A DNA stretch of 59,955 bases from Candidatus Hydrogenedentota bacterium (GCA_034408725.1 JAWXCN010000012.1:1-59955); one strand, 5' to 3'; shown: positions 1 to 59,955, counted from the first letter of the stretch. Program-made: numbers and translations. The notes: generated by a model from the letters alone, not told the origin.

Positions 1-90
1 GAACAACACGGCGCCAATTTCTTTCCAACGTAGCGGCGCCTGCCGCGCCAGTCGCCGCTACGTTGGAAAGAAATTGGCGCCGTGTTGTTC
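1..90. repeat. Perfect 38-bp inverted repeat (1-38 / 53-90, 14-nt loop), probable fold-back assembly or chimera artefact
   Basis: gaacaacacggcgccaatttctttccaacgtagcggcg at 1-38 is the exact reverse complement of 53-90; it sits at the window edge inside a coding start. Confidence 0.9.
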
Positions 91-97
91 TGCTCAT
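1..97 (-). CDS. 5' fragment of a Tat-exported protein (truncated)
   Basis: Manual translation from the ATG at 97 gives MSRTTRRQFLSNVAATGAAGAAT, with a twin-arginine motif TRRQFL. Confidence 0.65.
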   Translation of the reverse strand, partial: MSRTTRRQFLSNVAATGAAGAATLERNWRRVV

Positions 98-205
98 GGG
101 ATATGCTCGCTCGCAATTTTGTGACGGGGTTGCAATAGGAACAGAGTAGACTGTGCGGGGTTTTGTGTACAAGTTGGATAAGAGTGAAGTTGTGGGGCGG
201 GGATA

Positions 206-832
206 ATGATGGACATCGTGTTGCGGCGGGCAGTTCCGGAAGATGCTAATGCCGCGGTTCCGTTGATTCACAGCAGCGGACCGGCGGTCGTTGATTATAT
301 TTTTGCGGCGCGCGGAAAGGACGACGTATTTTCGTGTTTACGTCGGGGGTTCGAGCGGAACCGTGGCGAACTGGGATATGCGATACATACCGTTGCGGTG
401 GTGGACGGCGCCGTAGTTGGAACAGGCACGGCATACAGCGGCAGCGACATGCCTGGATACATGGTCGCGGGGATGCGCCATATTCTGGGCTTTTACGGAA
501 TATATTATGGCGTGGGCGTGATTCGGCGTGCGTTACAGGCTGAACGGCTTATCCGGCCGCCGGCGCGCGGGGTGCATTACGTCGCGCATATTGGCGTGGA
601 CAAATCGCATTGGGGGCGGGGGATTGGCGCTCGGATGGTCAGGCACTTGCTCGAGGAAGGGCGGCGGTTGGGGCGTTCGGTGGCGGTTCTCGATGTATCG
701 TCGATCAATCCACGAGCACAGGCGTTGTACGAGCGTTTGGGATTTGTGGTGACCGGCGAATCGGTGTCGGCGTTGCGCAATCAGTTTGCCGCCGTACCGG
801 ATCACCGGAGGATGGAACTGAAACTGGGCTGA
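206..832 (+). CDS. GNAT family N-acetyltransferase
   Basis: Acetyl-CoA motif HIGVDKSHWGRGIG and C-terminal NPRAQALYERLGF. Confidence 0.85.
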   Translation: MMDIVLRRAVPEDANAAVPLIHSSGPAVVDYIFAARGKDDVFSCLRRGFERNRGELGYAIHTVAVVDGAVVGTGTAYSGSDMPGYMVAGMRHILGFYGIYYGVGVIRRALQAERLIRPPARGVHYVAHIGVDKSHWGRGIGARMVRHLLEEGRRLGRSVAVLDVSSINPRAQALYERLGFVVTGESVSALRNQFAAVPDHRRMELKLG

Positions 833-974
833 TACCGGGGGAAGATTCAGAGGCTGCCTTCATGTAGAATGCGAGGACGCGCCCAGGCGGGCTGGTTTCG
901 GGCGTGGCATCGAACTTACGGGCAAGGCGAACTGTGCGCAGCAGACGTGTCGAGCACGTGGAAGGAGGGCGAAA

Positions 975-2252
975 GTGAATAACACTGGGCAACGATGGTC
1001 GCGCAGAAAATTTCTGCGGTATGTGGGGGCGGGTGCGGCAGCAGCGGTGGCGGTGCCAACAATTATCACTTCGAAAGCGTTGGGCGCTGCGGACCGCGCG
1101 GCGGCGAGCAACCGCATCACCATGGGTGTAATCGGTCTGGGAGGACGCGGGCGCCATGTGATCGAGGCGTTCATGGCCAATCCCGATGTGCAAGTGATCG
1201 CCGTATGCGACGCGGTAGGTGATCGACGCAAGGCGGGCAAGGCGCAAGTCGATCAGAAGTACGGCAACACGGATTGCGCGGAACACCTCGATTGCCGCGA
1301 GCTGTTGGCGCGGGACGATATCGATGCAGTGCTCATCGCCACCGGTGACAACTGCCACTCCCCCGTCTCGATTCTCGCGGCGCGCGCGGGCAAAGACATC
1401 TATTGCGAGAAACCAATGAGCGTCGCGCTGACGGAATCGCGCGGGGTCTCGGACACGATGAACCGCCTCGGCATCATCTTTCAGTGCGGCACGCAACGCC
1501 GGAGCATCAGCAATTTCCGGTATGCGGCGCACCTCGCGCAGAGCGGAAAACTCGGTGAGCTAAAGGAATTGCACGCCGAGGAGTACGGCGACTTTCAGGT
1601 GTTCAGTCACGAGATTCTGCCTGAAGAACCATTGCCGCCGAAGGAAGTGCTGGATTGGGAAGCGTGGCTGGGTCCGGCGCAATGGCGCCCATATAACAGC
1701 AAATATATTACGCGCGGATTCTGGGGCACCCACGTGGACTTCAGCGGCGCGGCGATCACGGAATGGGGCAGCCACACGGTCGATTTATGCCAGTGGGCAA
1801 ACGAAACGGACGATACCGGCCCGGTCGAGTTTTGGAAAGAAGGCGACCGGTACTGCGCGAAATACGCGAGCGGGGTCAAACTCGTAATCCGGCGCGGACT
1901 GCGGTTTGGCACCTGCCCCGTGCGCTATGAAGGCACTGAGGGATGGGTTGAGACGGGTGACTTCGGCGAGATGGAAGCGCATCCGAAATCGTTGTTGGGC
2001 AACCGCGGGTTTGAAGGCGGATACCCCGCCGACAACCATGTGCGCGCGTTTCTCGATTGCGTGAAGTCGCGACAACAAACGATCGCGAACGCTGAGGTCG
2101 CGCATCGCTCTATTTCGGTGTGCCATGTCGCAAACATTTGCAAGCGATTGGGCAGACCGATCAAATGGGATCCGGCGAAGGAGCAGTGCATCGGTGACGA
2201 CGAAGCAAACCGGATGCTGTCGCGCGCGTATCGTGAGCCGTGGTACCTCTGA
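975..2252 (+). CDS. Tat-exported Gfo/Idh/MocA family oxidoreductase
   Basis: SRRKFL Tat motif, Rossmann GVIGLGGRG, YCEKP, WGSHTVD; RBS ggaggg before GTG. Confidence 0.9.
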   Translation: MNNTGQRWSRRKFLRYVGAGAAAAVAVPTIITSKALGAADRAAASNRITMGVIGLGGRGRHVIEAFMANPDVQVIAVCDAVGDRRKAGKAQVDQKYGNTDCAEHLDCRELLARDDIDAVLIATGDNCHSPVSILAARAGKDIYCEKPMSVALTESRGVSDTMNRLGIIFQCGTQRRSISNFRYAAHLAQSGKLGELKELHAEEYGDFQVFSHEILPEEPLPPKEVLDWEAWLGPAQWRPYNSKYITRGFWGTHVDFSGAAITEWGSHTVDLCQWANETDDTGPVEFWKEGDRYCAKYASGVKLVIRRGLRFGTCPVRYEGTEGWVETGDFGEMEAHPKSLLGNRGFEGGYPADNHVRAFLDCVKSRQQTIANAEVAHRSISVCHVANICKRLGRPIKWDPAKEQCIGDDEANRMLSRAYREPWYL

Positions 2253-2626
2253 TGGCGCTTGAGAAGGCCATACCGATCCTGCGCGTGTTCGATCACGAAC
2301 TGGCGTTAAAATTCTATGTCGAGTGGCTGGGATTCAAGATCGATTGGGTTCACCGGTTCGATGAGACTGCGCCGCGGTACATACAGATTTCGCGGGACAA
2401 TGTTTTGCTGCACTTGACCGAGCATTACGGGGATTGCACGCCGGGCGCGCGGGTGTATGTTCGCATGTCCGACGTGGCCGAATATCATCGCGAATTGTGT
2501 TCACGGCCGAATCCGAACATGCGGCCGGGATTGGAAACTTCGCCGTGGGGCAGCAAGTGCATGGATGTAGTGGATCCGTTTGGAAATCGCATCAGTTTCG
2601 ACGAGCCGGTAGCGAAAAAAGATTAA
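2252..2626 (+). CDS. Glyoxalase/bleomycin resistance (VOC) superfamily protein
   Basis: IPILRVFD...FYVEWLGFKIDW...LHLTEH...PWG...VVDPFGNRI; start overlaps the upstream stop (TGATG). Confidence 0.85.
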   Translation: MALEKAIPILRVFDHELALKFYVEWLGFKIDWVHRFDETAPRYIQISRDNVLLHLTEHYGDCTPGARVYVRMSDVAEYHRELCSRPNPNMRPGLETSPWGSKCMDVVDPFGNRISFDEPVAKKD

Positions 2627-2658
2627 ACGATGTATTTACTCATGGAAAGGTCCAACCC

Positions 2659-4644
2659 ATGACTCGGAAATTTTTCTATAGTTCTCTTGCGACAATCGCG
2701 ATGCTGCTGTGTCATGCGGCACACGCGCAAAGCACAATGACGGAAGACCAATGCATCGAGGTCATCCTGAGCGATGCGGGCTGGCAGCCAAAATACGAAG
2801 CATGCACAAGATTGCGGCAGATCGGCACGGCGAAATCCGTGCCCGCGCTTGCGACGCTGCTGCAGGATGAGCGGCTGTCACACATGGCGCGGTATGCGCT
2901 GGAGCCGATGCCGTATCCGGAATCTGCGGAAGCACTGCGCGACGCTTTGAAGAAGGCTAGGGAACCACAGAAGACGGGGATTATTACGTCTTTGGGCGTG
3001 AAGCGGGATGCGCAGTCGGTACGTGCCATCGCAAAAGCGCTACGTGACGACGACGCGGATGTAGCGCGCGCCGCGGCAGGCGCTCTCGGCCGCATCGGCA
3101 CACCGATGGCCGCGGCTGCACTCGTCAAGGCGCAATTGCGCGCGCCAGCGCAGATCAAAAACGAGCTGTACGAAGGAATGCTTGCGTGCGCCGAGCAGCA
3201 CCACGCGGATGGCAAACCGGACATGGCGGCGGGATTGTATTTTGTCGTGTTTCACAATGCGACCATCGACAACACGCGATTTGGCGCGTTTCGCGGGTTG
3301 GCGCATGCGCTGCCCGCGGAATCACCGGCGCTGTTGACACGCGCGCTGGGCGGCAGTCCACAACTCAAAGTGAAGAAACCTTCCGCAATTGACGTTGCGG
3401 CTTTAGAGATCAACGGCCAGGACCCGGCATTGCGGGATTTTGCCGCGCAGGTCGTGGCGGAGGTACCCGGTTCAGAAGTAACTGCCGCGCTGGTGGCTGC
3501 GCTTCCTTCTCTCCCACCCGCGGGCCAGACGGCATTGTTGCGCGGTCTTGGTGATCGCAAGGACCCTGCTGCGCACGCGGCGGTGGTCGCGGCGATGGGA
3601 AGCACAAATGCGGGCGTTAAACAGGCCGCGGTTACGGCATTGGCGAAGCTGGGCACGGCCGAAGATGTTGCGTCCTTGACTGCGCTGTTGGCATCGGATA
3701 ACGCTGACATCGCAAACGCAGCGAAAACAACGTTGTCGAATATGAAGGCGGAAGGCGTGGATACGGCGATTACCGCCGCACTACCGAATGTTGCGCCCGC
3801 GCAACGCGCGGCATTGGTGGACATGCTGTCCGAGCGAATGGCGGTGGAGGCAGTGCCGGTGGCGTTGGCGTCGTTGAACGACGCGGACGCGGGTGTGCGC
3901 GCGGCGGGATTGCGCACGTTGACGAAACTGGGCACACAGGTGGAAGCGCCGGCGGTGATAGCAACATTGAAGGGCACGCAGGATGGTGATGAGCGGACCG
4001 ACGCGTCGAACGCGTTGAACGCAATAGCGTCGCAGGCCGGTGACGCATTACTGCCGGTTGTGCTCAATGCGATGAAGGGCGCCGCGCCAGAATCTCGCGC
4101 GGTGTTGCTGCGCAGCCTTGGCCGGATTGGAACGCCGCAGGCCCTTGGCGCGGCGGTGGCGGCGTTGCGCGACGGGAATACGGAAGTCGGGAATGAAGCC
4201 GTGCGCGTGATCGCGGGGTGGCCAACCGCGGATGCCGCGCCGCATCTTTTGAAAATTGCACAAGGCGGCAATGCCGCGCACAAAGACGCGGCGTTGCGCG
4301 GGTACGTCCGCCTGGCCCAGGCGGAGCAGGATGGCGCGGCAAAGGCTGCGATGTTGTCGAACGCGCTGGTGGTCGCGAAGTCGCCGGAGGAAAAATGGCT
4401 CGTACTTCCGGCGTGGGGCGCGATTGGGACGAAGCAGTCACTGGATGTTTTGACGCCGATGCTGGCCGATCCGGCGGTGAAGAATGAGGCGGCGACCGCG
4501 CTGATCTCCGCTGCGACGGCATTCGCGAAGGCAGACCCGGCGAGCAAGCCGGCGGCTGTGGCGGCGATTAACGCGGTGCTTGCCGCAACGGACGATACGG
4601 CGATTCGCGAACGCGCACAGAAGACGCTTGAGGGGTTGAAGTAA
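2659..4644 (+). CDS. Secreted HEAT/PBS-lyase repeat protein
   Basis: Signal peptide MTRKFFYSSLATIAMLLCHAAHA; repeated L-x-D-x-D-x-x-VR-x-AA-x-x-AL-x-x-IG helical units. Confidence 0.85.
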   Translation: MTRKFFYSSLATIAMLLCHAAHAQSTMTEDQCIEVILSDAGWQPKYEACTRLRQIGTAKSVPALATLLQDERLSHMARYALEPMPYPESAEALRDALKKAREPQKTGIITSLGVKRDAQSVRAIAKALRDDDADVARAAAGALGRIGTPMAAAALVKAQLRAPAQIKNELYEGMLACAEQHHADGKPDMAAGLYFVVFHNATIDNTRFGAFRGLAHALPAESPALLTRALGGSPQLKVKKPSAIDVAALEINGQDPALRDFAAQVVAEVPGSEVTAALVAALPSLPPAGQTALLRGLGDRKDPAAHAAVVAAMGSTNAGVKQAAVTALAKLGTAEDVASLTALLASDNADIANAAKTTLSNMKAEGVDTAITAALPNVAPAQRAALVDMLSERMAVEAVPVALASLNDADAGVRAAGLRTLTKLGTQVEAPAVIATLKGTQDGDERTDASNALNAIASQAGDALLPVVLNAMKGAAPESRAVLLRSLGRIGTPQALGAAVAALRDGNTEVGNEAVRVIAGWPTADAAPHLLKIAQGGNAAHKDAALRGYVRLAQAEQDGAAKAAMLSNALVVAKSPEEKWLVLPAWGAIGTKQSLDVLTPMLADPAVKNEAATALISAATAFAKADPASKPAAVAAINAVLAATDDTAIRERAQKTLEGLK

Positions 4645-4710
4645 ATCACGCGCTCCTGAACGAGTCGAGGATTGCGATACGGGTAGGGTTCAAGCGGGGG
4701 GACAATTTCG

Positions 4711-6018
4711 ATGCAGGCGACCGAAGCGCGGAGGGGGCTTGCCGCCTCGCCGAATTATAAATGGTACGTCGTTGGAATGCTGTGGTTCATGGCGTTCTTT
4801 AATTACGCGGACCGGCAGGCATTGGCTTCGGTATTACCCCTCATTCAAAAGGATTTCACGCTAACTAAAGAACAACTGGGCTATATTGTGGCGGCGTTTG
4901 CCTGGGTGTACGGGCTCGGCGCGCCATTCGCCGGGTACATCGTGGATCGGGTGAAACGCAAAACGGCTATTCTTGCGGGGTTGCATGCGTGGAGCATCAT
5001 CTGCATGGCGACCGCGGCGTCGACGAAATTTCCCCACCTTGTGTTCTTTCGCGCGGCGGAAGGCCTAGGAGAAACATTTTATTTTCCGGCATCCATGTCG
5101 TTGATCAGCGATTATCATGGAAAAAATACGCGATCGCGCGCGATGGGAATGCATCAGACGAGCGTCTATGCAGGCACTATCGGCGGCGGATTCTTTGCGG
5201 GTCTCATTGGGCAGTATTGGGGATGGCGGTGGTCATTCATCATTTTCGGCGCACTGGGCATACTTCTCGGATTTATACTTCAAAAATTTGTGGTTGAACC
5301 CAAGCGGGGCGCGGCTGATTTCGAAGATACGGGGTTAGAGACGAGTGCCGTCGAAAAGGGCATGTCTGTAATCGACACTGCCAAACTTATCTTTTCGACC
5401 CCGACAACGCTCTTTCTTCTGGGCGCATTTCTGTGCGCAAATTTTGTGGCGGCTGTTTTGTTGTCTTGGATGCCAACGTACTTGTTCGAGAAATTCGGAA
5501 TGTCGCTTGTCGGCGCCGGATTCACCGCCGTGTTTTACCTGCAAGTATCCAGCATGATTGCTTCACCCCTGGGCGGATGGCTGGCGGACAATCTGCGCAA
5601 AAGAATGTTTGGTGGGCGTATGCTTGTGCAGGCAATCGGAGTTTTTTGCGGAGCCCCGTTTGTGTATATCTGTGGAGTAACGCAAGAGCTTTCAACGCTG
5701 ATTGTTGTCTTGGCTTGTTGGGGCTTTTTCAAAGGACTCTATGACGCGAATATTTTTGCGTCCATTTATGATGTGATTCCAGCGAATGCGCGTGGAACCG
5801 CGGCAGGATTGATGAACTGCATCGGCTGGCTTGCAGGGGCAGGAACAGCACCGATCATTGTTGGACGCATAGCCGACCAATATGATTTAGGAATTGCAAT
5901 TGCGCTTGCGTCCGGCGTTTATGTTCTCGCGGGAATCATTCTCATTTTGGGTGCGCTGTTCTTCATCCGGCGTGATTCGGAAAAGCTTCACGCAAAGCTC
6001 GGCGGGCACGCGGTATAA
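4711..6018 (+). CDS. MFS transporter (anion:cation symporter-like, probable sugar acid)
   Basis: NYADRQ motif, GYIVDRVKRK and GWLADNLRKR loops, about 12 hydrophobic helices. Confidence 0.85.
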   Translation: MQATEARRGLAASPNYKWYVVGMLWFMAFFNYADRQALASVLPLIQKDFTLTKEQLGYIVAAFAWVYGLGAPFAGYIVDRVKRKTAILAGLHAWSIICMATAASTKFPHLVFFRAAEGLGETFYFPASMSLISDYHGKNTRSRAMGMHQTSVYAGTIGGGFFAGLIGQYWGWRWSFIIFGALGILLGFILQKFVVEPKRGAADFEDTGLETSAVEKGMSVIDTAKLIFSTPTTLFLLGAFLCANFVAAVLLSWMPTYLFEKFGMSLVGAGFTAVFYLQVSSMIASPLGGWLADNLRKRMFGGRMLVQAIGVFCGAPFVYICGVTQELSTLIVVLACWGFFKGLYDANIFASIYDVIPANARGTAAGLMNCIGWLAGAGTAPIIVGRIADQYDLGIAIALASGVYVLAGIILILGALFFIRRDSEKLHAKLGGHAV

Positions 6019-6044
6019 CAGTGCGCGACAGATAAAGTTCGTTT

Positions 6045-6077
6045 ACAGGGGCGGCGCCAAGCCGCCCCTGTTTTTTT
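6045..6077 (+). terminator. Rho-independent terminator
   Basis: acaggggcggc-gccaa-gccgcccctgt hairpin followed by a T run. Confidence 0.85.
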
Positions 6078-6141
6078 GGCCGATTCGATTACACTATCAA
6101 GGGTGTTTACGATGTTATTGTAACAAGCAGGAGTTTCGTCT

Positions 6142-7092
6142 ATGCCGATTTCGGATCCGGACGGTCACGGGGCCAAACTCACCGCACTGAAATCGAATCT
6201 TTCGCAAGCGATCCAGGGCAAGGCCGAATCCATCGACTTGCTCACCATCGCGGTGATTGCCAACGGATCGGTGCTGATGGAAGACGTGCCGGGCGTCGGC
6301 AAGACCACATTGGCGAAGGCGCTTGCGCAATCCATTGATGCGAAAATGAGCCGAATCCAGTTCACGCCGGACTTGTTGCCCGCTGACATTCTTGGCGCGT
6401 CGATATACAATCCCGCGGATGGAACTTTTCACTTCCGGCCCGGCCCAATTTTCTGCAACGTGCTACTGGCGGACGAAATCAATCGCGCTTCTCCGCGCAC
6501 GCAGTCTGCATTGCTCGAGGCCATGAACGAGTGGCAGGCGACGATTGAAGGCGAACGGCATCGCTTGCCCGAACCGTTTCTTGTGATCGCGACGCAGAAC
6601 CCCATCGAGTTTCACGGGACCTATCCCCTGCCCGAAGCGCAATTGGACCGGTTTCTGATGGAAATAAATCTGGGATATCCGTCGCAAGAGGTCGAGATCG
6701 CGATTCTGCACGCGCAGGCGTTGTCGCACCCCGTTGATTCATTGCAGGCGGTGGTGACTCGCGAGGAAATCGTGGCGATGCAGCAGGCGGCGCGCAAAGT
6801 GATTGTGAGCGAGCCGGTATCGCGGTACATTGTGAATATCGTCAACGCAACCCGCAACGATGCAAGGTTGAAGGTGGGCGTAAGTCCACGCGGATCGCTG
6901 ATGCTGTTTCGGGCGGCGCAGGCCTGCGCCTTCTGCGACGGACGCAATTACGTATTGCCGGATGACGTGCAGCGGCTTGTGCGGCAGGTGCTCGCGCACC
7001 GGATTGTGTTGACATCGAAAGCGAAATACAGTGGAAACGGCAAGGCGGAGGTGATTTCGGACGTCTTTTCGACGATCAAGGTACCGACATGA
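6142..7092 (+). CDS. moxR: MoxR family AAA+ ATPase
   Basis: EDVPGVGKT, RIQFTPDLLPADI, LADEINRA, ATQNPIE..GTYPLPEAQLDRF. Confidence 0.95.
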   Translation: MPISDPDGHGAKLTALKSNLSQAIQGKAESIDLLTIAVIANGSVLMEDVPGVGKTTLAKALAQSIDAKMSRIQFTPDLLPADILGASIYNPADGTFHFRPGPIFCNVLLADEINRASPRTQSALLEAMNEWQATIEGERHRLPEPFLVIATQNPIEFHGTYPLPEAQLDRFLMEINLGYPSQEVEIAILHAQALSHPVDSLQAVVTREEIVAMQQAARKVIVSEPVSRYIVNIVNATRNDARLKVGVSPRGSLMLFRAAQACAFCDGRNYVLPDDVQRLVRQVLAHRIVLTSKAKYSGNGKAEVISDVFSTIKVPT

Positions 7093-8339
7093 AACGCGGA
7101 CAAACGTCCGATTTTGAACGGCTCGCGCGGTATCTGCTGTATTTCAAGATGACAAGCCGGGGCCGGGCGCTTCTCGTTGTCGGAGTGATTTCAGGTCTCA
7201 TCGGGCATCCACTGCAGTTGCCGATCCTTTATCTATTCTCGGCGCTGTTCGCGCTTGGGTACGTTGCGTTGGTGATCAACTCGCTGATGCGTCCGCGGTT
7301 CGAGGTGTCCGGCGCGTTCCCATCGCTGGTATCGGCGGGCCAACCGGTGACGGGTTGGTTTTCGATTACGAACCGCGCGCGAAGAAACGCGTATGACGTA
7401 GGGGCGAATTTTTTTGCGGTCGACCCATCGCTGCGAATGCGGGAGCACGCCGAAATGCACGCGCAACTCGAGCCTGGTGCGCGCGTAACCATTCCGATCA
7501 CGATTACGCCCCGGCAGCGCGGAATATATCGTTTGCCGCCCTTGCGCGCGTTTACGAGTTTTCCATTTTCGATCTGCCGCAACGGGCGCGCGGCGCATCT
7601 CGGCAGTCCGCTGATCGTGGCGCCGTCGTTTCATCCGATCGCGCGTATCGATGTGCCTGTTGGCCGCCGCTATCAGCCCGGCGGCATTGCGCTGACGTCG
7701 GACGTGGGCGAATCGCCCGAGTATATCGGCAACCGCGAATACCGGCCGGGGGACCCTCCACGGCGCATCGACTTCAAATCGTGGGCGCGGCTTTCGCGGC
7801 CAGTGGTGCGCGAGTATCAGGAAGAATTCTATTGCCGCATTGCGCTGGTGTTGGACACGTATGTTGTTAAACGAAGATTGCGGCCGCGCGCGGGCGCGCA
7901 GCAACTCGAGGCTGCGGTAAGCATTTCGGCCGCTATCGCGGACGCACTGGCGAACGGCGAGTACATAATCGATATTTTCGCGGCGGGACCCGAACTCTAT
8001 GTGTTCCGGGCGGGCCGGCACACCGCGCATTTTGAAAATGTGCTCGAAATACTCGCGTGTGTTGACGTGTGCAGGACCGACCCCTTCGAGGTTGTCGCGC
8101 CGGCACTCGCCGATGAATTGTCGCGCATTTCGACGGTGGTGTGCGTCTTGCTCGATTGGGACAGCTCGCGCCAGAAGCTGGTGCAAGCTGCGCTCGAGGC
8201 CGGGTGCGACGTAAAAGTTGTATTGGTGCGCGATACCGCGACAACGTTTGCCGTGGACGAAATCGAGTCGATGACGGGCGTCGCCCCCGCGTTGTTGACG
8301 ATTGAAGACGTGCAACGGGGCGCGATCGAGGTGTTATGA
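7089..8339 (+). CDS. DUF58 domain protein
   Basis: EYIGNREYRPGDPPRRIDFKSWAR...VVREYQEE; two N-terminal TM segments; ATGA-coupled to moxR. Confidence 0.9.
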   Translation: MKRGQTSDFERLARYLLYFKMTSRGRALLVVGVISGLIGHPLQLPILYLFSALFALGYVALVINSLMRPRFEVSGAFPSLVSAGQPVTGWFSITNRARRNAYDVGANFFAVDPSLRMREHAEMHAQLEPGARVTIPITITPRQRGIYRLPPLRAFTSFPFSICRNGRAAHLGSPLIVAPSFHPIARIDVPVGRRYQPGGIALTSDVGESPEYIGNREYRPGDPPRRIDFKSWARLSRPVVREYQEEFYCRIALVLDTYVVKRRLRPRAGAQQLEAAVSISAAIADALANGEYIIDIFAAGPELYVFRAGRHTAHFENVLEILACVDVCRTDPFEVVAPALADELSRISTVVCVLLDWDSSRQKLVQAALEAGCDVKVVLVRDTATTFAVDEIESMTGVAPALLTIEDVQRGAIEVL

Positions 8340-10294
8340 GCACGGTTCGTTTGCTGGCGTTGTTGATGGTGCTTGTGGCCGCGGCGGTGCTTGCGCGCAT
8401 GTCTGGCCAAATAATTTTCCCCGCGGTGGTGTGCGCGGCGGCGTTCGTTGGCGTGTGGGACCGCGTTGCGCCGCGCGTGCCGCAACGCATGGAAGTTCGA
8501 TTGGCCATGGCGGTGGCGGTAGTGTTTTTATTGCGCTGGTTACTGCTGCCCGCGCCGCGGTTGGGCGTATCGGGTGGCTACACCTCCATAGGGATACTCG
8601 ATTATTCACGCGCGTATCCCATCGCGCAGGCGCTGCTCACGTGGCAAGTCATGTTGCTGTTCTTGCGCAGGGGCGACGGATTTCCGCGCGTGTTGCCGGT
8701 GTACGCGGTGCTGGTGATGATCATGGCGGGCACATTTCCCGCGGCTGGTTTCGACGCTTGGCGCGACGGCGTATTTCAGGCAGGGTCGCTTGCGATTGCA
8801 GCACTGACCGGCGTGTACTTCACGGTCACCACTCCGCGCAACCGTACCGGCGAGCGGCCAGCCCGGGGGACAGGCAAGGCAACGGTCGCGATCCTGGCAG
8901 TCGTCCTCGCGTTGGGCTGGGGATTGGGCACGGCGTTTTACCGGTACGGCGATCGGTTTGATCAGCGGCTTGCGGAATGGCTCAGCGAGCGTAATGCGCC
9001 TGCCGCGATGGGATTCCCGGACAACGGCCGGATCGGCAGCATCAGTTCGCGGAAAAGTCTGGATAGCGATTACGTCGCGTTGCGCGTAACGTCTGAGTCG
9101 TCGCCAGACTACCTGCGCGGGAAGGCGTATGACACGTATGCGAGCGGAAGTTGGACAAGCGCGGAAACCTTTCGCGAGATCGACCCGGTAGACGGCGCTG
9201 CGCCGGTTACCGCGCCGTCGCAACACTGGTTTTCACTCGCCCCCGCGAATGAGATGCGGGCAAAAAACATGATGACCGTGGAACGTGTGCTTGAACTGGA
9301 AGGCACTTTGTTCACGCGATTGGAGTCGGAGTATGTTTCGGCGAACGCGAATCCGTTAAAGGTAGACCGTCACGACGTCCCGCTATCCAACCAGGTCATG
9401 CCGGGACTGTCCTATTCCATTGCGGGGACATTTGGCCGGGGAAGGCCGATTACGCTTGAGGATCGCGAATCCTTTGTGGCGACGCCGCGCGACCTCGACG
9501 CGCGAATCCAGGAACTTGCCGAGGCGGTCACGAGTGAGTGCGCCACCGACGCGGAACGCGTCAATGCAGTCGTGTGGTATGTGCAACAGACGTGTTCATA
9601 CGATCTCCGCGCGGGCGCGGGAGCATCGCGCGATCCCGTGGTGGCGTTCCTCTTCGAGACGCGCCGCGGACATTGCGAGCTGTTTGCATCGTCGGTGGTG
9701 TTGCTGTTGCGGGCCGCCGGCGTGCCGTGCCGTTATGCGACGGGATTCCTCGCGGCCGAGCAGAATACTTTTGGAGAGTATTGGGTCGCGCGCAACAGAG
9801 ATGCGCACGCGTGGGTCGAGGTCTATTTTCCGGATCGGGGCTGGGTCACCGTCGAAGCAACACCACCCTCGGGGGTGCCGCGGGGAACGGCGACTTGGTT
9901 TGCGCAACTGTGGGACTTTGCAGGGTATGCGCCGCAGCGCTTGTTGACAGTTGCGCAGACGTTAAGACTGTCACGATTCATATCGAGTGTCGCGGTGATA
10001 TTCGTAGTTCTGCTTTTGACGAGTGCGATAGTTTGGCGACTATGGCGCAGTCGCCGGGCAGTTATAGAGCATCCGGAAGACCCCGCGGTTATCGCGCTGC
10101 ATCGTCTGTTGCAGAAAATGGACCGGACCTTGAACGATCGCGGGCTTGTGCGCGCGGATATCGAGACCTTGCACGGGTTTGCGAGGCGGGTGGAAGCCGG
10201 GGGAGATGCGGAATCGGCGGGGTGGTATCGCATGTACGCAGAAGCGAGATACGGGATGCGCGGAGAAGTTGCGGAGCGGCTTGTGAAGGGCTGA
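8336..10294 (+). CDS. Membrane transglutaminase-like protein (TgpA/DUF3488-type)
   Basis: Multi-TM N-terminus, YLRG motif, GHCELFAS...RYATGF...HAWVEVY. Confidence 0.9.
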   Translation: MSTVRLLALLMVLVAAAVLARMSGQIIFPAVVCAAAFVGVWDRVAPRVPQRMEVRLAMAVAVVFLLRWLLLPAPRLGVSGGYTSIGILDYSRAYPIAQALLTWQVMLLFLRRGDGFPRVLPVYAVLVMIMAGTFPAAGFDAWRDGVFQAGSLAIAALTGVYFTVTTPRNRTGERPARGTGKATVAILAVVLALGWGLGTAFYRYGDRFDQRLAEWLSERNAPAAMGFPDNGRIGSISSRKSLDSDYVALRVTSESSPDYLRGKAYDTYASGSWTSAETFREIDPVDGAAPVTAPSQHWFSLAPANEMRAKNMMTVERVLELEGTLFTRLESEYVSANANPLKVDRHDVPLSNQVMPGLSYSIAGTFGRGRPITLEDRESFVATPRDLDARIQELAEAVTSECATDAERVNAVVWYVQQTCSYDLRAGAGASRDPVVAFLFETRRGHCELFASSVVLLLRAAGVPCRYATGFLAAEQNTFGEYWVARNRDAHAWVEVYFPDRGWVTVEATPPSGVPRGTATWFAQLWDFAGYAPQRLLTVAQTLRLSRFISSVAVIFVVLLLTSAIVWRLWRSRRAVIEHPEDPAVIALHRLLQKMDRTLNDRGLVRADIETLHGFARRVEAGGDAESAGWYRMYAEARYGMRGEVAERLVKG

Positions 10295-10336
10295 GAGCGG
10301 AGCTCATCTCTACATCCACAACCGTTATCCGGCCCA

Positions 10337-10607
10337 TGCTCGTATTGTGAATCGTGCTCGTGGTCTTAATCGTAATCGTCCTCGTAATCGATTCTTCGAT
10401 TCCCGTTGCTGGGGTGTTCAAATTCCAGGTGCGACTGACCGTATCTTTGGTGCGTCGCGCCGTGGGCGCTTCAGATGGCGGAGGAGGCTTTTTGGTGTGT
10501 TGCGTCGATTTGGAATCACAGCGGGGATCGAGAAGATCGATTACGATTACGAGCACGAGCACGAGCACGAAATAGTTCCATACCCGATACCCGGTACCCG
10601 ATACCCG
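10337..10607. repeat. Composite REP-like element, copy 1 (palindrome, CGATTA/CGAGCA hexamers, ATACCCG heptamers, plus an inverted left arm)
   Basis: 10337-10405 is an imperfect reverse complement of 10521-10570; 10428-10607 is homologous to 14060-14253. Confidence 0.8.
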
Positions 10608-10610
10608 CGC

Positions 10611-11699
10611 CTACGATGGCCCTAATCCTTGGCTTTTGCGCCGCTCCAGTAGTCCGAGGATTATAAACGTGATGCCTGTTAGCGGGAGGGCGAAATAGAG
10701 TATCGCATTGGTAAATATTTGCGGCACGGATTCGGCGCGGGAATTCATGATCAGGTATGCCGTATAGGCGACGTAGTACCCAAGAAAAATGACGCCTTCC
10801 CATCTGCTGATGGTCGAGCGGGTGAAAAAGATTGGCAAACATGCAACTGCGACGGCGATCATGACGGGGATGTCAAACGCCAGGGCTTCGGGGCTCACGG
10901 AGATTGGCTTGACGAGACTGCTGATTCCGAGCACGGACAGAATGTTGAAAATATTGCTGCCGACGACGTTTCCAATGGCGATGTCGCGCTCTCCGCGAAT
11001 AGTCGCGACAATGGATGTGGCAACTTCCGGAAGCGAGGTGCCGATCGCGACGATTGTTAGTCCGATGACCAGTTCGCTGACGCCAAATGCCTGGGCGACT
11101 TCGATGGCGCTGTCGACGAAGATGCGCGCGCCGAATATAAGCATTACGAGTCCGATGGCGACGGAACCAATATCGACTATGAACCGGACCGGCGTTTCTT
11201 TTTTTGTATCGCCGTAATCCGCGTCGAACGCTTCCTGAACGGTTTTTCTTTCGCTACGGCTTTTTCGAATCACGTAGACCGTGTACGCGACTATCGCGGT
11301 AAATAGGAGGACGCCGTCGATACGCCCCAGGACGCCATTCAGTCCCATCACCGCGAGTGCGATGGATACCGCAATCATGATGGGGACGTCGAACCGGATG
11401 AGTTGCGCATTGACTTTCAGCGGCGAAATCAGCGCGCATGCGCCAAGTATAAACAGTACGGTGAAGATGTTGCTGCCGACGACGTTGCCCAATGCAATGT
11501 CTGATTGGCCGGTCCATGCGGCTTTCACGCTGACGGCAAGTTCTGGCGTGCTGGTGCCGTACGCAACAACGGTCAATCCGATGACCAAAGGCGACACGCC
11601 CGCAGCCGCGGCGAGTTTTGATGAACCGCGCACGAGGCCTTCCGCGCCGGCGACGAGGATCGCAAGTCCGATGAAGAGCATCAGCCACGTCATGAACAC
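10611..11699 (-). CDS. Calcium/sodium antiporter (YrbG/CaCA family)
   Basis: Duplicated alpha motifs GTSTPE / GTSLPE and GNVVGSNIF. Confidence 0.92.
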   Translation of the reverse strand: MFMTWLMLFIGLAILVAGAEGLVRGSSKLAAAAGVSPLVIGLTVVAYGTSTPELAVSVKAAWTGQSDIALGNVVGSNIFTVLFILGACALISPLKVNAQLIRFDVPIMIAVSIALAVMGLNGVLGRIDGVLLFTAIVAYTVYVIRKSRSERKTVQEAFDADYGDTKKETPVRFIVDIGSVAIGLVMLIFGARIFVDSAIEVAQAFGVSELVIGLTIVAIGTSLPEVATSIVATIRGERDIAIGNVVGSNIFNILSVLGISSLVKPISVSPEALAFDIPVMIAVAVACLPIFFTRSTISRWEGVIFLGYYVAYTAYLIMNSRAESVPQIFTNAILYFALPLTGITFIILGLLERRKSQGLGPS

Positions 11700-11759
11700 A
11701 CATCCCTGGTTGCAGAATACAGGAACGCGAAGGCCGCCAAACCGATCGGATCGCGCGGG

Positions 11760-13898
11760 CTATTGCTGCACGGGCGCCTCTTCCACGGCAGGCGCTTCGG
11801 AGGGCACGGTTTCGGTGGCCGCGGGCGACGGCTCCGCTGGATCAGGCGTAACGGTGGCCGATGCAGCGCTGTCATCAATTGGGGCGGGCTCAATCGGGGC
11901 CGTGGTCTCGGCAGGCGCCGTAGCGGCCTCCCCCTCGGCTGTTGCGGGAGCGGCTGCATCAGTACCGACGGCCTCCGGCGTTACTACCATATCAATGGGC
12001 GGAGTCGTCAATGGCGCGCCGGTTATATCGGCTGTAGTCTCATCGCCGGTTGGATTGCCTTCCTCGTCCACAAGTCCCAGTGCACGCACAAACGCGCCGT
12101 TATCGACGTCGTACAGGCCCTTGTTCATCAAATCCTCCCGGAGGTAGGCGAGGTAATCTTCAATGCGCCGCGCTTCTTCCTGCTGGAGCGCCTGCTCGCG
12201 CAGGGTTTTCTGTTCGAGCGGCCAATCTTCTGCCAACATTTTTTCATCGGGCGGGGTTTTGGAGACGATCTCGACGAAATAAGTTTTGCCGGTGAAATCG
12301 TTGATCGGCCCGATGAACGCGCCCGGCTCTTTATCCATTGCGAGTGCCATCACGTCGCGAGGGTTCCACATAGGGCCTTTGCTGAAATCGTAGGTCTTGG
12401 TGCTGAACGCGGGCAAGGTTTCAATCGTCGCGCCCAGCTCCGGGTATTGCGTGACGATGTCCTGGAGTGATTTCGCGCTTGCGGAAATCTTTTGCGTGAG
12501 CTCGGCAGTTTGCTGGCGGTATTCAGGAGTGCTGCCGAGGCGCGCGATAGTGTTTTCAAGAACTTTCTCGCGCACCGACTCGAGCGGCTGCGGCACGGCG
12601 GGAACCACTTCAATGACCTTCGTGACGTAGATGTTGCGCTGCGCTTCAAAGGACTCGGGAATCTCGTTCAGCGCGACGGCGGCAAGGCGCGAACGCAGGA
12701 AACGCGCGTCGGCGTCGGGCACATTTTCAATATTGAGTGTCTCGACGGAAAATGGGCCGGACGTTTGCACTTCGAGGCCGGCTTCTGTCGTCGCGGCGCG
12801 CAGATCCCCGGTTTCTTTTGCCTTGGCCTGGACCGCATTCGCCTTGTCTTTCGCGGCGGTGTATTCGGCTTCATCCAGCTTGGCGGCAACGAGAATTTCG
12901 CGTACCTTCACTTCGCGGAGATTTGAGACCGGGTCGGTGCGTTCGTCTTCGACTTTGTAGATGTAATACCCGTTAGGGCCGTCAATCGGTTCGCTAACCT
13001 CGCCTTTTTTCAGGGCAAACACGGGTTTCTGGTGCGGGCGCACGATGGGGCCGTCCGACATCCAGCCAAGATCGCCGCCGCTGTCTTTTGTGGGCGAGGT
13101 GGAATGTTCAGTGACCAGCGCCAAGAAATCTTCACCGGCGCGCGCGCGCTGAACCAGTTCATCCGCAAGGGCGGGCTTGGGCGGCACGAGGGAAATAGCG
13201 ACGAACTCGGCACGGCGCATTTCCGGCAGCGCGTAGGCGTCGGGATTCTGGTCGTAGGTTTCTTTGATCTGTTCCTCGGTCGGCTCGATCTTCGGCGCGA
13301 CGCCAATGTACTTTAATTCGATGCTGGTATTGTTTTCTTCAAACTGTTTGCGGAGGTCTTCGTCCAACACGCGCGCAGAAGCCACCGCCCGCTCGATGAC
13401 GAGGTTGCGCGCGAGTTGCTGGCGCTCCGATTCGTAGAACTGGTTCCAGGGGATTTCTTTTCGTTTTACGATGTCGTTCCAAAATTTAGGATCGAACTGG
13501 CCCTGATCGTTTTTGAATTCCGGCTTGTCTTTTATTTTCTCGACGATGTAGTCCCTGTCGAATGCGTATTTGCCCTTTTCGGCTTCTTCACTGATGATCT
13601 CGCTGCTTACGAGATTTTCAAGCGCCTTCATCGCGGTGCCATCCTGAAGCATTTGGTCCAACGTGGGGGCTTGGCCGAATTGGCCACGCTGCTGGCGCTC
13701 GGACATGAGATAGCTGCGGAAGTCTTCAGCGGAGATGGGACGGTCCGCCACGACGGCGACGGCTTCGACGTTGCGAGGGTCGGCGCCAGTGCCCCCCATA
13801 CCAAACGAACCGCCCCAAAGGACGAACATCGGGACGATTAGCACCAGCACTATTCCCAAGAATAAGCGCTTGTGCTTTCGCATCATGTCTTGAATCAT
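11760..13898 (-). CDS. PpiD-like periplasmic chaperone (SurA N-terminal plus parvulin domain)
   Basis: N-terminal TM after MIQDMMRKHK; rotamase GEDF..L...S...SGGDLGW and GEVSEPI..PNGYYI; Ala/Pro/Glu-rich tail. Confidence 0.8.
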   Translation of the reverse strand: MIQDMMRKHKRLFLGIVLVLIVPMFVLWGGSFGMGGTGADPRNVEAVAVVADRPISAEDFRSYLMSERQQRGQFGQAPTLDQMLQDGTAMKALENLVSSEIISEEAEKGKYAFDRDYIVEKIKDKPEFKNDQGQFDPKFWNDIVKRKEIPWNQFYESERQQLARNLVIERAVASARVLDEDLRKQFEENNTSIELKYIGVAPKIEPTEEQIKETYDQNPDAYALPEMRRAEFVAISLVPPKPALADELVQRARAGEDFLALVTEHSTSPTKDSGGDLGWMSDGPIVRPHQKPVFALKKGEVSEPIDGPNGYYIYKVEDERTDPVSNLREVKVREILVAAKLDEAEYTAAKDKANAVQAKAKETGDLRAATTEAGLEVQTSGPFSVETLNIENVPDADARFLRSRLAAVALNEIPESFEAQRNIYVTKVIEVVPAVPQPLESVREKVLENTIARLGSTPEYRQQTAELTQKISASAKSLQDIVTQYPELGATIETLPAFSTKTYDFSKGPMWNPRDVMALAMDKEPGAFIGPINDFTGKTYFVEIVSKTPPDEKMLAEDWPLEQKTLREQALQQEEARRIEDYLAYLREDLMNKGLYDVDNGAFVRALGLVDEEGNPTGDETTADITGAPLTTPPIDMVVTPEAVGTDAAAPATAEGEAATAPAETTAPIEPAPIDDSAASATVTPDPAEPSPAATETVPSEAPAVEEAPVQQ

Positions 13899-14059
13899 AA
13901 CTACCCAACCTCCGGTACACGCGGCAACACCCTTTTTCCAGGATATGCGAGGTGAAGGGGGTACACCGCGGGAATGCGCCAAAAACATGTGAGCGTAGCA
14001 TATGGCTGCATGTTCCCGCAACGCGAAGAGTCAATAAGTGAGAGTGTATACACGATGCG

Positions 14060-14253
<194 letters not shown>

Positions 14254-14274
14254 ACAAGCGCGAGAATAGAATCG

Positions 14275-15360
14275 TCATCTAAGCGCGATGGGCGCCCCGG
14301 CTCTCGGGGAATCGGCGCGGTACTCAAGGCCGAGCAGGGCCGCAGCGGTTGACGCGATTTGATTTTGCGTCGTGGGCACGTCCATCACGATTCCCTTCGC
14401 GGGGATCCCTGCGCCCATTGCCGCGATCCAGATGCGGTCTGTTTCGGGCATTTTTTCGCCGTGACCGTTCCAGGTCTCCGGTTTGTCGCCACGGCCGTGA
14501 TCGGTCGACAGGAGGAGCGCGGTCTTGTTCCGGTACTGCGGCATGGACTGGAGCTGTTCCCATATACGTCGAATGAAATCGTCGGTGCGATGCGCTGATT
14601 CCAGATACTGATCGTAATTGTTCATGTGCGCCCAGTCGTCGGTTTCGCCGAAGGAGATGTAGAGGACGCGGGGCTTCTGCTTTTTGATGTATTCAAATGC
14701 GGCGTAGTAGGTGAAGACGTCGTAGCGGACGCTGTCCCATATCTGCGGCGAATCGACGAGAATATCGTTGATTGCGTCCCTACGTTTGTTATCGGAAGCG
14801 ATCTCGAAGGGCACCCAACCGGAGTTCACGGGCAACCCGCTGCGTTCGGTGTTGATGATGAAGGGAAACACGTCCCATGATGTGAATGCGGCGACACTGC
14901 CTTTGTACTCGCGGCGGTTATTCAGCCACTCGAGCACAGTTACATTGGGATTGTTCGTCTTTGCGTTGGAATCGATGCGGTCATCCGGCGCGCCGACCAG
15001 AATTTCGCTGTAACCTGGATATGAAAAGTTTCTCCCATTGGTGACGAGCGAAATGCTGTTGCTTTCGGCGTGGCCGAAGACCTGCCCTTGTTTCGCGACG
15101 GTACCCCAGAAAAACGGCATGAGCTTTTCGCGGCGTTCCTCCGGCGTTTCCGCGAAATACTTGATGCGCATTCCCGCGATGTTTTTCGTGACCTTCAGCG
15201 CGGGGGCGAGAAAGAGCTCCTCGACGCCGCCGAAAACTTCCTGCCAGCGCAGACCATCGTAGGTGATGATCACGACATTCTTCGCGGGTGGCGCGTCCGC
15301 GCCCGCGACAACGGCAAACACGATACCAACGAACATCAGGACTATTCGGCGCATGAACAT
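14275..15360 (-). CDS. Secreted alkaline phosphatase superfamily protein
   Basis: Signal peptide; VIITYDGLRWQEVF, FSYPGYSE, ETDDWAH, STDHGRG metal-binding motifs. Confidence 0.85.
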   Translation of the reverse strand: MFMRRIVLMFVGIVFAVVAGADAPPAKNVVIITYDGLRWQEVFGGVEELFLAPALKVTKNIAGMRIKYFAETPEERREKLMPFFWGTVAKQGQVFGHAESNSISLVTNGRNFSYPGYSEILVGAPDDRIDSNAKTNNPNVTVLEWLNNRREYKGSVAAFTSWDVFPFIINTERSGLPVNSGWVPFEIASDNKRRDAINDILVDSPQIWDSVRYDVFTYYAAFEYIKKQKPRVLYISFGETDDWAHMNNYDQYLESAHRTDDFIRRIWEQLQSMPQYRNKTALLLSTDHGRGDKPETWNGHGEKMPETDRIWIAAMGAGIPAKGIVMDVPTTQNQIASTAAALLGLEYRADSPRAGAPIALR

Positions 15361-15429
15361 TCTCCCCCGGCGGTGCTTGAGTGAAGCTCAATCCTGCGCG
15401 TCGCGCGGTATCAAGTTCAAGCATTGGGT

Positions 15430-15459
15430 TTGACGCTACGCGGCGAGGAGCGTTACACT
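15430..15459 (+). promoter_or_regulatory. Putative sigma70 promoter for gpmI
   Basis: TTGACG-18 nt-TACACT about 40 nt upstream of the ATG at 15501. Confidence 0.45.
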
Positions 15460-15500
15460 TTGCGGATCTCCGTTTTAATGGATCATGGAAGGATTGCGTC

Positions 15501-17126
15501 ATGCCGGACCTGAAACTGAAATCGCTACCCAATTACAAACCGTTTCCGGGACCGGTAGTTTTTATCGTTATGGACGGCGTTGGGATCGGCAAGCGCGACG
15601 AATCGGACGGAGTCTGGCTTGCTTACACGCCGGTGCTGGACGCCCTAATGAATGAGCCGTTGTACGCGCAACTCAAGGCGCACGGCGCCGCGGTAGGCAT
15701 GCCATCGGATGAGGACATGGGCAATTCGGAGGTGGGCCACAATGCGCTGGGTGCGGGCCGTGTGTTTGCGCAGGGCGCAAAACTCGTGAGCGAGGCGATA
15801 GCATCCGGACGGATTTTTGAAGGCGCGGCATGGAAGTCAGCGATTGCGAAAGCCAGGGCCGGCGGCACGCTCCACCTCATCGGTTTGCTGTCGGACGGCA
15901 ATGTTCATAGCCATATCAATCACGTGCTGGCATTGTTGGATCGTAGCGCGGCCGCGGGCGTCGAGCGCGTGCGCTTGCACGTGTTGACCGATGGGCGAGA
16001 CGTACGCGAACGCAGCGCGTTGGGGTACATCGCCAAAGTGGAAGAAAAACTGGCCGCACTGAACAGCAATGGCTGCGACTACTGCATGGCGTCCGGGGGC
16101 GGCCGCATGATAACGACGATGGACCGGTACAACGCGGACTGGTCGATTGTCGAGCGCGGGTGGAACGCGCATGTGCTGGGAGACGCGCGGATGTTTTCGA
16201 GCGCGGCGGGCGCGGTGCAGACGTATTACGACGAAGACCCGACGGTGACGGACCAGTATGTTGGCAGTTTTGTAGTCGCGAAGGACGGCCAGCCGGTCGG
16301 CACGATCGAAGACGGCGACGCCGTTATATTCTTCAACTTCCGTGGCGATCGAGGCATCGAAATTACAAAAGCGTTTGAAGAAGGCGCGGAGTTCGACAAG
16401 TTTGATCGCAAGCGCGCGCCGAAAGTATTTTACGCGGGCATGATGCAGTACGACGGTGACGCGCTGGTGCCGAAGCATTATCTGGTCGAGCCGCCGGCGA
16501 TCGAGCGTACCGTCGCCGAGTACATGTGCGCGCAGGGCATCACGGCATATGCGATCTCGGAAACCCAGAAGTTTGGGCACATCACCTATTTCTGGAACGG
16601 GAACAACACCGGCTATATCGATGAAAATCTGGAAACATACGTCGAGATTCCTTCCGACCGCGTGCAATGCGATCAGCGGCCCTGGATGAAATCGGCGGAG
16701 ATCACCGACGCGGTGATCTCCGCTGTTGAAAGCGGCAAACATAAGTTTATTCGCATCAACTATCCGAATGGCGATATGGTGGGCCACACCGGCGTGCCGA
16801 TTTCCATTCGCGTGTCGGTTGAAGCGGTCGATATCGCGCTACGGCGGTTGTTGCCCGTAATCGCGAAGGCGAAGGGCATAGCGGTCATCACCGCCGACCA
16901 CGGTAACGCAGATTGTATGTTCACGGAGAAAAACGGCAAGCGCGAGCCCATGGTCGCGCATACGCTGAACCCCGTGCCGTTCATCATCAAGGACTACACC
17001 GGCGCAAACGCGATCACGATAAAGAAGGTGGATGGCGCAGGCTTGAGCAATGTCGCGGCGACGCTGATGAATCTGCTGGGGTACGAGAAGCCGGCGGAAT
17101 ATGACGAGAGTTTGATCGAGATTTAA
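15501..17126 (+). CDS. gpmI: 2,3-bisphosphoglycerate-independent phosphoglycerate mutase
   Basis: MGNSEVGH, LSDGNVHSH, DGRD, NFRGDR, ETQKFGHITYFWNG, DMVGHTG, TADHGNAD. Confidence 0.97.
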   Translation: MPDLKLKSLPNYKPFPGPVVFIVMDGVGIGKRDESDGVWLAYTPVLDALMNEPLYAQLKAHGAAVGMPSDEDMGNSEVGHNALGAGRVFAQGAKLVSEAIASGRIFEGAAWKSAIAKARAGGTLHLIGLLSDGNVHSHINHVLALLDRSAAAGVERVRLHVLTDGRDVRERSALGYIAKVEEKLAALNSNGCDYCMASGGGRMITTMDRYNADWSIVERGWNAHVLGDARMFSSAAGAVQTYYDEDPTVTDQYVGSFVVAKDGQPVGTIEDGDAVIFFNFRGDRGIEITKAFEEGAEFDKFDRKRAPKVFYAGMMQYDGDALVPKHYLVEPPAIERTVAEYMCAQGITAYAISETQKFGHITYFWNGNNTGYIDENLETYVEIPSDRVQCDQRPWMKSAEITDAVISAVESGKHKFIRINYPNGDMVGHTGVPISIRVSVEAVDIALRRLLPVIAKAKGIAVITADHGNADCMFTEKNGKREPMVAHTLNPVPFIIKDYTGANAITIKKVDGAGLSNVAATLMNLLGYEKPAEYDESLIEI

Positions 17127-17139
17127 CGAGTTACAGCCG

Positions 17140-17589
17140 TTACTCCGCAGGCTCTGCGGTTTTCCTCAATTTCCTCACTGAGTATGGCGCAAAAGTATAA
17201 AACTCAACGATCAACTTTATTTTCAGTCGTGCCAGAAATTGAAATGCTTCCACATCGAACCCAAAGCCTGTTCCAACCTCGGACTCTTGGTAGATCGCAC
17301 AGCGCATTTGTCTTTCGACTTCTTCCGGAAGAGAGTCAATTCTTTCCAATTTAGGTTCAAGAATACTCCTGAGCAGCGAAATGTGCTCTTCTTCATCCGC
17401 GTCGTTCGGCAAACCGGAACCCAAGTTCCAAACGTGAGATTTAATACCTGGCCTCGATCCCTTTAACGTCACGCTCGTTGGCTGAATATCTAGTCGTTGA
17501 GTTAGTTTTTCGGGGTGTATTTCTGCGCTATACAATACGAAGCTGATGAAGACATAACGCGGTGGAAATAGTGCCGGTTCGCAATCCAT
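17140..17589 (-). CDS. DUF4279-like protein
   Basis: EIHPEKLTQRLDIQPT...KG...WNL..S...EEHI..L...L pattern resembles DUF4279; AT-rich; RBS ggagag. Confidence 0.6.
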   Translation of the reverse strand: MDCEPALFPPRYVFISFVLYSAEIHPEKLTQRLDIQPTSVTLKGSRPGIKSHVWNLGSGLPNDADEEEHISLLRSILEPKLERIDSLPEEVERQMRCAIYQESEVGTGFGFDVEAFQFLARLKIKLIVEFYTFAPYSVRKLRKTAEPAE

Positions 17590-17613
17590 GAGTCTCTCCA
17601 GGCCATTTCAAAG

Positions 17614-17643
17614 CTACACCGAGTAATGTTTGGCGACTTTCAG
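17614..17643 (-). pseudogene. Remnant of the extreme 3' end of a divergent degT allele
   Basis: Translates LKVAKHYSV*, versus RKVAAHYSV* at the end of the intact gene (19062-19091). Confidence 0.75.
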
Positions 17644-17665
17644 ACTTTGACATTTGATTTTTTCG

Positions 17666-18223
17666 CTATTGATCCATAAGTGTTAGCGTAATCATATCTT
17701 CTGCTGTGGTCCGTTTCGCTGTGCCGAAAATTAGTCGTTCGTCATTTACCGGCTCTAAATCGTGTAGAGAAGCTCTGAGGCGCACAATGTTGAGGCGGCG
17801 GTTGTGAATTCGGATACGGTAAATTGAGGACTCATGACCCGTTGTGAGAATGAAATGAATGTCCTTGCGGATGGGAGGCCCAACGGGAACAAAACCGATC
17901 ATTCCGCCCGTTTGTAACGATGTACTTCCTGAAAAGTCAAAACGGAATACACCGTCAGATGTGGTATTTCCTCGCAGAAGAGTAGAGCCCGGTTTTCCGT
18001 CGCCTAATGTTCCATTGAGCGCATCGGCCAATGCCACGTCCTCGTTTGCCAGGCTCGTGCGGGCGAGCAAAACTGCCCTGCCGGCAACCGGCTGCCCGAC
18101 ACTATTTGACAATTTGCCTTCAACGCGCAATGGGGGGTAAATAACTAGTCTATCGCCGGCGAAACACCCGCAGGCGGAAATAGCGAGAATAGTAGTCGCA
18201 GAACCGCTCAAAAGTTTACGCAA
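17666..18223 (-). CDS. Hypothetical lipoprotein
   Basis: TTG start with RBS gagga; signal and lipobox ILAISAC/ACGC; AT-rich. Confidence 0.6.
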   Translation of the reverse strand: MRKLLSGSATTILAISACGCFAGDRLVIYPPLRVEGKLSNSVGQPVAGRAVLLARTSLANEDVALADALNGTLGDGKPGSTLLRGNTTSDGVFRFDFSGSTSLQTGGMIGFVPVGPPIRKDIHFILTTGHESSIYRIRIHNRRLNIVRLRASLHDLEPVNDERLIFGTAKRTTAEDMITLTLMDQ

Positions 18224-18234
18224 TCCTCATCTCC

Positions 18235-18283
18235 AACTGCATTGGCGACCTCGTCGACATACTGTTCCGGGCATGAATTCGTG
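18235..18283 (-). pseudogene. Remnant of the near-3' segment of a divergent degT allele
   Basis: With one extra base it translates HEFMPEQYVDEVANAV, versus HESMPEQYIEEAAYAV in the intact gene. Confidence 0.8.
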
Positions 18284-18285
18284 GC

Positions 18286-18352
18286 CAGGTTTGAGCAAGT
18301 GGCCGCAACACTGATGCATCTGCTGGGGTACGAGAAGCTGATCACGATTTAG
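18286..18352 (+). pseudogene. Remnant of the 3' end of a divergent gpmI allele
   Basis: 47/54 nt match to 17038-17091 (GLS-VAATLMHLLGYEK), then LITI* versus LIEI*. Confidence 0.85.
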
Positions 18353-18594
18353 CGGCCATAGAATTCTTCGTCCGAAACTCCATCCGCCGGAGTGAGCCGA
18401 AAACGGCGGCGGGCCCCGACGACATATTTGTGGTCAATGTACCTTCCCTGTTGAAGCGGGACCGGATAGACCTCCTTTTTCCCTGCAATGAATTTGATGC
18501 ACTTGAAATGGCTGGATTTATTTGCTTCGCGAACTTCGACGTCAAACGATTCCAAAATTCGCTTGAAATCGTGTCTTGAAATTGGGCTGGGCAC
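18349..18594 (-). CDS. HicA-like toxin
   Basis: About 81 aa, basic; PISRHDFKRILESFDVEVREANKSSHFK..YPVP; directly downstream of a HicB-like gene. Confidence 0.6.
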   Translation of the reverse strand: MPSPISRHDFKRILESFDVEVREANKSSHFKCIKFIAGKKEVYPVPLQQGRYIDHKYVVGARRRFRLTPADGVSDEEFYGR

Positions 18595-18595
18595 G

Positions 18596-18967
18596 CTAAG
18601 CCGGGAGCAATTCCATGCCGCGTATTCCACGCGACACACGGGATAGTTCGGCGGGAGTGATTCGTGCAGGCATCGACGGTGAACCAACCGCTATCTCCGA
18701 GTCGATCAAAACTTCGTTGTATTCTATGTCATTGTTCAACCACTCTTCCGCCTCCGCGGGGAAAAAGAAACGCATCTCGCCGGGCGCCGCAAGGAATTCT
18801 TCGACATAGAGTTTGAATACTTCTTCCAACTGATCCTTGGCTTCTTCGCGGCTGGCACCGATGCCCAACAAATCAAACTCCAGGGCCCGCGCGTAGAATT
18901 TACCGTCTTCTTGTTTGTATGAAACGCGCACCAGTCCTTCCAGGCGCACTTTATTAGTGAGTGACAT
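18596..18967 (-). CDS. HicB-like antitoxin
   Basis: YKQEDGKFYARALEFDLLGIGASREEAKDQLEEVFKLYVEE matches the HicB N-terminal partial RNase H pattern. Confidence 0.7.
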   Translation of the reverse strand: MSLTNKVRLEGLVRVSYKQEDGKFYARALEFDLLGIGASREEAKDQLEEVFKLYVEEFLAAPGEMRFFFPAEAEEWLNNDIEYNEVLIDSEIAVGSPSMPARITPAELSRVSRGIRGMELLPA

Positions 18968-19061
18968 TGGTGCTTTCCTTTATATAATGGCGTCAACGCG
19001 GACGGCCTCGTTAAGTATACAACAACGGCTAATTCGGCGAGCGGGGCGTATTTTGTGCGTA

Positions 19062-20384
19062 TCAAACGCTGTAATGTGCCGCCACCTTCCGCACCGCATA
19101 TGCGGCTTCTTCGATGTATTGTTCCGGCATGGATTCGTGGATCACAATGCGGACGCCGGTGGTGAGGATTTTCTCGGCCTCGGGCGTCTCGTGTTTCGAG
19201 AAATCCATGTCGGTGAGGCCCATTTCCTTCACAGGCCATTTCCCTGCGAAGAACCCGTGGTTCAGAAACACGGGATTGTGGTGCATGGTGACGGGGATGT
19301 ACCCCGCGGATGCCTGCACACCTTCCGCGACGAGGGCTTTCACGAACTGCGCGCGGTCGCAGGAGAACGCTGCCAGGTCCATGCGAAACATGTAGAACCA
19401 GAACGAGCAGCGGTCTTCCGCGTGCACGTTGTGCGCGGTGATGCCTTTCACGCCGGCAATACGCTCGCTGAGCAGATTGCCGAGTTTTGATCGCGTCGCG
19501 ACGATATCTTCCAGCCGGGTGATCTGGCCCGCGGCGACTGCTGCCTGCGTTTCGCTCATGCGGTAGTTGGTCGAGAAAAACGAAAACTGCCCGCCGTTGA
19601 TGCGGTCGAAGCCTTTGTCTCCAAACCATTGCAGGCGCGGACCGAGCGCATCGTCATTGGAGGCTACAACGCCGCCGTCACCTGTGGTGATGTGTTTGGA
19701 ATTTTGCAGGGACCAGCAAGCGATGTGGCCGATGGTGCCGATGGGTTTGCCGCGATACTTCGCGCCCCAGGCCTGCGCGCAGTCTTCGATGAGGATAAGG
19801 TTGTGCTTATCGGCAACGGCTTTGAGCGCATCAAGGTCGCATGGATTGCCCGCGAGGTGTACCGCGATGATCGCCTTGGTTTTCGGGGTGATGCGCCGTT
19901 CGACATCAGCGGGATCGAGGTTGTAGGTCGTTGGATCCAAATCGGCGAAGACGGGCACGCCCATCTGGTATATCACGCCGATCACCGTGCCGATGTCCGT
20001 GATCGGCGCGGTGATCACTTCGTCGCCAGGCCAGATACCCGCGGCGGCAACAGCGATGTGCAATGCGGCGGTGCCAGAGGAACACGTCATAACGTGTTTC
20101 AACGGGCAAATCTGCTGGAACCGCTCTGTGAAAATGCCCGTCTGCGGACCTTTCCAATAAAACAGCGTGTCCTGCCCAAGCATTTCGTTGAGGCGTTCGC
20201 GTTCGGGTTCGCCGAATCGGGGTGGCTGCTTGAACGCGGTTTTCACCGCTTTTTCGCCGCCGTCAACGGCTAGCGCGGCAGGGGTCGCGGGTTCGGCTGC
20301 GTGCGCGATTCTGGTGGCAAGCGACAAGCCCGCGGCGGATGCAGCCAGAAATTCGCGTCGAGGGAGATTGTGTGAATTTTTCAT
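19062..20384 (-). CDS. DegT/DnrJ/EryC1/StrS PLP aminotransferase with Tat signal
   Basis: SSGTAALH, GDEVIT, IEDCAQA, WSLQNSKHITTGDGG, NYRM; N-terminal PRREFL. Confidence 0.92.
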   Translation of the reverse strand: MKNSHNLPRREFLAASAAGLSLATRIAHAAEPATPAALAVDGGEKAVKTAFKQPPRFGEPERERLNEMLGQDTLFYWKGPQTGIFTERFQQICPLKHVMTCSSGTAALHIAVAAAGIWPGDEVITAPITDIGTVIGVIYQMGVPVFADLDPTTYNLDPADVERRITPKTKAIIAVHLAGNPCDLDALKAVADKHNLILIEDCAQAWGAKYRGKPIGTIGHIACWSLQNSKHITTGDGGVVASNDDALGPRLQWFGDKGFDRINGGQFSFFSTNYRMSETQAAVAAGQITRLEDIVATRSKLGNLLSERIAGVKGITAHNVHAEDRCSFWFYMFRMDLAAFSCDRAQFVKALVAEGVQASAGYIPVTMHHNPVFLNHGFFAGKWPVKEMGLTDMDFSKHETPEAEKILTTGVRIVIHESMPEQYIEEAAYAVRKVAAHYSV

Positions 20385-20664
20385 GGGTTGAGGATACTAG
20401 AGGTGTGCGGGTTGGTCAATTCGTAGCGCCGGGTTTGCCGAAGTGGCCCCGACTTCGCCAAGGGCGGCGCTACTTTGGCGTTACTTCGGTCATGTCGACG
20501 CTATTCGCGCTACTTTGCGATGGCGGTGCTACTTTGTCAACGCTACTTCGGGGCTCTTAATGCACATAAGCCTTTGGAAATACGGCGGATTCGTGTGGTA
20601 AACTTGCGGTTCTGTGACTTTACTAATCCGGGCGCGCGGTGCTGCGTGTCCGCCGGGGAAGACT

Positions 20665-20967
20665 ATGGCGAAAATTACTAAGGCCGACGTGGAATATGTC
20701 GCTGGACTGGCCCAACTTACGCTCGATGAGGCGGACAAGGATAAGCTGGTCGGCGAGATGGGCGATATTCTTGCATACATGGAAAAACTGAACGCGCTGG
20801 ATACGGAAGGCATCGAGCCGATGATGCACGTGTTGGAGATGACCAATGTGTTTCGGGAAGATGTGGTTGAGCCGTCGCTGGACCGCGAAGTTGCGTTGAT
20901 GAACGCGCCGAAAACGGATGGCGAATATTTTCTCGTGCCGAAGATTCTGGACCTGGGAGATGAGTGA
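20665..20967 (+). CDS. gatC: Asp/Glu-tRNA amidotransferase subunit C
   Basis: ITKADVEYVAGLAQL...LNALDTEGIEP...FREDVV...NAP...YFLVPKI. Confidence 0.95.
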   Translation: MAKITKADVEYVAGLAQLTLDEADKDKLVGEMGDILAYMEKLNALDTEGIEPMMHVLEMTNVFREDVVEPSLDREVALMNAPKTDGEYFLVPKILDLGDE

Positions 20968-20970
20968 AGA

Positions 20971-21165
20971 ACATCCCCCTAAATCCCCCTTCAAAGGGGG
21001 GACTTTTAAGAGGCCATTCGACGTATGGATATCGATAAAAGTTGTTTCGTCTCAGCGGCATGTATCGTTTCACATGTATCGTTTCAGCGACATGTTTCTT
21101 CTCAACGGCACGTTTCTCAACGACGTTGAATAGCCGCATTAAAGTCCCCCTTTGAAGGGGGATGT
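20971..21165. repeat. REP doublet (REPIN/MITE-like) with CCCCCTAAATCCCCCTTCAAAGGGGG arms
   Basis: Left arm 20971-21005, inverted right arm 21141-21165; same arms as 25850-25983. Confidence 0.85.
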
Positions 21166-21253
21166 TACGCCCAAGATTGCGATTGAGGTATAAACTGACA
21201 AGATCGAGTACTAATACGATGGCGAGCACGAGCACGAACGAGACAGGAAACGC

Positions 21254-22723
21254 ATGAGCAAGTGGTACGAAAAAAAAGCGCATGAGATTCGCGATGCGGT
21301 GCGTGGTGGAAATGTTTCCGCGCTGGAGGTGACGGAAAGTCATCTTGCTCGGATCGACGCCGTAGACGGCAAGGTGAAGGCCTTCGTCGATGTGTGGGGC
21401 GATGCCGCGCGCGCACAAGCCGTCGACATCGATGCGCGCATCAAGAAAGGCGAAGACGTTGGCCCGCTCGCGGGCGTGCCCATTGGCCTGAAGGACGTGT
21501 TCTGCACGAAGCTGGGCACGACCACGTGCTGCTCGAAAATTCTCAAGGGATATCGCAGCCCGTTTGACGGCACAGCGGTCGAGCGGCTTGCGAAGGCTGG
21601 CGCGGTGTTTCTCGGTAAGCTGAACATGGACGAGTTTGCAATGGGGTCGTCGACGGAGAATTCGTCGATTCAAACTACGCGCAACCCCTGGAACCTCGAC
21701 TGTGTTCCCGGCGGATCGAGCGGCGGCTCCGCCGCGGCAGTTGCGTCAGACGAGTGCGCCATCACGCTGGGCACCGATACTGGTGGATCAATTCGCCAAC
21801 CAGCCGCGTGCGTGGGGTGCGTGGGTATCAAGCCGACGTACGGGCGCATCTCGCGCTACGGAATCGTCGCGTTTGCGTCGTCGCTTGATCAGATCGGGCC
21901 GTTCACCAAAGATGTGGAAGACTGCGCGATGGCCCTGAATGTTATGTGCGGGCGCGACCCGAAAGATTCTACTTCCGCCAATTTGCCCGTGCCGGATTTC
22001 ACAAAGGCGTTGAAAGCCGATGTCGCAGGTCTGCGCATCGGGTTGCCGAAGGAATACTTCACTGACGCGTTGAACGCGGAGATGCGCGAGAAGGTCATGG
22101 CCGCGGTCGCCGTGCTTGAGAAACAAGGCGCGAAAGTAGTTGAAGTGTCGCTGCCGCACACGGACTACGCAGTCGCGGTGTATTACATCATCTGCACGGC
22201 GGAAGCGAGCGCGAACCTCGCGCGATTCGACGGCGTCCGCTACGCGTATCGCGCGCCGGGCGCGACATCGACACTGGACATGTACACGCGAACCAAGACC
22301 GATGGCTACGGGCCGGAGGTGCGCCGCAGAATCATGCTCGGCACGTATGTGCTGTCGAGCGGATATTACGACGCGTATTATTTGAAAGCGCAAAAGGTGC
22401 GCTCGCTGATCCGCAAGGATTTCACGGATGCGTTCGAGCAGTGCGACGTGATCCTAACGCCGACGTCGCCGACGCCGGCGTTCAAAATCGGCGAGAAGGC
22501 GGCGAATCCCCTCGAAATGTACCTCAGCGACATTTACACGATCAGCGTGAACCTCGCCGGTATTCCAGGATTGAGCATGCCTTGCGGCCTCACCAAATCG
22601 GGGTTGCCGGCGGGGTTGCAGATAATTGCGAAGCCGTTTGACGAGGAGACAATTTTGCGTGTGGCGTACACGTATGAGCAGAGGCGCGGGTTTGAAATGG
22701 GTACGCCGACGGCGGTGAAATGA
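21254..22723 (+). CDS. gatA: Asp/Glu-tRNA amidotransferase subunit A
   Basis: [62 protein letters not shown]. Confidence 0.97.
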
Positions 22724-22759
22724 TCAGATCGAAATCTAAACGGATTCTCTGCAAAGGGG

Positions 22760-23119
22760 GTGCGGTTTATGGACATCTGGACATGGAGCCCGTTTTGGTC
22801 GGAAGAAGCGCGGAAAGCGATCGTACATTTTACTGAACCAGAAAGACGGCGATTTCTATTTGTTCAGTTTGTTATCGGCATCTGCGTGTCACTGTTCGGG
22901 ATGTTGCTCGCGAATACGCTGTTTGGAGAAACGGTAACTATTGCTTCCGCTAGCGTGGCAGGTCTTGCTACTGTTGGCTTTGTCTTTTTTTCCTACTTCT
23001 CCCGGCGAACCGTGAGACGCATTTTGTCAAACACTGAGTGGGCGCTACAGCAGGGATATAACGCAGAGAATTTGAGATTGACTCGATTTGGTCGCCGCAA
23101 ATTGGATACTCACGAGTAA
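22760..23119 (+). CDS. Small hypothetical two-TM membrane protein between gatA and gatB
   Basis: 119-aa ORF fills the gap, has two hydrophobic stretches and is more AT-rich than its flanks. Confidence 0.6.
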   Translation: MRFMDIWTWSPFWSEEARKAIVHFTEPERRRFLFVQFVIGICVSLFGMLLANTLFGETVTIASASVAGLATVGFVFFSYFSRRTVRRILSNTEWALQQGYNAENLRLTRFGRRKLDTHE

Positions 23120-23130
23120 AGAAAGTCGAA

Positions 23131-24566
23131 ATGAAATACGAACCAGTCATAGGCATGGAAGTGCACGTCGAATTGAGCACCAAATCAAAGGTGTTTTGCG
23201 GATGCAGCACAAATTTTCATGCGCCGACTAACACGAACGTGTGCCCTGTGTGTTTGGGCATGCCGGGCGTATTGCCGGTGTTGAACAAGCGCGCGGTGGA
23301 AATGTCGGTCGCGGTCGGGCTGGCGTTGAACTGCAAATTTCGCGCTGGTCGAAGATGGACCGGAAAAACTATTTTTATCCCGACCTCGCCAAGAACTACC
23401 AAATCAGCCAGTACGATCTGCCGCTGTGCCACGACGGGTTCATCAACATTAACACCAACGGCGCGGCGAAGCGCATCGGGATCACGCGCGCGCATCTGGA
23501 AGAAGACACCGCGCGCAACACCCACACCATTGGCGGCGGCGACAGCGGCGTGGACTTTAACCGTTGCGGCGTGACCTTGCTGGAGATTGTGACCGAACCG
23601 GACATTCGCAGCGCCGACGAAGCCTTCGCGTATCTGACAGAATTGAAGCAAATGTTGCGCTACCTCGACGTGAGCGATTGCAACATGGAAGAAGGTTCGT
23701 TGCGCGCGGAAGCGAACATCAGCATTCGGCCCGCGGGTACCGAACCGTTCGGCACCAAGTCGGAAGTAAAAAACGTCGCATCGTTCAGCGGTATCCAGAA
23801 GGCCATCGAATTCGAGATTGCGCGGCAGGCAAAACTGCTCGATGAAGGCGGCAAGGTCGTGCAGGAAACGCGCGGGTGGGACGCGGACCGCGGCATCACG
23901 TTTTCGCAGCGCGCGAAAGAATCCGCGCACGACTACCGGTACTTCCCAGACCCCGATCTCGTGCCGATTGTCATTGACGAGGCCTGGGAAACCCGCATTC
24001 GCGAATCCTTGCCGGAGCTGCCGCAGGCGCGTCGCGCTCGTTTTGAAACAGACTTCGGATTGTCAGCTTATGATGCGGGCGTGCTGACTGGCGAGAAGCC
24101 GACGGCGGACTATTACGAGGCGGTTGTAAAACTTGGTTGCCAGCCCAAACAGGCCGCAAACTGGATTACTGTCGAGCTGCAGGCCCTTTTGACCGAACGC
24201 AAGCAAGAGATTGCTGCGTGCAACGTTACACCGGAACACCTCGGCGGAATGCTGAAACTCATCGAGGATGGTACAATTAGTGGGAAGATTGCCAAGGACC
24301 TGCTGGTTGACATGTTCGAGACAGGCAAGGACGGGAAGGCGTTGGTCGCGGAAAAAGGGCTGGTGCAGATCAGCGACACATCCGCGATCGAAGCGGTCGC
24401 GCGGGAAATCCTGACGGTGAATCCGGGGCCCGTGGCCGACTATCGAGGCGGCAAGGAAAAGGCGTTTGGCTTTCTGGTCGGGCAACTGATGAAAGCCACC
24501 AAGGGCAAAGCGAACCCGCAGATGGCGAACGAAGTGTTGAAACGCGTACTGGGCGAAACCGAATAG
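23131..24566 (+). CDS. gatB: Asp/Glu-tRNA amidotransferase subunit B, with a 1-nt frameshift near 23335-23340
   Basis: [21 protein letters not shown] in one frame; [30 protein letters not shown] in another. Confidence 0.95.
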
Positions 24567-24581
24567 GCGATATAAAACAGA

Positions 24582-24971
24582 TTGAAGAACCTAGTGAAGA
24601 AAGCGCCGGCGGCCGAGCCGGATTTTTTGCCCGCGACACGATTGATAGCGTCGCTCGCGGATGACCACAAAGCGATCGATATTCGCGCATACGATCTGCG
24701 CGGATTGACGGTCATTGCCGACAGTTTTGTCGTGTGTACGGCGACAAGCGAGCCGCACGTGAAGGCGGTCTCGAGCGCAATCCTTTCGGGCACGCGCGAT
24801 GCTGGTCTAAAAGCGCGCAATTCCGAGGGCAATCACCGGAACAATTGGCTGGTGCTGGACTACGGCAATATCATCGTGCATATTTTCCGCAAGGAAACGC
24901 GCGAATTCTATGATCTCGACGGGCTGTGGGGCGATGCGCCGCGCATTCCGCTGGATTTGGAAGAAGGGTAA
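24582..24971 (+). CDS. rsfS: Ribosome silencing factor (Iojap)
   Basis: KAIDI..YDL....IADSFVVCT...WLVLDYGNIIVHIF...REFYDLDGLWGDA; start codon uncertain. Confidence 0.93.
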   Translation: MKNLVKKAPAAEPDFLPATRLIASLADDHKAIDIRAYDLRGLTVIADSFVVCTATSEPHVKAVSSAILSGTRDAGLKARNSEGNHRNNWLVLDYGNIIVHIFRKETREFYDLDGLWGDAPRIPLDLEEG

Positions 24972-25003
24972 CCAGCACAATCGAAAGCCCACGACCTAAC
25001 GCC

Positions 25004-25840
25004 ATGATGAAGCAGGAACTGCCGGATCGGCTCAAGCTTTACCATTTCAAATGCGACCGCCTACTGGGGCGCGGCGGCACGGGTACAGTCTATCGCGCGA
25101 TCGACACCGTCAAGGGAGAAGTGGTCGCAGTTAAACTTTTTCACGCGAACTTTTTCCGTAACAATTCCCAGGTGCGCGACTTCGCCAAGAGCGTGCAGCA
25201 ATTCAAGAAGTTCAATCACGCAAACGTGGTCCGGGTGAACGAGTTCATCGAAGGTCCGGAAGGTCTGTGCCTGACGATGGAATATGTGGATGGCCCGGAC
25301 ATGAAGTACTATCTCGAGAATCGTACATGGAACCTCGAAGAGCGGCTCGTGATCGTTGCGCAGATTTGCAATGGATTACAGTACATCCATGATCAGGGTT
25401 TTACGCATCATGATTTGAAGCCGGGCAATATCCTGTTCACGCGGAAGGGTGTCGCGAAATTGTCGGATTATTCGCTGTGCCGCCCGCGCGCGTTGCCGTT
25501 TCTCGATTCCGGATTGGTCGAGCAGATCACGCCGATGTATGTCGCGCCGGAGATTATTCGCGGCGAGAAAGCGACCAACCGCAGCGATATTTATTCGTTG
25601 GGCATTGCGTTGTATCTGATGTTCGCCGGCAAACTTCCGTTCGAGGTCGACAACTTGCAGCTGCTGTACATGGCGCACATGCGCGCGGTGCCGTTGAATC
25701 CGCACATGGTGAACCGGCGGTGTCCGCAGGCTCTCGGCGACGTAATCATGAAGATGATCGAGAAGGACCCCGCGAAGCGGTATGAGAGCTGCGATCAGTT
25801 GCGGATCGTGCTGTCGGATGTGGGTAGATCAAGAATTTGA
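25004..25840 (+). CDS. Hanks-type Ser/Thr protein kinase (kinase domain only, atypical motifs)
   Basis: LGRGGTGTVY, VAVK, HHDLKPGN, DYS in place of DFG, YVAPE, SDIYSLG. Confidence 0.88.
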   Translation: MMKQELPDRLKLYHFKCDRLLGRGGTGTVYRAIDTVKGEVVAVKLFHANFFRNNSQVRDFAKSVQQFKKFNHANVVRVNEFIEGPEGLCLTMEYVDGPDMKYYLENRTWNLEERLVIVAQICNGLQYIHDQGFTHHDLKPGNILFTRKGVAKLSDYSLCRPRALPFLDSGLVEQITPMYVAPEIIRGEKATNRSDIYSLGIALYLMFAGKLPFEVDNLQLLYMAHMRAVPLNPHMVNRRCPQALGDVIMKMIEKDPAKRYESCDQLRIVLSDVGRSRI

Positions 25841-25849
25841 TTGGGGGCA

Positions 25850-25983
25850 ACATCCCCCTAAATCCCCCTTCAAAGGGGGACTTGAGAGGGCTAACGACAT
25901 ACACTGTTAATTGACCACGCTTTTAAGAAGACTTGAGGTGGCCTTATTGAAGTCCCCCTTTGAAGGGGGATTTAGGGGGATGT
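25850..25983. repeat. REP doublet with perfect 34-bp inverted arms
   Basis: acatccccctaaatcccccttcaaagggggactt (25850-25883) and its exact reverse complement (25950-25983), between convergent genes. Confidence 0.9.
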
Positions 25984-25988
25984 AGTTT

Positions 25989-26783
25989 TCAGCGCAATCC
26001 CAGCACGTCCTGCATGTCGTAGAGGCCTGGTTTGGCGCTTGCCGCGAAGCGGGCCGCGCGAAGCGCGCCGCGCGCAAAATTGTCGCGGTTGTGGGCTTTG
26101 TGCGTGAGTTCGACGCGCTCACCTTCGCCAATAAAACTTACCGTGTGATCGCCGACGACGTCCCCGCCGCGGACGGAATGCATTCCGATTTGGCGTGAGG
26201 GGCGCGCGCCCACGAGGCCATCGCGCCCGTGCGCGACATCATGTTCGTAGTTGAGGCCGAGGGCTTCGGCCGCGCATTCCGCCAGGCGCACGGCGGTGCC
26301 GCTGGGGCTGTCTTTTTTCTGATTGTGGTGGGTTTCGGAAATCTCGATGTTGTAATCAAGACCGAGAATCCCCGCGACTTCCGTGGTGAGCTTGAACAAC
26401 AAATTCACACCAACGCTCATATTCGGCGCATAGACAATGGCAACGTTTTCGGCCAGCGAAGCCAGCACGAGTTTTTGTGCGTCGTTCAGACCTGTTGTGC
26501 CGACGACCGCCGGGCGATGTTGTTCGGCCGCGATGCGTGCGTTATGGACACAGGCATCCGCGATGGTGAAATCGATGAGGACATCCGATTTCGCGAGTTC
26601 CTTGGCGGGGTCGGCCGATACGGGTACAATGCGCGGTTTGCCGGACTCCGACCCGATGACCAGTTCCATGCCCGCCATGGTTGGCACGTCGAACGCACCG
26701 CCAATGTCAATCCCTTCGGCAAGCGCGATTTCGAGAATACGGCGGCCCATGCGCCCGCAGGCGCCTGCCATGCAAATTTTCAC
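25989..26783 (-). CDS. dapB: 4-hydroxy-tetrahydrodipicolinate reductase
   Basis: GACGRMG, VVGTTG, APNMSVGVN, ETHHNQKKDSPSGTA, RGGDVVGDH. Confidence 0.96.
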   Translation of the reverse strand: MKICMAGACGRMGRRILEIALAEGIDIGGAFDVPTMAGMELVIGSESGKPRIVPVSADPAKELAKSDVLIDFTIADACVHNARIAAEQHRPAVVGTTGLNDAQKLVLASLAENVAIVYAPNMSVGVNLLFKLTTEVAGILGLDYNIEISETHHNQKKDSPSGTAVRLAECAAEALGLNYEHDVAHGRDGLVGARPSRQIGMHSVRGGDVVGDHTVSFIGEGERVELTHKAHNRDNFARGALRAARFAASAKPGLYDMQDVLGLR

Positions 26784-27664
26784 CGGGCGGCCGCCAATAG
26801 CGCGGGCTGCTGCTCGAGTACCTTATCGAGTTTGGCGAATGGTTCCTCGCGCATTTTCGTGAGCGGCAGGCGCAGGATGTTTTCGCATAGGCCCATGCGC
26901 GCGAGCGCGGCCTTCACCGGGATCGGGTTTGTTTCGAGGAACAACGCCTTGAACAGCGGCCACAATTCGAAGTGGATGCGCTGGGCTTCCGCGAGGTTGC
27001 CTTTGTCGAATTCGGCGCACATCTGCGCAATCGGGCCAGGAGCGACATTCGCGGCGACGGACACAACGCCGGTTGCGCCAACGGCCATCATCGGCAGCGT
27101 GAGCGAATCGTCGCCCGACAGTACGGTGATATCGCAGAGGGAACGAATTGACGACACCTGATCAATGCTGCCCGCCGCTTCTTTTATGGCGACGATGTTG
27201 GGTGATTTCGCCATCACCGCGACGGTTTCCGGCAGGATGTTTGTGCCCGTGCGGCTGGGCACGTTGTAAAGCATAATCGGAATATCTACCTGCTCCGCGA
27301 TCAGCGTGTAGTGCGCGATCTGCCCCTCTGGCGTGGGCTTGTTGTAGTACGGCGTAATGAGAAGCGCGCCGTCCGCGCCAACGTCTTTAGCGAAGCGCGT
27401 CAGGGACAGCGCTTCCTTGGTATTGTTCGATCCCGTCCCGGCGATGACGGGAACGCGGCCCGCGACCTTCTCGATGCAGTAGCGGATAATCTGTTCCTGC
27501 TCGGCGTGCGCCAGGGTCGCGGCTTCGCCCGTACACCCGCAGGGCACGATGCCGTCGGTGCCCTGATCGATCTGAAACTCGATCAGGCGCGAATAGGCGT
27601 CGAAATCAATATCGAAATTTGGTTTGAAAGGGGTTGCCAGGGCTACGTATGAACCGCGAAACAT
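26780..27664 (-). CDS. dapA: 4-hydroxy-tetrahydrodipicolinate synthase
   Basis: GCTGEA, IAGTGSNNT, PYYNKP, LYNVPSRTG, IKEA, LSGDD, ETNPIPVK. Confidence 0.96.
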   Translation of the reverse strand: MFRGSYVALATPFKPNFDIDFDAYSRLIEFQIDQGTDGIVPCGCTGEAATLAHAEQEQIIRYCIEKVAGRVPVIAGTGSNNTKEALSLTRFAKDVGADGALLITPYYNKPTPEGQIAHYTLIAEQVDIPIMLYNVPSRTGTNILPETVAVMAKSPNIVAIKEAAGSIDQVSSIRSLCDITVLSGDDSLTLPMMAVGATGVVSVAANVAPGPIAQMCAEFDKGNLAEAQRIHFELWPLFKALFLETNPIPVKAALARMGLCENILRLPLTKMREEPFAKLDKVLEQQPALLAAAR

Positions 27665-27815
27665 GGTTTCTCTCCAGATACGATAGGTGTTACTCACGAA
27701 GACACCTTCCCATGCGCAGGTGCGCTTCCATGCGAAGGTACGGTATTCTAGTGCATCATTGGTGAGTTTTGCCAACGAAAATACCAAACGCTCCCGCAAC
27801 CGCATTGGACTTGGA

Positions 27816-28073
27816 ATGAGAAAATCGATCGTAGTGTATTCAGCAAAACTTTGTGGCGATTGCCAGTTGCTTAAAGCCTACTTGGACGAAAACGACATTC
27901 CGTATGAGAACCGCGATATCCGGGAGAACCCGGAATACGGGGTAGAACTCGAAGCGAAAACCGGGAAGCTCGGGGTGCCGTTTCTCCTCATCGACGGAGA
28001 ATGGATTCGGGGCTATGAACCTGGTCAGCCTTTTTCGGAGGAATTCGCAAAACGGATTCTGAGCAGGACATGA
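27816..28073 (+). CDS. Glutaredoxin (NrdH-like)
   Basis: VYSAKLCGDC, KTGKLGVPFLLIDG. Confidence 0.85.
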   Translation: MRKSIVVYSAKLCGDCQLLKAYLDENDIPYENRDIRENPEYGVELEAKTGKLGVPFLLIDGEWIRGYEPGQPFSEEFAKRILSRT

Positions 28074-28720
28074 ACGGCGAAGCGCACCCGCTTGGGCATT
28101 TACTCAGTAACAACCAGACGTGGGCCGAAGCCCATCGCCAAAACCACCCGGACTATTTCCCTTCGCTCGCACGCCAACAGTCGCCCCAGTATTTGTGGAT
28201 TGGTTGCGCGGACAGCCGCGTACCGGCGAACGATATCGTGGGGCTTTTGCCGGGTGAACTTTTCGTCCACCGCAACGTCGCAAACCTCGTGGTACATACC
28301 GACCTTAATTGCCTGTCGGTGGTCCAATATGCGGTGGAAGTGCTGCGTGTACAACACATCATCGTTTGTGGCCACTATGGCTGCGGCGGGGTGCTCGCGT
28401 CATTGGAAGACAAGGAACTGGGTCTGATCGACAATTGGCTCCGGCATATTCGTGACGTGCGCGCCAGAAACGCGGAGGAACTCAGTGCGCTGACTGATCG
28501 TGAACTGCGCGTCAACCGGCTTTGCGAACTCAATGTCTTGCAGCAGGCCCACAATGTGTGCCGGACCACGATTGTTCAAAAGGCCTGGCGTCGCGGTCAG
28601 ACGCTTAGCGTCCACGGGTGGATTTACGGTATTCAGGATGGACTATTGAACGACCTCGGATTCCGGGTGTCTCGCGTTGATGATCTCGAGGCGGCATATC
28701 GGATGGCGGTGTTGCCATGA
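28070..28720 (+). CDS. can: Beta-class carbonic anhydrase
   Basis: WIGCADSRVP, FVHRNVAN, QYAV, CGHYGCGG. Confidence 0.95.
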   Translation: MNGEAHPLGHLLSNNQTWAEAHRQNHPDYFPSLARQQSPQYLWIGCADSRVPANDIVGLLPGELFVHRNVANLVVHTDLNCLSVVQYAVEVLRVQHIIVCGHYGCGGVLASLEDKELGLIDNWLRHIRDVRARNAEELSALTDRELRVNRLCELNVLQQAHNVCRTTIVQKAWRRGQTLSVHGWIYGIQDGLLNDLGFRVSRVDDLEAAYRMAVLP

Positions 28721-28786
28721 CGAAAAACGGCACGCCCGGAGGTAGCCAGGCGCGCCGTGAATAGACCGAACCCATCGCGGATGCGA

Positions 28787-29569
28787 TTACTCGGCTTTCT
28801 TTTCATCCTTCTTGGAACTGGCATCCGGGGTTGCGGGTGTTGCTGGCGCGCCCGCGGCCGGTGCGCCGCCTTCACGTGGCCCTTCGCCGCCGCCACGACG
28901 TCCACCGCCACCGCGCATGGAAGTCGTTTCTTTCCATTTCGTGAGTTGATCGGCGCTGAGCACCTTGCCCATGTCCGCATCAAGCTTTTCGCGCATCGGC
29001 GCCATTTTTTCGCGCATGGATTCTGGGGTCGCGCTACCCGCCGCCATTGCCTCTTCAATCGCCTTGGTTGAATCCGCGATGTATGTCGAGACCGTATTCA
29101 TGGCATCCGCCTTGGCTTTTTCTTCAAGACCCAGACCGTCAAGGACGACTACCATTCCGTCCCAGCGGCGGTTAAACGAGCCGAGGGTTGTCAGGGCTTT
29201 TCCGGTCTGTTCTTCGTTCAGGAATCCTTTGAGCGCGGTTTCCAGCTTTGTTCGTTCCGCAACGCCAACTTCGCGGAATGCGCCTGGATCGCGGCGTTCT
29301 CCCGAACTCATGCGTTCGCGAATTGCGGCGCCGTGGCTGGTGCGGGCCGCCTTGTAGGCTTCCGCCAATTTTTTCGTTTGTTCTTCATTGAGCGTGAGTT
29401 GTTTGGCGACGCCAGCGGCCTGTGCGTCCCACGCTTTTGCAAGCGCCTCTTCGCTTATCTGAGGTCCGCCTCCGGGACCACCGCCAGGGCCGCCCGGACC
29501 CTGTGCCATAGCAGACATACAGAAAATTGCGGCGACGGTAAGCGCGCCAATGCCCTTTGCCAAACGCAT
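28787..29569 (-). CDS. Secreted helical hypothetical protein (Spy/CpxP-like repeats)
   Basis: Signal peptide, Gly/Pro-rich linker, repeated LNEEQ/LSADQ motifs. Confidence 0.6.
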   Translation of the reverse strand: MRLAKGIGALTVAAIFCMSAMAQGPGGPGGGPGGGPQISEEALAKAWDAQAAGVAKQLTLNEEQTKKLAEAYKAARTSHGAAIRERMSSGERRDPGAFREVGVAERTKLETALKGFLNEEQTGKALTTLGSFNRRWDGMVVVLDGLGLEEKAKADAMNTVSTYIADSTKAIEEAMAAGSATPESMREKMAPMREKLDADMGKVLSADQLTKWKETTSMRGGGGRRGGGEGPREGGAPAAGAPATPATPDASSKKDEKKAE

Positions 29570-29730
29570 GACTTTTCTCCCATTTGTGAATGCCATAATT
29601 GCCTACGAGCCCCAGGAATCCCGCTCCCCGGGGATCGAATTGCACCGACGAAGAAGAGGATCGCGTGGTGTGCGCCCTGCACACCCGCCGATTCTACGGT
29701 AAGGAAACACCGGGTCAGGGCATTTGTTCC

Positions 29731-31455
29731 CTAGCGACGGATGAACGCCGCGTGCCCCTGAAATTCGATGGTCTGGTTATCCGACGCGTAGTTTGAGTAG
29801 GTGCCGAAAAGGAAGTTCCCTGCTTTGCGCAAGTTCCAGATGGTATTACCCGAAAAGTCCACACCGTTTTCCCAGACCATAGTGATATGTCCCGTGGTTT
29901 CGGCGGTCCCGGAGATGGCAAATTGCCTGCGAATGGTTTCCCCGCCCAGGCGGACGCCCCCGCTGCCAAGTATGGCGCCGTCCTCTTCCTGATCTGTGAT
30001 GGTGATGGCGGCAAGCTGGCTGGCGCGGTTTTCAGTGCCGTTGGTGGTAGAGGTATCGGTAAAGCCGGCCGTGTACGTCCCGGGGAAATTCCCGGCGCTG
30101 CCGAAGCGCCACTCGGCGTTGCCCCGGCCGAGAAACGCGTCATCGCCGTCGAAGTGGGAGTAAGACCCGACGAGGACGTTGCCAGCCAGGCGCATGTCCC
30201 AGGTGAAGCGGTCTGAACTTCGGACCATGCTCAGCGTCAAGTGATTGCCCACAATCGTGCCGTTTTGGATAGTGTAATTCACAAACGCAGGCTGGGCAGC
30301 CGTTTCATCCAGCACGCGTACAATTCCGCTCAGCGTGTTGCCGCTGACGCTCACGTCATCCATCGCCATCACATAGTCGGCGAGTAAATTGCCCGGTGCG
30401 TTGGAATCGCCAAAAGAGGTAATCCAGTCCCGCACGAAATCGCCAGGCGTGGTGTCCGAACTCTGGTGCCAGGTGGTCGCGCCAAATCGGACAATTTGGT
30501 CTTCCTCGTTAAACTGGCCGTACGCCGCCGAAATTAAGGAGCCAGAGCTGTACCCGAACCAGTCCACGTCGCCGTTGGCGGGCGCGAAGTCTGTAAATCC
30601 GAATCGCACCTGCGTGGATTGAATGGCGCCGTTTGCGACTGTAAATGCAAACTCCTCTGGGTCGCCGTCGGACCGCTGCTCGACATAGGACCCGAGGCCG
30701 GATATAAGGCTGTCGCTGCTTGATAAAGTCATCACACCGGTGCGGTCGCGCCTGCTGAAGGTGTTGCCCGTGCCAAATTTATCGTCGAAGGCGGCAGCCC
30801 AGGAATTATTGAGATTTGCGGTACTGGCCCGGTTCCAAATGGCTTGGCCGGACCGCTGCACAATGAGGTTGCTGTCGCGCTCGGCGTACATGCCGGTTAC
30901 CCGCGTGCCCGAAACGCGCAAATACCAAATGGGGTTGTTCGTGAATACGCCGGCGCCGCCGGAGAGTGTGATGATAGCATCGTCCGCAGTTGCTTCACCG
31001 GAAACCGCTATGGCGTGCGGTTGCGCGTCAAAGGCGACGGAACCGCTGTTGTAGAACCGGAACATTGAGCCGGTTCCACTGAGATTGTCCCCTTCGCGCT
31101 CGATGACAAGCCGCATCGCATACTGACGTCGTCCGGCGCCATTGGGAAGGGCGTCGCCGAAGCTGGTTATCCAAGTGCCGGTGAACCGGGTGTCGCCGTC
31201 CCCATCGCCGTCCCCATCGCCGTCGCCATCTCCATCTCCGTCCCCGTCTCCATCACCATCCCCGTCCCCATCACCATCACCATCTCCGTCCCCATCACCA
31301 TCTCCGTCCCCGGGGGCGGGTGGTGTATTGTCGCCGGCGACGGGTTCGCCCCATTTCAGGCCCACACCATCGAGATCGAGGTCGCAACTGGAAATGAGTG
31401 TGGTGAAAGCGGACAGGACAAATGTCGCCAGGAGAATATGGCATAGTGGGCGCAC
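29731..31455 (-). CDS. Lipoprotein with a (GD)~20 linker and four tandem beta-rich domains
   Basis: GTG start with RBS aaggag, lipobox LISSC, four repeats of about 125 aa. Confidence 0.75.
31192..31311 (-). repeat. Coding hexamer tandem repeat encoding about 20 Gly-Asp pairs
   Basis: Degenerate GGNGAY units with synonymous variation. Confidence 0.9.
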
Positions 31456-31674
31456 AGAAAATCTCCTTGAATCGGCCGCTGGGAATGCCCGGCTTGCTGC
31501 TATGTTGAGTATACAGGCCGGGCCCCGGATATAGTAGCGATCTATCGGCGCTTCGTTACACGTTCGGGAATGGGGATTGGTTGACGCGATTGGAGCCGCG
31601 GCGGTGATTTGTATAAAAATGGTTCCAAATCGACGGGCGTGCGTCGAATCGGGAAGGAAAGGAATCCGAGGCAA

Positions 31675-32166
31675 ATGAACGAGAGCGAAAACCTGGCGGT
31701 GGATTTGGACAGCGTTGTACCCTTCGAAGATCTGGATGCCAATGATGAACTGGATCGCTTTTTCATCGATTCTTTTACAATCTCCGAGAAGGAGTTGATT
31801 GAGAAGAAATGGGTACAGGCAGTTCATGATCGCTATTTCGGACTCGGCATTCCCGAATTGGTGGCGGTCTATCTGCTGCGCACGACGCCTGCTCCTCCGG
31901 AGACAGACGAATGGGCGTGGTATGTAATCAGTCCCGCGGGCAACGCCATCCTTCACCGGCAGGCGGGAAACCATCCACTCCATGCTCTGGAAACGTACAT
32001 GGAGATGATGCAGACCCTGGCTGCGTTGGCAGATTCAGACAAGGAATACGCGGTTGGCGAGGAAGAGATGCCGGCTATGGATAAGGAACGCGCCGCACTC
32101 ATACTGGAAACACTGGATGAAATTCGTGAAGTGCTATCGGATGAGGCAAGCGACGAGGAAGAGTAG
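31675..32166 (+). CDS. Acidic hypothetical protein (DUF4826-like)
   Basis: YFGLGIPELVAVYLLR...DEWAWYVISP...HPLHALETY pattern; family call is from memory. Confidence 0.5.
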   Translation: MNESENLAVDLDSVVPFEDLDANDELDRFFIDSFTISEKELIEKKWVQAVHDRYFGLGIPELVAVYLLRTTPAPPETDEWAWYVISPAGNAILHRQAGNHPLHALETYMEMMQTLAALADSDKEYAVGEEEMPAMDKERAALILETLDEIREVLSDEASDEEE

Positions 32167-32179
32167 ACAGTTCCTTGCG

Positions 32180-32959
32180 CTAGTTGGCCATCAGCCGTTC
32201 CGCGTTGCCATGGCAAATAATATTTCGCTGGTCGTCCGTCAGATCGGATTCCCGTAGCTTCAGGATTGCCGAATCAATGTAGAGCATTGGCGCGTGGGAA
32301 CCGAACAGAAGCCGTTCAATGTGCATGTGCTGAAGCTGATTTGCGATGCCGCCGACGCCTTCGAGCATTGCGAAATCGAAGTAGACCTCCCCCGCTCCGA
32401 ATATTTTTGGCAGCACCGGTGCGGGAACGGCGCGGGACGCATTTAACAACACGACGCGTGTACCGGGCGCCTGGGCCAGTGCCTCGGGCAACGGAACAAT
32501 GTCTACCTGCGGTACGCGCATAAGCGGGTGCATCATGCGATCGTCTTCCATGGATGCGACAATTTGAACAAGCATTTTTCTTTCGGCAGCCATCTGCAAC
32601 ACATGAACAAACACGGCGTCCGTAAGCTCGTAACCGTGGTAGTTAGGATGCAATCGGATGCCGCGCATGCCATGATCTTCCACGCACCTTCGCAGGTCCT
32701 CCTCCCAATCCGGCAGTTTCGGATTGACCGATCCAAATGGCAGGAGCACGCCGTCGCCGTGCTTTGCGCAGTCATCGGCAAGGCGCGCATTGGCCGATGC
32801 AAGGTCTTTGTGCAATAAGCCATCAAACGTGCCGGCCCACGCCTGCGTAATTCCGCGTGACCGGAGCAATTTCACCAGCGCGGGGGTATCATCATGCGGT
32901 AGGCGGCGCGTGGGCCAGCGCGCGAGCGTGACGTTGACGTCAATGATTGGCGCGCTCAT
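32180..32959 (-). CDS. Amidohydrolase_2 family TIM-barrel protein
   Basis: IIDVN, GIRLHPNYHGY, RLLFGSHAP, GNAERL. Confidence 0.85.
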   Translation of the reverse strand: MSAPIIDVNVTLARWPTRRLPHDDTPALVKLLRSRGITQAWAGTFDGLLHKDLASANARLADDCAKHGDGVLLPFGSVNPKLPDWEEDLRRCVEDHGMRGIRLHPNYHGYELTDAVFVHVLQMAAERKMLVQIVASMEDDRMMHPLMRVPQVDIVPLPEALAQAPGTRVVLLNASRAVPAPVLPKIFGAGEVYFDFAMLEGVGGIANQLQHMHIERLLFGSHAPMLYIDSAILKLRESDLTDDQRNIICHGNAERLMAN

Positions 32960-33801
32960 GGTTTCAAGCCTTTCGACTTGAGAATTGGCGCGAGAATGCG
33001 CTTGAGATTCTCGCCGAGAATCATGCGTTTGGCATCGGCGGAAACCTGTGCGCCATAAACTTTTGCAAGTTGTGAAGCAAAACTGCGCCCGCCTGCGTCG
33101 CTACCGAACAGCACGCGTTCCGGTCCGAGTTCGCGTACAGCCATTTCCGTAAAACCAGCCGCGGGATCGCCGCCGCCGAGATCGACATAGATATTTTTGT
33201 GCGCGCGAACAGCGCGGATGCCCTGTTCCCAATCGCCGCCCGTATGGCCGCAAACGAACGTCGCGTCCGGGTGCCGCGTGGCGAGCTCCGCCAAGTCCAT
33301 TGGTGTCGATTCGCCCGGCAAGTTGCCGGTGATCTTGATCCAGGTATGTTGAAAGATAGGTGCCTTGAGTTCCGAAGCGCGCGCGACGATAGGGTCGAGT
33401 TCCGGCGCGTTGCAGTGCGCCGCCACCCACAGCTTGATGCCAACCATCGGGCCGTCTGCGACGCAACGTTCCAATTCGTCGAGCGATTCCTGCGTGAACT
33501 TCGGGTTGAGATACACAAACCCAAACGCGCGATGGCGCCAATGGCTCAACGCCTGCAATATTTCGTCATTCTCCTTCCGGAACTTCTCCGGCGAAGGCTC
33601 GTACTCCCACTCCATCCCCATGAATATGACGAGACGCGCAATACCCATGCGATCCGCAAACTCGATCAGCTTCGCCATGCGCTCGTCGGGAGTACGGCCC
33701 GGCACACCGGAGAGGTGTGTGTGCAGATCCCAGATTTCGGTGGTGGGATATAACGAATTGGTTAGGATTGGAACTGTCCCTTCTGGCACTCCAGCCAACA
33801 T
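32956..33801 (-). CDS. Amidohydrolase_2 family metal-dependent hydrolase
   Basis: WDLHTH, VGIKLW, FQHT, GHTGG, VLFGSD; start uncertain. Confidence 0.85.
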   Translation of the reverse strand: MLAGVPEGTVPILTNSLYPTTEIWDLHTHLSGVPGRTPDERMAKLIEFADRMGIARLVIFMGMEWEYEPSPEKFRKENDEILQALSHWRHRAFGFVYLNPKFTQESLDELERCVADGPMVGIKLWVAAHCNAPELDPIVARASELKAPIFQHTWIKITGNLPGESTPMDLAELATRHPDATFVCGHTGGDWEQGIRAVRAHKNIYVDLGGGDPAAGFTEMAVRELGPERVLFGSDAGGRSFASQLAKVYGAQVSADAKRMILGENLKRILAPILKSKGLKP

Positions 33802-33989
33802 TGCATACTCAATAGGGGCAACGGAGTAGGGCGGAAATTACGTATGAAATCGGCTTGTTCATTTGTATTTTTCATCGGACACTTCGACTAGAGGACGAGT
33901 ATCCCTTCTATCAATGGGCGAATTGAATATGACGCATGACCTGCAAAAAACCTGCCGACACTACCACAAACCGTTCGAGCCTACCCCAA

Positions 33990-35327
33990 TTATTTCCCTT
34001 CGGTTACCGGCCGGTTATGCGGCAACTCCGCGCGGAAATCGCCGAGACTGGACCAGTAGAGGCGCTTGTTGAGATCGACTTCCACGACGCAGATGGTTCC
34101 CCATTCTTCCGCGCGTGCGATGACCTCGCCTTCCTGATCGTATATGCCGGTGATCATCCAATCTAGCTCTTTGCCGGAATACGTGCTGCTGACGACGTAT
34201 ACATGGTTTTCGCAGGCGCGCGCAGCGGCGAGCATCGGATTACAGCCTGCGACGGGAAACGCGATGACCTCCGCGCCGTTGTTGCTGAGGCGCCGCGCGA
34301 CTTCAGGAAAAAACCCGTCGTAGCAGATCATCATGCCGACCTTTCCGAAGCGCGTGTCGAACACGGGATATTCCGTGCCGGGTACTATCCCCATATCCAC
34401 TTCGGTGCGCGGCAGCGTAACTTTCCGATATTTGCCCACCAATGCGCCGTCGGGCCCGATCAATGCAGCCGTGTTGTAAACAAGATGTTGGTCGCGCTCG
34501 ACGAGTCCCGCGACAATATAGAGGTCATGCTGCTTCGCGAGTTCGCCGAAGTACGCGGTCGATGGCCCCGGAATCAGCTCGGCGACTTCAGCGTAGGTGA
34601 GGCCGTTGTTTGTGCAGGTCAGCGTTTCCGGAAGGACTACGAGATCGGCTTTCTGTTGCGCGGCCTGCTCAATGAACGGCGCCAATTGCCGGCAATTCTC
34701 TTCCGCGGTTTTTCCGCCGCCGGGTATGAAATGAACTGATGCGAGCCGCGCCAGACGCGGGGCGGGCGCATCGCATTCCGCGAACGAGAACCCGCTCCAC
34801 TCCACGCGGGCATTCTGCGCCCATCGCAGATGCAATTCCACGACCGCCTGCGTTGCGCGGGTTGGCGCGCGATACACGTCCGCCACTTCTGCCCAGCCAT
34901 CAGCATTGGTTTCGCGAGCGGTCGGGTATTCCGGCTCCGCGACCGGCTTCTCACCGCCAAGAAAGGTATCCGCGCCCGAAGTGTCGTGCGTCACGCTATT
35001 GCCCTTCGCGTCGCGCCACATGAATCTTGCTACAACACAGCGGCGGGGTTGCGCAATATTTTTGGCGCGATAGACCGCGCGAAATGCGTAGTGCTTTCCG
35101 CCAATTACGGGGACGGTTGTTACCCAGCGTCCGTCAAGACCTTCACGCGCATCCGTCTCGATGACAAACGTGCCGTTGCTGCCAGGACCACCGGATGCAT
35201 TGTAAGAGAAGGCGGGCCGCAATTCGTCGCGTGGCGATAGCGTACTCCACCCTTCGGGAGCGCCGGTTTCCGCGAATGCTGCAATGCAGGCTGCGGCGAG
35301 GAAAATGGTAAGATATGCGTAACGCAT
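33990..35327 (-). CDS. Secreted carbon-nitrogen hydrolase (nitrilase family) with an N-terminal CBM-like domain
   Basis: Signal peptide; catalytic triad motifs LPE, KYRK, ICYD. Confidence 0.85.
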
Positions 35328-35344
35328 GGATGTGCCTCGAAACG

Positions 35345-36427
35345 TCAGTTGTGCGGTAGTCCGCGGGTGGATGCAGTGAACAGCGACCGCAGCGCGACAT
35401 CGCTCTTGCACGCCGCGTTGGACACAGCGATAACTCCGCGCACGATGCGCCTCGAAATTTTAACGTCGTCGCCGGAATCGAAAAACGGATTTGCGTGAAT
35501 TCTGCGCAGTGTAAATACGGCCATGCCCAGCGCCCACAGACAGAACCTGCGCATGCCGGGTTCGCTTTTGGGCAGGAGCATCGTATAGGTCAACGCATTT
35601 TCAAGATGGCCGCGCGTGATGCCAAGCATCTCGAACAGCGCGTCGCGGAACGCGGGGTCATTTTTTCGCGTGCCCAGCTCGCGCAGATTGAAGCCGTGCC
35701 GGGCAAACAGCTCATGCGGGAGCCAGCACACATTGCGCTGTTTGTCTTCCCAAATGTCCTTGAGAATGTTCGTCATTTGCAGGCCTTGCCCAAACGAAAC
35801 GGCAAGCGCCAAAAGCTCATTGCGCCGTTGCGCGGCCTCGGAAGAATGAAGACAAAATAACTCGCACAACATTTCGCCCACGACACCGGCGACGTGGTAG
35901 CAATAAGAGTTGAGATGCGCCACGTCGCGCAGTCCGTGGGTAAACCGGCCTTCCTGAAAATCTTCCATGCCGCCCGCCATGATGCGAATGCAACGTGAAA
36001 GCGCCGCGCGCTCGTCCGGGTGAAAACTATGCGTCAATCGAATGACGGCAGCGGCGTTTCGCACGAGATCGCGTTCGGAATCGAGGCTGCCCTGCGTGAG
36101 AGCATCGCCCAGTTGTTCGCCAAATTCGGCGGTGGGCCGCTCGCCTTCGACTATCGTGACGAACGCATCGCCAAACTGGCACTTTTGCTCGATCGTCAAG
36201 GCGGGGGAATCTTCTATCGTGTCGGCGATCCGGCAAAGCAGGTAGGCATTGCCCACCACCATGCGCAACCGTTCCGGCAATTGAGGAATGGTGAGCGCAA
36301 AGGTGCGGGACACGTCACGGAGGATCGCCTCCTGATAGGCGAGATCGTCCGCGAGCGACGCCGTGTTGATCGTACTGGTGGGCGCGGCGCCGAATTTCGG
36401 TTGCATTGTCGAGGGTTGAAAGTGCAT
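35345..36427 (-). CDS. Squalene/phytoene synthase family protein (squalene synthase-like)
   Basis: [43 protein letters not shown]; start uncertain. Confidence 0.88.
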
Positions 36428-36491
36428 GCCTTGGTCCGTCGTAGGAGTGTATAAAGAATACCCCTTTCCCTTGCCGACTCCCAAACGCCTC

Positions 36492-36657
36492 GGAGTGTGG
36501 TAGCGGGTAGCTGCCGCTTTTCATTTCCTGGGCAAGGTCGCTTCGCAATCAAGCGCGATTGCGCTGGCTTCTATTCGTGTGTCCCTGAAGGCTTCAAGTT
36601 TACTTGTGGATTTCGAGTACCCAGAAGTGAAAGCGGCGCTGACACGCCGCACTCCAA
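36492..36657. repeat. REP doublet of the GGAGTGYGG...GCCGCTTT type
   Basis: ggagtgtggtagcgggtagctgccgctttt (36492-36521) and inverted aaagcggcgctgacacgccgcactccaa (36630-36657). Confidence 0.7.
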
Positions 36658-36659
36658 GG

Positions 36660-39600
36660 CTATTTGATTAACAATTCCCGCGTTGGCGGCGCTGTCGCGG
36701 GTAACCAGGTGACGTAGTGGTTGCCGGTTTGGCCCGCGCTGGAGAGATCGACGACGCGCACGGCGCTGCCATCGGCCGCGGTGAGTGATCCCAGTATCCA
36801 GGGTCGAATTGCCGGGTCATTGATGGGTTCGATTGCGAAAGTCACCGTTTCCGGATCGAACTTCGGGAGTTCGCCGGGGTTAAAGTCGTTGTATCGCGCG
36901 TCATACGCGTACAGAATCGGACCGCGATAGAACGATACCGTGTTTGCGAACGATTCTGCACCTGCCCAAAAATGCGGCCTGAAATCGAACTGCAATTCAA
37001 TGCGATCACCGCTTTTCCATTCCCGCGTGATGCCTGTATAAGTGCCGGGATTATACATATGGTTTCCAGGTCCGTCATTAACTATGGCACCGAATCGTTC
37101 CGACCATTTCGGAATCCGAATGTAAATGGGAAACGTTTCCGGTTTGTCGAGCGTCAGTTTCATCACGACCTTCGAATTGCGCGGATAGTCCGTTATTTGT
37201 TGAATCTGAACTTTGTTCCCGGACTTTAATTTCGTTTTCATCGTGGAAAGCCCGAAAAAATTCACGGCAAGTCCACCATCCTTTTGCATCAATGCCCACT
37301 GCGAAATCATGCCGAGGGGCCGGTTCGCGTTTACGGAGCAACAGTTCAGGTCTGGTCCGCCTTTCGGCGCCTGCCAATGTAACTCAACGCCGAACAATCG
37401 CGTGCCATTCATCGGCACGTTGTACGCGCATGACCGCCCGCCGTGGGGAATCGCGCCGAGCGCGCTGTTGAACGTGCTCAGTTCAATTTCATCTGCGACC
37501 TGCGAATCGCCGGTTAGTCGCAGCATATCAATCGACATCGCCAGCCACGCGACAGTGCAACAGGTTTCGATTGCGCCTGTGTTGAATGGCGAGCCGGTGA
37601 AGCCTTCGCCGGAGGTGAGGCCACCGGTGTTATGCCGGTCGCCGCGCACCGCGCTCCACCACATGTGCTCGAACGCTTTTTTGTACTGCTCGTCACCGGT
37701 GAGCCAGTAGAGTTCGGGAAGCGCCTGCCAATCGTGGATCGCCTCCCAGCGGTGTTGCGGAAATTCGATAATCGGTTTCCCCGCAAGCGCGGCGACGAGG
37801 TAGCCGCCCGCGCCCGGTTCGTTCCACGCTTCATGCACGATATAGTTCGCGAGATCGAGATACCGCGCGATACCCGTTTGCTTGTATAGCAACACGAGCG
37901 CGTGGCACACCGCCATGTTCATTTGTCCGCCGCCGCCGTCGTTGGTGAGTGTCGGTCCGCCCGGGCCGAACGTTTCAAACAGCAAGTCCGCAGCTTTCTT
38001 GCACGTTTCCCATGCAGGCGCGTATTGCGTGTCTTCGTAATAAAACATCAACCCGAGCATGCAATGGTAATGCCCCCAAACGTCCCAATTGCCGCCGGTA
38101 ATGCGCGACGATTTCGGAAACGGCCCGAGATAGCCGTCTTCCTGCTGGCACGCGATAAGGTCCTTTACGAATTGATCGATGGTAGATTTCAATTCTTCGT
38201 CACGCGTGAGCCGCCACGTAAGCTGCGCGGCGGTGAGATATTTTCCCGCGAACTCGCCCGCCCACGGCACGAGGGGATCGCGCAGGGGCGTTTTGTCACG
38301 GTCGCGCAGGACTTGCAGAATCGCGGGACTCGTCACCGGCGTGCTGATGAGATATTCGTTGATGGCGTTGTCGATGCGCATGCGGAGGTAGCCGCCGATT
38401 TCGTACTCGGTCTGCGCAGTCTCCAACACAGGGCGTTTCTTCGGCGTATACGGATGCGCGTGTATCTCGGCGGGGTCCCAATCATAAAACGAGAGAGCTC
38501 GTATTTCAGCAGCCGACGTCTTTCCCGCATCGGATTCGGCAACAACCGTCCAATACAAAGGGCGATCTTTTGATTGGCCAATACCGGATGAAGCCTCGTC
38601 AAGGTAGATGCCGTTAATATTTTTATCGCCGTTCTCTGCTGGAGTTGCGCCCGGATCGACGAAGATCGAGGTGCCCGCCGCCGATGTCGATGCGATGATA
38701 TTTTTACCTTGCGCGTCGGTCGAGAGTTGCACGACGTAAGTATCCGCGCCGGCGGAAGGCGACCAGGAGAGTTCGACGGGTTTTCTCTTGCGCCATTCAA
38801 CTCCATCGGCGGGCGTCAGTAACGTGAACTGCGCGGGCGGGGGCGCGGGTTCGCCACGCACATGCGCGACAGTCACGGGCGCGAACGCCTGCACTTCCGC
38901 CATGCTTCCCGATTCAGCTTTCAACCACGAATCGGAACGCGCGTCTGTCGCGATGCGCACTTCGTCAATCGTGCCGTGAAACTGCCACGGTTCGAAATGC
39001 AACAGGCCGCGGCCAATGCGAAGCTCGTCGATATTCAAGGGGCCGGGCAATGACGCGTCGCGTTCAAATAGCGTTCCATCGATGCAAAGCGCGCGAGAAT
39101 TTGTTTTCCCGTCGTAGCGGACAACCGCCGTGTGCCATTCGTCAAGCGCGATACCTGCGAGGTTCAATTCCGGCGCCTGCTTGCCGCCGCTGGTGGCGTT
39201 GGTGTGTACTGTCGACGGCGTCTTAAGTCCAAAGTTGAACCATTCGTCGGGACCGTCGGTTTTGCGGCCAGAAGCGAGTGTCTGGAGTCCGGGTGATTCC
39301 AGCGCGCGAAACCGAATCGTGAGCGTAATCTGCTCGCCGATGTCCTGGAGGGATGCTGGATCGACGTTCAAAAAACCAGGCTGCTCAGAAAAGACCGCGC
39401 CGAAATCTTTGAGTTCAACGGCGCCCTCCGCGGTGACCACTGCGCTATTGCCCGAAACGTCGCGCACGTCGTTGCGCAGATGCAGCACCGCGCAATAAGA
39501 TTCCTCCCAAACGTCCGCGACGGGCGGGGCGTTGGCTTCGGGATTGCCGTAGTAGAGATAGAGACGTTGGCCAGGCGTGTTCGCCTTGATCATGGGCACT

Positions 39601-39878
39601 CGCGCGTACAGTTCAATACCGCCATCGCCCCACACGACGTTTTCGTGGTCGCACACGTTTCCTGCCGCGTCAAGCACGCGCGCATCCGAGCCGTCGGGCT
39701 TTGCGCGATCAAGTTTCGCGTCTGCAACCGGAATACGAATACAGACAGGGAAGCCCGCGAGGTCTTCGTTGATCAGGCTGGAATTGATATCGATTCGATG
39801 GCGAACCTGCCATTCCTCGTTCCACCACTCATCGGCGTGTGCGGCGAAGGCGATCAGAATTAAACAAATATAACGCAC
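36660..39878 (-). CDS. Multidomain glycosidase: DUF2341-like, LamG and GH127/GH146 beta-L-arabinofuranosidase-like domains
   Basis: WWNEEW..LYLYYGNP (DUF2341); FHGTIDEVRI (LamG); TGGLTSGE, ETCC and CCSVN (GH127-type Cys motifs); GTG with RBS ggag. Confidence 0.8.
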   Translation of the reverse strand: MRYICLILIAFAAHADEWWNEEWQVRHRIDINSSLINEDLAGFPVCIRIPVADAKLDRAKPDGSDARVLDAAGNVCDHENVVWGDGGIELYARVPMIKANTPGQRLYLYYGNPEANAPPVADVWEESYCAVLHLRNDVRDVSGNSAVVTAEGAVELKDFGAVFSEQPGFLNVDPASLQDIGEQITLTIRFRALESPGLQTLASGRKTDGPDEWFNFGLKTPSTVHTNATSGGKQAPELNLAGIALDEWHTAVVRYDGKTNSRALCIDGTLFERDASLPGPLNIDELRIGRGLLHFEPWQFHGTIDEVRIATDARSDSWLKAESGSMAEVQAFAPVTVAHVRGEPAPPPAQFTLLTPADGVEWRKRKPVELSWSPSAGADTYVVQLSTDAQGKNIIASTSAAGTSIFVDPGATPAENGDKNINGIYLDEASSGIGQSKDRPLYWTVVAESDAGKTSAAEIRALSFYDWDPAEIHAHPYTPKKRPVLETAQTEYEIGGYLRMRIDNAINEYLISTPVTSPAILQVLRDRDKTPLRDPLVPWAGEFAGKYLTAAQLTWRLTRDEELKSTIDQFVKDLIACQQEDGYLGPFPKSSRITGGNWDVWGHYHCMLGLMFYYEDTQYAPAWETCKKAADLLFETFGPGGPTLTNDGGGGQMNMAVCHALVLLYKQTGIARYLDLANYIVHEAWNEPGAGGYLVAALAGKPIIEFPQHRWEAIHDWQALPELYWLTGDEQYKKAFEHMWWSAVRGDRHNTGGLTSGEGFTGSPFNTGAIETCCTVAWLAMSIDMLRLTGDSQVADEIELSTFNSALGAIPHGGRSCAYNVPMNGTRLFGVELHWQAPKGGPDLNCCSVNANRPLGMISQWALMQKDGGLAVNFFGLSTMKTKLKSGNKVQIQQITDYPRNSKVVMKLTLDKPETFPIYIRIPKWSERFGAIVNDGPGNHMYNPGTYTGITREWKSGDRIELQFDFRPHFWAGAESFANTVSFYRGPILYAYDARYNDFNPGELPKFDPETVTFAIEPINDPAIRPWILGSLTAADGSAVRVVDLSSAGQTGNHYVTWLPATAPPTRELLIK

Positions 39879-39899
39879 CGAATATCTCCCCGATGTGTC

Positions 39900-40048
39900 C
39901 ACAGATTACACAGATGAACACAGATTCAAGAAAATTCACTTGGAAAATCAAGAAGAAAACCGGTCCAGAAACAAACTTATTTCTGAAACAAATGGCTCAC
40001 ATCAATTCTGAGCTCATTCTTTTCTGTGAGAATCTGTGCAATCTGAGG
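39900..40048. repeat. REP-like doublet of 8-9 nt CACAGAT tandem units
   Basis: cacagattacacagatgaacacagatt and inverted tctgtgagaatctgtgcaatctgagg around an AT-rich spacer. Confidence 0.7.
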
Positions 40049-40101
40049 ACACCAACATGTCCGCACCGAGCGTCACAACTGCCGGGCCGCGCGCGCCCTC
40101 A

Positions 40102-41676
40102 CTAGTCGGACAATTCCGATCTCAGTGCCATCTTGTTCACCTTCCCGTTGGGCAATAGCGGAAGCATGGGGCGCACCTCAATCGTCTTCGGCACTTTAAA
40201 ATTTGCGAGATTCTCGCGGCAATGTGCGTGCAATGCGTCCACGGCAGGCTTCTGACCCGGGTGCGGCATGACGAAGGCATATCCTACTTCGTCAAACATT
40301 TCGTGACGCACGCCGATCACCGCGGCCATCAGGATGCCGGGAAATTTTTCGATCACATCCTCGACTTCGCGTGGGAACACATTCTCGCCCCCGGTCTTGT
40401 ACATCTCCGATTTACGCCCGGAAATGGTTATATACCCGCGCTCGTCCATTTTCGCGAGGTCGCCCGAATAGTACCATCCGTCCGCGTCGAGCACGGCTTC
40501 GGTTTGATCGGGCTTATTCCAGTATTCCTTCATGATCGTCTCGCCGCGCACGGCGATCTCACCGATCTCTCCGCGCGCAACCTCAAGGCGGTCCGCATCC
40601 ACGATCTTCACCTCGAATGGCGGCGCGGTTTTTCCAACCGTTGTGAAAAGCGTATCCAATGTATCTTCCGGCGCGCTGTAGGTCACGAACCCACACATCT
40701 CCGTTGCGCCGTATCCCGTCATCATGCGCGCGCCGTTTCGTTTGGCCAACCCCGCGACCACGTCCAACACGAGTTTCGGGGCCGTCGAGCCACCCCACAT
40801 GAAATTGGTGACACTGGAGAAATCGGTTTCGGGAAACGCGGGCAAGCCAAATTCCAACAGGAACATTGCGGGCACCTGGCCAAATAACGTAATGCGTTCT
40901 TCCTCGACGATCTTCAGTGTCTGTGCGGCGTCGAAGCGGTCCGTCATCACACAGGCGCCGCCGGCAAAAACGCAGGCATAACCGATTTCCGTTGCCGCAG
41001 CGACGTGATTTATCGGGAAATGCAGCAGGCATCGGATTTCTTCCGTCATCATCATGTGTTCACGCTGAACAGTGACGTATGAGAGGATGCTCCGGTGCGT
41101 ATGGACAACGCCCTTGGGTTTGCCGCTGGAGCCGGAGGTGTAGAGTAGCAGCGCGTTGTCGTCCGGCGAGAGTTCGGCGATGCGCGCCTGCAATGCGGCC
41201 TCCTGGTGAGGCCGCGGCGTAGAAACAAAGTCGTTGAAGTTCTCGAAGCCTTCGGGCGCTTCGCCGATGACCAATATCTTTTTGATCGATGGAAATTCGC
41301 GCGCAAGCGCCTCGATTTCGGGCGCGAGATCGCGGCCGAGGTATTCGCGCAACGCAATGAGCACCGACGGTTGGCAGTCGTCGATGATGTAGCGGAATTC
41401 CTGTAACGTGAATTTCGGCGACACGCCCAGCCACATCGCGCCGACCTTGTTCGCGGCCATGAAAGTGAAGAGGAATTCTGGGCGGGCCATCGCAATCATC
41501 GCGACCCGATCGCCCCGTTTCACACCTGCATCGAGAAAGGCGCGGGCCGTATCGTCCACCGCGTCGCGGAACTGCGCGTAGGTAACGCGCTGCTTCTCGA
41601 AAACGATGGCCTCTGCTTCGGGTTTCTGGTTGGCCCACTTCTCCACGAACTGCCACGTCAACTTCTGCTCGTCCAT
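40102..41676 (-). CDS. Acyl-CoA synthetase (class I adenylate-forming enzyme)
   Basis: YTSGSSGKPKG, GYGATE, YSGDL, GRKSEMYKTGGENVFPREVE, NGKV. Confidence 0.92.
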   Translation of the reverse strand: MDEQKLTWQFVEKWANQKPEAEAIVFEKQRVTYAQFRDAVDDTARAFLDAGVKRGDRVAMIAMARPEFLFTFMAANKVGAMWLGVSPKFTLQEFRYIIDDCQPSVLIALREYLGRDLAPEIEALAREFPSIKKILVIGEAPEGFENFNDFVSTPRPHQEAALQARIAELSPDDNALLLYTSGSSGKPKGVVHTHRSILSYVTVQREHMMMTEEIRCLLHFPINHVAAATEIGYACVFAGGACVMTDRFDAAQTLKIVEEERITLFGQVPAMFLLEFGLPAFPETDFSSVTNFMWGGSTAPKLVLDVVAGLAKRNGARMMTGYGATEMCGFVTYSAPEDTLDTLFTTVGKTAPPFEVKIVDADRLEVARGEIGEIAVRGETIMKEYWNKPDQTEAVLDADGWYYSGDLAKMDERGYITISGRKSEMYKTGGENVFPREVEDVIEKFPGILMAAVIGVRHEMFDEVGYAFVMPHPGQKPAVDALHAHCRENLANFKVPKTIEVRPMLPLLPNGKVNKMALRSELSD

Positions 41677-41695
41677 GAGACCGCCCTCTCGCTTG

Positions 41696-42574
41696 TCAGC
41701 TCGATACTTCGACAAACCCGTCGCTGATGGCGCGGCGTTTATCGCCATTGAGCACCTCGAAGAATATTCGCGTTGCGCCGTCGATCCGTTCTTTGCCCAA
41801 ACCTCGCACCATGATCTCTGTGCCTGGAATGACCATGCCGGTAAACTTGCATCCGAGCCGTCGCACGCCGCGCGGATCGCCGCCGGCCTCGCGATCAATC
41901 ACGTCACGCAATGCCATTGCGAGTGTACACGAGCCATGCAGGATAATGCCGGGCAAGCCCACCCATTTGGCAAAATGCTGTGAGGTGTGAATCGGATTGA
42001 AGATATTTGCGCAGCCATCGTAGACATGCGCGGCCATAGGGCCGATGGGAAGCGCGTTCTCCCAAAGCGGCGGGGCGTCGCTCTTCGATTTTGGCGTTTC
42101 CGGCGGCGGTTCGATGATGGTCCCCTTGTCAATGCAGCGCACGCCCCGGAGCAACGTACCTGCGTACTCGATGAACACGCGCGCGCCAGTTTCGTCGCGG
42201 GCCGTGCAGCGCACGATCATGTACGTGCCGCCCCGTTGAGGCACGATCATCGGAAGGTCGGCGGTGATGGTCAACTTGTCGCCGGGGCGAAGCGGGCGGT
42301 CGAACACAATTTGCTCGGTGTAGTGGACCTGGCGCACGAGCAACTCGAGTGGAAACTGTTTTTCGCCCCAGTACGTGCTCGCGCTTTCACCAAACGGCCA
42401 CGTTAATGCGACAGCCAACATTGGCGGCGCGATGATGCCTTCTTCCCGTTCGTCGTTGAAGTACCAGGGGTTGAAGTCGTTGATCGACGCCGCGTAGTTC
42501 ATGGCGTGCCGCCACGTGACTTCACAGTGGAGGGGTTTCGATACTGACCCCGCGTACGTTGAGGCGACTTCCAT
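41696..42574 (-). CDS. Double hot-dog MaoC family (R)-hydratase
   Basis: YAASIND.NP.Y and FNPIHTS..FA..VGLPGIILHG motifs. Confidence 0.82.
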   Translation of the reverse strand: MEVASTYAGSVSKPLHCEVTWRHAMNYAASINDFNPWYFNDEREEGIIAPPMLAVALTWPFGESASTYWGEKQFPLELLVRQVHYTEQIVFDRPLRPGDKLTITADLPMIVPQRGGTYMIVRCTARDETGARVFIEYAGTLLRGVRCIDKGTIIEPPPETPKSKSDAPPLWENALPIGPMAAHVYDGCANIFNPIHTSQHFAKWVGLPGIILHGSCTLAMALRDVIDREAGGDPRGVRRLGCKFTGMVIPGTEIMVRGLGKERIDGATRIFFEVLNGDKRRAISDGFVEVSS

Positions 42575-42632
42575 GCAATTTCTCCGTGGCGGATGCGGCG
42601 TATGGGACAAATAGGACGTATGCGAGCCAGAC

Positions 42633-43313
42633 TTACTTCTTGGGCTTCTCCGCCGGCTTCGCCCAGATGCGTACGTCGTCAATATTGCCGGTGTCGTCGA
42701 ACGAGCCGAAGCCGATGCTGCCATTCAGAAATGTCTTGTCGGTCGTTTTCATGACAGGCTTGTTCATGTCATCAAAGAAGACAATGATTGTTCCTTCCTT
42801 CGTGTCGCGTTCGATGCGGATGGTGTGGTAGCCGGCGCCCCAGTCCGTGCCGTCGGTACGTTCAGTCGCGATGGACACGCGCGGCGCCCCGTTCACGAGG
42901 AAGATCGAGTTTGCGTGCTCGTCTGCTTTCGTCGCGAGATGCACATAATAAAAATGGGCCGGGTCCTGGTAGCCGAAAAAGATGCACATGTCGCGGTGGC
43001 CATATTCACGCCCGGTTTGCTTCATGCGCGCTTCGAGCACGAAATCGGCGACATCAAGTTCCTTCACGCGCGCAATATTTTTTGGGGAGCGCACAGGCGG
43101 CTCGTAATTGCTTTGCTGATGCAAGGTATAAACTTTGTTCCCTTCGTCTTCGGTGATTTTCCATGCGGCGGGATCTGTTTGCGTCCACCTGTCAGCGCCC
43201 TTCTCGAAGTCTTCCGAGAGTAGAAGGGGCAGGCCGTTTGCTTCCCCTGGCGGATCGGCAAACGTTGCAGCCATAGCCAGAAGCGGAACGATGCATCGCA
43301 TAAAGCGGTTCAT
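42633..43313 (-). CDS. Secreted DUF1080/ConA-like beta-jellyroll protein
   Basis: Signal peptide; LLSEDFE, DFVLE, GSIGFGSFDDTGNIDDVRIW. Confidence 0.65.
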   Translation of the reverse strand: MNRFMRCIVPLLAMAATFADPPGEANGLPLLLSEDFEKGADRWTQTDPAAWKITEDEGNKVYTLHQQSNYEPPVRSPKNIARVKELDVADFVLEARMKQTGREYGHRDMCIFFGYQDPAHFYYVHLATKADEHANSIFLVNGAPRVSIATERTDGTDWGAGYHTIRIERDTKEGTIIVFFDDMNKPVMKTTDKTFLNGSIGFGSFDDTGNIDDVRIWAKPAEKPKK

Positions 43314-43439
43314 GGACAAAATCCCCTTGCGTTGAGAAGCAATTGCGTGGAGCGTGCGCATAATACGCGCCGGCGGTACCTGCCGCAAACGGAGGGCGGG
43401 TTCCACCGGCGGATTGCTTTCGTGTAGTGTTACCGGATT

Positions 43440-44450
43440 ATGCACAACGACCCAGTAGTTCGAAAGTATACGAGTGCGGGGCGCACCACGGTTTATAAAT
43501 TGCCCGTCGAAGCCTTCCCAAACCACATCACGAATTGTTACCTGGTGATGACGGATCCGGTCACACTGATCGACGCGGCGTCCGGCCAGGAATCATCGAA
43601 CGCATCTCTGCTCGATTGCTTCGCGCGGCTTCGCGCGGAATTCGGCGAGACCGTCGCGCTCGCCGACGTGAAACGCCTCATTCTCACGCACGGCCACATA
43701 GACCATTTCGGTGGACTGCATTTCGTCGTCGAGCAGAGTGGCGCGGAGATCGGGATTCACGAACTCGATATGAGTGTCGTGCGCTTCTTCAATGAGCGGC
43801 TCGTAGTCTCGTCGAAGAACCTGCAAATCTTTCTCGAACGCGCCGGCCTCACCCAGGAGAAGACCGGCAAGCTTCTTGCCATGAACAAATGGTCCAAAGA
43901 CCTGTTCCGCGCGCGGCCGGTGGATTTCACGTTCGACGAAGGCCCGCTGCCCAATTCGCCTTTCGGGCTGTACCACGCGCCGGGGCACTGTCCGGGCCAG
44001 GTATGCATTCAGCTCGATGACATCCTGTTTACCGCCGACCATGTGCTGTCGCACATCACGCCGAATCAGTCGCCGGAGTTCATCGTGCGCTACACGGGTC
44101 TCGGGCATTACATCGCCGCGCTCAAAAAGATCAAAACCATTCCGGGAATCAACATCGGGCTTGGCGGACACGAGCACGCCATAGATGACGTCGCGGGGCG
44201 CGTCGATGCGTCCATCGCGTTTCACGAAGGACGGCTGGAGAAAACTTTGAACCTGTGCGGGGAACCGAGAACGGTCGCGGAGGTTTCGCTTGAACTCTTT
44301 GGCGAACGAAAGGGCTACCATGTGCTGCTGGCGTTCCTCGAAACGGGCGCGCACATGGAATACCTGCACGAGCGCGGGCACCTCGCGGTCGTAAACGTCG
44401 AGGAAGTCGATGAGCAGCCCAACCCCGTATTGCAATACCAGAAACAGTGA
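43440..44450 (+). CDS. MBL-fold metallo-hydrolase with a C-terminal winged-helix-like region
   Basis: THGHIDH, PGHCPG, ADHVL, GGH. Confidence 0.85.
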   Translation: MHNDPVVRKYTSAGRTTVYKLPVEAFPNHITNCYLVMTDPVTLIDAASGQESSNASLLDCFARLRAEFGETVALADVKRLILTHGHIDHFGGLHFVVEQSGAEIGIHELDMSVVRFFNERLVVSSKNLQIFLERAGLTQEKTGKLLAMNKWSKDLFRARPVDFTFDEGPLPNSPFGLYHAPGHCPGQVCIQLDDILFTADHVLSHITPNQSPEFIVRYTGLGHYIAALKKIKTIPGINIGLGGHEHAIDDVAGRVDASIAFHEGRLEKTLNLCGEPRTVAEVSLELFGERKGYHVLLAFLETGAHMEYLHERGHLAVVNVEEVDEQPNPVLQYQKQ

Positions 44451-45451
44451 TGCTCATGGAACTGCTGCAACGGCTCGTCGCGTTATTAGGCCGATTCGGG
44501 TTTAACACTACGCGGATGAAATGGAAACTGTTTCAGCTCGAGAAACGCATGCAGAAACCGCGCATGGGCGCGCGTCTTCCCACGTCACTTCAATGGCTGG
44601 CGTATCCGCATAAGCGGTGCCGGCACTGCAACGGAATCGTGGACCGAAGCGCGCGCGTCTGCGAACATTGCGGAAAGCGGGTCCCCTCGATGTTGTGGTA
44701 TCGCATATCGCGTCTGATCGGTATTGCGGCGCCGAAAGGCTCGCCGGTTATGCTCGGCGCGTTTGTGCTCATCATGCTGATCAACTTCGCGTTAATGATC
44801 GCAATGCAAGGCATGTCAGTGTTGATGGGTCCGACGGGTGTGACCTTGAACGTATTCGGCGCGTGGAGCCCGCTGCTCGCGGTTGTTCACCATGAATATT
44901 GGCGCTATCTCGCATTCGGCATCGGCCATATCGGCGTGATTCATATCGGGTTCAACCTGTTCGCGCTTGCGCAGGTCGGGCCGCTTGTGGAAGAGCGCAT
45001 TGGCCCGTGGCGCATGCTGGTGCTGATTACCGTCACGCAACTCACCGCCGCCATCGCGTCGCACTATTACTATTACAACTACCGCAGCGAAATGATGGCC
45101 ATCACCGCGGGCGCGTCAGGCTGGTTGTTTGGCCTGATCGGGTACGGTATCGCGCACTTTCATCGCCAGACTGGCGTCTTGAAGGACTACCAACACCAAT
45201 TAATTAAATGGGGAATCTATTCTCTGATCTTTGGCTATATCATTGGCGCGAACAACGCCGCGCACGTCGGAGGCATGCTGGGAGGTCTGGCGTTGGGAAT
45301 TATTCCGGAACCGCGAAGGCACTCAGCGAAACTGGGCGAGGCGGTGTGGCGCGGCGTTGCCGGAATATCGGCGCTCCTGTGGATCGTTACTCTTGCCTAT
45401 CTGGCATATTCGATTGGAAATGGATGGACTCCCGGCGGCGGAGCTCGCTAG
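44447..45451 (+). CDS. Rhomboid intramembrane serine protease with an N-terminal zinc ribbon
   Basis: YWR, HIGFN, GASG, AHVGG; CRHC...CEHC. Confidence 0.9.
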   Translation: MMLMELLQRLVALLGRFGFNTTRMKWKLFQLEKRMQKPRMGARLPTSLQWLAYPHKRCRHCNGIVDRSARVCEHCGKRVPSMLWYRISRLIGIAAPKGSPVMLGAFVLIMLINFALMIAMQGMSVLMGPTGVTLNVFGAWSPLLAVVHHEYWRYLAFGIGHIGVIHIGFNLFALAQVGPLVEERIGPWRMLVLITVTQLTAAIASHYYYYNYRSEMMAITAGASGWLFGLIGYGIAHFHRQTGVLKDYQHQLIKWGIYSLIFGYIIGANNAAHVGGMLGGLALGIIPEPRRHSAKLGEAVWRGVAGISALLWIVTLAYLAYSIGNGWTPGGGAR

Positions 45452-45485
45452 AAGGCGCACGGCAATGCAAACTGGCCCCAGCCGG

Positions 45486-45494
45486 TGGTATACT
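45486..45494 (+). promoter_or_regulatory. Extended -10 element upstream of mcsA
   Basis: TGGTATACT 17 nt before the ATG at 45511. Confidence 0.4.
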
Positions 45495-45510
45495 TGCGGC
45501 GAGGAAAAAG

Positions 45511-46065
45511 ATGATGCTTTGCCAAAAATGCCATAAGACCCTTGCTACCATCCGGTATGCGGAAGTGGAAAGCGGCATTGTGTCCGAATTGCAATTGTGT
45601 GCAGATTGCATGACGAAATTGCAGGACGAAGCGACCTCCGGTTTCGAGTTGACCCGAGTCTCTCCCGCAAGGACGCGCGCGCGCGCCGCTGCCGCGCCCG
45701 GTGACGTCGTCAGCGAAAGAAAGGTGCCGACCCGCGTGTGCCGGGCCTGCGGCGCCGATCTTACAGAAGCGATTCAACATGGCAGAGTGGGATGCAGCGC
45801 ATGCTACGAAGCTCTGGGCGAAGCCCTCGACTCTCTGTTGCGCACGTTTCACGTTGGCCAGCGGCACCGCGGAAAAGTACCGCACGTAACTGATGAACGG
45901 CGCTTGATGGGCGCCGAGCTGCACAGTCTTCGCGCGTTGTTGCGCAGTACGTTGAAATCCGAAAATTACGAAGAAGCCGCCAGGCTCCGTGATCGTATTC
46001 GCACGTTGGAAGAATCCATGAACGTGCGGGAACCGGAGCGGGTCGGGTCTAACACCGGGAACTGA
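45511..46065 (+). CDS. mcsA: McsA-like activator (four CxxC motifs plus UVR domain)
   Basis: CQKC, CADC, CRAC, GCSACY, H.GK.P, ENYEEAARLRDRI. Confidence 0.88.
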   Translation: MMLCQKCHKTLATIRYAEVESGIVSELQLCADCMTKLQDEATSGFELTRVSPARTRARAAAAPGDVVSERKVPTRVCRACGADLTEAIQHGRVGCSACYEALGEALDSLLRTFHVGQRHRGKVPHVTDERRLMGAELHSLRALLRSTLKSENYEEAARLRDRIRTLEESMNVREPERVGSNTGN

Positions 46066-46068
46066 TCG

Positions 46069-47112
46069 ATGCAAAAAACGCTACTCGATAAGCCGGGCGC
46101 GTGGATTTCCAATGGAGGTCCTGAATCAGATTCCGTTGTGTGTACGCGCGGGACCCTCGCGCGAAATCTTGCTGATTTGCCGTTTCCAAGCCGGTGTTCT
46201 GAAGATGAAAAACGCGCCGTGCAGGAGCGCGTTTTGGTGGCAATCGAGACCGCGGGGCTGTTGGCGTCGGGTTCATATGTCACGCTGACGGAGTTGCACG
46301 TGCGCGAGTTGCGCATGCTCATTGAACGGCAACTGATTACACGGCAGTTAATCGAGAGCCGCGGACCGCGCGGCGTGTTTATCGCGAATGACCAGAGCTT
46401 CAGCATCATGGTGAACGAGCGCGATCACCTGCGCATCACCGCGGTTGCCGGGGGACTTCAACCCGACGAGGTGTTGCTCGCGCTCAACAACGTCGATGAC
46501 GCGCTTGCGTTGGCGCTGGATTTCGCCTATCACGAGAAGAGGGGTTATCTGACGTCGTCGCTCGACGAAGTGGGCACCGGGTTCAAGCTGACCGCGGTCC
46601 TGCATCTGCCGGCGCTGTCGAACAACAAACGCATTTTCGACGTCGAACAGAATGCCCGCGTCGACCATCACACGTTCGACGGTGTGTTCGACGGAATTAC
46701 AGACGCCCCCGGCGATCTGTACGCCCTCACCAATCGCGCCACACTGGGCCGGAGCGAAGGTGAAGTCGCGTTTCATCTGCGCGCGCTCGCAAACACCATT
46801 CTCCAGCAGGAACGCGAGGCGCGCGCGGCATTGAACGGTGACACGGTAATCACGCTTGCCGACCGGGTTGGCCGTGCGCTGGGAATTGCTCGCGGCGCGA
46901 GGTTGCTGGATTTTCGCGAGGGCTTGTCGCTCTTGTCGTCGTTGCGGCTTGGCATCGCGACGGGTCAGGTCGATGCGCTTCCCTATACCGGGATCGATGA
47001 AGTGCTGCTAACGGGCCAGCCTGCGCACCTCGAGTGCAAGGTGGGCGCGGTCTGTGACGATCTGACGCTAAGCATTGCGCGCGCGGACTTGTTCAGGAAA
47101 CGGTTCTCGTAA
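46069..47112 (+). CDS. mcsB: McsB-like protein-arginine kinase homolog with a degenerate active site
   Basis: LARNL..PFP, LIERQLI, MVNERDHLRI, GYLT..VGTG, HLPAL, LSSLRLG; follows mcsA. Confidence 0.8.
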   Translation: MQKTLLDKPGAWISNGGPESDSVVCTRGTLARNLADLPFPSRCSEDEKRAVQERVLVAIETAGLLASGSYVTLTELHVRELRMLIERQLITRQLIESRGPRGVFIANDQSFSIMVNERDHLRITAVAGGLQPDEVLLALNNVDDALALALDFAYHEKRGYLTSSLDEVGTGFKLTAVLHLPALSNNKRIFDVEQNARVDHHTFDGVFDGITDAPGDLYALTNRATLGRSEGEVAFHLRALANTILQQEREARAALNGDTVITLADRVGRALGIARGARLLDFREGLSLLSSLRLGIATGQVDALPYTGIDEVLLTGQPAHLECKVGAVCDDLTLSIARADLFRKRFS

Positions 47113-47260
47113 ACCGCGCCTCGTTCGCGGGTCACGGTCTCGACGCTGCATCGAATCTTCCCGTCTGCCTTCGTGCCCGCAGGCCAGTAATGCCAACTTC
47201 TGCGATTTATAGCGCGCCGTTTTGCAAAAAGCCGCGCCCATCGGCTACCCAGGTGCGCAA

Positions 47261-49291
47261 TCAGTTTTGGGAATGGGCGCCGGCGGCGGCGCTCACGGCA
47301 CGTTCGGCGAGGTCTTTGTAATACCGGTAGGTTTCCATCTGCGCCTGGTGCGAACCAGACCCGTTTACAACGTATTTATTGGATTGGAATTCATCCAACT
47401 CTCTCGCCTTATACGTGTCTGCGACCTGCAAGGCGACGACATCGACGACTTCCTGCATGAGATGGGGATCGTAAATGGGGAACGCCACTTCGACGCGCCA
47501 ATCCAGATTGCGTTCCATGAGATCGGACGAGCTCATAAAGACGCGACGGTCGTGGCCGCGTCCGAAAATGAAAATCCGCTGATGTTCGAGAAACCGATCC
47601 AGGATGGAAATGGCGCGTATGTTTGGATGCGGCAACATCGCATAGGTGGTGCGAACAATGAGGTGCATCTGGACGCCCGCGTCCGCGGCTTCCCGGATTT
47701 TCACGATGATCTTTTCATCGGTTAGATGGTTCACTTTCATGCACATATAACCGTCGGGCCCCTTGGCCTTTTCGCGCGCGATCAGTTTAGTGATCATTCT
47801 TCGCGTGGTAAACGGCGACACCATGAGATGCTTGAACTTCGGTTCGGACACGGTGTGCATTTTGGATGCGCGGTCCAGAAAATCAAAGACGCCCTCGGCC
47901 TCATCCGTCAGGCGCTTGTCCGCGGTGAACAGCATGCAATCCACGTAGAGCTTGCCGGTGGACTCGTTGAAATTGCCGGTCGAGAACCCCGCGATAGCGC
48001 CGCCCCGCCGTTTAATCAGCATCAATTTCGCGTGCGTCTTCATGGGTGGAAGACCATAGCAGACCTGCGCGCCGGCTTCCGTGAGAAACTCTGAAATCTG
48101 TATGTTGTGCTGTTCATCGAACCGCGCCTGCAATTCGATCGAAACGAAAATCCGCTTGCCGTTACGCGCCGCGTTCGCCAGCGCATTGACGATCTGGGAC
48201 CGTTGCGCGGCACGGTACATCGTCATCTTGATTTCTTCGACTTTGGGATCGATGGCCGCCTCCCGCAGCAGCCGCACGACATGATCGAACGACTGGTAGG
48301 GATACGTCACCATCACGTCCTGTTTGCGGATGATATCCATCATCGGCACGCGCTGGTTCCTGTCCAGTATGGGGTGCGGCACCGGGTTCACTTTCGGGTA
48401 AGCCAGGTCGGGACGGGGGTTCGGGAAACGTATGAGGTCTTTCATGTTGTGGTAGCGCCCGCCGGGAATCATGGTGTCATCCGCGATGATCTTGAGTTCC
48501 TTCTGTAGCACCTTGAGCAGACCCGGCGGCATCGTCGCGTCGTACACCAGGCGCGTGGGCCTTCCACCCTTGCGCTGTTTGAGCACACGCTCCATCTTGC
48601 GCACGTAGCCTTCGGAGAAATCGTTGTCGATATCGAGTTCGGCGTCGCGCGAAATCTTTATCTCGAAAGCTTCAATGCGCTCGTATTCGAAAATGTAAAA
48701 CACCTCGTCAAGCGCGTACCGGATAATATCGTCCACATACATGATGTTGGCGTTTGGCAGTTGGACAAATCGCGGCGCCTCCGGCGGGATTTCAAGAATG
48801 GCGTACCGCGTTTTTTCACCCCACATTTTCACGGCGAAATACACAGCGCCGTCTTTCAGGGTCGGGAATGGCTGGCCGTCTCGAATCAAAATAGGCACCA
48901 CAAAAGGCATTACATTGACGCGGAAATAGTCAGTAATCCAGTTGCGCAACTCGGACGATTGGTGCGCAAGGTCCTGTTCCGTGAGGATTTTTATGCCTTC
49001 GGTTTCGAGTACGGACACGATCTCCGCGTACGCCTCGCGGAACCGCTCGTCCAGCTCGCGCGTTTTGTCGCCAATGACCTCGAGGACTTCCGCCATGCCT
49101 TTCTTGCCCAATTCAAGCCGGCGGTGAATACTCGCGACGCGGACCTTAAAGAATTCGTCCATGTTGGAGGAAAAAATACCGAGGAACCGTAGCCGTTCCA
49201 TGAGCGGATTACGCTTGTCCTCGGCTTCCTGCAATACACGCTCATTAAACGACAAGGCGGAAATTTCGCGAATTTGGAATAGGTTGTTCAT
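47261..49291 (-). CDS. ppk1: Polyphosphate kinase 1
   Basis: FNERVLQEA, SSNMDEFFKVRV, ELQARFDE, KTHAK, TGNFNE, DRFLEH, RNLDWRVE. Confidence 0.95.
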   Translation of the reverse strand: MNNLFQIREISALSFNERVLQEAEDKRNPLMERLRFLGIFSSNMDEFFKVRVASIHRRLELGKKGMAEVLEVIGDKTRELDERFREAYAEIVSVLETEGIKILTEQDLAHQSSELRNWITDYFRVNVMPFVVPILIRDGQPFPTLKDGAVYFAVKMWGEKTRYAILEIPPEAPRFVQLPNANIMYVDDIIRYALDEVFYIFEYERIEAFEIKISRDAELDIDNDFSEGYVRKMERVLKQRKGGRPTRLVYDATMPPGLLKVLQKELKIIADDTMIPGGRYHNMKDLIRFPNPRPDLAYPKVNPVPHPILDRNQRVPMMDIIRKQDVMVTYPYQSFDHVVRLLREAAIDPKVEEIKMTMYRAAQRSQIVNALANAARNGKRIFVSIELQARFDEQHNIQISEFLTEAGAQVCYGLPPMKTHAKLMLIKRRGGAIAGFSTGNFNESTGKLYVDCMLFTADKRLTDEAEGVFDFLDRASKMHTVSEPKFKHLMVSPFTTRRMITKLIAREKAKGPDGYMCMKVNHLTDEKIIVKIREAADAGVQMHLIVRTTYAMLPHPNIRAISILDRFLEHQRIFIFGRGHDRRVFMSSSDLMERNLDWRVEVAFPIYDPHLMQEVVDVVALQVADTYKARELDEFQSNKYVVNGSGSHQAQMETYRYYKDLAERAVSAAAGAHSQN

Positions 49292-49543
49292 GGACGGTTT
49301 ACTATAGTTAATGAACGGCTCGCGGTGCAATTTGCGAAGGACAGCTGATGGACGGCGATTTTTACGCATTCGTCCACGGGAGGGCGGTCGTCCCCGACCG
49401 CTTTCACGGAGCGCCTCGGGCGAAAAACGGCACTATCGAGCTCGCTCCAAAGGCGCTACGCGCGAAAGCCATAGGGTTGTCCGATTGCATACCGGTGCGC
49501 GTTTCGGCAAACTTGGCGCGCCCTAAACCGATACGGTCCAACC

Positions 49544-50437
49544 ATGCATATACGATTTCTCCCGGTTCTACTGCTTGTATTGGGGATGGCGTGCCGTCCC
49601 GCGCCCTCCGAGAGCCCGCGGTTTGTCACGACCATCAACCCGTTGCGCGCTATCGTGTCTGAAATCGCCGGTGGCCGGGCGGAGGTCATCGCGCTGGTTT
49701 CGCCCGGGGCGTCGCCGCACACGTATGAGCCGCGGCCCTCGGACGCCGCGCATGCGCAATCGGCCCTGGCCCTGCTTTACGCGTCGGACGGGATCGACGC
49801 CTGGGCGGCGAAATTGCCGGCGAAAGAACGCATCGAGATGTGTTCGTTCGTGCCGGAGCCAATGCGATTGCCATGGATGGATACCGTTCACGCGGAGGGC
49901 CACGGAGACGATCACGGGCACGATCATGCCGCGTTTGACGGGCATTTCTGGTCTGATCCGCTTTCCGTGAAATCGATGCTTCCCGCATTGGTCGCCCGAA
50001 TGTCGGCATTGGACCCGGACGGCGCGCCGATATACGCCGAGAATGCCGCGCAGTTTGCGCTTGAACTGGATTCGCTCGATCAGGAAATGAAAACTATGTT
50101 TGCCGAGCTCGGCGGAAGACCAGTGCTTTTGTTTCATCCCTCGTGGAATTACTTTATGCACCGGTACGGGCTGGAGGTCGCAGGCATGATTGAACCGGAC
50201 CCAGGCAAAGAATCGACCGTGCGGTTCATTGAAGGTATCGTGCGCATCGCGCGCGAAGAAGGCGTGCGCGCCGTATTCACCGAACCGCAGTTGCCGCGGC
50301 GGCCCGCGGAGGTCGTTGCCGAGGCGGCGGGGTTGCCGTTGTTCGAACTCGATCCAAACGGCGGCGCGGAAGGCCGGCGCAGCTACCGCGAATTGATTCT
50401 ATACAACGCCACCCAACTGCAAAGCGCACTGAAATGA
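49544..50437 (+). CDS. znuA: Zn/Mn ABC transporter substrate-binding lipoprotein
   Basis: Lipobox LGMAC, SPHTYEP, His-rich loop, GHFW.DP, FHPSW.YF. Confidence 0.88.
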   Translation: MHIRFLPVLLLVLGMACRPAPSESPRFVTTINPLRAIVSEIAGGRAEVIALVSPGASPHTYEPRPSDAAHAQSALALLYASDGIDAWAAKLPAKERIEMCSFVPEPMRLPWMDTVHAEGHGDDHGHDHAAFDGHFWSDPLSVKSMLPALVARMSALDPDGAPIYAENAAQFALELDSLDQEMKTMFAELGGRPVLLFHPSWNYFMHRYGLEVAGMIEPDPGKESTVRFIEGIVRIAREEGVRAVFTEPQLPRRPAEVVAEAAGLPLFELDPNGGAEGRRSYRELILYNATQLQSALK

Positions 50438-51186
50438 GCGCGCCTGCTATTCGCGTGCAACGCGTGTCGGTGCGGCTGGGTGATTACGAAGCCCTGCGCG
50501 GCGTGAGTTTCGAGGCGCCCGAAGGGGCATTCGTCGCCGTAATTGGCCCAAACGGCGCGGGCAAGACGACCCTCCTTAATGTCTTGCTGGGGCTGCAACG
50601 ACCCGACCAGGGCGTGGTTGAAGTGTTTGGCATGGACCCGGCGAAGTTGCCGCCCGATACTCTGGGGTACATCCCGCAGTTGAAGACCCTGGACCGTAGC
50701 TTTCCGGGGCTGGCGATAGAACTTGTAGTGACAGGACGCCGCCGCTCATGGCCCTGGCGCATCTCCGCGGCGGATCGAGCGGCCGCGCTACATGCTCTCG
50801 AACTTACGGGGGTTGCACGGCTTGCCTCGCGGCCCATCGCGAGATTGTCGGGGGGCGAGTTGCAACGTGTGTACCTCGCGCGAAGCCTTGTCCGCAACCC
50901 GAAACTGCTCGTGCTGGACGAACCTGGCGCGGGCATGGACATCGGAGCGGAAGCCGAGATGTACCACCTCATCGATCACTATCAGACCGCGAGCAAAGCG
51001 ACTGTGCTGATGATCACGCACGACTGGGAAGGCGCGCGCGTCCATGCCACCCACGTGCTGCTCATGGACCGCGGCCTGGCGGCGTTCGGCGCGCCCGCGG
51101 AAGTTGCGCGGGAGGATCGGCTGCTGAATGTTTTTGGTTACGCGGGCCATCAAGCCTCGACACACCGGACTCCACCCGATGCCTGA
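50434..51186 (+). CDS. znuC: Metal ABC transporter ATP-binding protein
   Basis: GPNGAGKT, GYIPQ, LSGGELQR, LDEP, ITHD. Confidence 0.88.
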   Translation: MSAPAIRVQRVSVRLGDYEALRGVSFEAPEGAFVAVIGPNGAGKTTLLNVLLGLQRPDQGVVEVFGMDPAKLPPDTLGYIPQLKTLDRSFPGLAIELVVTGRRRSWPWRISAADRAAALHALELTGVARLASRPIARLSGGELQRVYLARSLVRNPKLLVLDEPGAGMDIGAEAEMYHLIDHYQTASKATVLMITHDWEGARVHATHVLLMDRGLAAFGAPAEVAREDRLLNVFGYAGHQASTHRTPPDA

Positions 51187-51985
51187 TTCATTCACCTGGG
51201 AAATCATGGGCTTGGGATTCGTTGCGGCGATTCTAGTGGGATTCGTCGCAAGTTATTTCGGCGTCTTTATCGTGCAGCGCCGCATGGCATTCCTCGGCAG
51301 CGGTCTCGCGCACGCGGCGTTTGGCGGCGTTGCGTTGGGCATTCTGCTCGATACACAGCCGCTGTTCGTTGCCTTGCCATTTACCATTTCGGTCGCGATT
51401 GCGATCATCTGGGTGCGCGATCATACCGGGCTCGCAGAGGACACGGTGATCGGGGTGATGTTCTCGGTGGCGATGGCCCTCGGCGTAGTCTTCCTGTTTC
51501 TGAAAGAAGGATTCAGCGGCGACGCGTACACGTACCTGTTCGGATCGGTTCTCGCCGTTTCGATGACTGATGTGGTGCTCGCCGGGTGCATGGTGGCCGC
51601 CACCCTGTGTACCTTTCCCCTTTGGGGCGCGTGGGCCTATGCCACATTTGATCGCGACCTCGCGCGGACCGACCGTCTCCGCGTGGTTTGGCACGATTAC
51701 GTGCTTGCATGCGCCATGTCAATTGTCATAGTCGTCTCGATGAAGATCGTAGGAATGGTGCTCATTGCTGCGTTCCTCGTGTTGCCGGCGGCCACGGCGC
51801 GGATGCTGTCGCAATCATTTCGCCAAATGACGTTGATTTCGATTGCCATTGGCGTTACAACACCCGCGATCGGCATGTACCTTTCATTGTTTCCCGATTT
51901 GCCGCCGGGCGCCCCAATCATTTTGGTGCAGTCGGCAATGTTTGTCGCCGCGTTGGTGGTCCGGAAGCAGGGCATGATAAAATGA
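51179..51985 (+). CDS. znuB: Metal ABC transporter permease
   Basis: VQRRMAFLGSGLAHAAFGG, YLFGS, LVLPAATA. Confidence 0.88.
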   Translation: MPDSFTWEIMGLGFVAAILVGFVASYFGVFIVQRRMAFLGSGLAHAAFGGVALGILLDTQPLFVALPFTISVAIAIIWVRDHTGLAEDTVIGVMFSVAMALGVVFLFLKEGFSGDAYTYLFGSVLAVSMTDVVLAGCMVAATLCTFPLWGAWAYATFDRDLARTDRLRVVWHDYVLACAMSIVIVVSMKIVGMVLIAAFLVLPAATARMLSQSFRQMTLISIAIGVTTPAIGMYLSLFPDLPPGAPIILVQSAMFVAALVVRKQGMIK

Positions 51986-52362
51986 GACAGGAAGCTGATA
52001 TGCCGAATTGCACACCGCACAATGAACACTCACACGATCACGGCCCGTCCTGTGGCCATCTTGCGATTGATCACGATGGCCACACCGACTACCTTCAGCA
52101 TGGCCGCCTGCTGCATCCGCATGGCGATCACTTTGACGTACACGTGCTCGCCGTGACGCCGCAAAATCCGGACGAATGCACGCAAGGCCATGACTGTGAC
52201 TCCCATGCCGCTACGCATGTGCATGGCCCGGGCTGCGGACACGAGGCCGTTCCCCACGGCGATCATGTGGATTATCTGGTGGGCGGCCACCTGCACCACC
52301 CGCACGGAGACCATTGTGATGATCATGGGCTGGTGAAGATTGTCGAGACTGAAAGGACCTAA
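51982..52362 (+). CDS. His/Cys-rich putative metal-binding protein
   Basis: Two copies of HxHGPxCGHxAxxHxxHxDYLxxGxLxHPHGDH; ATGA-coupled to znuB (alternative start 52000). Confidence 0.8.
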   Translation: MRQEADMPNCTPHNEHSHDHGPSCGHLAIDHDGHTDYLQHGRLLHPHGDHFDVHVLAVTPQNPDECTQGHDCDSHAATHVHGPGCGHEAVPHGDHVDYLVGGHLHHPHGDHCDDHGLVKIVETERT

Positions 52363-52566
52363 AAGACGAAGGGGGCAGAGAGACCGCAGAAGAACCCCCT
52401 ACCCCACCACCTCGATTATCGCCTTCACAAGCGTCGCGGAACCATTTGCGCGGATTTGCACATTAAATGGGTTTGACCGGTTTTCTGGTCCACGGGCCAT
52501 CATTTTTCTAATGCCGCGAAATCGTTTACGATACTCACGGGCGTAACGAACGAATCGCGGGGATGC

Positions 52567-53181
52567 ATGGAAATACTTTCGTTTGAATTAACGCCGTTCA
52601 TTACAAACTGCTATGTCGTGCGTGATGGCGGCGAAGCCTTGGTGATCGATCCCGGTGAGGTGACGCCGAAACTTTTGCAGGCGCTCGAAGGATACACCGT
52701 TAAGACTATCGTCAATACTCACTGCCACTGCGATCACTGCGGCGGCAACGCGGAGTTGCTGAAAATCACTGGCGCGGAACTGGTCTGCCATCCGGATGAA
52801 TTGCCGCTGCTGCGCGCATTGCCGCAGCAGGGCATGATGTTTGGGGTGCAGTATGGGCCTTCACCTGACCCGGATCGATTCATCAAAGAGGGTGACACGG
52901 TCTCCGTGGGCAACGTGACTTTCGGCGTGCGCGAGGCGCCCGGCCATTCTCCGGGCCACATCCTGCTGGTAGGAGACGGCTTTGTGATCAGCGGCGACGT
53001 GTTGTTCGCGGGCTCAATAGGACGCACGGACCTGCCCGGCGGGAGTTTTCCGCAGTTGATCAATTCTATTAAAACTCAACTCTTTACGTTGCCGGACGAC
53101 ACCGTGGTCTACAACGGTCACGGCCCGGAAACCACGATTGGCGTCGAACGGCGCACCAACCCGTTCCTTGTGGGCGCATGA
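52567..53181 (+). CDS. MBL-fold hydrolase (glyoxalase II/YcbL-like)
   Basis: THCHCDH, PGHSPG, GDVLFAGSIGRTDLPGG, GHGPETTIG.E...NPF. Confidence 0.92.
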   Translation: MEILSFELTPFITNCYVVRDGGEALVIDPGEVTPKLLQALEGYTVKTIVNTHCHCDHCGGNAELLKITGAELVCHPDELPLLRALPQQGMMFGVQYGPSPDPDRFIKEGDTVSVGNVTFGVREAPGHSPGHILLVGDGFVISGDVLFAGSIGRTDLPGGSFPQLINSIKTQLFTLPDDTVVYNGHGPETTIGVERRTNPFLVGA

Positions 53182-55070
53182 CGGCGTTTGCACTGCTTTT
53201 TCTCGTGGTTGCCGCGCCAGTCGTGCAGGTAACGATTGCGCCCGACCAGCCTGCGCCATTCGTATATGCCGACGATCCCGTCATTTTGCAAATCACTTCG
53301 GATTCAGATGGAACAGCCGCGGGGCAGGTGACCATAGCAGGAGATAACGGCGCAAACGTGGCGGTGGCTCTGACCGATCTCCCGCTTCGCGCGAATGGGC
53401 CGCATTGGCAGACACTCGATACGGCCCCAAAGGAATTGGGACGGTATCGCGCGCACGTTGTATTAAATGTGGGCGGCGACCGTTTCGAGGCGAATCTGGT
53501 GTATTGCCGGATCGCGCGTCCCAACGGCGAAATCACTTCGCCAGTGCGCGTCGCCATTCAATCGGACAACCCCGTGCTCCTTCACGCCCTACGCGGCGTG
53601 CCTTTGCAACGCGTCACGATTGACGCGTCCTCGCCCGCGCTCGCCGCGATCACAGGCGCCGGTCCGGGAAACGGTTTCCGGTTTACGGTAAACGCGCCAG
53701 TCGCCGTTGCGAACGACGCCGCAACCGTGGGGCCGCTTGTGGCAAGCGCGAAAGATAAGATTGAATACTGGCGTTTTACGTTGCCCGAAGAAAAAATGCC
53801 CGGACTTGAGTCTGCAATCGCCGCGATCCGGCAAGCAGGTGTGCGCTCACCCGTTGAAATCGTGCTTCCCGAGGATGCCGACGTACCGGATTTACTTGCG
53901 AATGGGTTGGGTCGGGCCGCCTCGGCGATCGTCCTCCATGCCAGCGAGTTCGCGGCGTCTGAAATTGATGGTCTGCACACCTTCGCGGAACGCGCTGGGT
54001 ACGAATCGCTTCCGATGACTGTGTCGCACGCAGCCGAACTGAACCGGACCAGCAGTGAGTTGATGCACGAGATGCTCGGCGGCATGGGCCCACGCATGGC
54101 ATGCGAAGTCACCGCGGAGGACCTGTTTGCGAAGGGGGCGTTCACGGAAACTTATCCCATGCTGAGCGCGGTGGCGCATCGATTCAACGGGCACGCTTTC
54201 GCCGATGACTACGGCGATGCTTCCAACGTTCGCGGAAAAATCTTTCGCGCGGGCAACGATTGGGTTGTTGCGCTATGGACGGCAAAGGCGCCGGTCGAGC
54301 ACGTGCTACTCACGGGCGATGCGAAAAACCTGCAAGTGTTCGACGCATGGAACAACCCGGTACCTGCGCCGTCCATCCAGAATGGCGCCGCGCGCGTGAT
54401 GGTAACGGCGCGTCCAACGTATGTCCGCGGAACAGGAGGCGGGGTGCTCGCGTTCGCCGCGCGCATCAGCGCACGGCGCGAAGCCGAGTCGTTCGTGAAA
54501 GACCGCTGGTTGCAGCAGGATTTGCCAAAGGAAATCCAGGACATTCTGAAGCCAGTCGGCGCAGCCAGCTTCGTGCGCACTGACCGGGTCAGCTTCTTTG
54601 CATTACTCCGAATGTTTCCGGTGCTCGAGCAGAAATGGCATGATGGGTCGATACGCCGTGACGTCGCGGTGCCCGCGATGGCGTCGCTGTCGCGGCTTGC
54701 GCGCAGCTTGTGCGTCCTGGAGCAGGCCTCCGGCGAACCGTTTATCGAACTGCTCCAGGAAACCCTCGCGCGTTGCGGCGAGTATCAGTCCCAGTACCTG
54801 ACCAGCACAGGCGGCACGGAGATGAAACACGAACGGGCCGAGTGGCTCGCCGCCGAAGTCGCGAGGCTGACGGCGGAAGCAAGAACGCTGGCCGACGCGG
54901 GACTTGGCATCGAGGCCGTCGGAATCGCATCATTGGCGGAATGGCGCGCTCGTTCGCTCGAATTTGCACTCAACGCTGAACCACTCGGCATCGCGGAACC
55001 GCCGCGCGCGGCCCCTGTAATGAAACCCAAGCCAAGCGCCAAAAAACAACCCACTACCCGGAAACGGTAA
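53178..55070 (+). CDS. Secreted hypothetical protein
   Basis: 630-aa ORF with signal peptide, ATGA-coupled to the upstream gene; no motif recognised. Confidence 0.65.
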   Translation: MTAFALLFLVVAAPVVQVTIAPDQPAPFVYADDPVILQITSDSDGTAAGQVTIAGDNGANVAVALTDLPLRANGPHWQTLDTAPKELGRYRAHVVLNVGGDRFEANLVYCRIARPNGEITSPVRVAIQSDNPVLLHALRGVPLQRVTIDASSPALAAITGAGPGNGFRFTVNAPVAVANDAATVGPLVASAKDKIEYWRFTLPEEKMPGLESAIAAIRQAGVRSPVEIVLPEDADVPDLLANGLGRAASAIVLHASEFAASEIDGLHTFAERAGYESLPMTVSHAAELNRTSSELMHEMLGGMGPRMACEVTAEDLFAKGAFTETYPMLSAVAHRFNGHAFADDYGDASNVRGKIFRAGNDWVVALWTAKAPVEHVLLTGDAKNLQVFDAWNNPVPAPSIQNGAARVMVTARPTYVRGTGGGVLAFAARISARREAESFVKDRWLQQDLPKEIQDILKPVGAASFVRTDRVSFFALLRMFPVLEQKWHDGSIRRDVAVPAMASLSRLARSLCVLEQASGEPFIELLQETLARCGEYQSQYLTSTGGTEMKHERAEWLAAEVARLTAEARTLADAGLGIEAVGIASLAEWRARSLEFALNAEPLGIAEPPRAAPVMKPKPSAKKQPTTRKR

Positions 55071-55086
55071 CCAGGAGGACTGTCAA

Positions 55087-56037
55087 ATGATCACGCGACG
55101 GACTATTGGCCTTTGTTGCGTCTTGGCTGCCGCGATCACGATCTGCACCGCGCACGCGCAGGAGCCACCGCGTATTCGCGTCATTACCTACAATGTCCAG
55201 TTCCTCCCCGGTATCGCGGCGTCGAGTAACGAGCGGCCGGAGCCCGAATACCGCGCGACGCGCATCGCGGAGGAATGCAGTGGTTATGACATCGTCGCGT
55301 TGCAGGAAACATTTGAACTACGGCACCGCGCGGCGATCAAGGACGCGGTGAAAGCCGCGTGGGGAGGCGCGCTGAATTTCATCGAAAGTCCCGATGAAAA
55401 AGGGCGCGTCACAAACGGTGGTTGCCTTCTCATGACGCGGATGCCGATTGTCGCGCAGGACGCGATCGTGTACAAGAATTTCAGCTCGCCCAAAGACTTT
55501 GGCTTTCGTGCGGACGGGTTTGCAGCGAAAGGCGCTATCTGGGCGCGTATTGCACGCAGTATGGAGGTGAAAGACGATTATGTGGATGTTTTCGTTACGC
55601 ACCTGGAAGCGCGCGCGGATGAACTGCGGCCACTCCAGTATGCGGAACTGGCGGCGTTCATTCAGGCAAAAGCGGACCCGAAAAAACCTGTGCTCATTCT
55701 TGGCGATCTAAATACCGCGGGCATGGCCGCGGAGCGCGCAAAGCAGGATTCGCAATATTCAGTGATGATGAAGGCATTTGGCGATGCGCGCGGCGATTCG
55801 GGCATGGCCGATGTCTGGGTCAGCCTGATGGGCGACGCGCTCGGCGGCACCACTGACCAGGAATCCACGGAGATCGGAAAGCGCATTGACTACATCCTGC
55901 TAGGCAACTCCAAAGATGGCGCGGCGCAACTCGTGCCGCGCAGCATCGAAGTAAAGACATACCAGGACCCAAAAGTCGTCGCGCTGTCCGATCACAACGC
56001 CGTGGTGGCGGAATTCACCTGGCCCTCTAAACCCTGA
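55087..56037 (+). CDS. Secreted endonuclease/exonuclease/phosphatase (sphingomyelinase C-like)
   Basis: TYNV, LQE, THL, GDLN, RIDYI, SDH. Confidence 0.88.
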   Translation: MITRRTIGLCCVLAAAITICTAHAQEPPRIRVITYNVQFLPGIAASSNERPEPEYRATRIAEECSGYDIVALQETFELRHRAAIKDAVKAAWGGALNFIESPDEKGRVTNGGCLLMTRMPIVAQDAIVYKNFSSPKDFGFRADGFAAKGAIWARIARSMEVKDDYVDVFVTHLEARADELRPLQYAELAAFIQAKADPKKPVLILGDLNTAGMAAERAKQDSQYSVMMKAFGDARGDSGMADVWVSLMGDALGGTTDQESTEIGKRIDYILLGNSKDGAAQLVPRSIEVKTYQDPKVVALSDHNAVVAEFTWPSKP

Positions 56038-56054
56038 ATTCGACGCGAGGGACG

Positions 56055-56741
56055 ATGAACATCTCGGCATTCGAGACCGCGTTCGCAGACCGGTTTCCGC
56101 TCACGACGCGCAACCTGCCGTCGTACGAGTTTTGGGACCCGATCGTGTCGCAACGCATTGATCCGTGTCCTGAAGTCAAGGGCATGCTGTCGATCAAGAA
56201 GCAGCAATTATTGCACCTCGCGTTTGGTTTGCTCGCGGAAGGCGAGGCATATCTCGAAGTCGGGACATATCAGGGCAAGAGCCTGTTGAGCGCGATGCTG
56301 AACAATCCGCCGCGGCCCGTATTCGCCTGCGACAATTTTTCGCAGTTCGATGACAACACCGCCGGGCAATTACGCAAAAATCTCGCGCTTTACGGGCTGC
56401 TGGAAAGCGTCGTGTTCCGCGACTGCGACGTCGCTGATATGTTCACCGCGGAGCGCCTGCCCCTGCCCATCGGCCTGTATTTCTACGATGGCGCGCACGA
56501 TTACGACAGCCAATACCAGGCCATTGCGCGCATCGAACCGTTCCTCGCGCCGGAAGCGCTGGTGCTGGTGGATGATTGGCGATTCGCGGAAGATTCGCAA
56601 TCGCACGCGAAGGCCGCTTCGGAACAGGCCGCCCGCGACAGCGGCGGTCATTGGCGTGTGCTTTACGAGCTTCCCGCCCGCTTCAACGGTGACCGCGCCA
56701 TGTGGTGGAACGGGGTGGGTGTACTGTCATACAAACGATAG
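56055..56741 (+). CDS. Class I SAM-dependent methyltransferase (Methyltransf_24-like)
   Basis: YLEVGTYQGKS, FYDGAHDY, LVDDW. Confidence 0.85.
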   Translation: MNISAFETAFADRFPLTTRNLPSYEFWDPIVSQRIDPCPEVKGMLSIKKQQLLHLAFGLLAEGEAYLEVGTYQGKSLLSAMLNNPPRPVFACDNFSQFDDNTAGQLRKNLALYGLLESVVFRDCDVADMFTAERLPLPIGLYFYDGAHDYDSQYQAIARIEPFLAPEALVLVDDWRFAEDSQSHAKAASEQAARDSGGHWRVLYELPARFNGDRAMWWNGVGVLSYKR

Positions 56742-56747
56742 CAGTCC

Positions 56748-58526
56748 CTACCGCGGCGCATCGCTTGCGACAATGGCCGGATTGCTGTCGGGCAATGGCG
56801 TGTGGACAGGAGTGCGATCGTTTCGCAGTACCAACTCTCCGTAGTACATGTCATTCTGAAACTTCAACCGGATTTGGCGGTGGCAGACGCCGCACGAAAA
56901 TTCGTGGCTCGTTTCCACCCCTTCCGGCAACCGCAAATACGTGCTGCAAAACGGACACGCGATGCTCTTTTCTTCCTTTTTGTAATAGTCCTGCAACAAC
57001 CGGTCTATCTTGCCGGCCTTATAACACCGCACCATCGCGTCCACGACATCCGGATCAAATTGGGTGCCTTTCCCTTTCTCCAATTCCGAGATTGCGAAGT
57101 TCGGATCGAGGCCCTTGCGATAAGGCCTGTTGCTGGTCATCGCGTCGAAAGTATCCGCCACGGCGAGCAGGCGCCCCTCGATAGGAATTTCCGTGCCGGA
57201 CAGTCCAAAGGGATAGCCGCGTCCGTCAAACCGCTCGTGATGGTATAAGGCGTAAGGAATGCATGGCGCGAGGAACTCGATGTCTTGCAGCAGGCGCGCT
57301 CCCTTTTCCGGATGCACCTTCATCTTCGCGAATTCGTCCTCCGTGAGATGGCCCGGCTTGCGGAGCACCGCGTCATCGACCGAAATTTTGCCGATGTCGT
57401 GCAAAACGCCGCCCATCTCGCATTCGCGTAATTTCTCCTCGTTCCACCCCAGCTCACGGGCTATCTCGAGTGCGAAATTGGTGACACGCCATGTATGGCC
57501 GACGGTGTAGTGATCGCGCAACTCGATCGAGTTCGCCAGCGCGATAAGGGTGTCTTGATACGACTTGTGCAATTTCGCCAAGTATTGCGCATTACGAATG
57601 GCAATGGCCGCCGGGCCCGCGAGCGCCACCATCAATTCGAGGTCGGATTGGTGGAACGCGTTGCGCGTCCCGCGCGTATCGACATAGATAACACCGAGCC
57701 GGTGTTTCTGGTGCGTCAATGGCACGCACATCGCAGACGTAATATTTTGCGCAATGATGCTTTGGCCCGCGTCAAACCGCGCGTCGTCCGCGGCGTTGTA
57801 CGTGATGACCGCTTCACCCTGATCGAATACGCGCTTCACAATGCTCGAACTCATCGCCACTTCGCCCTGGCCTTCGCCCTGACGGACGTGTTCGACGACC
57901 ATCTCCCCCTTTTTTTCGTCCTGCAACAAAATCACGCCGTTATGCGCCGGCACGAGCCGGAAAATTTGCGCCATGACGCGCTCGAATAACTTTTTGAGAT
58001 CGTGTTCCGAAGCGATGACCTGATTGGCTTCGTAGACGGCTTCGAGCCGTTTTTGCGTATCAACGAGTTGGTCCGTGCTGGTCACGCCCGCCGGCAATTT
58101 GAAGAACGTCTTGTACACGTTGTCCGCGGAAGTGGCCTCGACCGTACTGCCGATCTCTTCGGGGTGGAATCTGACACTGCCGCGCTCACTAGGCGGGCGT
58201 TGCTGAATGGGGCGGGGCGTGGTCATTGCCACCCCGTGCGGCGCTTCATAGCGGAGCATGAACGGACCGACCTTCACAACATCGCCGATAGCAAGGCGGT
58301 ACTCGAGGATGCGCTGTTCGCCGATATAGGTGCCATTGCCCGAACCGAGGTCTTTCAGAACGGTACCGTTGGGGGTTTGCTGAAACACGCAGTGGCGGCG
58401 CGACACTTGTAAGTCGTTTAGTTGCAAACTGTTATCAGGACTCCGGCCTATCGTCAACGATCCGACGATATCCACCTGCGCCCCTTCGAGTGGGCCGTTG
58501 AGTACAGTGAGACATTCACGCTTCAA
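56748..58526 (-). CDS. FHA-GAF-HD-GYP cyclic di-GMP phosphodiesterase with a C-terminal zinc ribbon
   Basis: IGR..VSRRH..DLGSGNGT (FHA); SAMCVPL..GVIYVD (GAF); HDIGK, HHERFDGRGYP; CPFC..CGVC. Confidence 0.9.
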   Translation of the reverse strand: MKRECLTVLNGPLEGAQVDIVGSLTIGRSPDNSLQLNDLQVSRRHCVFQQTPNGTVLKDLGSGNGTYIGEQRILEYRLAIGDVVKVGPFMLRYEAPHGVAMTTPRPIQQRPPSERGSVRFHPEEIGSTVEATSADNVYKTFFKLPAGVTSTDQLVDTQKRLEAVYEANQVIASEHDLKKLFERVMAQIFRLVPAHNGVILLQDEKKGEMVVEHVRQGEGQGEVAMSSSIVKRVFDQGEAVITYNAADDARFDAGQSIIAQNITSAMCVPLTHQKHRLGVIYVDTRGTRNAFHQSDLELMVALAGPAAIAIRNAQYLAKLHKSYQDTLIALANSIELRDHYTVGHTWRVTNFALEIARELGWNEEKLRECEMGGVLHDIGKISVDDAVLRKPGHLTEDEFAKMKVHPEKGARLLQDIEFLAPCIPYALYHHERFDGRGYPFGLSGTEIPIEGRLLAVADTFDAMTSNRPYRKGLDPNFAISELEKGKGTQFDPDVVDAMVRCYKAGKIDRLLQDYYKKEEKSIACPFCSTYLRLPEGVETSHEFSCGVCHRQIRLKFQNDMYYGELVLRNDRTPVHTPLPDSNPAIVASDAPR

Positions 58527-58652
58527 GATGCGTCCCCGCCAGCGTCAAATGGGGCGCCGGCCATGATTCCCAAGTTATCCATTTTATAGCACAAACTTCA
58601 TATCCTTGCCAAGAAAATTCCCGCAAACTCCGAGCCGGTCAATTTCTGAAAA

Positions 58653-58700
58653 CCACAATATTTAGTGTCTTGTCCAAACGAAATACCCCATAACTTGTAA
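58653..58700. promoter_or_regulatory. Tandem NrdR-box-like sites
   Basis: ccacaatatttagtgt (14/16 to acaCwAtATaTwGtgt) and accccataacttgtaa (10/16), with starts 32 bp apart. Confidence 0.5.
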
Positions 58701-58707
58701 ATTCTGC

Positions 58708-58736
58708 TTGACTAGCTCCTGCTTCCCCGCTAAAAT
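58708..58736 (+). promoter_or_regulatory. Sigma70 promoter
   Basis: TTGACT-17 nt-TAAAAT. Confidence 0.7.
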
Positions 58737-58908
58737 AACCCCGGATTCACCAGCGGGCTTGGGGGAATGTTCCAACCCATTGGCAACTCTACAGGTTACG
58801 GCCAGAACGCTCGCGGATTAGACGGGTGGTGGGCGCGTTCGCATTTGCGGGAGCAGTGCGGTCGCTCCTTCGCGGGCAAAATGCGCACAAATGACAGGCG
58901 GTAGCGGC

Positions 58909-59955
58909 ATGAGGGGTTTTGACCAGGGATCGGCGGCGGCCGACATATATCCGGCGCCAGCACCCGTTACGGACAATCGGCCCGATTTCGTTGATGCGCA
59001 CCAGGCGCAGTCTTTCCTGAATTTCTTTGGCCTATGCGAACAACCCTTCGCGGCGACGGCGGACCCTGCCTATTACTATGCGACCGCCGCGCACCGGGAA
59101 TGCCTGTTCCACTTGTGGAATACGGTGGATGAACGCCTCGGCATTGCGGTCGTGCTTGGCAACTACGGCACGGGCAAAACTACGCTTCTGCGAAAACTGC
59201 TCACCGGTATGCGTTCGCAACCGGAAAAGTACAATACAGTTGTGATTGCTTCGCCAATTCCTTCGTGGACGAGTTTCTCGCTGCTCGAGGGAATCACATT
59301 ACAGTTTGGACTCCAACCATCGCCCCGTTCATTCGTTGCGTATATGGATGCGCTCTACCAGTTCCTGTTGTCGTCGCGAGACCGCATTACGACGCTAATC
59401 ATCGATGATGCGCAAAACCTGAACAAGCGGGGCCAACTCGAACTGTTGAGACTTGTCCAAAACCTTGAAACGGCGCAGCACAAGCTGCTCAACCTAGTGC
59501 TGTTCGCGCAGGTCGAGTGGATACCCGTATTGCGCGCGGCGCCAAACTTTGAGCAGCGCGTCAGCACGACGTACACGCTCGGACCAATCAGCTTGCAGGA
59601 TACGCGGAACCTCATTCAGTTCCGGTTGCGGCAGGCCGGCGCGGGCGAACACGCACCCGTGTTTGACGACAGCGCGGTGCGTGTCATTCACGCGTATGCC
59701 GACGGCAGCCCGCGCGTAACCGTGACGCTGGCCCGCAATGCGCTGCTGCTTGCGTATCAACTCCGGTCGCGGCAGATCGGGCAGGCCATCGTACTGCACA
59801 CGATTCAGCGCACGACCATGCCAGACGATCAAAAACGCGCGCGGGCGGCCAATGTCACGATGCTGGTTGACGATTCGGGCCCTGTCTTTGACTTCACACC
59901 GCAATCGGATGCCGCGGCGGTTGCATCCGCAACGGGCCGGCGCCCCGATACGTCC
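58909..59955 (+). CDS. ExeA/GspA/MshM-type AAA ATPase (3' truncated; alternative start 58891)
   Basis: Manual translation: FFGLCEQPFAATADPAYYY, GNYGTGKTTL, LIIDDAQNL, GSPR; open to the window end. Confidence 0.85.
   Translation, partial: MRGFDQGSAAADIYPAPAPVTDNRPDFVDAHQAQSFLNFFGLCEQPFAATADPAYYYATAAHRECLFHLWNTVDERLGIAVVLGNYGTGKTTLLRKLLTGMRSQPEKYNTVVIASPIPSWTSFSLLEGITLQFGLQPSPRSFVAYMDALYQFLLSSRDRITTLIIDDAQNLNKRGQLELLRLVQNLETAQHKLLNLVLFAQVEWIPVLRAAPNFEQRVSTTYTLGPISLQDTRNLIQFRLRQAGAGEHAPVFDDSAVRVIHAYADGSPRVTVTLARNALLLAYQLRSRQIGQAIVLHTIQRTTMPDDQKRARAANVTMLVDDSGPVFDFTPQSDAAAVASATGRRPDTS

Follow-up and report, generated by a model that had tools for sequence, protein, structure and literature searches.

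The gap between the convergent housekeeping genes gpmI and degT of a Candidatus Hydrogenedentota bacterium reads as a clean, natural trace of gene gain without an integrase, by a process that is already known. Within the window, that is, the whole stretch of DNA analyzed (59,955 nt), two versions of this gap lie in tandem, and truncated second copies of the ends of both flanking genes meet between them. The remnants are real. We consider it somewhat probable, at about 0.55, that one-sided homologous recombination (HFIR) fused two allelic versions of the gap, with both cargos kept.

Two versions of the gpmI/degT gap in tandem

The order of genes in the window, which runs gpmI> <DUF4279 <degT tail <lipoprotein ORF <degT segment gpmI remnant> <hicA-like <hicB-like <degT, is the one given between the flanking genes in an earlier, sequence-only reading of this DNA (Table 1). 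Alignment of homologues places the start of gpmI at the methionine codon at 15501, not at the GTG at 15381; the DegT protein has a twin-arginine-like N-terminus, and the proteins nearest to it in the databases are from Hydrogenedentota (89-90% identity). When the identity of either gene to its six closest homologues was followed in a sliding window, no breakpoint was detected. The resident counterparts of the remnants are the last ~95 nt of gpmI (17033-17126) and the last ~80 nt of degT (19062-19140).

Table 1. Features of the gpmI/degT slot, in window coordinates
Feature	Position	Strand	Basis
gpmI, 2,3-bisphosphoglycerate-independent phosphoglycerate mutase, 541 aa, intact	15501..17126	+	TIGR01307 1.6e-123; Pfam iPGM_N 4.5e-65
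Cargo 1, DUF4279 protein, 149 aa	17140..17589	-	Pfam PF14106 3.9e-14
degT remnant piece 2, last 9 codons and stop of foreign allele	17614..17643	-	stop-anchored 7/9 residues
591-nt insertion splitting the degT remnant	17644..18234	-	borders from abutting degT coordinates of the remnant pieces
degT remnant piece 1, codons ~-26 to -10 of the same foreign allele	18235..18284	-	38/49 columns; codons; homologue C-termini
Junction of the two slot versions, truncated 5' ends of both remnants meeting	18282..18286	.	comparison with resident degT and gpmI
gpmI remnant, last ~30 codons of foreign allele to own stop	18285..18352	+	score, self-blastn, codons
Cargo 3a, HicA-like toxin candidate, 81 aa, GTG start	18349..18594	-	relatives, fold, complex model
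Cargo 3b, HicB-like antitoxin candidate, 123 aa	18596..18967	-	Atlas structure match, complex model
degT, DegT/DnrJ/EryC1-family aminotransferase, 440 aa, intact	19062..20384	-	Pfam PF01041 1.3e-85

The gpmI-derived piece that had been reported to match the resident gene at 47 of 54 positions and to end in its own stop, overlapping that of the hicA-like gene, lies beyond all shuffles. The 47 identities are spread over an alignment of 18286-18338 with 17038-17091 that has one gap; self-blastn aligns 18282-18338 with 17033-17091 at 86.4% identity over 59 columns (E = 1.5e-10), the nucleotide local score of 34 compares with a null maximum of 14 (300 dinucleotide-preserving shuffles), and the protein score of 60 with a null maximum of 46 (200 shuffles). 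The final five codons are those of resident gpmI, and the end of the remnant is similar to the ends of gpmI homologues. One nucleotide is deleted in the remnant, and 7 codons (21 nt) of resident gpmI are absent from it; none of 101 homologues has so short a tail, the 21 nt being present in all 101 assessed. Because the closing TAG of the remnant (18350-18352) overlaps the stop of the minus-strand hicA-like ORF (18349-18351), and the stop of resident gpmI is separated from the convergent DUF4279 gene by a 13-nt gap, both halves of the slot look like a native, tightly packed locus.

The degT remnant is found in two pieces. Piece 1 aligns to 19092-19140 with 38 matches in 49 columns and a 1-nt indel (an insertion in a C run), and its nucleotide score of 19 exceeds the shuffle maximum of 15, whereas its protein score of 47 equals the null maximum of 47 and is borderline on protein alone. 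Piece 2, with the stop included as an anchor, matches 7 of the 9 final DegT residues, compared with 3 of 9 for the runner-up among the 137 stops in the slot, and 5 of 9 for the runner-up among 2714 stop-anchored 9-mers of the window (the degT end itself excepted). In these comparisons, each of the three remnant matches lies above all of its controls, the gpmI remnant at the protein level too. Hence, in the claim that both pieces reproduce the DegT C-terminus at the protein level, the tail holds, as does the C-terminal motif that the two pieces rebuild jointly, which is kept in 120 of 120 degT homologues, whereas the segment on its own is borderline. Given that the degT coordinates of the pieces abut (19071-19089 and 19093-19140), they form a single remnant into which a 591-nt unit is set, precisely at codon -10/-9, and the borders of the unit follow from the same coordinates; a reading of the pieces as two separate layers is thus rejected. 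Elsewhere in the window, there is at least one single-base frameshift in an essential gene (gatB, ~23335-23340), and accordingly, the 1-nt indels in the remnants may be sequencing errors and not decay.

A uniqueness scan of 100 gene ends, with non-self matches considered at E <= 0.02, yielded 12 such matches, of which the gpmI remnant was clearly the best (1.9e-4), and the degT segment (0.012) fell within the noise-level matches (0.005-0.017). No additional gene-end remnants emerged from these 100 ends.

Comparison of 39 aligned codons between the remnants and the resident genes gives 13 identical, 18 synonymous (two of these stop/stop) and 8 non-synonymous, with 7, 6 and 18 nucleotide differences at codon positions 1, 2 and 3, respectively. 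The synonymous share of the differing codons is 6 of 8 in the gpmI remnant, 6 of 10 in degT piece 1, and 6 of 8 in degT piece 2 (stop/stop counted in the first and last). Because 18 of the 26 differing codons are synonymous, as would be expected of divergence under purifying selection, local duplication as the source is rejected, and the remnants are once-functional, orthologous alleles from other lineages, in agreement with the foreign origin claimed previously. The remnants stand back to back at 18284/18285, so that the other part of that reading, a tandem of two gap versions joined at about this position, is upheld as well. The trinucleotide TGG (18282-18284) is common to the degT and gpmI contexts, a match of 3 nt being close to chance expectation.

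Cargo genes and signs of foreign origin

The DUF4279 protein passes the gathering cut-off of PF14106 (53.4 bits against 25), and its gene has a G+C content of 0.458; a terminator-like hairpin lies on the + strand at 17145-17159, within the 3' end of this gene. The hicA and hicB labels assigned earlier find no direct Pfam, NCBIfam or PDB sequence match for either window protein, but are supported via relatives, fold and complex model, and in this sense, the two genes are a candidate for a divergent HicBA-type toxin-antitoxin pair. They are 1 nt apart, and the GTG start of the hicA-like gene is one base past the upstream stop. Among 86 relatives of the HicA-like protein, of ~80 aa, 30 of the 73 aligned match PF07927 HicA_toxin (best E 6.8e-07), the window protein itself being unmatched, and H29 is conserved at 90% or more in the alignment. 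In Foldseek searches, the AF2 model (pLDDT 94.1) matches 1whz, which we take to be a HicA-family structure, with TMq 0.63 and TMt 0.71 (probability 0.99), and E. coli HicA (6hpb_A) with TMq 0.48 and TMt 0.63 (probability 0.89), both at weak E-values (0.12-0.22). The model thus points to a HicA fold with a conserved histidine. For the HicB-like protein, a single-sequence AF2 model (pLDDT 48.6) is too poor for a structure search; an Atlas structure search gives TM 0.60-0.62 to clusters that bear the automatic name HicB family antitoxin. The complex model of the two proteins scores 0.82, against 0.00 for the best control, a mark that 116 of 157 solved complexes attain, as do 2 of 215 mismatched pairs, although this comparison is rough, a custom alignment having been used, and the model may remember solved HicAB complexes. 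The runs have at least 98% of contacts in common, with a partner pLDDT of at least 68.

The 591-nt unit (G+C 0.499) consists of a Shine-Dalgarno-like GGAG, a 185-aa lipoprotein-like ORF (17666-18223, minus strand, TTG start, lipobox-like signal) and, past its stop, a further 22 nt. The ORF has no family match in Pfam, NCBIfam, PADLOC or PHROG, and the same protein is on record from other contigs. In the displaced degT end, target sequence was neither lost nor gained at the unit. An integron cassette was considered and rejected, given that the stop is followed by just 22 nt, that the inverted repeats of the interval lie elsewhere, and that no integrase was found in the window.

The slot has a G+C content of 0.50 and its cargo of 0.46-0.52, compared with 0.58-0.59 in the flanking genes. 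A Pfam scan of the 51 ORFs of the 60-kb window revealed no integrase or transposase families, as the sequence-only reading had maintained; nor was a relaxase found in the 60 kb; no tRNA or tmRNA was found, and Rfam gave no match in 16800-19400. The base composition, the codon pattern and the lack of integrase and transposase in the 51 ORFs jointly show that the added DNA is foreign and came without a site-specific recombinase in the window. The further statement that no att-like repeat is present was too strong, given that both gpmI ends contain a perfect 21-nt block (17071-17091 = 18318-18338) with diverged sequence on either side. This block would fit a short-homology or a site-specific crossover equally well. 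The degT repeats are 60-74% identical, and their longest exact block is 8 nt (18277-18284).

How the two versions may have been joined

Recombination anchored in homologous gene ends, as proposed in the sequence-only reading, is the most economical mechanism. One lineage would have had the arrangement gpmI > < DUF4279 < degT, with the 3' end of degT cut by the lipoprotein unit then or later, and another lineage, gpmI > < hicA-like < hicB-like < degT. DNA of one would have entered the other, either being the possible donor, with homologous recombination at one end, within or beyond one conserved gene, and illegitimate joining at the other, at a microhomology of 2-3 nt (TGG) inside the resident 3' end of the opposite gene. 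With joining at that position, the incoming segment would be added, not swapped, leaving both full-length genes intact, and ~26 codons of degT and ~30 codons of gpmI displaced, back to back. In a separate event, the 591-nt unit would have entered the displaced degT allele, precisely at the boundary of codons -10 and -9. We infer the one-sided recombination itself, and likewise which way the DNA moved and in what order the events took place. The microhomology of 2-3 nt is at the low end for illegitimate joining and near chance; in HFIR, it amounts to about 3-10 nt. Among 80 fetched gpmI loci of relatives, none lies within 10 kb of a degT gene or of a counterpart to any of the four cargo genes, and no parental or sister locus was recovered among these. 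The hypervariable locus and the cassette stacking proposed in the sequence-only reading are conjectures drawn from this one contig.

A Campbell-type insertion would yield exactly the kind of unit that lies between the direct repeats of the gpmI end (17033-17091 and 18282-18338). In this model, a donor fragment of ~1.25 kb, comprising the gpmI 3' end, DUF4279, the degT 3' end and perhaps also the lipoprotein unit, would have been circularized at TGG and inserted by a single RecA crossover in the gpmI 3' homology. Such an event would require no mobility gene, and the perfect 21-nt block is a candidate crossover point. However, the homology spans at most ~95 nt at 86% identity, with just 21 nt perfect, and homology so short and diverged is a poor RecA substrate; the circularization is, furthermore, an additional step, and we regard this route as unlikely. 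The sequence features do not separate it from one-sided recombination. Direct repeats of gene 3' ends around low-G+C cargo, here with an identical 21-nt core in the gpmI repeats, are also what is classically seen where islands insert into gene ends, so that the displaced ends could be read as attR-type repeats left by site-specific accretion of integrase-less CIME-like elements at the gpmI/degT 3' end, their recombinase being elsewhere or lost. Against this, there is no integrase, relaxase or transposase in the 60 kb, the degT repeats have no exact block longer than 8 nt in common, and the supposed element contains the remnant of the opposite flanking gene, which points to a homologous locus as its origin, not to a free element; this scenario seems quite unlikely. 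No tyrosine or serine recombinase family, as expected in or beside an integrase-borne island or CIME, was detected in the 51 ORFs of the window.

Conceivably, the assembler stitched in tandem the cargo versions of two co-existing strains, in a metagenome contig that is not free of errors, considering the frameshifted gatB and a 90-nt palindrome at the contig start. Yet, just 3 nt are common to the two sides of the junction, so that no shared k-mer was available for bridging, and both remnants are cut short, with 12-40% of their positions unlike the resident copies; moreover, 21 nt that all 101 homologues have are missing from the gpmI remnant, and the degT remnant is interrupted. The lipoprotein-like and HicA-like (81 aa) proteins are each recorded letter-for-letter on a further contig (longest 12,795 nt), which suggests, without proving, an independent assembly across the junction. 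A chimera is, consequently, highly improbable. Beyond the fusion by one-sided recombination, it is a rather doubtful proposition that the convergent gpmI/degT gap is a recurrent site of integrase-free acquisition in this Hydrogenedentota lineage, where incoming versions would be added and not swapped and the displaced gene ends would build up into a legible record of past transfers, and that the 591-nt unit is an undescribed minimal single-gene cassette with a precise insertion of its own.

Relation to known systems

Experiments in Acinetobacter, Streptococcus pneumoniae and Pseudomonas stutzeri have demonstrated HFIR, and it has been invoked for comparable natural arrays, according to PMC5361080 and PMC2884548 and the work cited there; E. 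coli conjugation is treated in PMC3240628. As in HFIR, the foreign DNA in the gpmI/degT slot would have been added beside a homologous anchor and joined at its other end by a very short microhomology, with no integrase and with partial displacement of the resident sequence. Unlike those experiments, the present case is deduced from one natural scar, with the anchor crossover unseen, and the foreign DNA would be the same locus of another lineage, which is why both flanking genes leave remnants.

C-terminal displacement arrays, in which T6SS effector, Rhs and CDI genes are followed by orphan immunity genes and 3' fragments, are described in PMC5361080, which cites Jackson 2009 and Poole 2011. 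There, too, modules added by one-sided homology displace older 3' ends and cargo downstream into an integrase-free stack, but such arrays extend from a single large toxin gene, to one side of it, and consist of toxin tips and immunity genes, whereas the gpmI/degT slot is framed by a convergent housekeeping pair and shows a single fusion with unrelated small cargo genes. The minimal mobile elements of Neisseria, as defined in PMC3082526 (citing Saunders & Snyder 2002 and Snyder 2007), likewise involve a conserved gene pair, differing whole-gene cassettes, no mobility genes, and homologous recombination in the flanks, which is putative for the gpmI/degT slot. They are, however, defined by variation between strains and swapped by double crossover, remnant-free, whereas in the gpmI/degT slot, cargo was added instead of replaced, truncated gene ends remain, and both cargo versions are recorded inside one contig. 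Finally, integrase-free hotspots of HGT flanked by recombining core genes, which PMC5635113 proposes to be driven by homologous recombination in the genes on either side, similarly contain small accessory genes between core genes with no recognizable mobile element. Such a hotspot is manifest as turnover across many genomes, whereas the gpmI/degT slot is one genome's internal record of two versions.

Layout and surroundings of the slot

The slot between gpmI and degT lies in a chromosomal window with ordinary housekeeping surroundings (gatCAB, dapAB, ppk and others), and the nearest relatives of the two flanking proteins come from Candidatus Hydrogenedentota. The genes are convergent, with 1,935 nt in between that hold cargo genes together with remnants, that is, displaced 3' ends of degT and gpmI alleles, in the same order as in a sequence-only reading of this DNA, which had proposed a hypervariable, integrase-free cassette stack. 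The lack of integrases and transposases on which that proposal drew was borne out: none of the 51 ORFs scanned across 60 kb belongs to the integrase, transposase or relaxase families. The search recovered no tRNA or tmRNA, and Rfam yielded nothing for 16800-19400 at E <= 1.

Features of the gpmI/degT slot and of its flanking genes
Feature	Coordinates	Strand	Size	G+C	Family match
gpmI	15501-17126	+		0.58	TIGR01307, 1.6e-123
DUF4279 gene	17140-17589	-		0.46	
degT tail remnant	17614-17643	-	30 nt		
Lipoprotein-like ORF	17666-18223	-	185 aa	0.50 (unit)	
degT segment remnant	18235-18284	-	50 nt		
gpmI remnant	18285-18352	+	68 nt		
hicA-like gene (small, overlapping-type)	18349-18594	-	81 aa	0.50	
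hicB-like gene (small, overlapping-type)	18596-18967	-	123 aa	0.52	
degT (DegT/DnrJ/EryC1-family aminotransferase)	19062-20384	-		0.59	PF01041, 1.3e-85

Several features of the surroundings deserve mention in their own right. The longest gpmI ORF has a GTG start 40 codons upstream (15381-15500), whereas the homologues and the database record begin at the M at 15501. The N-terminus of the DegT-family aminotransferase (20295-20384, minus strand) resembles a twin-arginine signal, with RREFL ahead of a hydrophobic stretch, which is unusual for a PLP sugar aminotransferase and is probably shared by most of the listed homologues, given that these span 98-100% of the query. In the divergent degT-gatC intergenic region (20460-20560), a 9-nt motif resembling GCTACTTYG recurs in direct orientation about five times and may mark a series of binding sites for a regulator. 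Short repeats of one family, REP- or MITE-like in appearance (22-56 nt, 79-100% identical, in both orientations), are scattered between housekeeping genes, at about 10352-10607, 14120-14250, 20970-21016, 21123-21250 and 25849-25983, and are absent from the slot in a whole-window self-blastn. The near-perfect palindrome at 1-90 (95.6% self-complementary) is probably a contig-end artefact.

A scan of genome contigs with gpmI as the query yielded at least 80 loci, at 58-76% identity, and none of the 80 listed has degT or any of the cargo genes (DUF4279, lipoprotein, hicA-like, hicB-like) within 10 kb of gpmI; one search pattern came from 15381-15500, a stretch that is probably untranslated. Closer relatives exist as protein records (82-86% identity for gpmI and 83-90% for degT). 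The DNA 3' of gpmI differs in each of the four Hydrogenedentota loci listed, compared over L001 7437-12769, L002 11621-15865, L015 11630-15545 and L032 11624-15409. Two of them have convergent pilin-like N_methyl genes there, and the others an M20 peptidase or an unknown ORF accompanied by PIG-L and a Vsr/C5-methylase fusion. Instability of the region 3' of gpmI may be general in this phylum.

Displaced gene ends and their origin

The matches between the remnants and the resident genes exceed chance, as judged by sequence comparison with shuffled and stop-anchored controls. The gpmI remnant is identical to 17038-17091 in 47 of 54 alignment columns, the very figure given in the sequence-only reading, and it surpasses all shuffles, with a nucleotide local score of 34 against a null maximum of 14 (300 dinucleotide-preserving shuffles) and a protein score of 60 against 46 (200 shuffles); it is the fourth strongest repeat in the whole-window self-blastn (E 1.5e-10). 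For the degT segment, 38 of 49 columns are identical and there is a single 1-nt indel; it scores 19 against a null maximum of 15 and is borderline by protein score alone (47, equal to the null maximum). The degT tail reproduces 7 of the last 9 degT residues and then a stop, the runners-up being 3/9 among the 137 stop-anchored 9-mers of the slot and 5/9 among 2714 window-wide, the degT end itself excluded.

When the 35 residues at either end of 50 ORFs served as queries, 12 non-self hits came up at E <= 0.02, among which the gpmI remnant (E 1.9e-4) stands well apart from the rest and the degT segment (E 0.012) falls among noise-level hits; no further gene-end remnants emerged from these ORF ends. 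Three other candidates were set aside as chance or noise, namely, weak similarities to degT at 17575-17608 (their score of 28 falls short of the null median, 30), 'RKVARIAST*' near 20490 (a 5/9 match in a tiny ORF) and the similarity of the lipoprotein N-terminus to degT 20004-20078 (E 0.005, one of the 12 noise-level hits).

The two degT pieces do reproduce the degT C-terminus, as had been proposed, but they represent one remnant split by an insertion rather than two separate layers. On the resident gene, the counterpart of the tail piece is 19071-19089 and that of the segment is 19093-19140, so that the pieces abut; joined, they yield an uninterrupted, family-typical C-terminus, with a motif that every one of the 120 listed degT homologues retains. 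It follows that the intervening 591 nt (17644-18234) were inserted near the 3' terminus of a displaced degT allele, at the boundary of codons -10 and -9, and that no target sequence was detectably lost or duplicated, apart from a possible 3-nt repeat. The inserted unit is compact, consisting of GGAG 7 nt ahead of a TTG start, the lipoprotein-like ORF and 22 nt past its stop, which leaves no space for an attC-like site.

Among the 39 in-frame alignable codons of the remnants, 13 are identical to those of the resident genes, 18 differ synonymously (two of these being stop for stop) and 8 non-synonymously, and the nucleotide differences are distributed 7/6/18 over codon positions 1/2/3. Such third-position-heavy, mostly synonymous divergence arose under purifying selection while the remnants were still part of working genes. 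By this codon pattern, the remnants stem from foreign alleles, and duplication in situ is rejected on account of the mostly synonymous differences and the unrelated cargos. In line with a foreign origin, the end of the gpmI remnant is closer to the ends of several homologues than the resident gpmI end is. The remnant lacks 7 codons that are present in all 101 homologues assessed (the tail pattern was placed in 101 of the 120 listed), which marks it as decayed after displacement rather than as a natural allele. The single-base indels in the remnants have to be read with care because the contig contains a one-base homopolymer frameshift in the essential gatB (23062-24566). There, the N-terminal ~90 residues lie in ORF 23062-23574 and the rest in 23232-24566, with the frame switch at an AAATTT run at about 23335-23340; the probable cause is an error of one base in sequencing or assembly, the alternative being that gatB is a real pseudogene.

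Cargo genes

Searches of Pfam, NCBIfam, PADLOC and PHROGs assigned the lipoprotein-like ORF to no family. The hicA and hicB labels of the sequence-only reading found no backing in direct family and PDB sequence searches, and some, indirectly, from relatives, fold and a complex model. The HicA-like protein, with a GTG start one base past the upstream stop, had no direct match in Pfam, NCBIfam, PDB sequences, PADLOC or PHROG, and neither version of its ORF is in the Atlas. A representative library contains 86 relatives at E <= 0.001, of which 72 were aligned with the query (its own 68-aa record and 13 much shorter or longer hits were left out); 30 of these 73 aligned members match PF07927 HicA_toxin, which the protein from the window itself does not. 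The alignment-based model (pLDDT 94.1) has its top TM in the PDB with 1whz (TMq 0.63, prob 0.99), compared with TMq 0.48 and prob 0.89 for E. coli HicA, 6hpb_A, all at weak E-values (0.12-0.22).

For the HicB-like protein, there was no direct Pfam or NCBIfam family and no match in the PDB sequence search, a word-based homologue search returned only itself, and the sole PHROG match, phrog_5166, is of unknown function. The single-sequence AF2 model was too poor for use; the Atlas's own model reaches TM 0.60-0.62 to clusters auto-named HicB family antitoxin. The modeled complex of the two proteins scored 0.82, against 0.00 for the best of three controls, a mark reached by 116 of 157 solved complexes and by 2 of 215 mismatched pairs (rough counts, given that a custom alignment was used); the runs have at least 98% of contacts in common, with partner pLDDT of at least 68. 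The model supports binding of the pair, and the pass may reflect likeness to solved HicAB complexes.

History of the slot and known systems

The degT and gpmI remnants meet by their truncated 5' ends at 18284/18285, where only TGG is common to both parental contexts. The stops of the resident gpmI and of DUF4279 are 13 nt apart, and the stop of the gpmI remnant overlaps that of the hicA-like gene, just as originally described; by sequence, each half of the slot looks like a native, compact locus. Just 3' of gpmI, the 3' portion of the convergent DUF4279 coding sequence includes a terminator-like hairpin (17145-17159; a 6-bp GC-rich stem, then a T run). Promoter and terminator predictions were as frequent as chance would give (2 found versus 2.2 expected and 3 versus 3.6).

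The simplest history, to which we assign a probability of about 0.55, is one-sided homologous recombination, or homology-facilitated illegitimate recombination (HFIR), involving two lineages whose gpmI/degT gaps differed in cargo. Homology within or beyond one conserved gene would anchor the incoming strand, whose other end would be joined, at a microhomology, to the resident allele of the opposite gene within its 3' end, such that the foreign half would be added, both genes would stay whole and two back-to-back remnants would be left. The mirror-image versions, with the donor on the right or on the left, are indistinguishable, and the identity profiles of gpmI and degT against the six best homologues of each contain no breakpoint or mosaic signal. 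What the slot shows is one fusion and one insertion, so that the sequence-only observation is confirmed and its interpretation is borne out in part; the proposed hypervariability and stacking would go beyond these two events.

A Campbell-type insertion, whereby a circularised 1.25-kb fragment would enter via the short gpmI homology, could exploit the perfect 21-nt block within that homology and appears improbable to us; site-specific accretion by a recombinase encoded elsewhere ranks a shade lower still. An assembly chimera is unlikely as well: no more than 3 nt are common to the two sides of the junction, the remnants are not only truncated but also diverged and in part decayed, an insertion interrupts one of them, and a further contig, with a longest length of 12,795 nt, is on record for the lipoprotein-like protein and likewise for the HicA-like protein.

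The evidence for gene gain without mobile elements is mostly statistical, coming from hotspots and raised recombination in flanking core genes, or derives from laboratory transformation, and we know of nothing on gene transfer in the uncultured Hydrogenedentota. If produced by one-sided recombination, this pair of abutting gene remnants, whose junction is resolved to the base, would be a rare direct natural record of such gain. The find changes no concept by itself, but it provides a scannable signature, namely, short, mostly synonymous 3'-end copies of two convergent core genes inside their gap, that could be used across genomes to count one-sided recombination events.

According to passages in PMC5361080 and PMC2884548, HFIR is experimentally established; the former proposes it for T6SS, Rhs and CDI loci, where displaced 3' ends and orphan immunity genes form natural arrays, and the latter for small variable segments. 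PMC3082526 defines Neisseria minimal mobile elements as cassettes flanked by two conserved genes and swapped through homologous recombination, and PMC5635113 describes many horizontal gene transfer hotspots without mobile elements, with recombination raised in the flanking core genes. The gpmI/degT locus would work like all of these and, unlike them, keeps remnants of both flanking housekeeping genes, records an addition rather than a swap and comes from an uncultured phylum. The locus is a further instance of an event type already known, with the precise insertion of a single ORF as a small extra.
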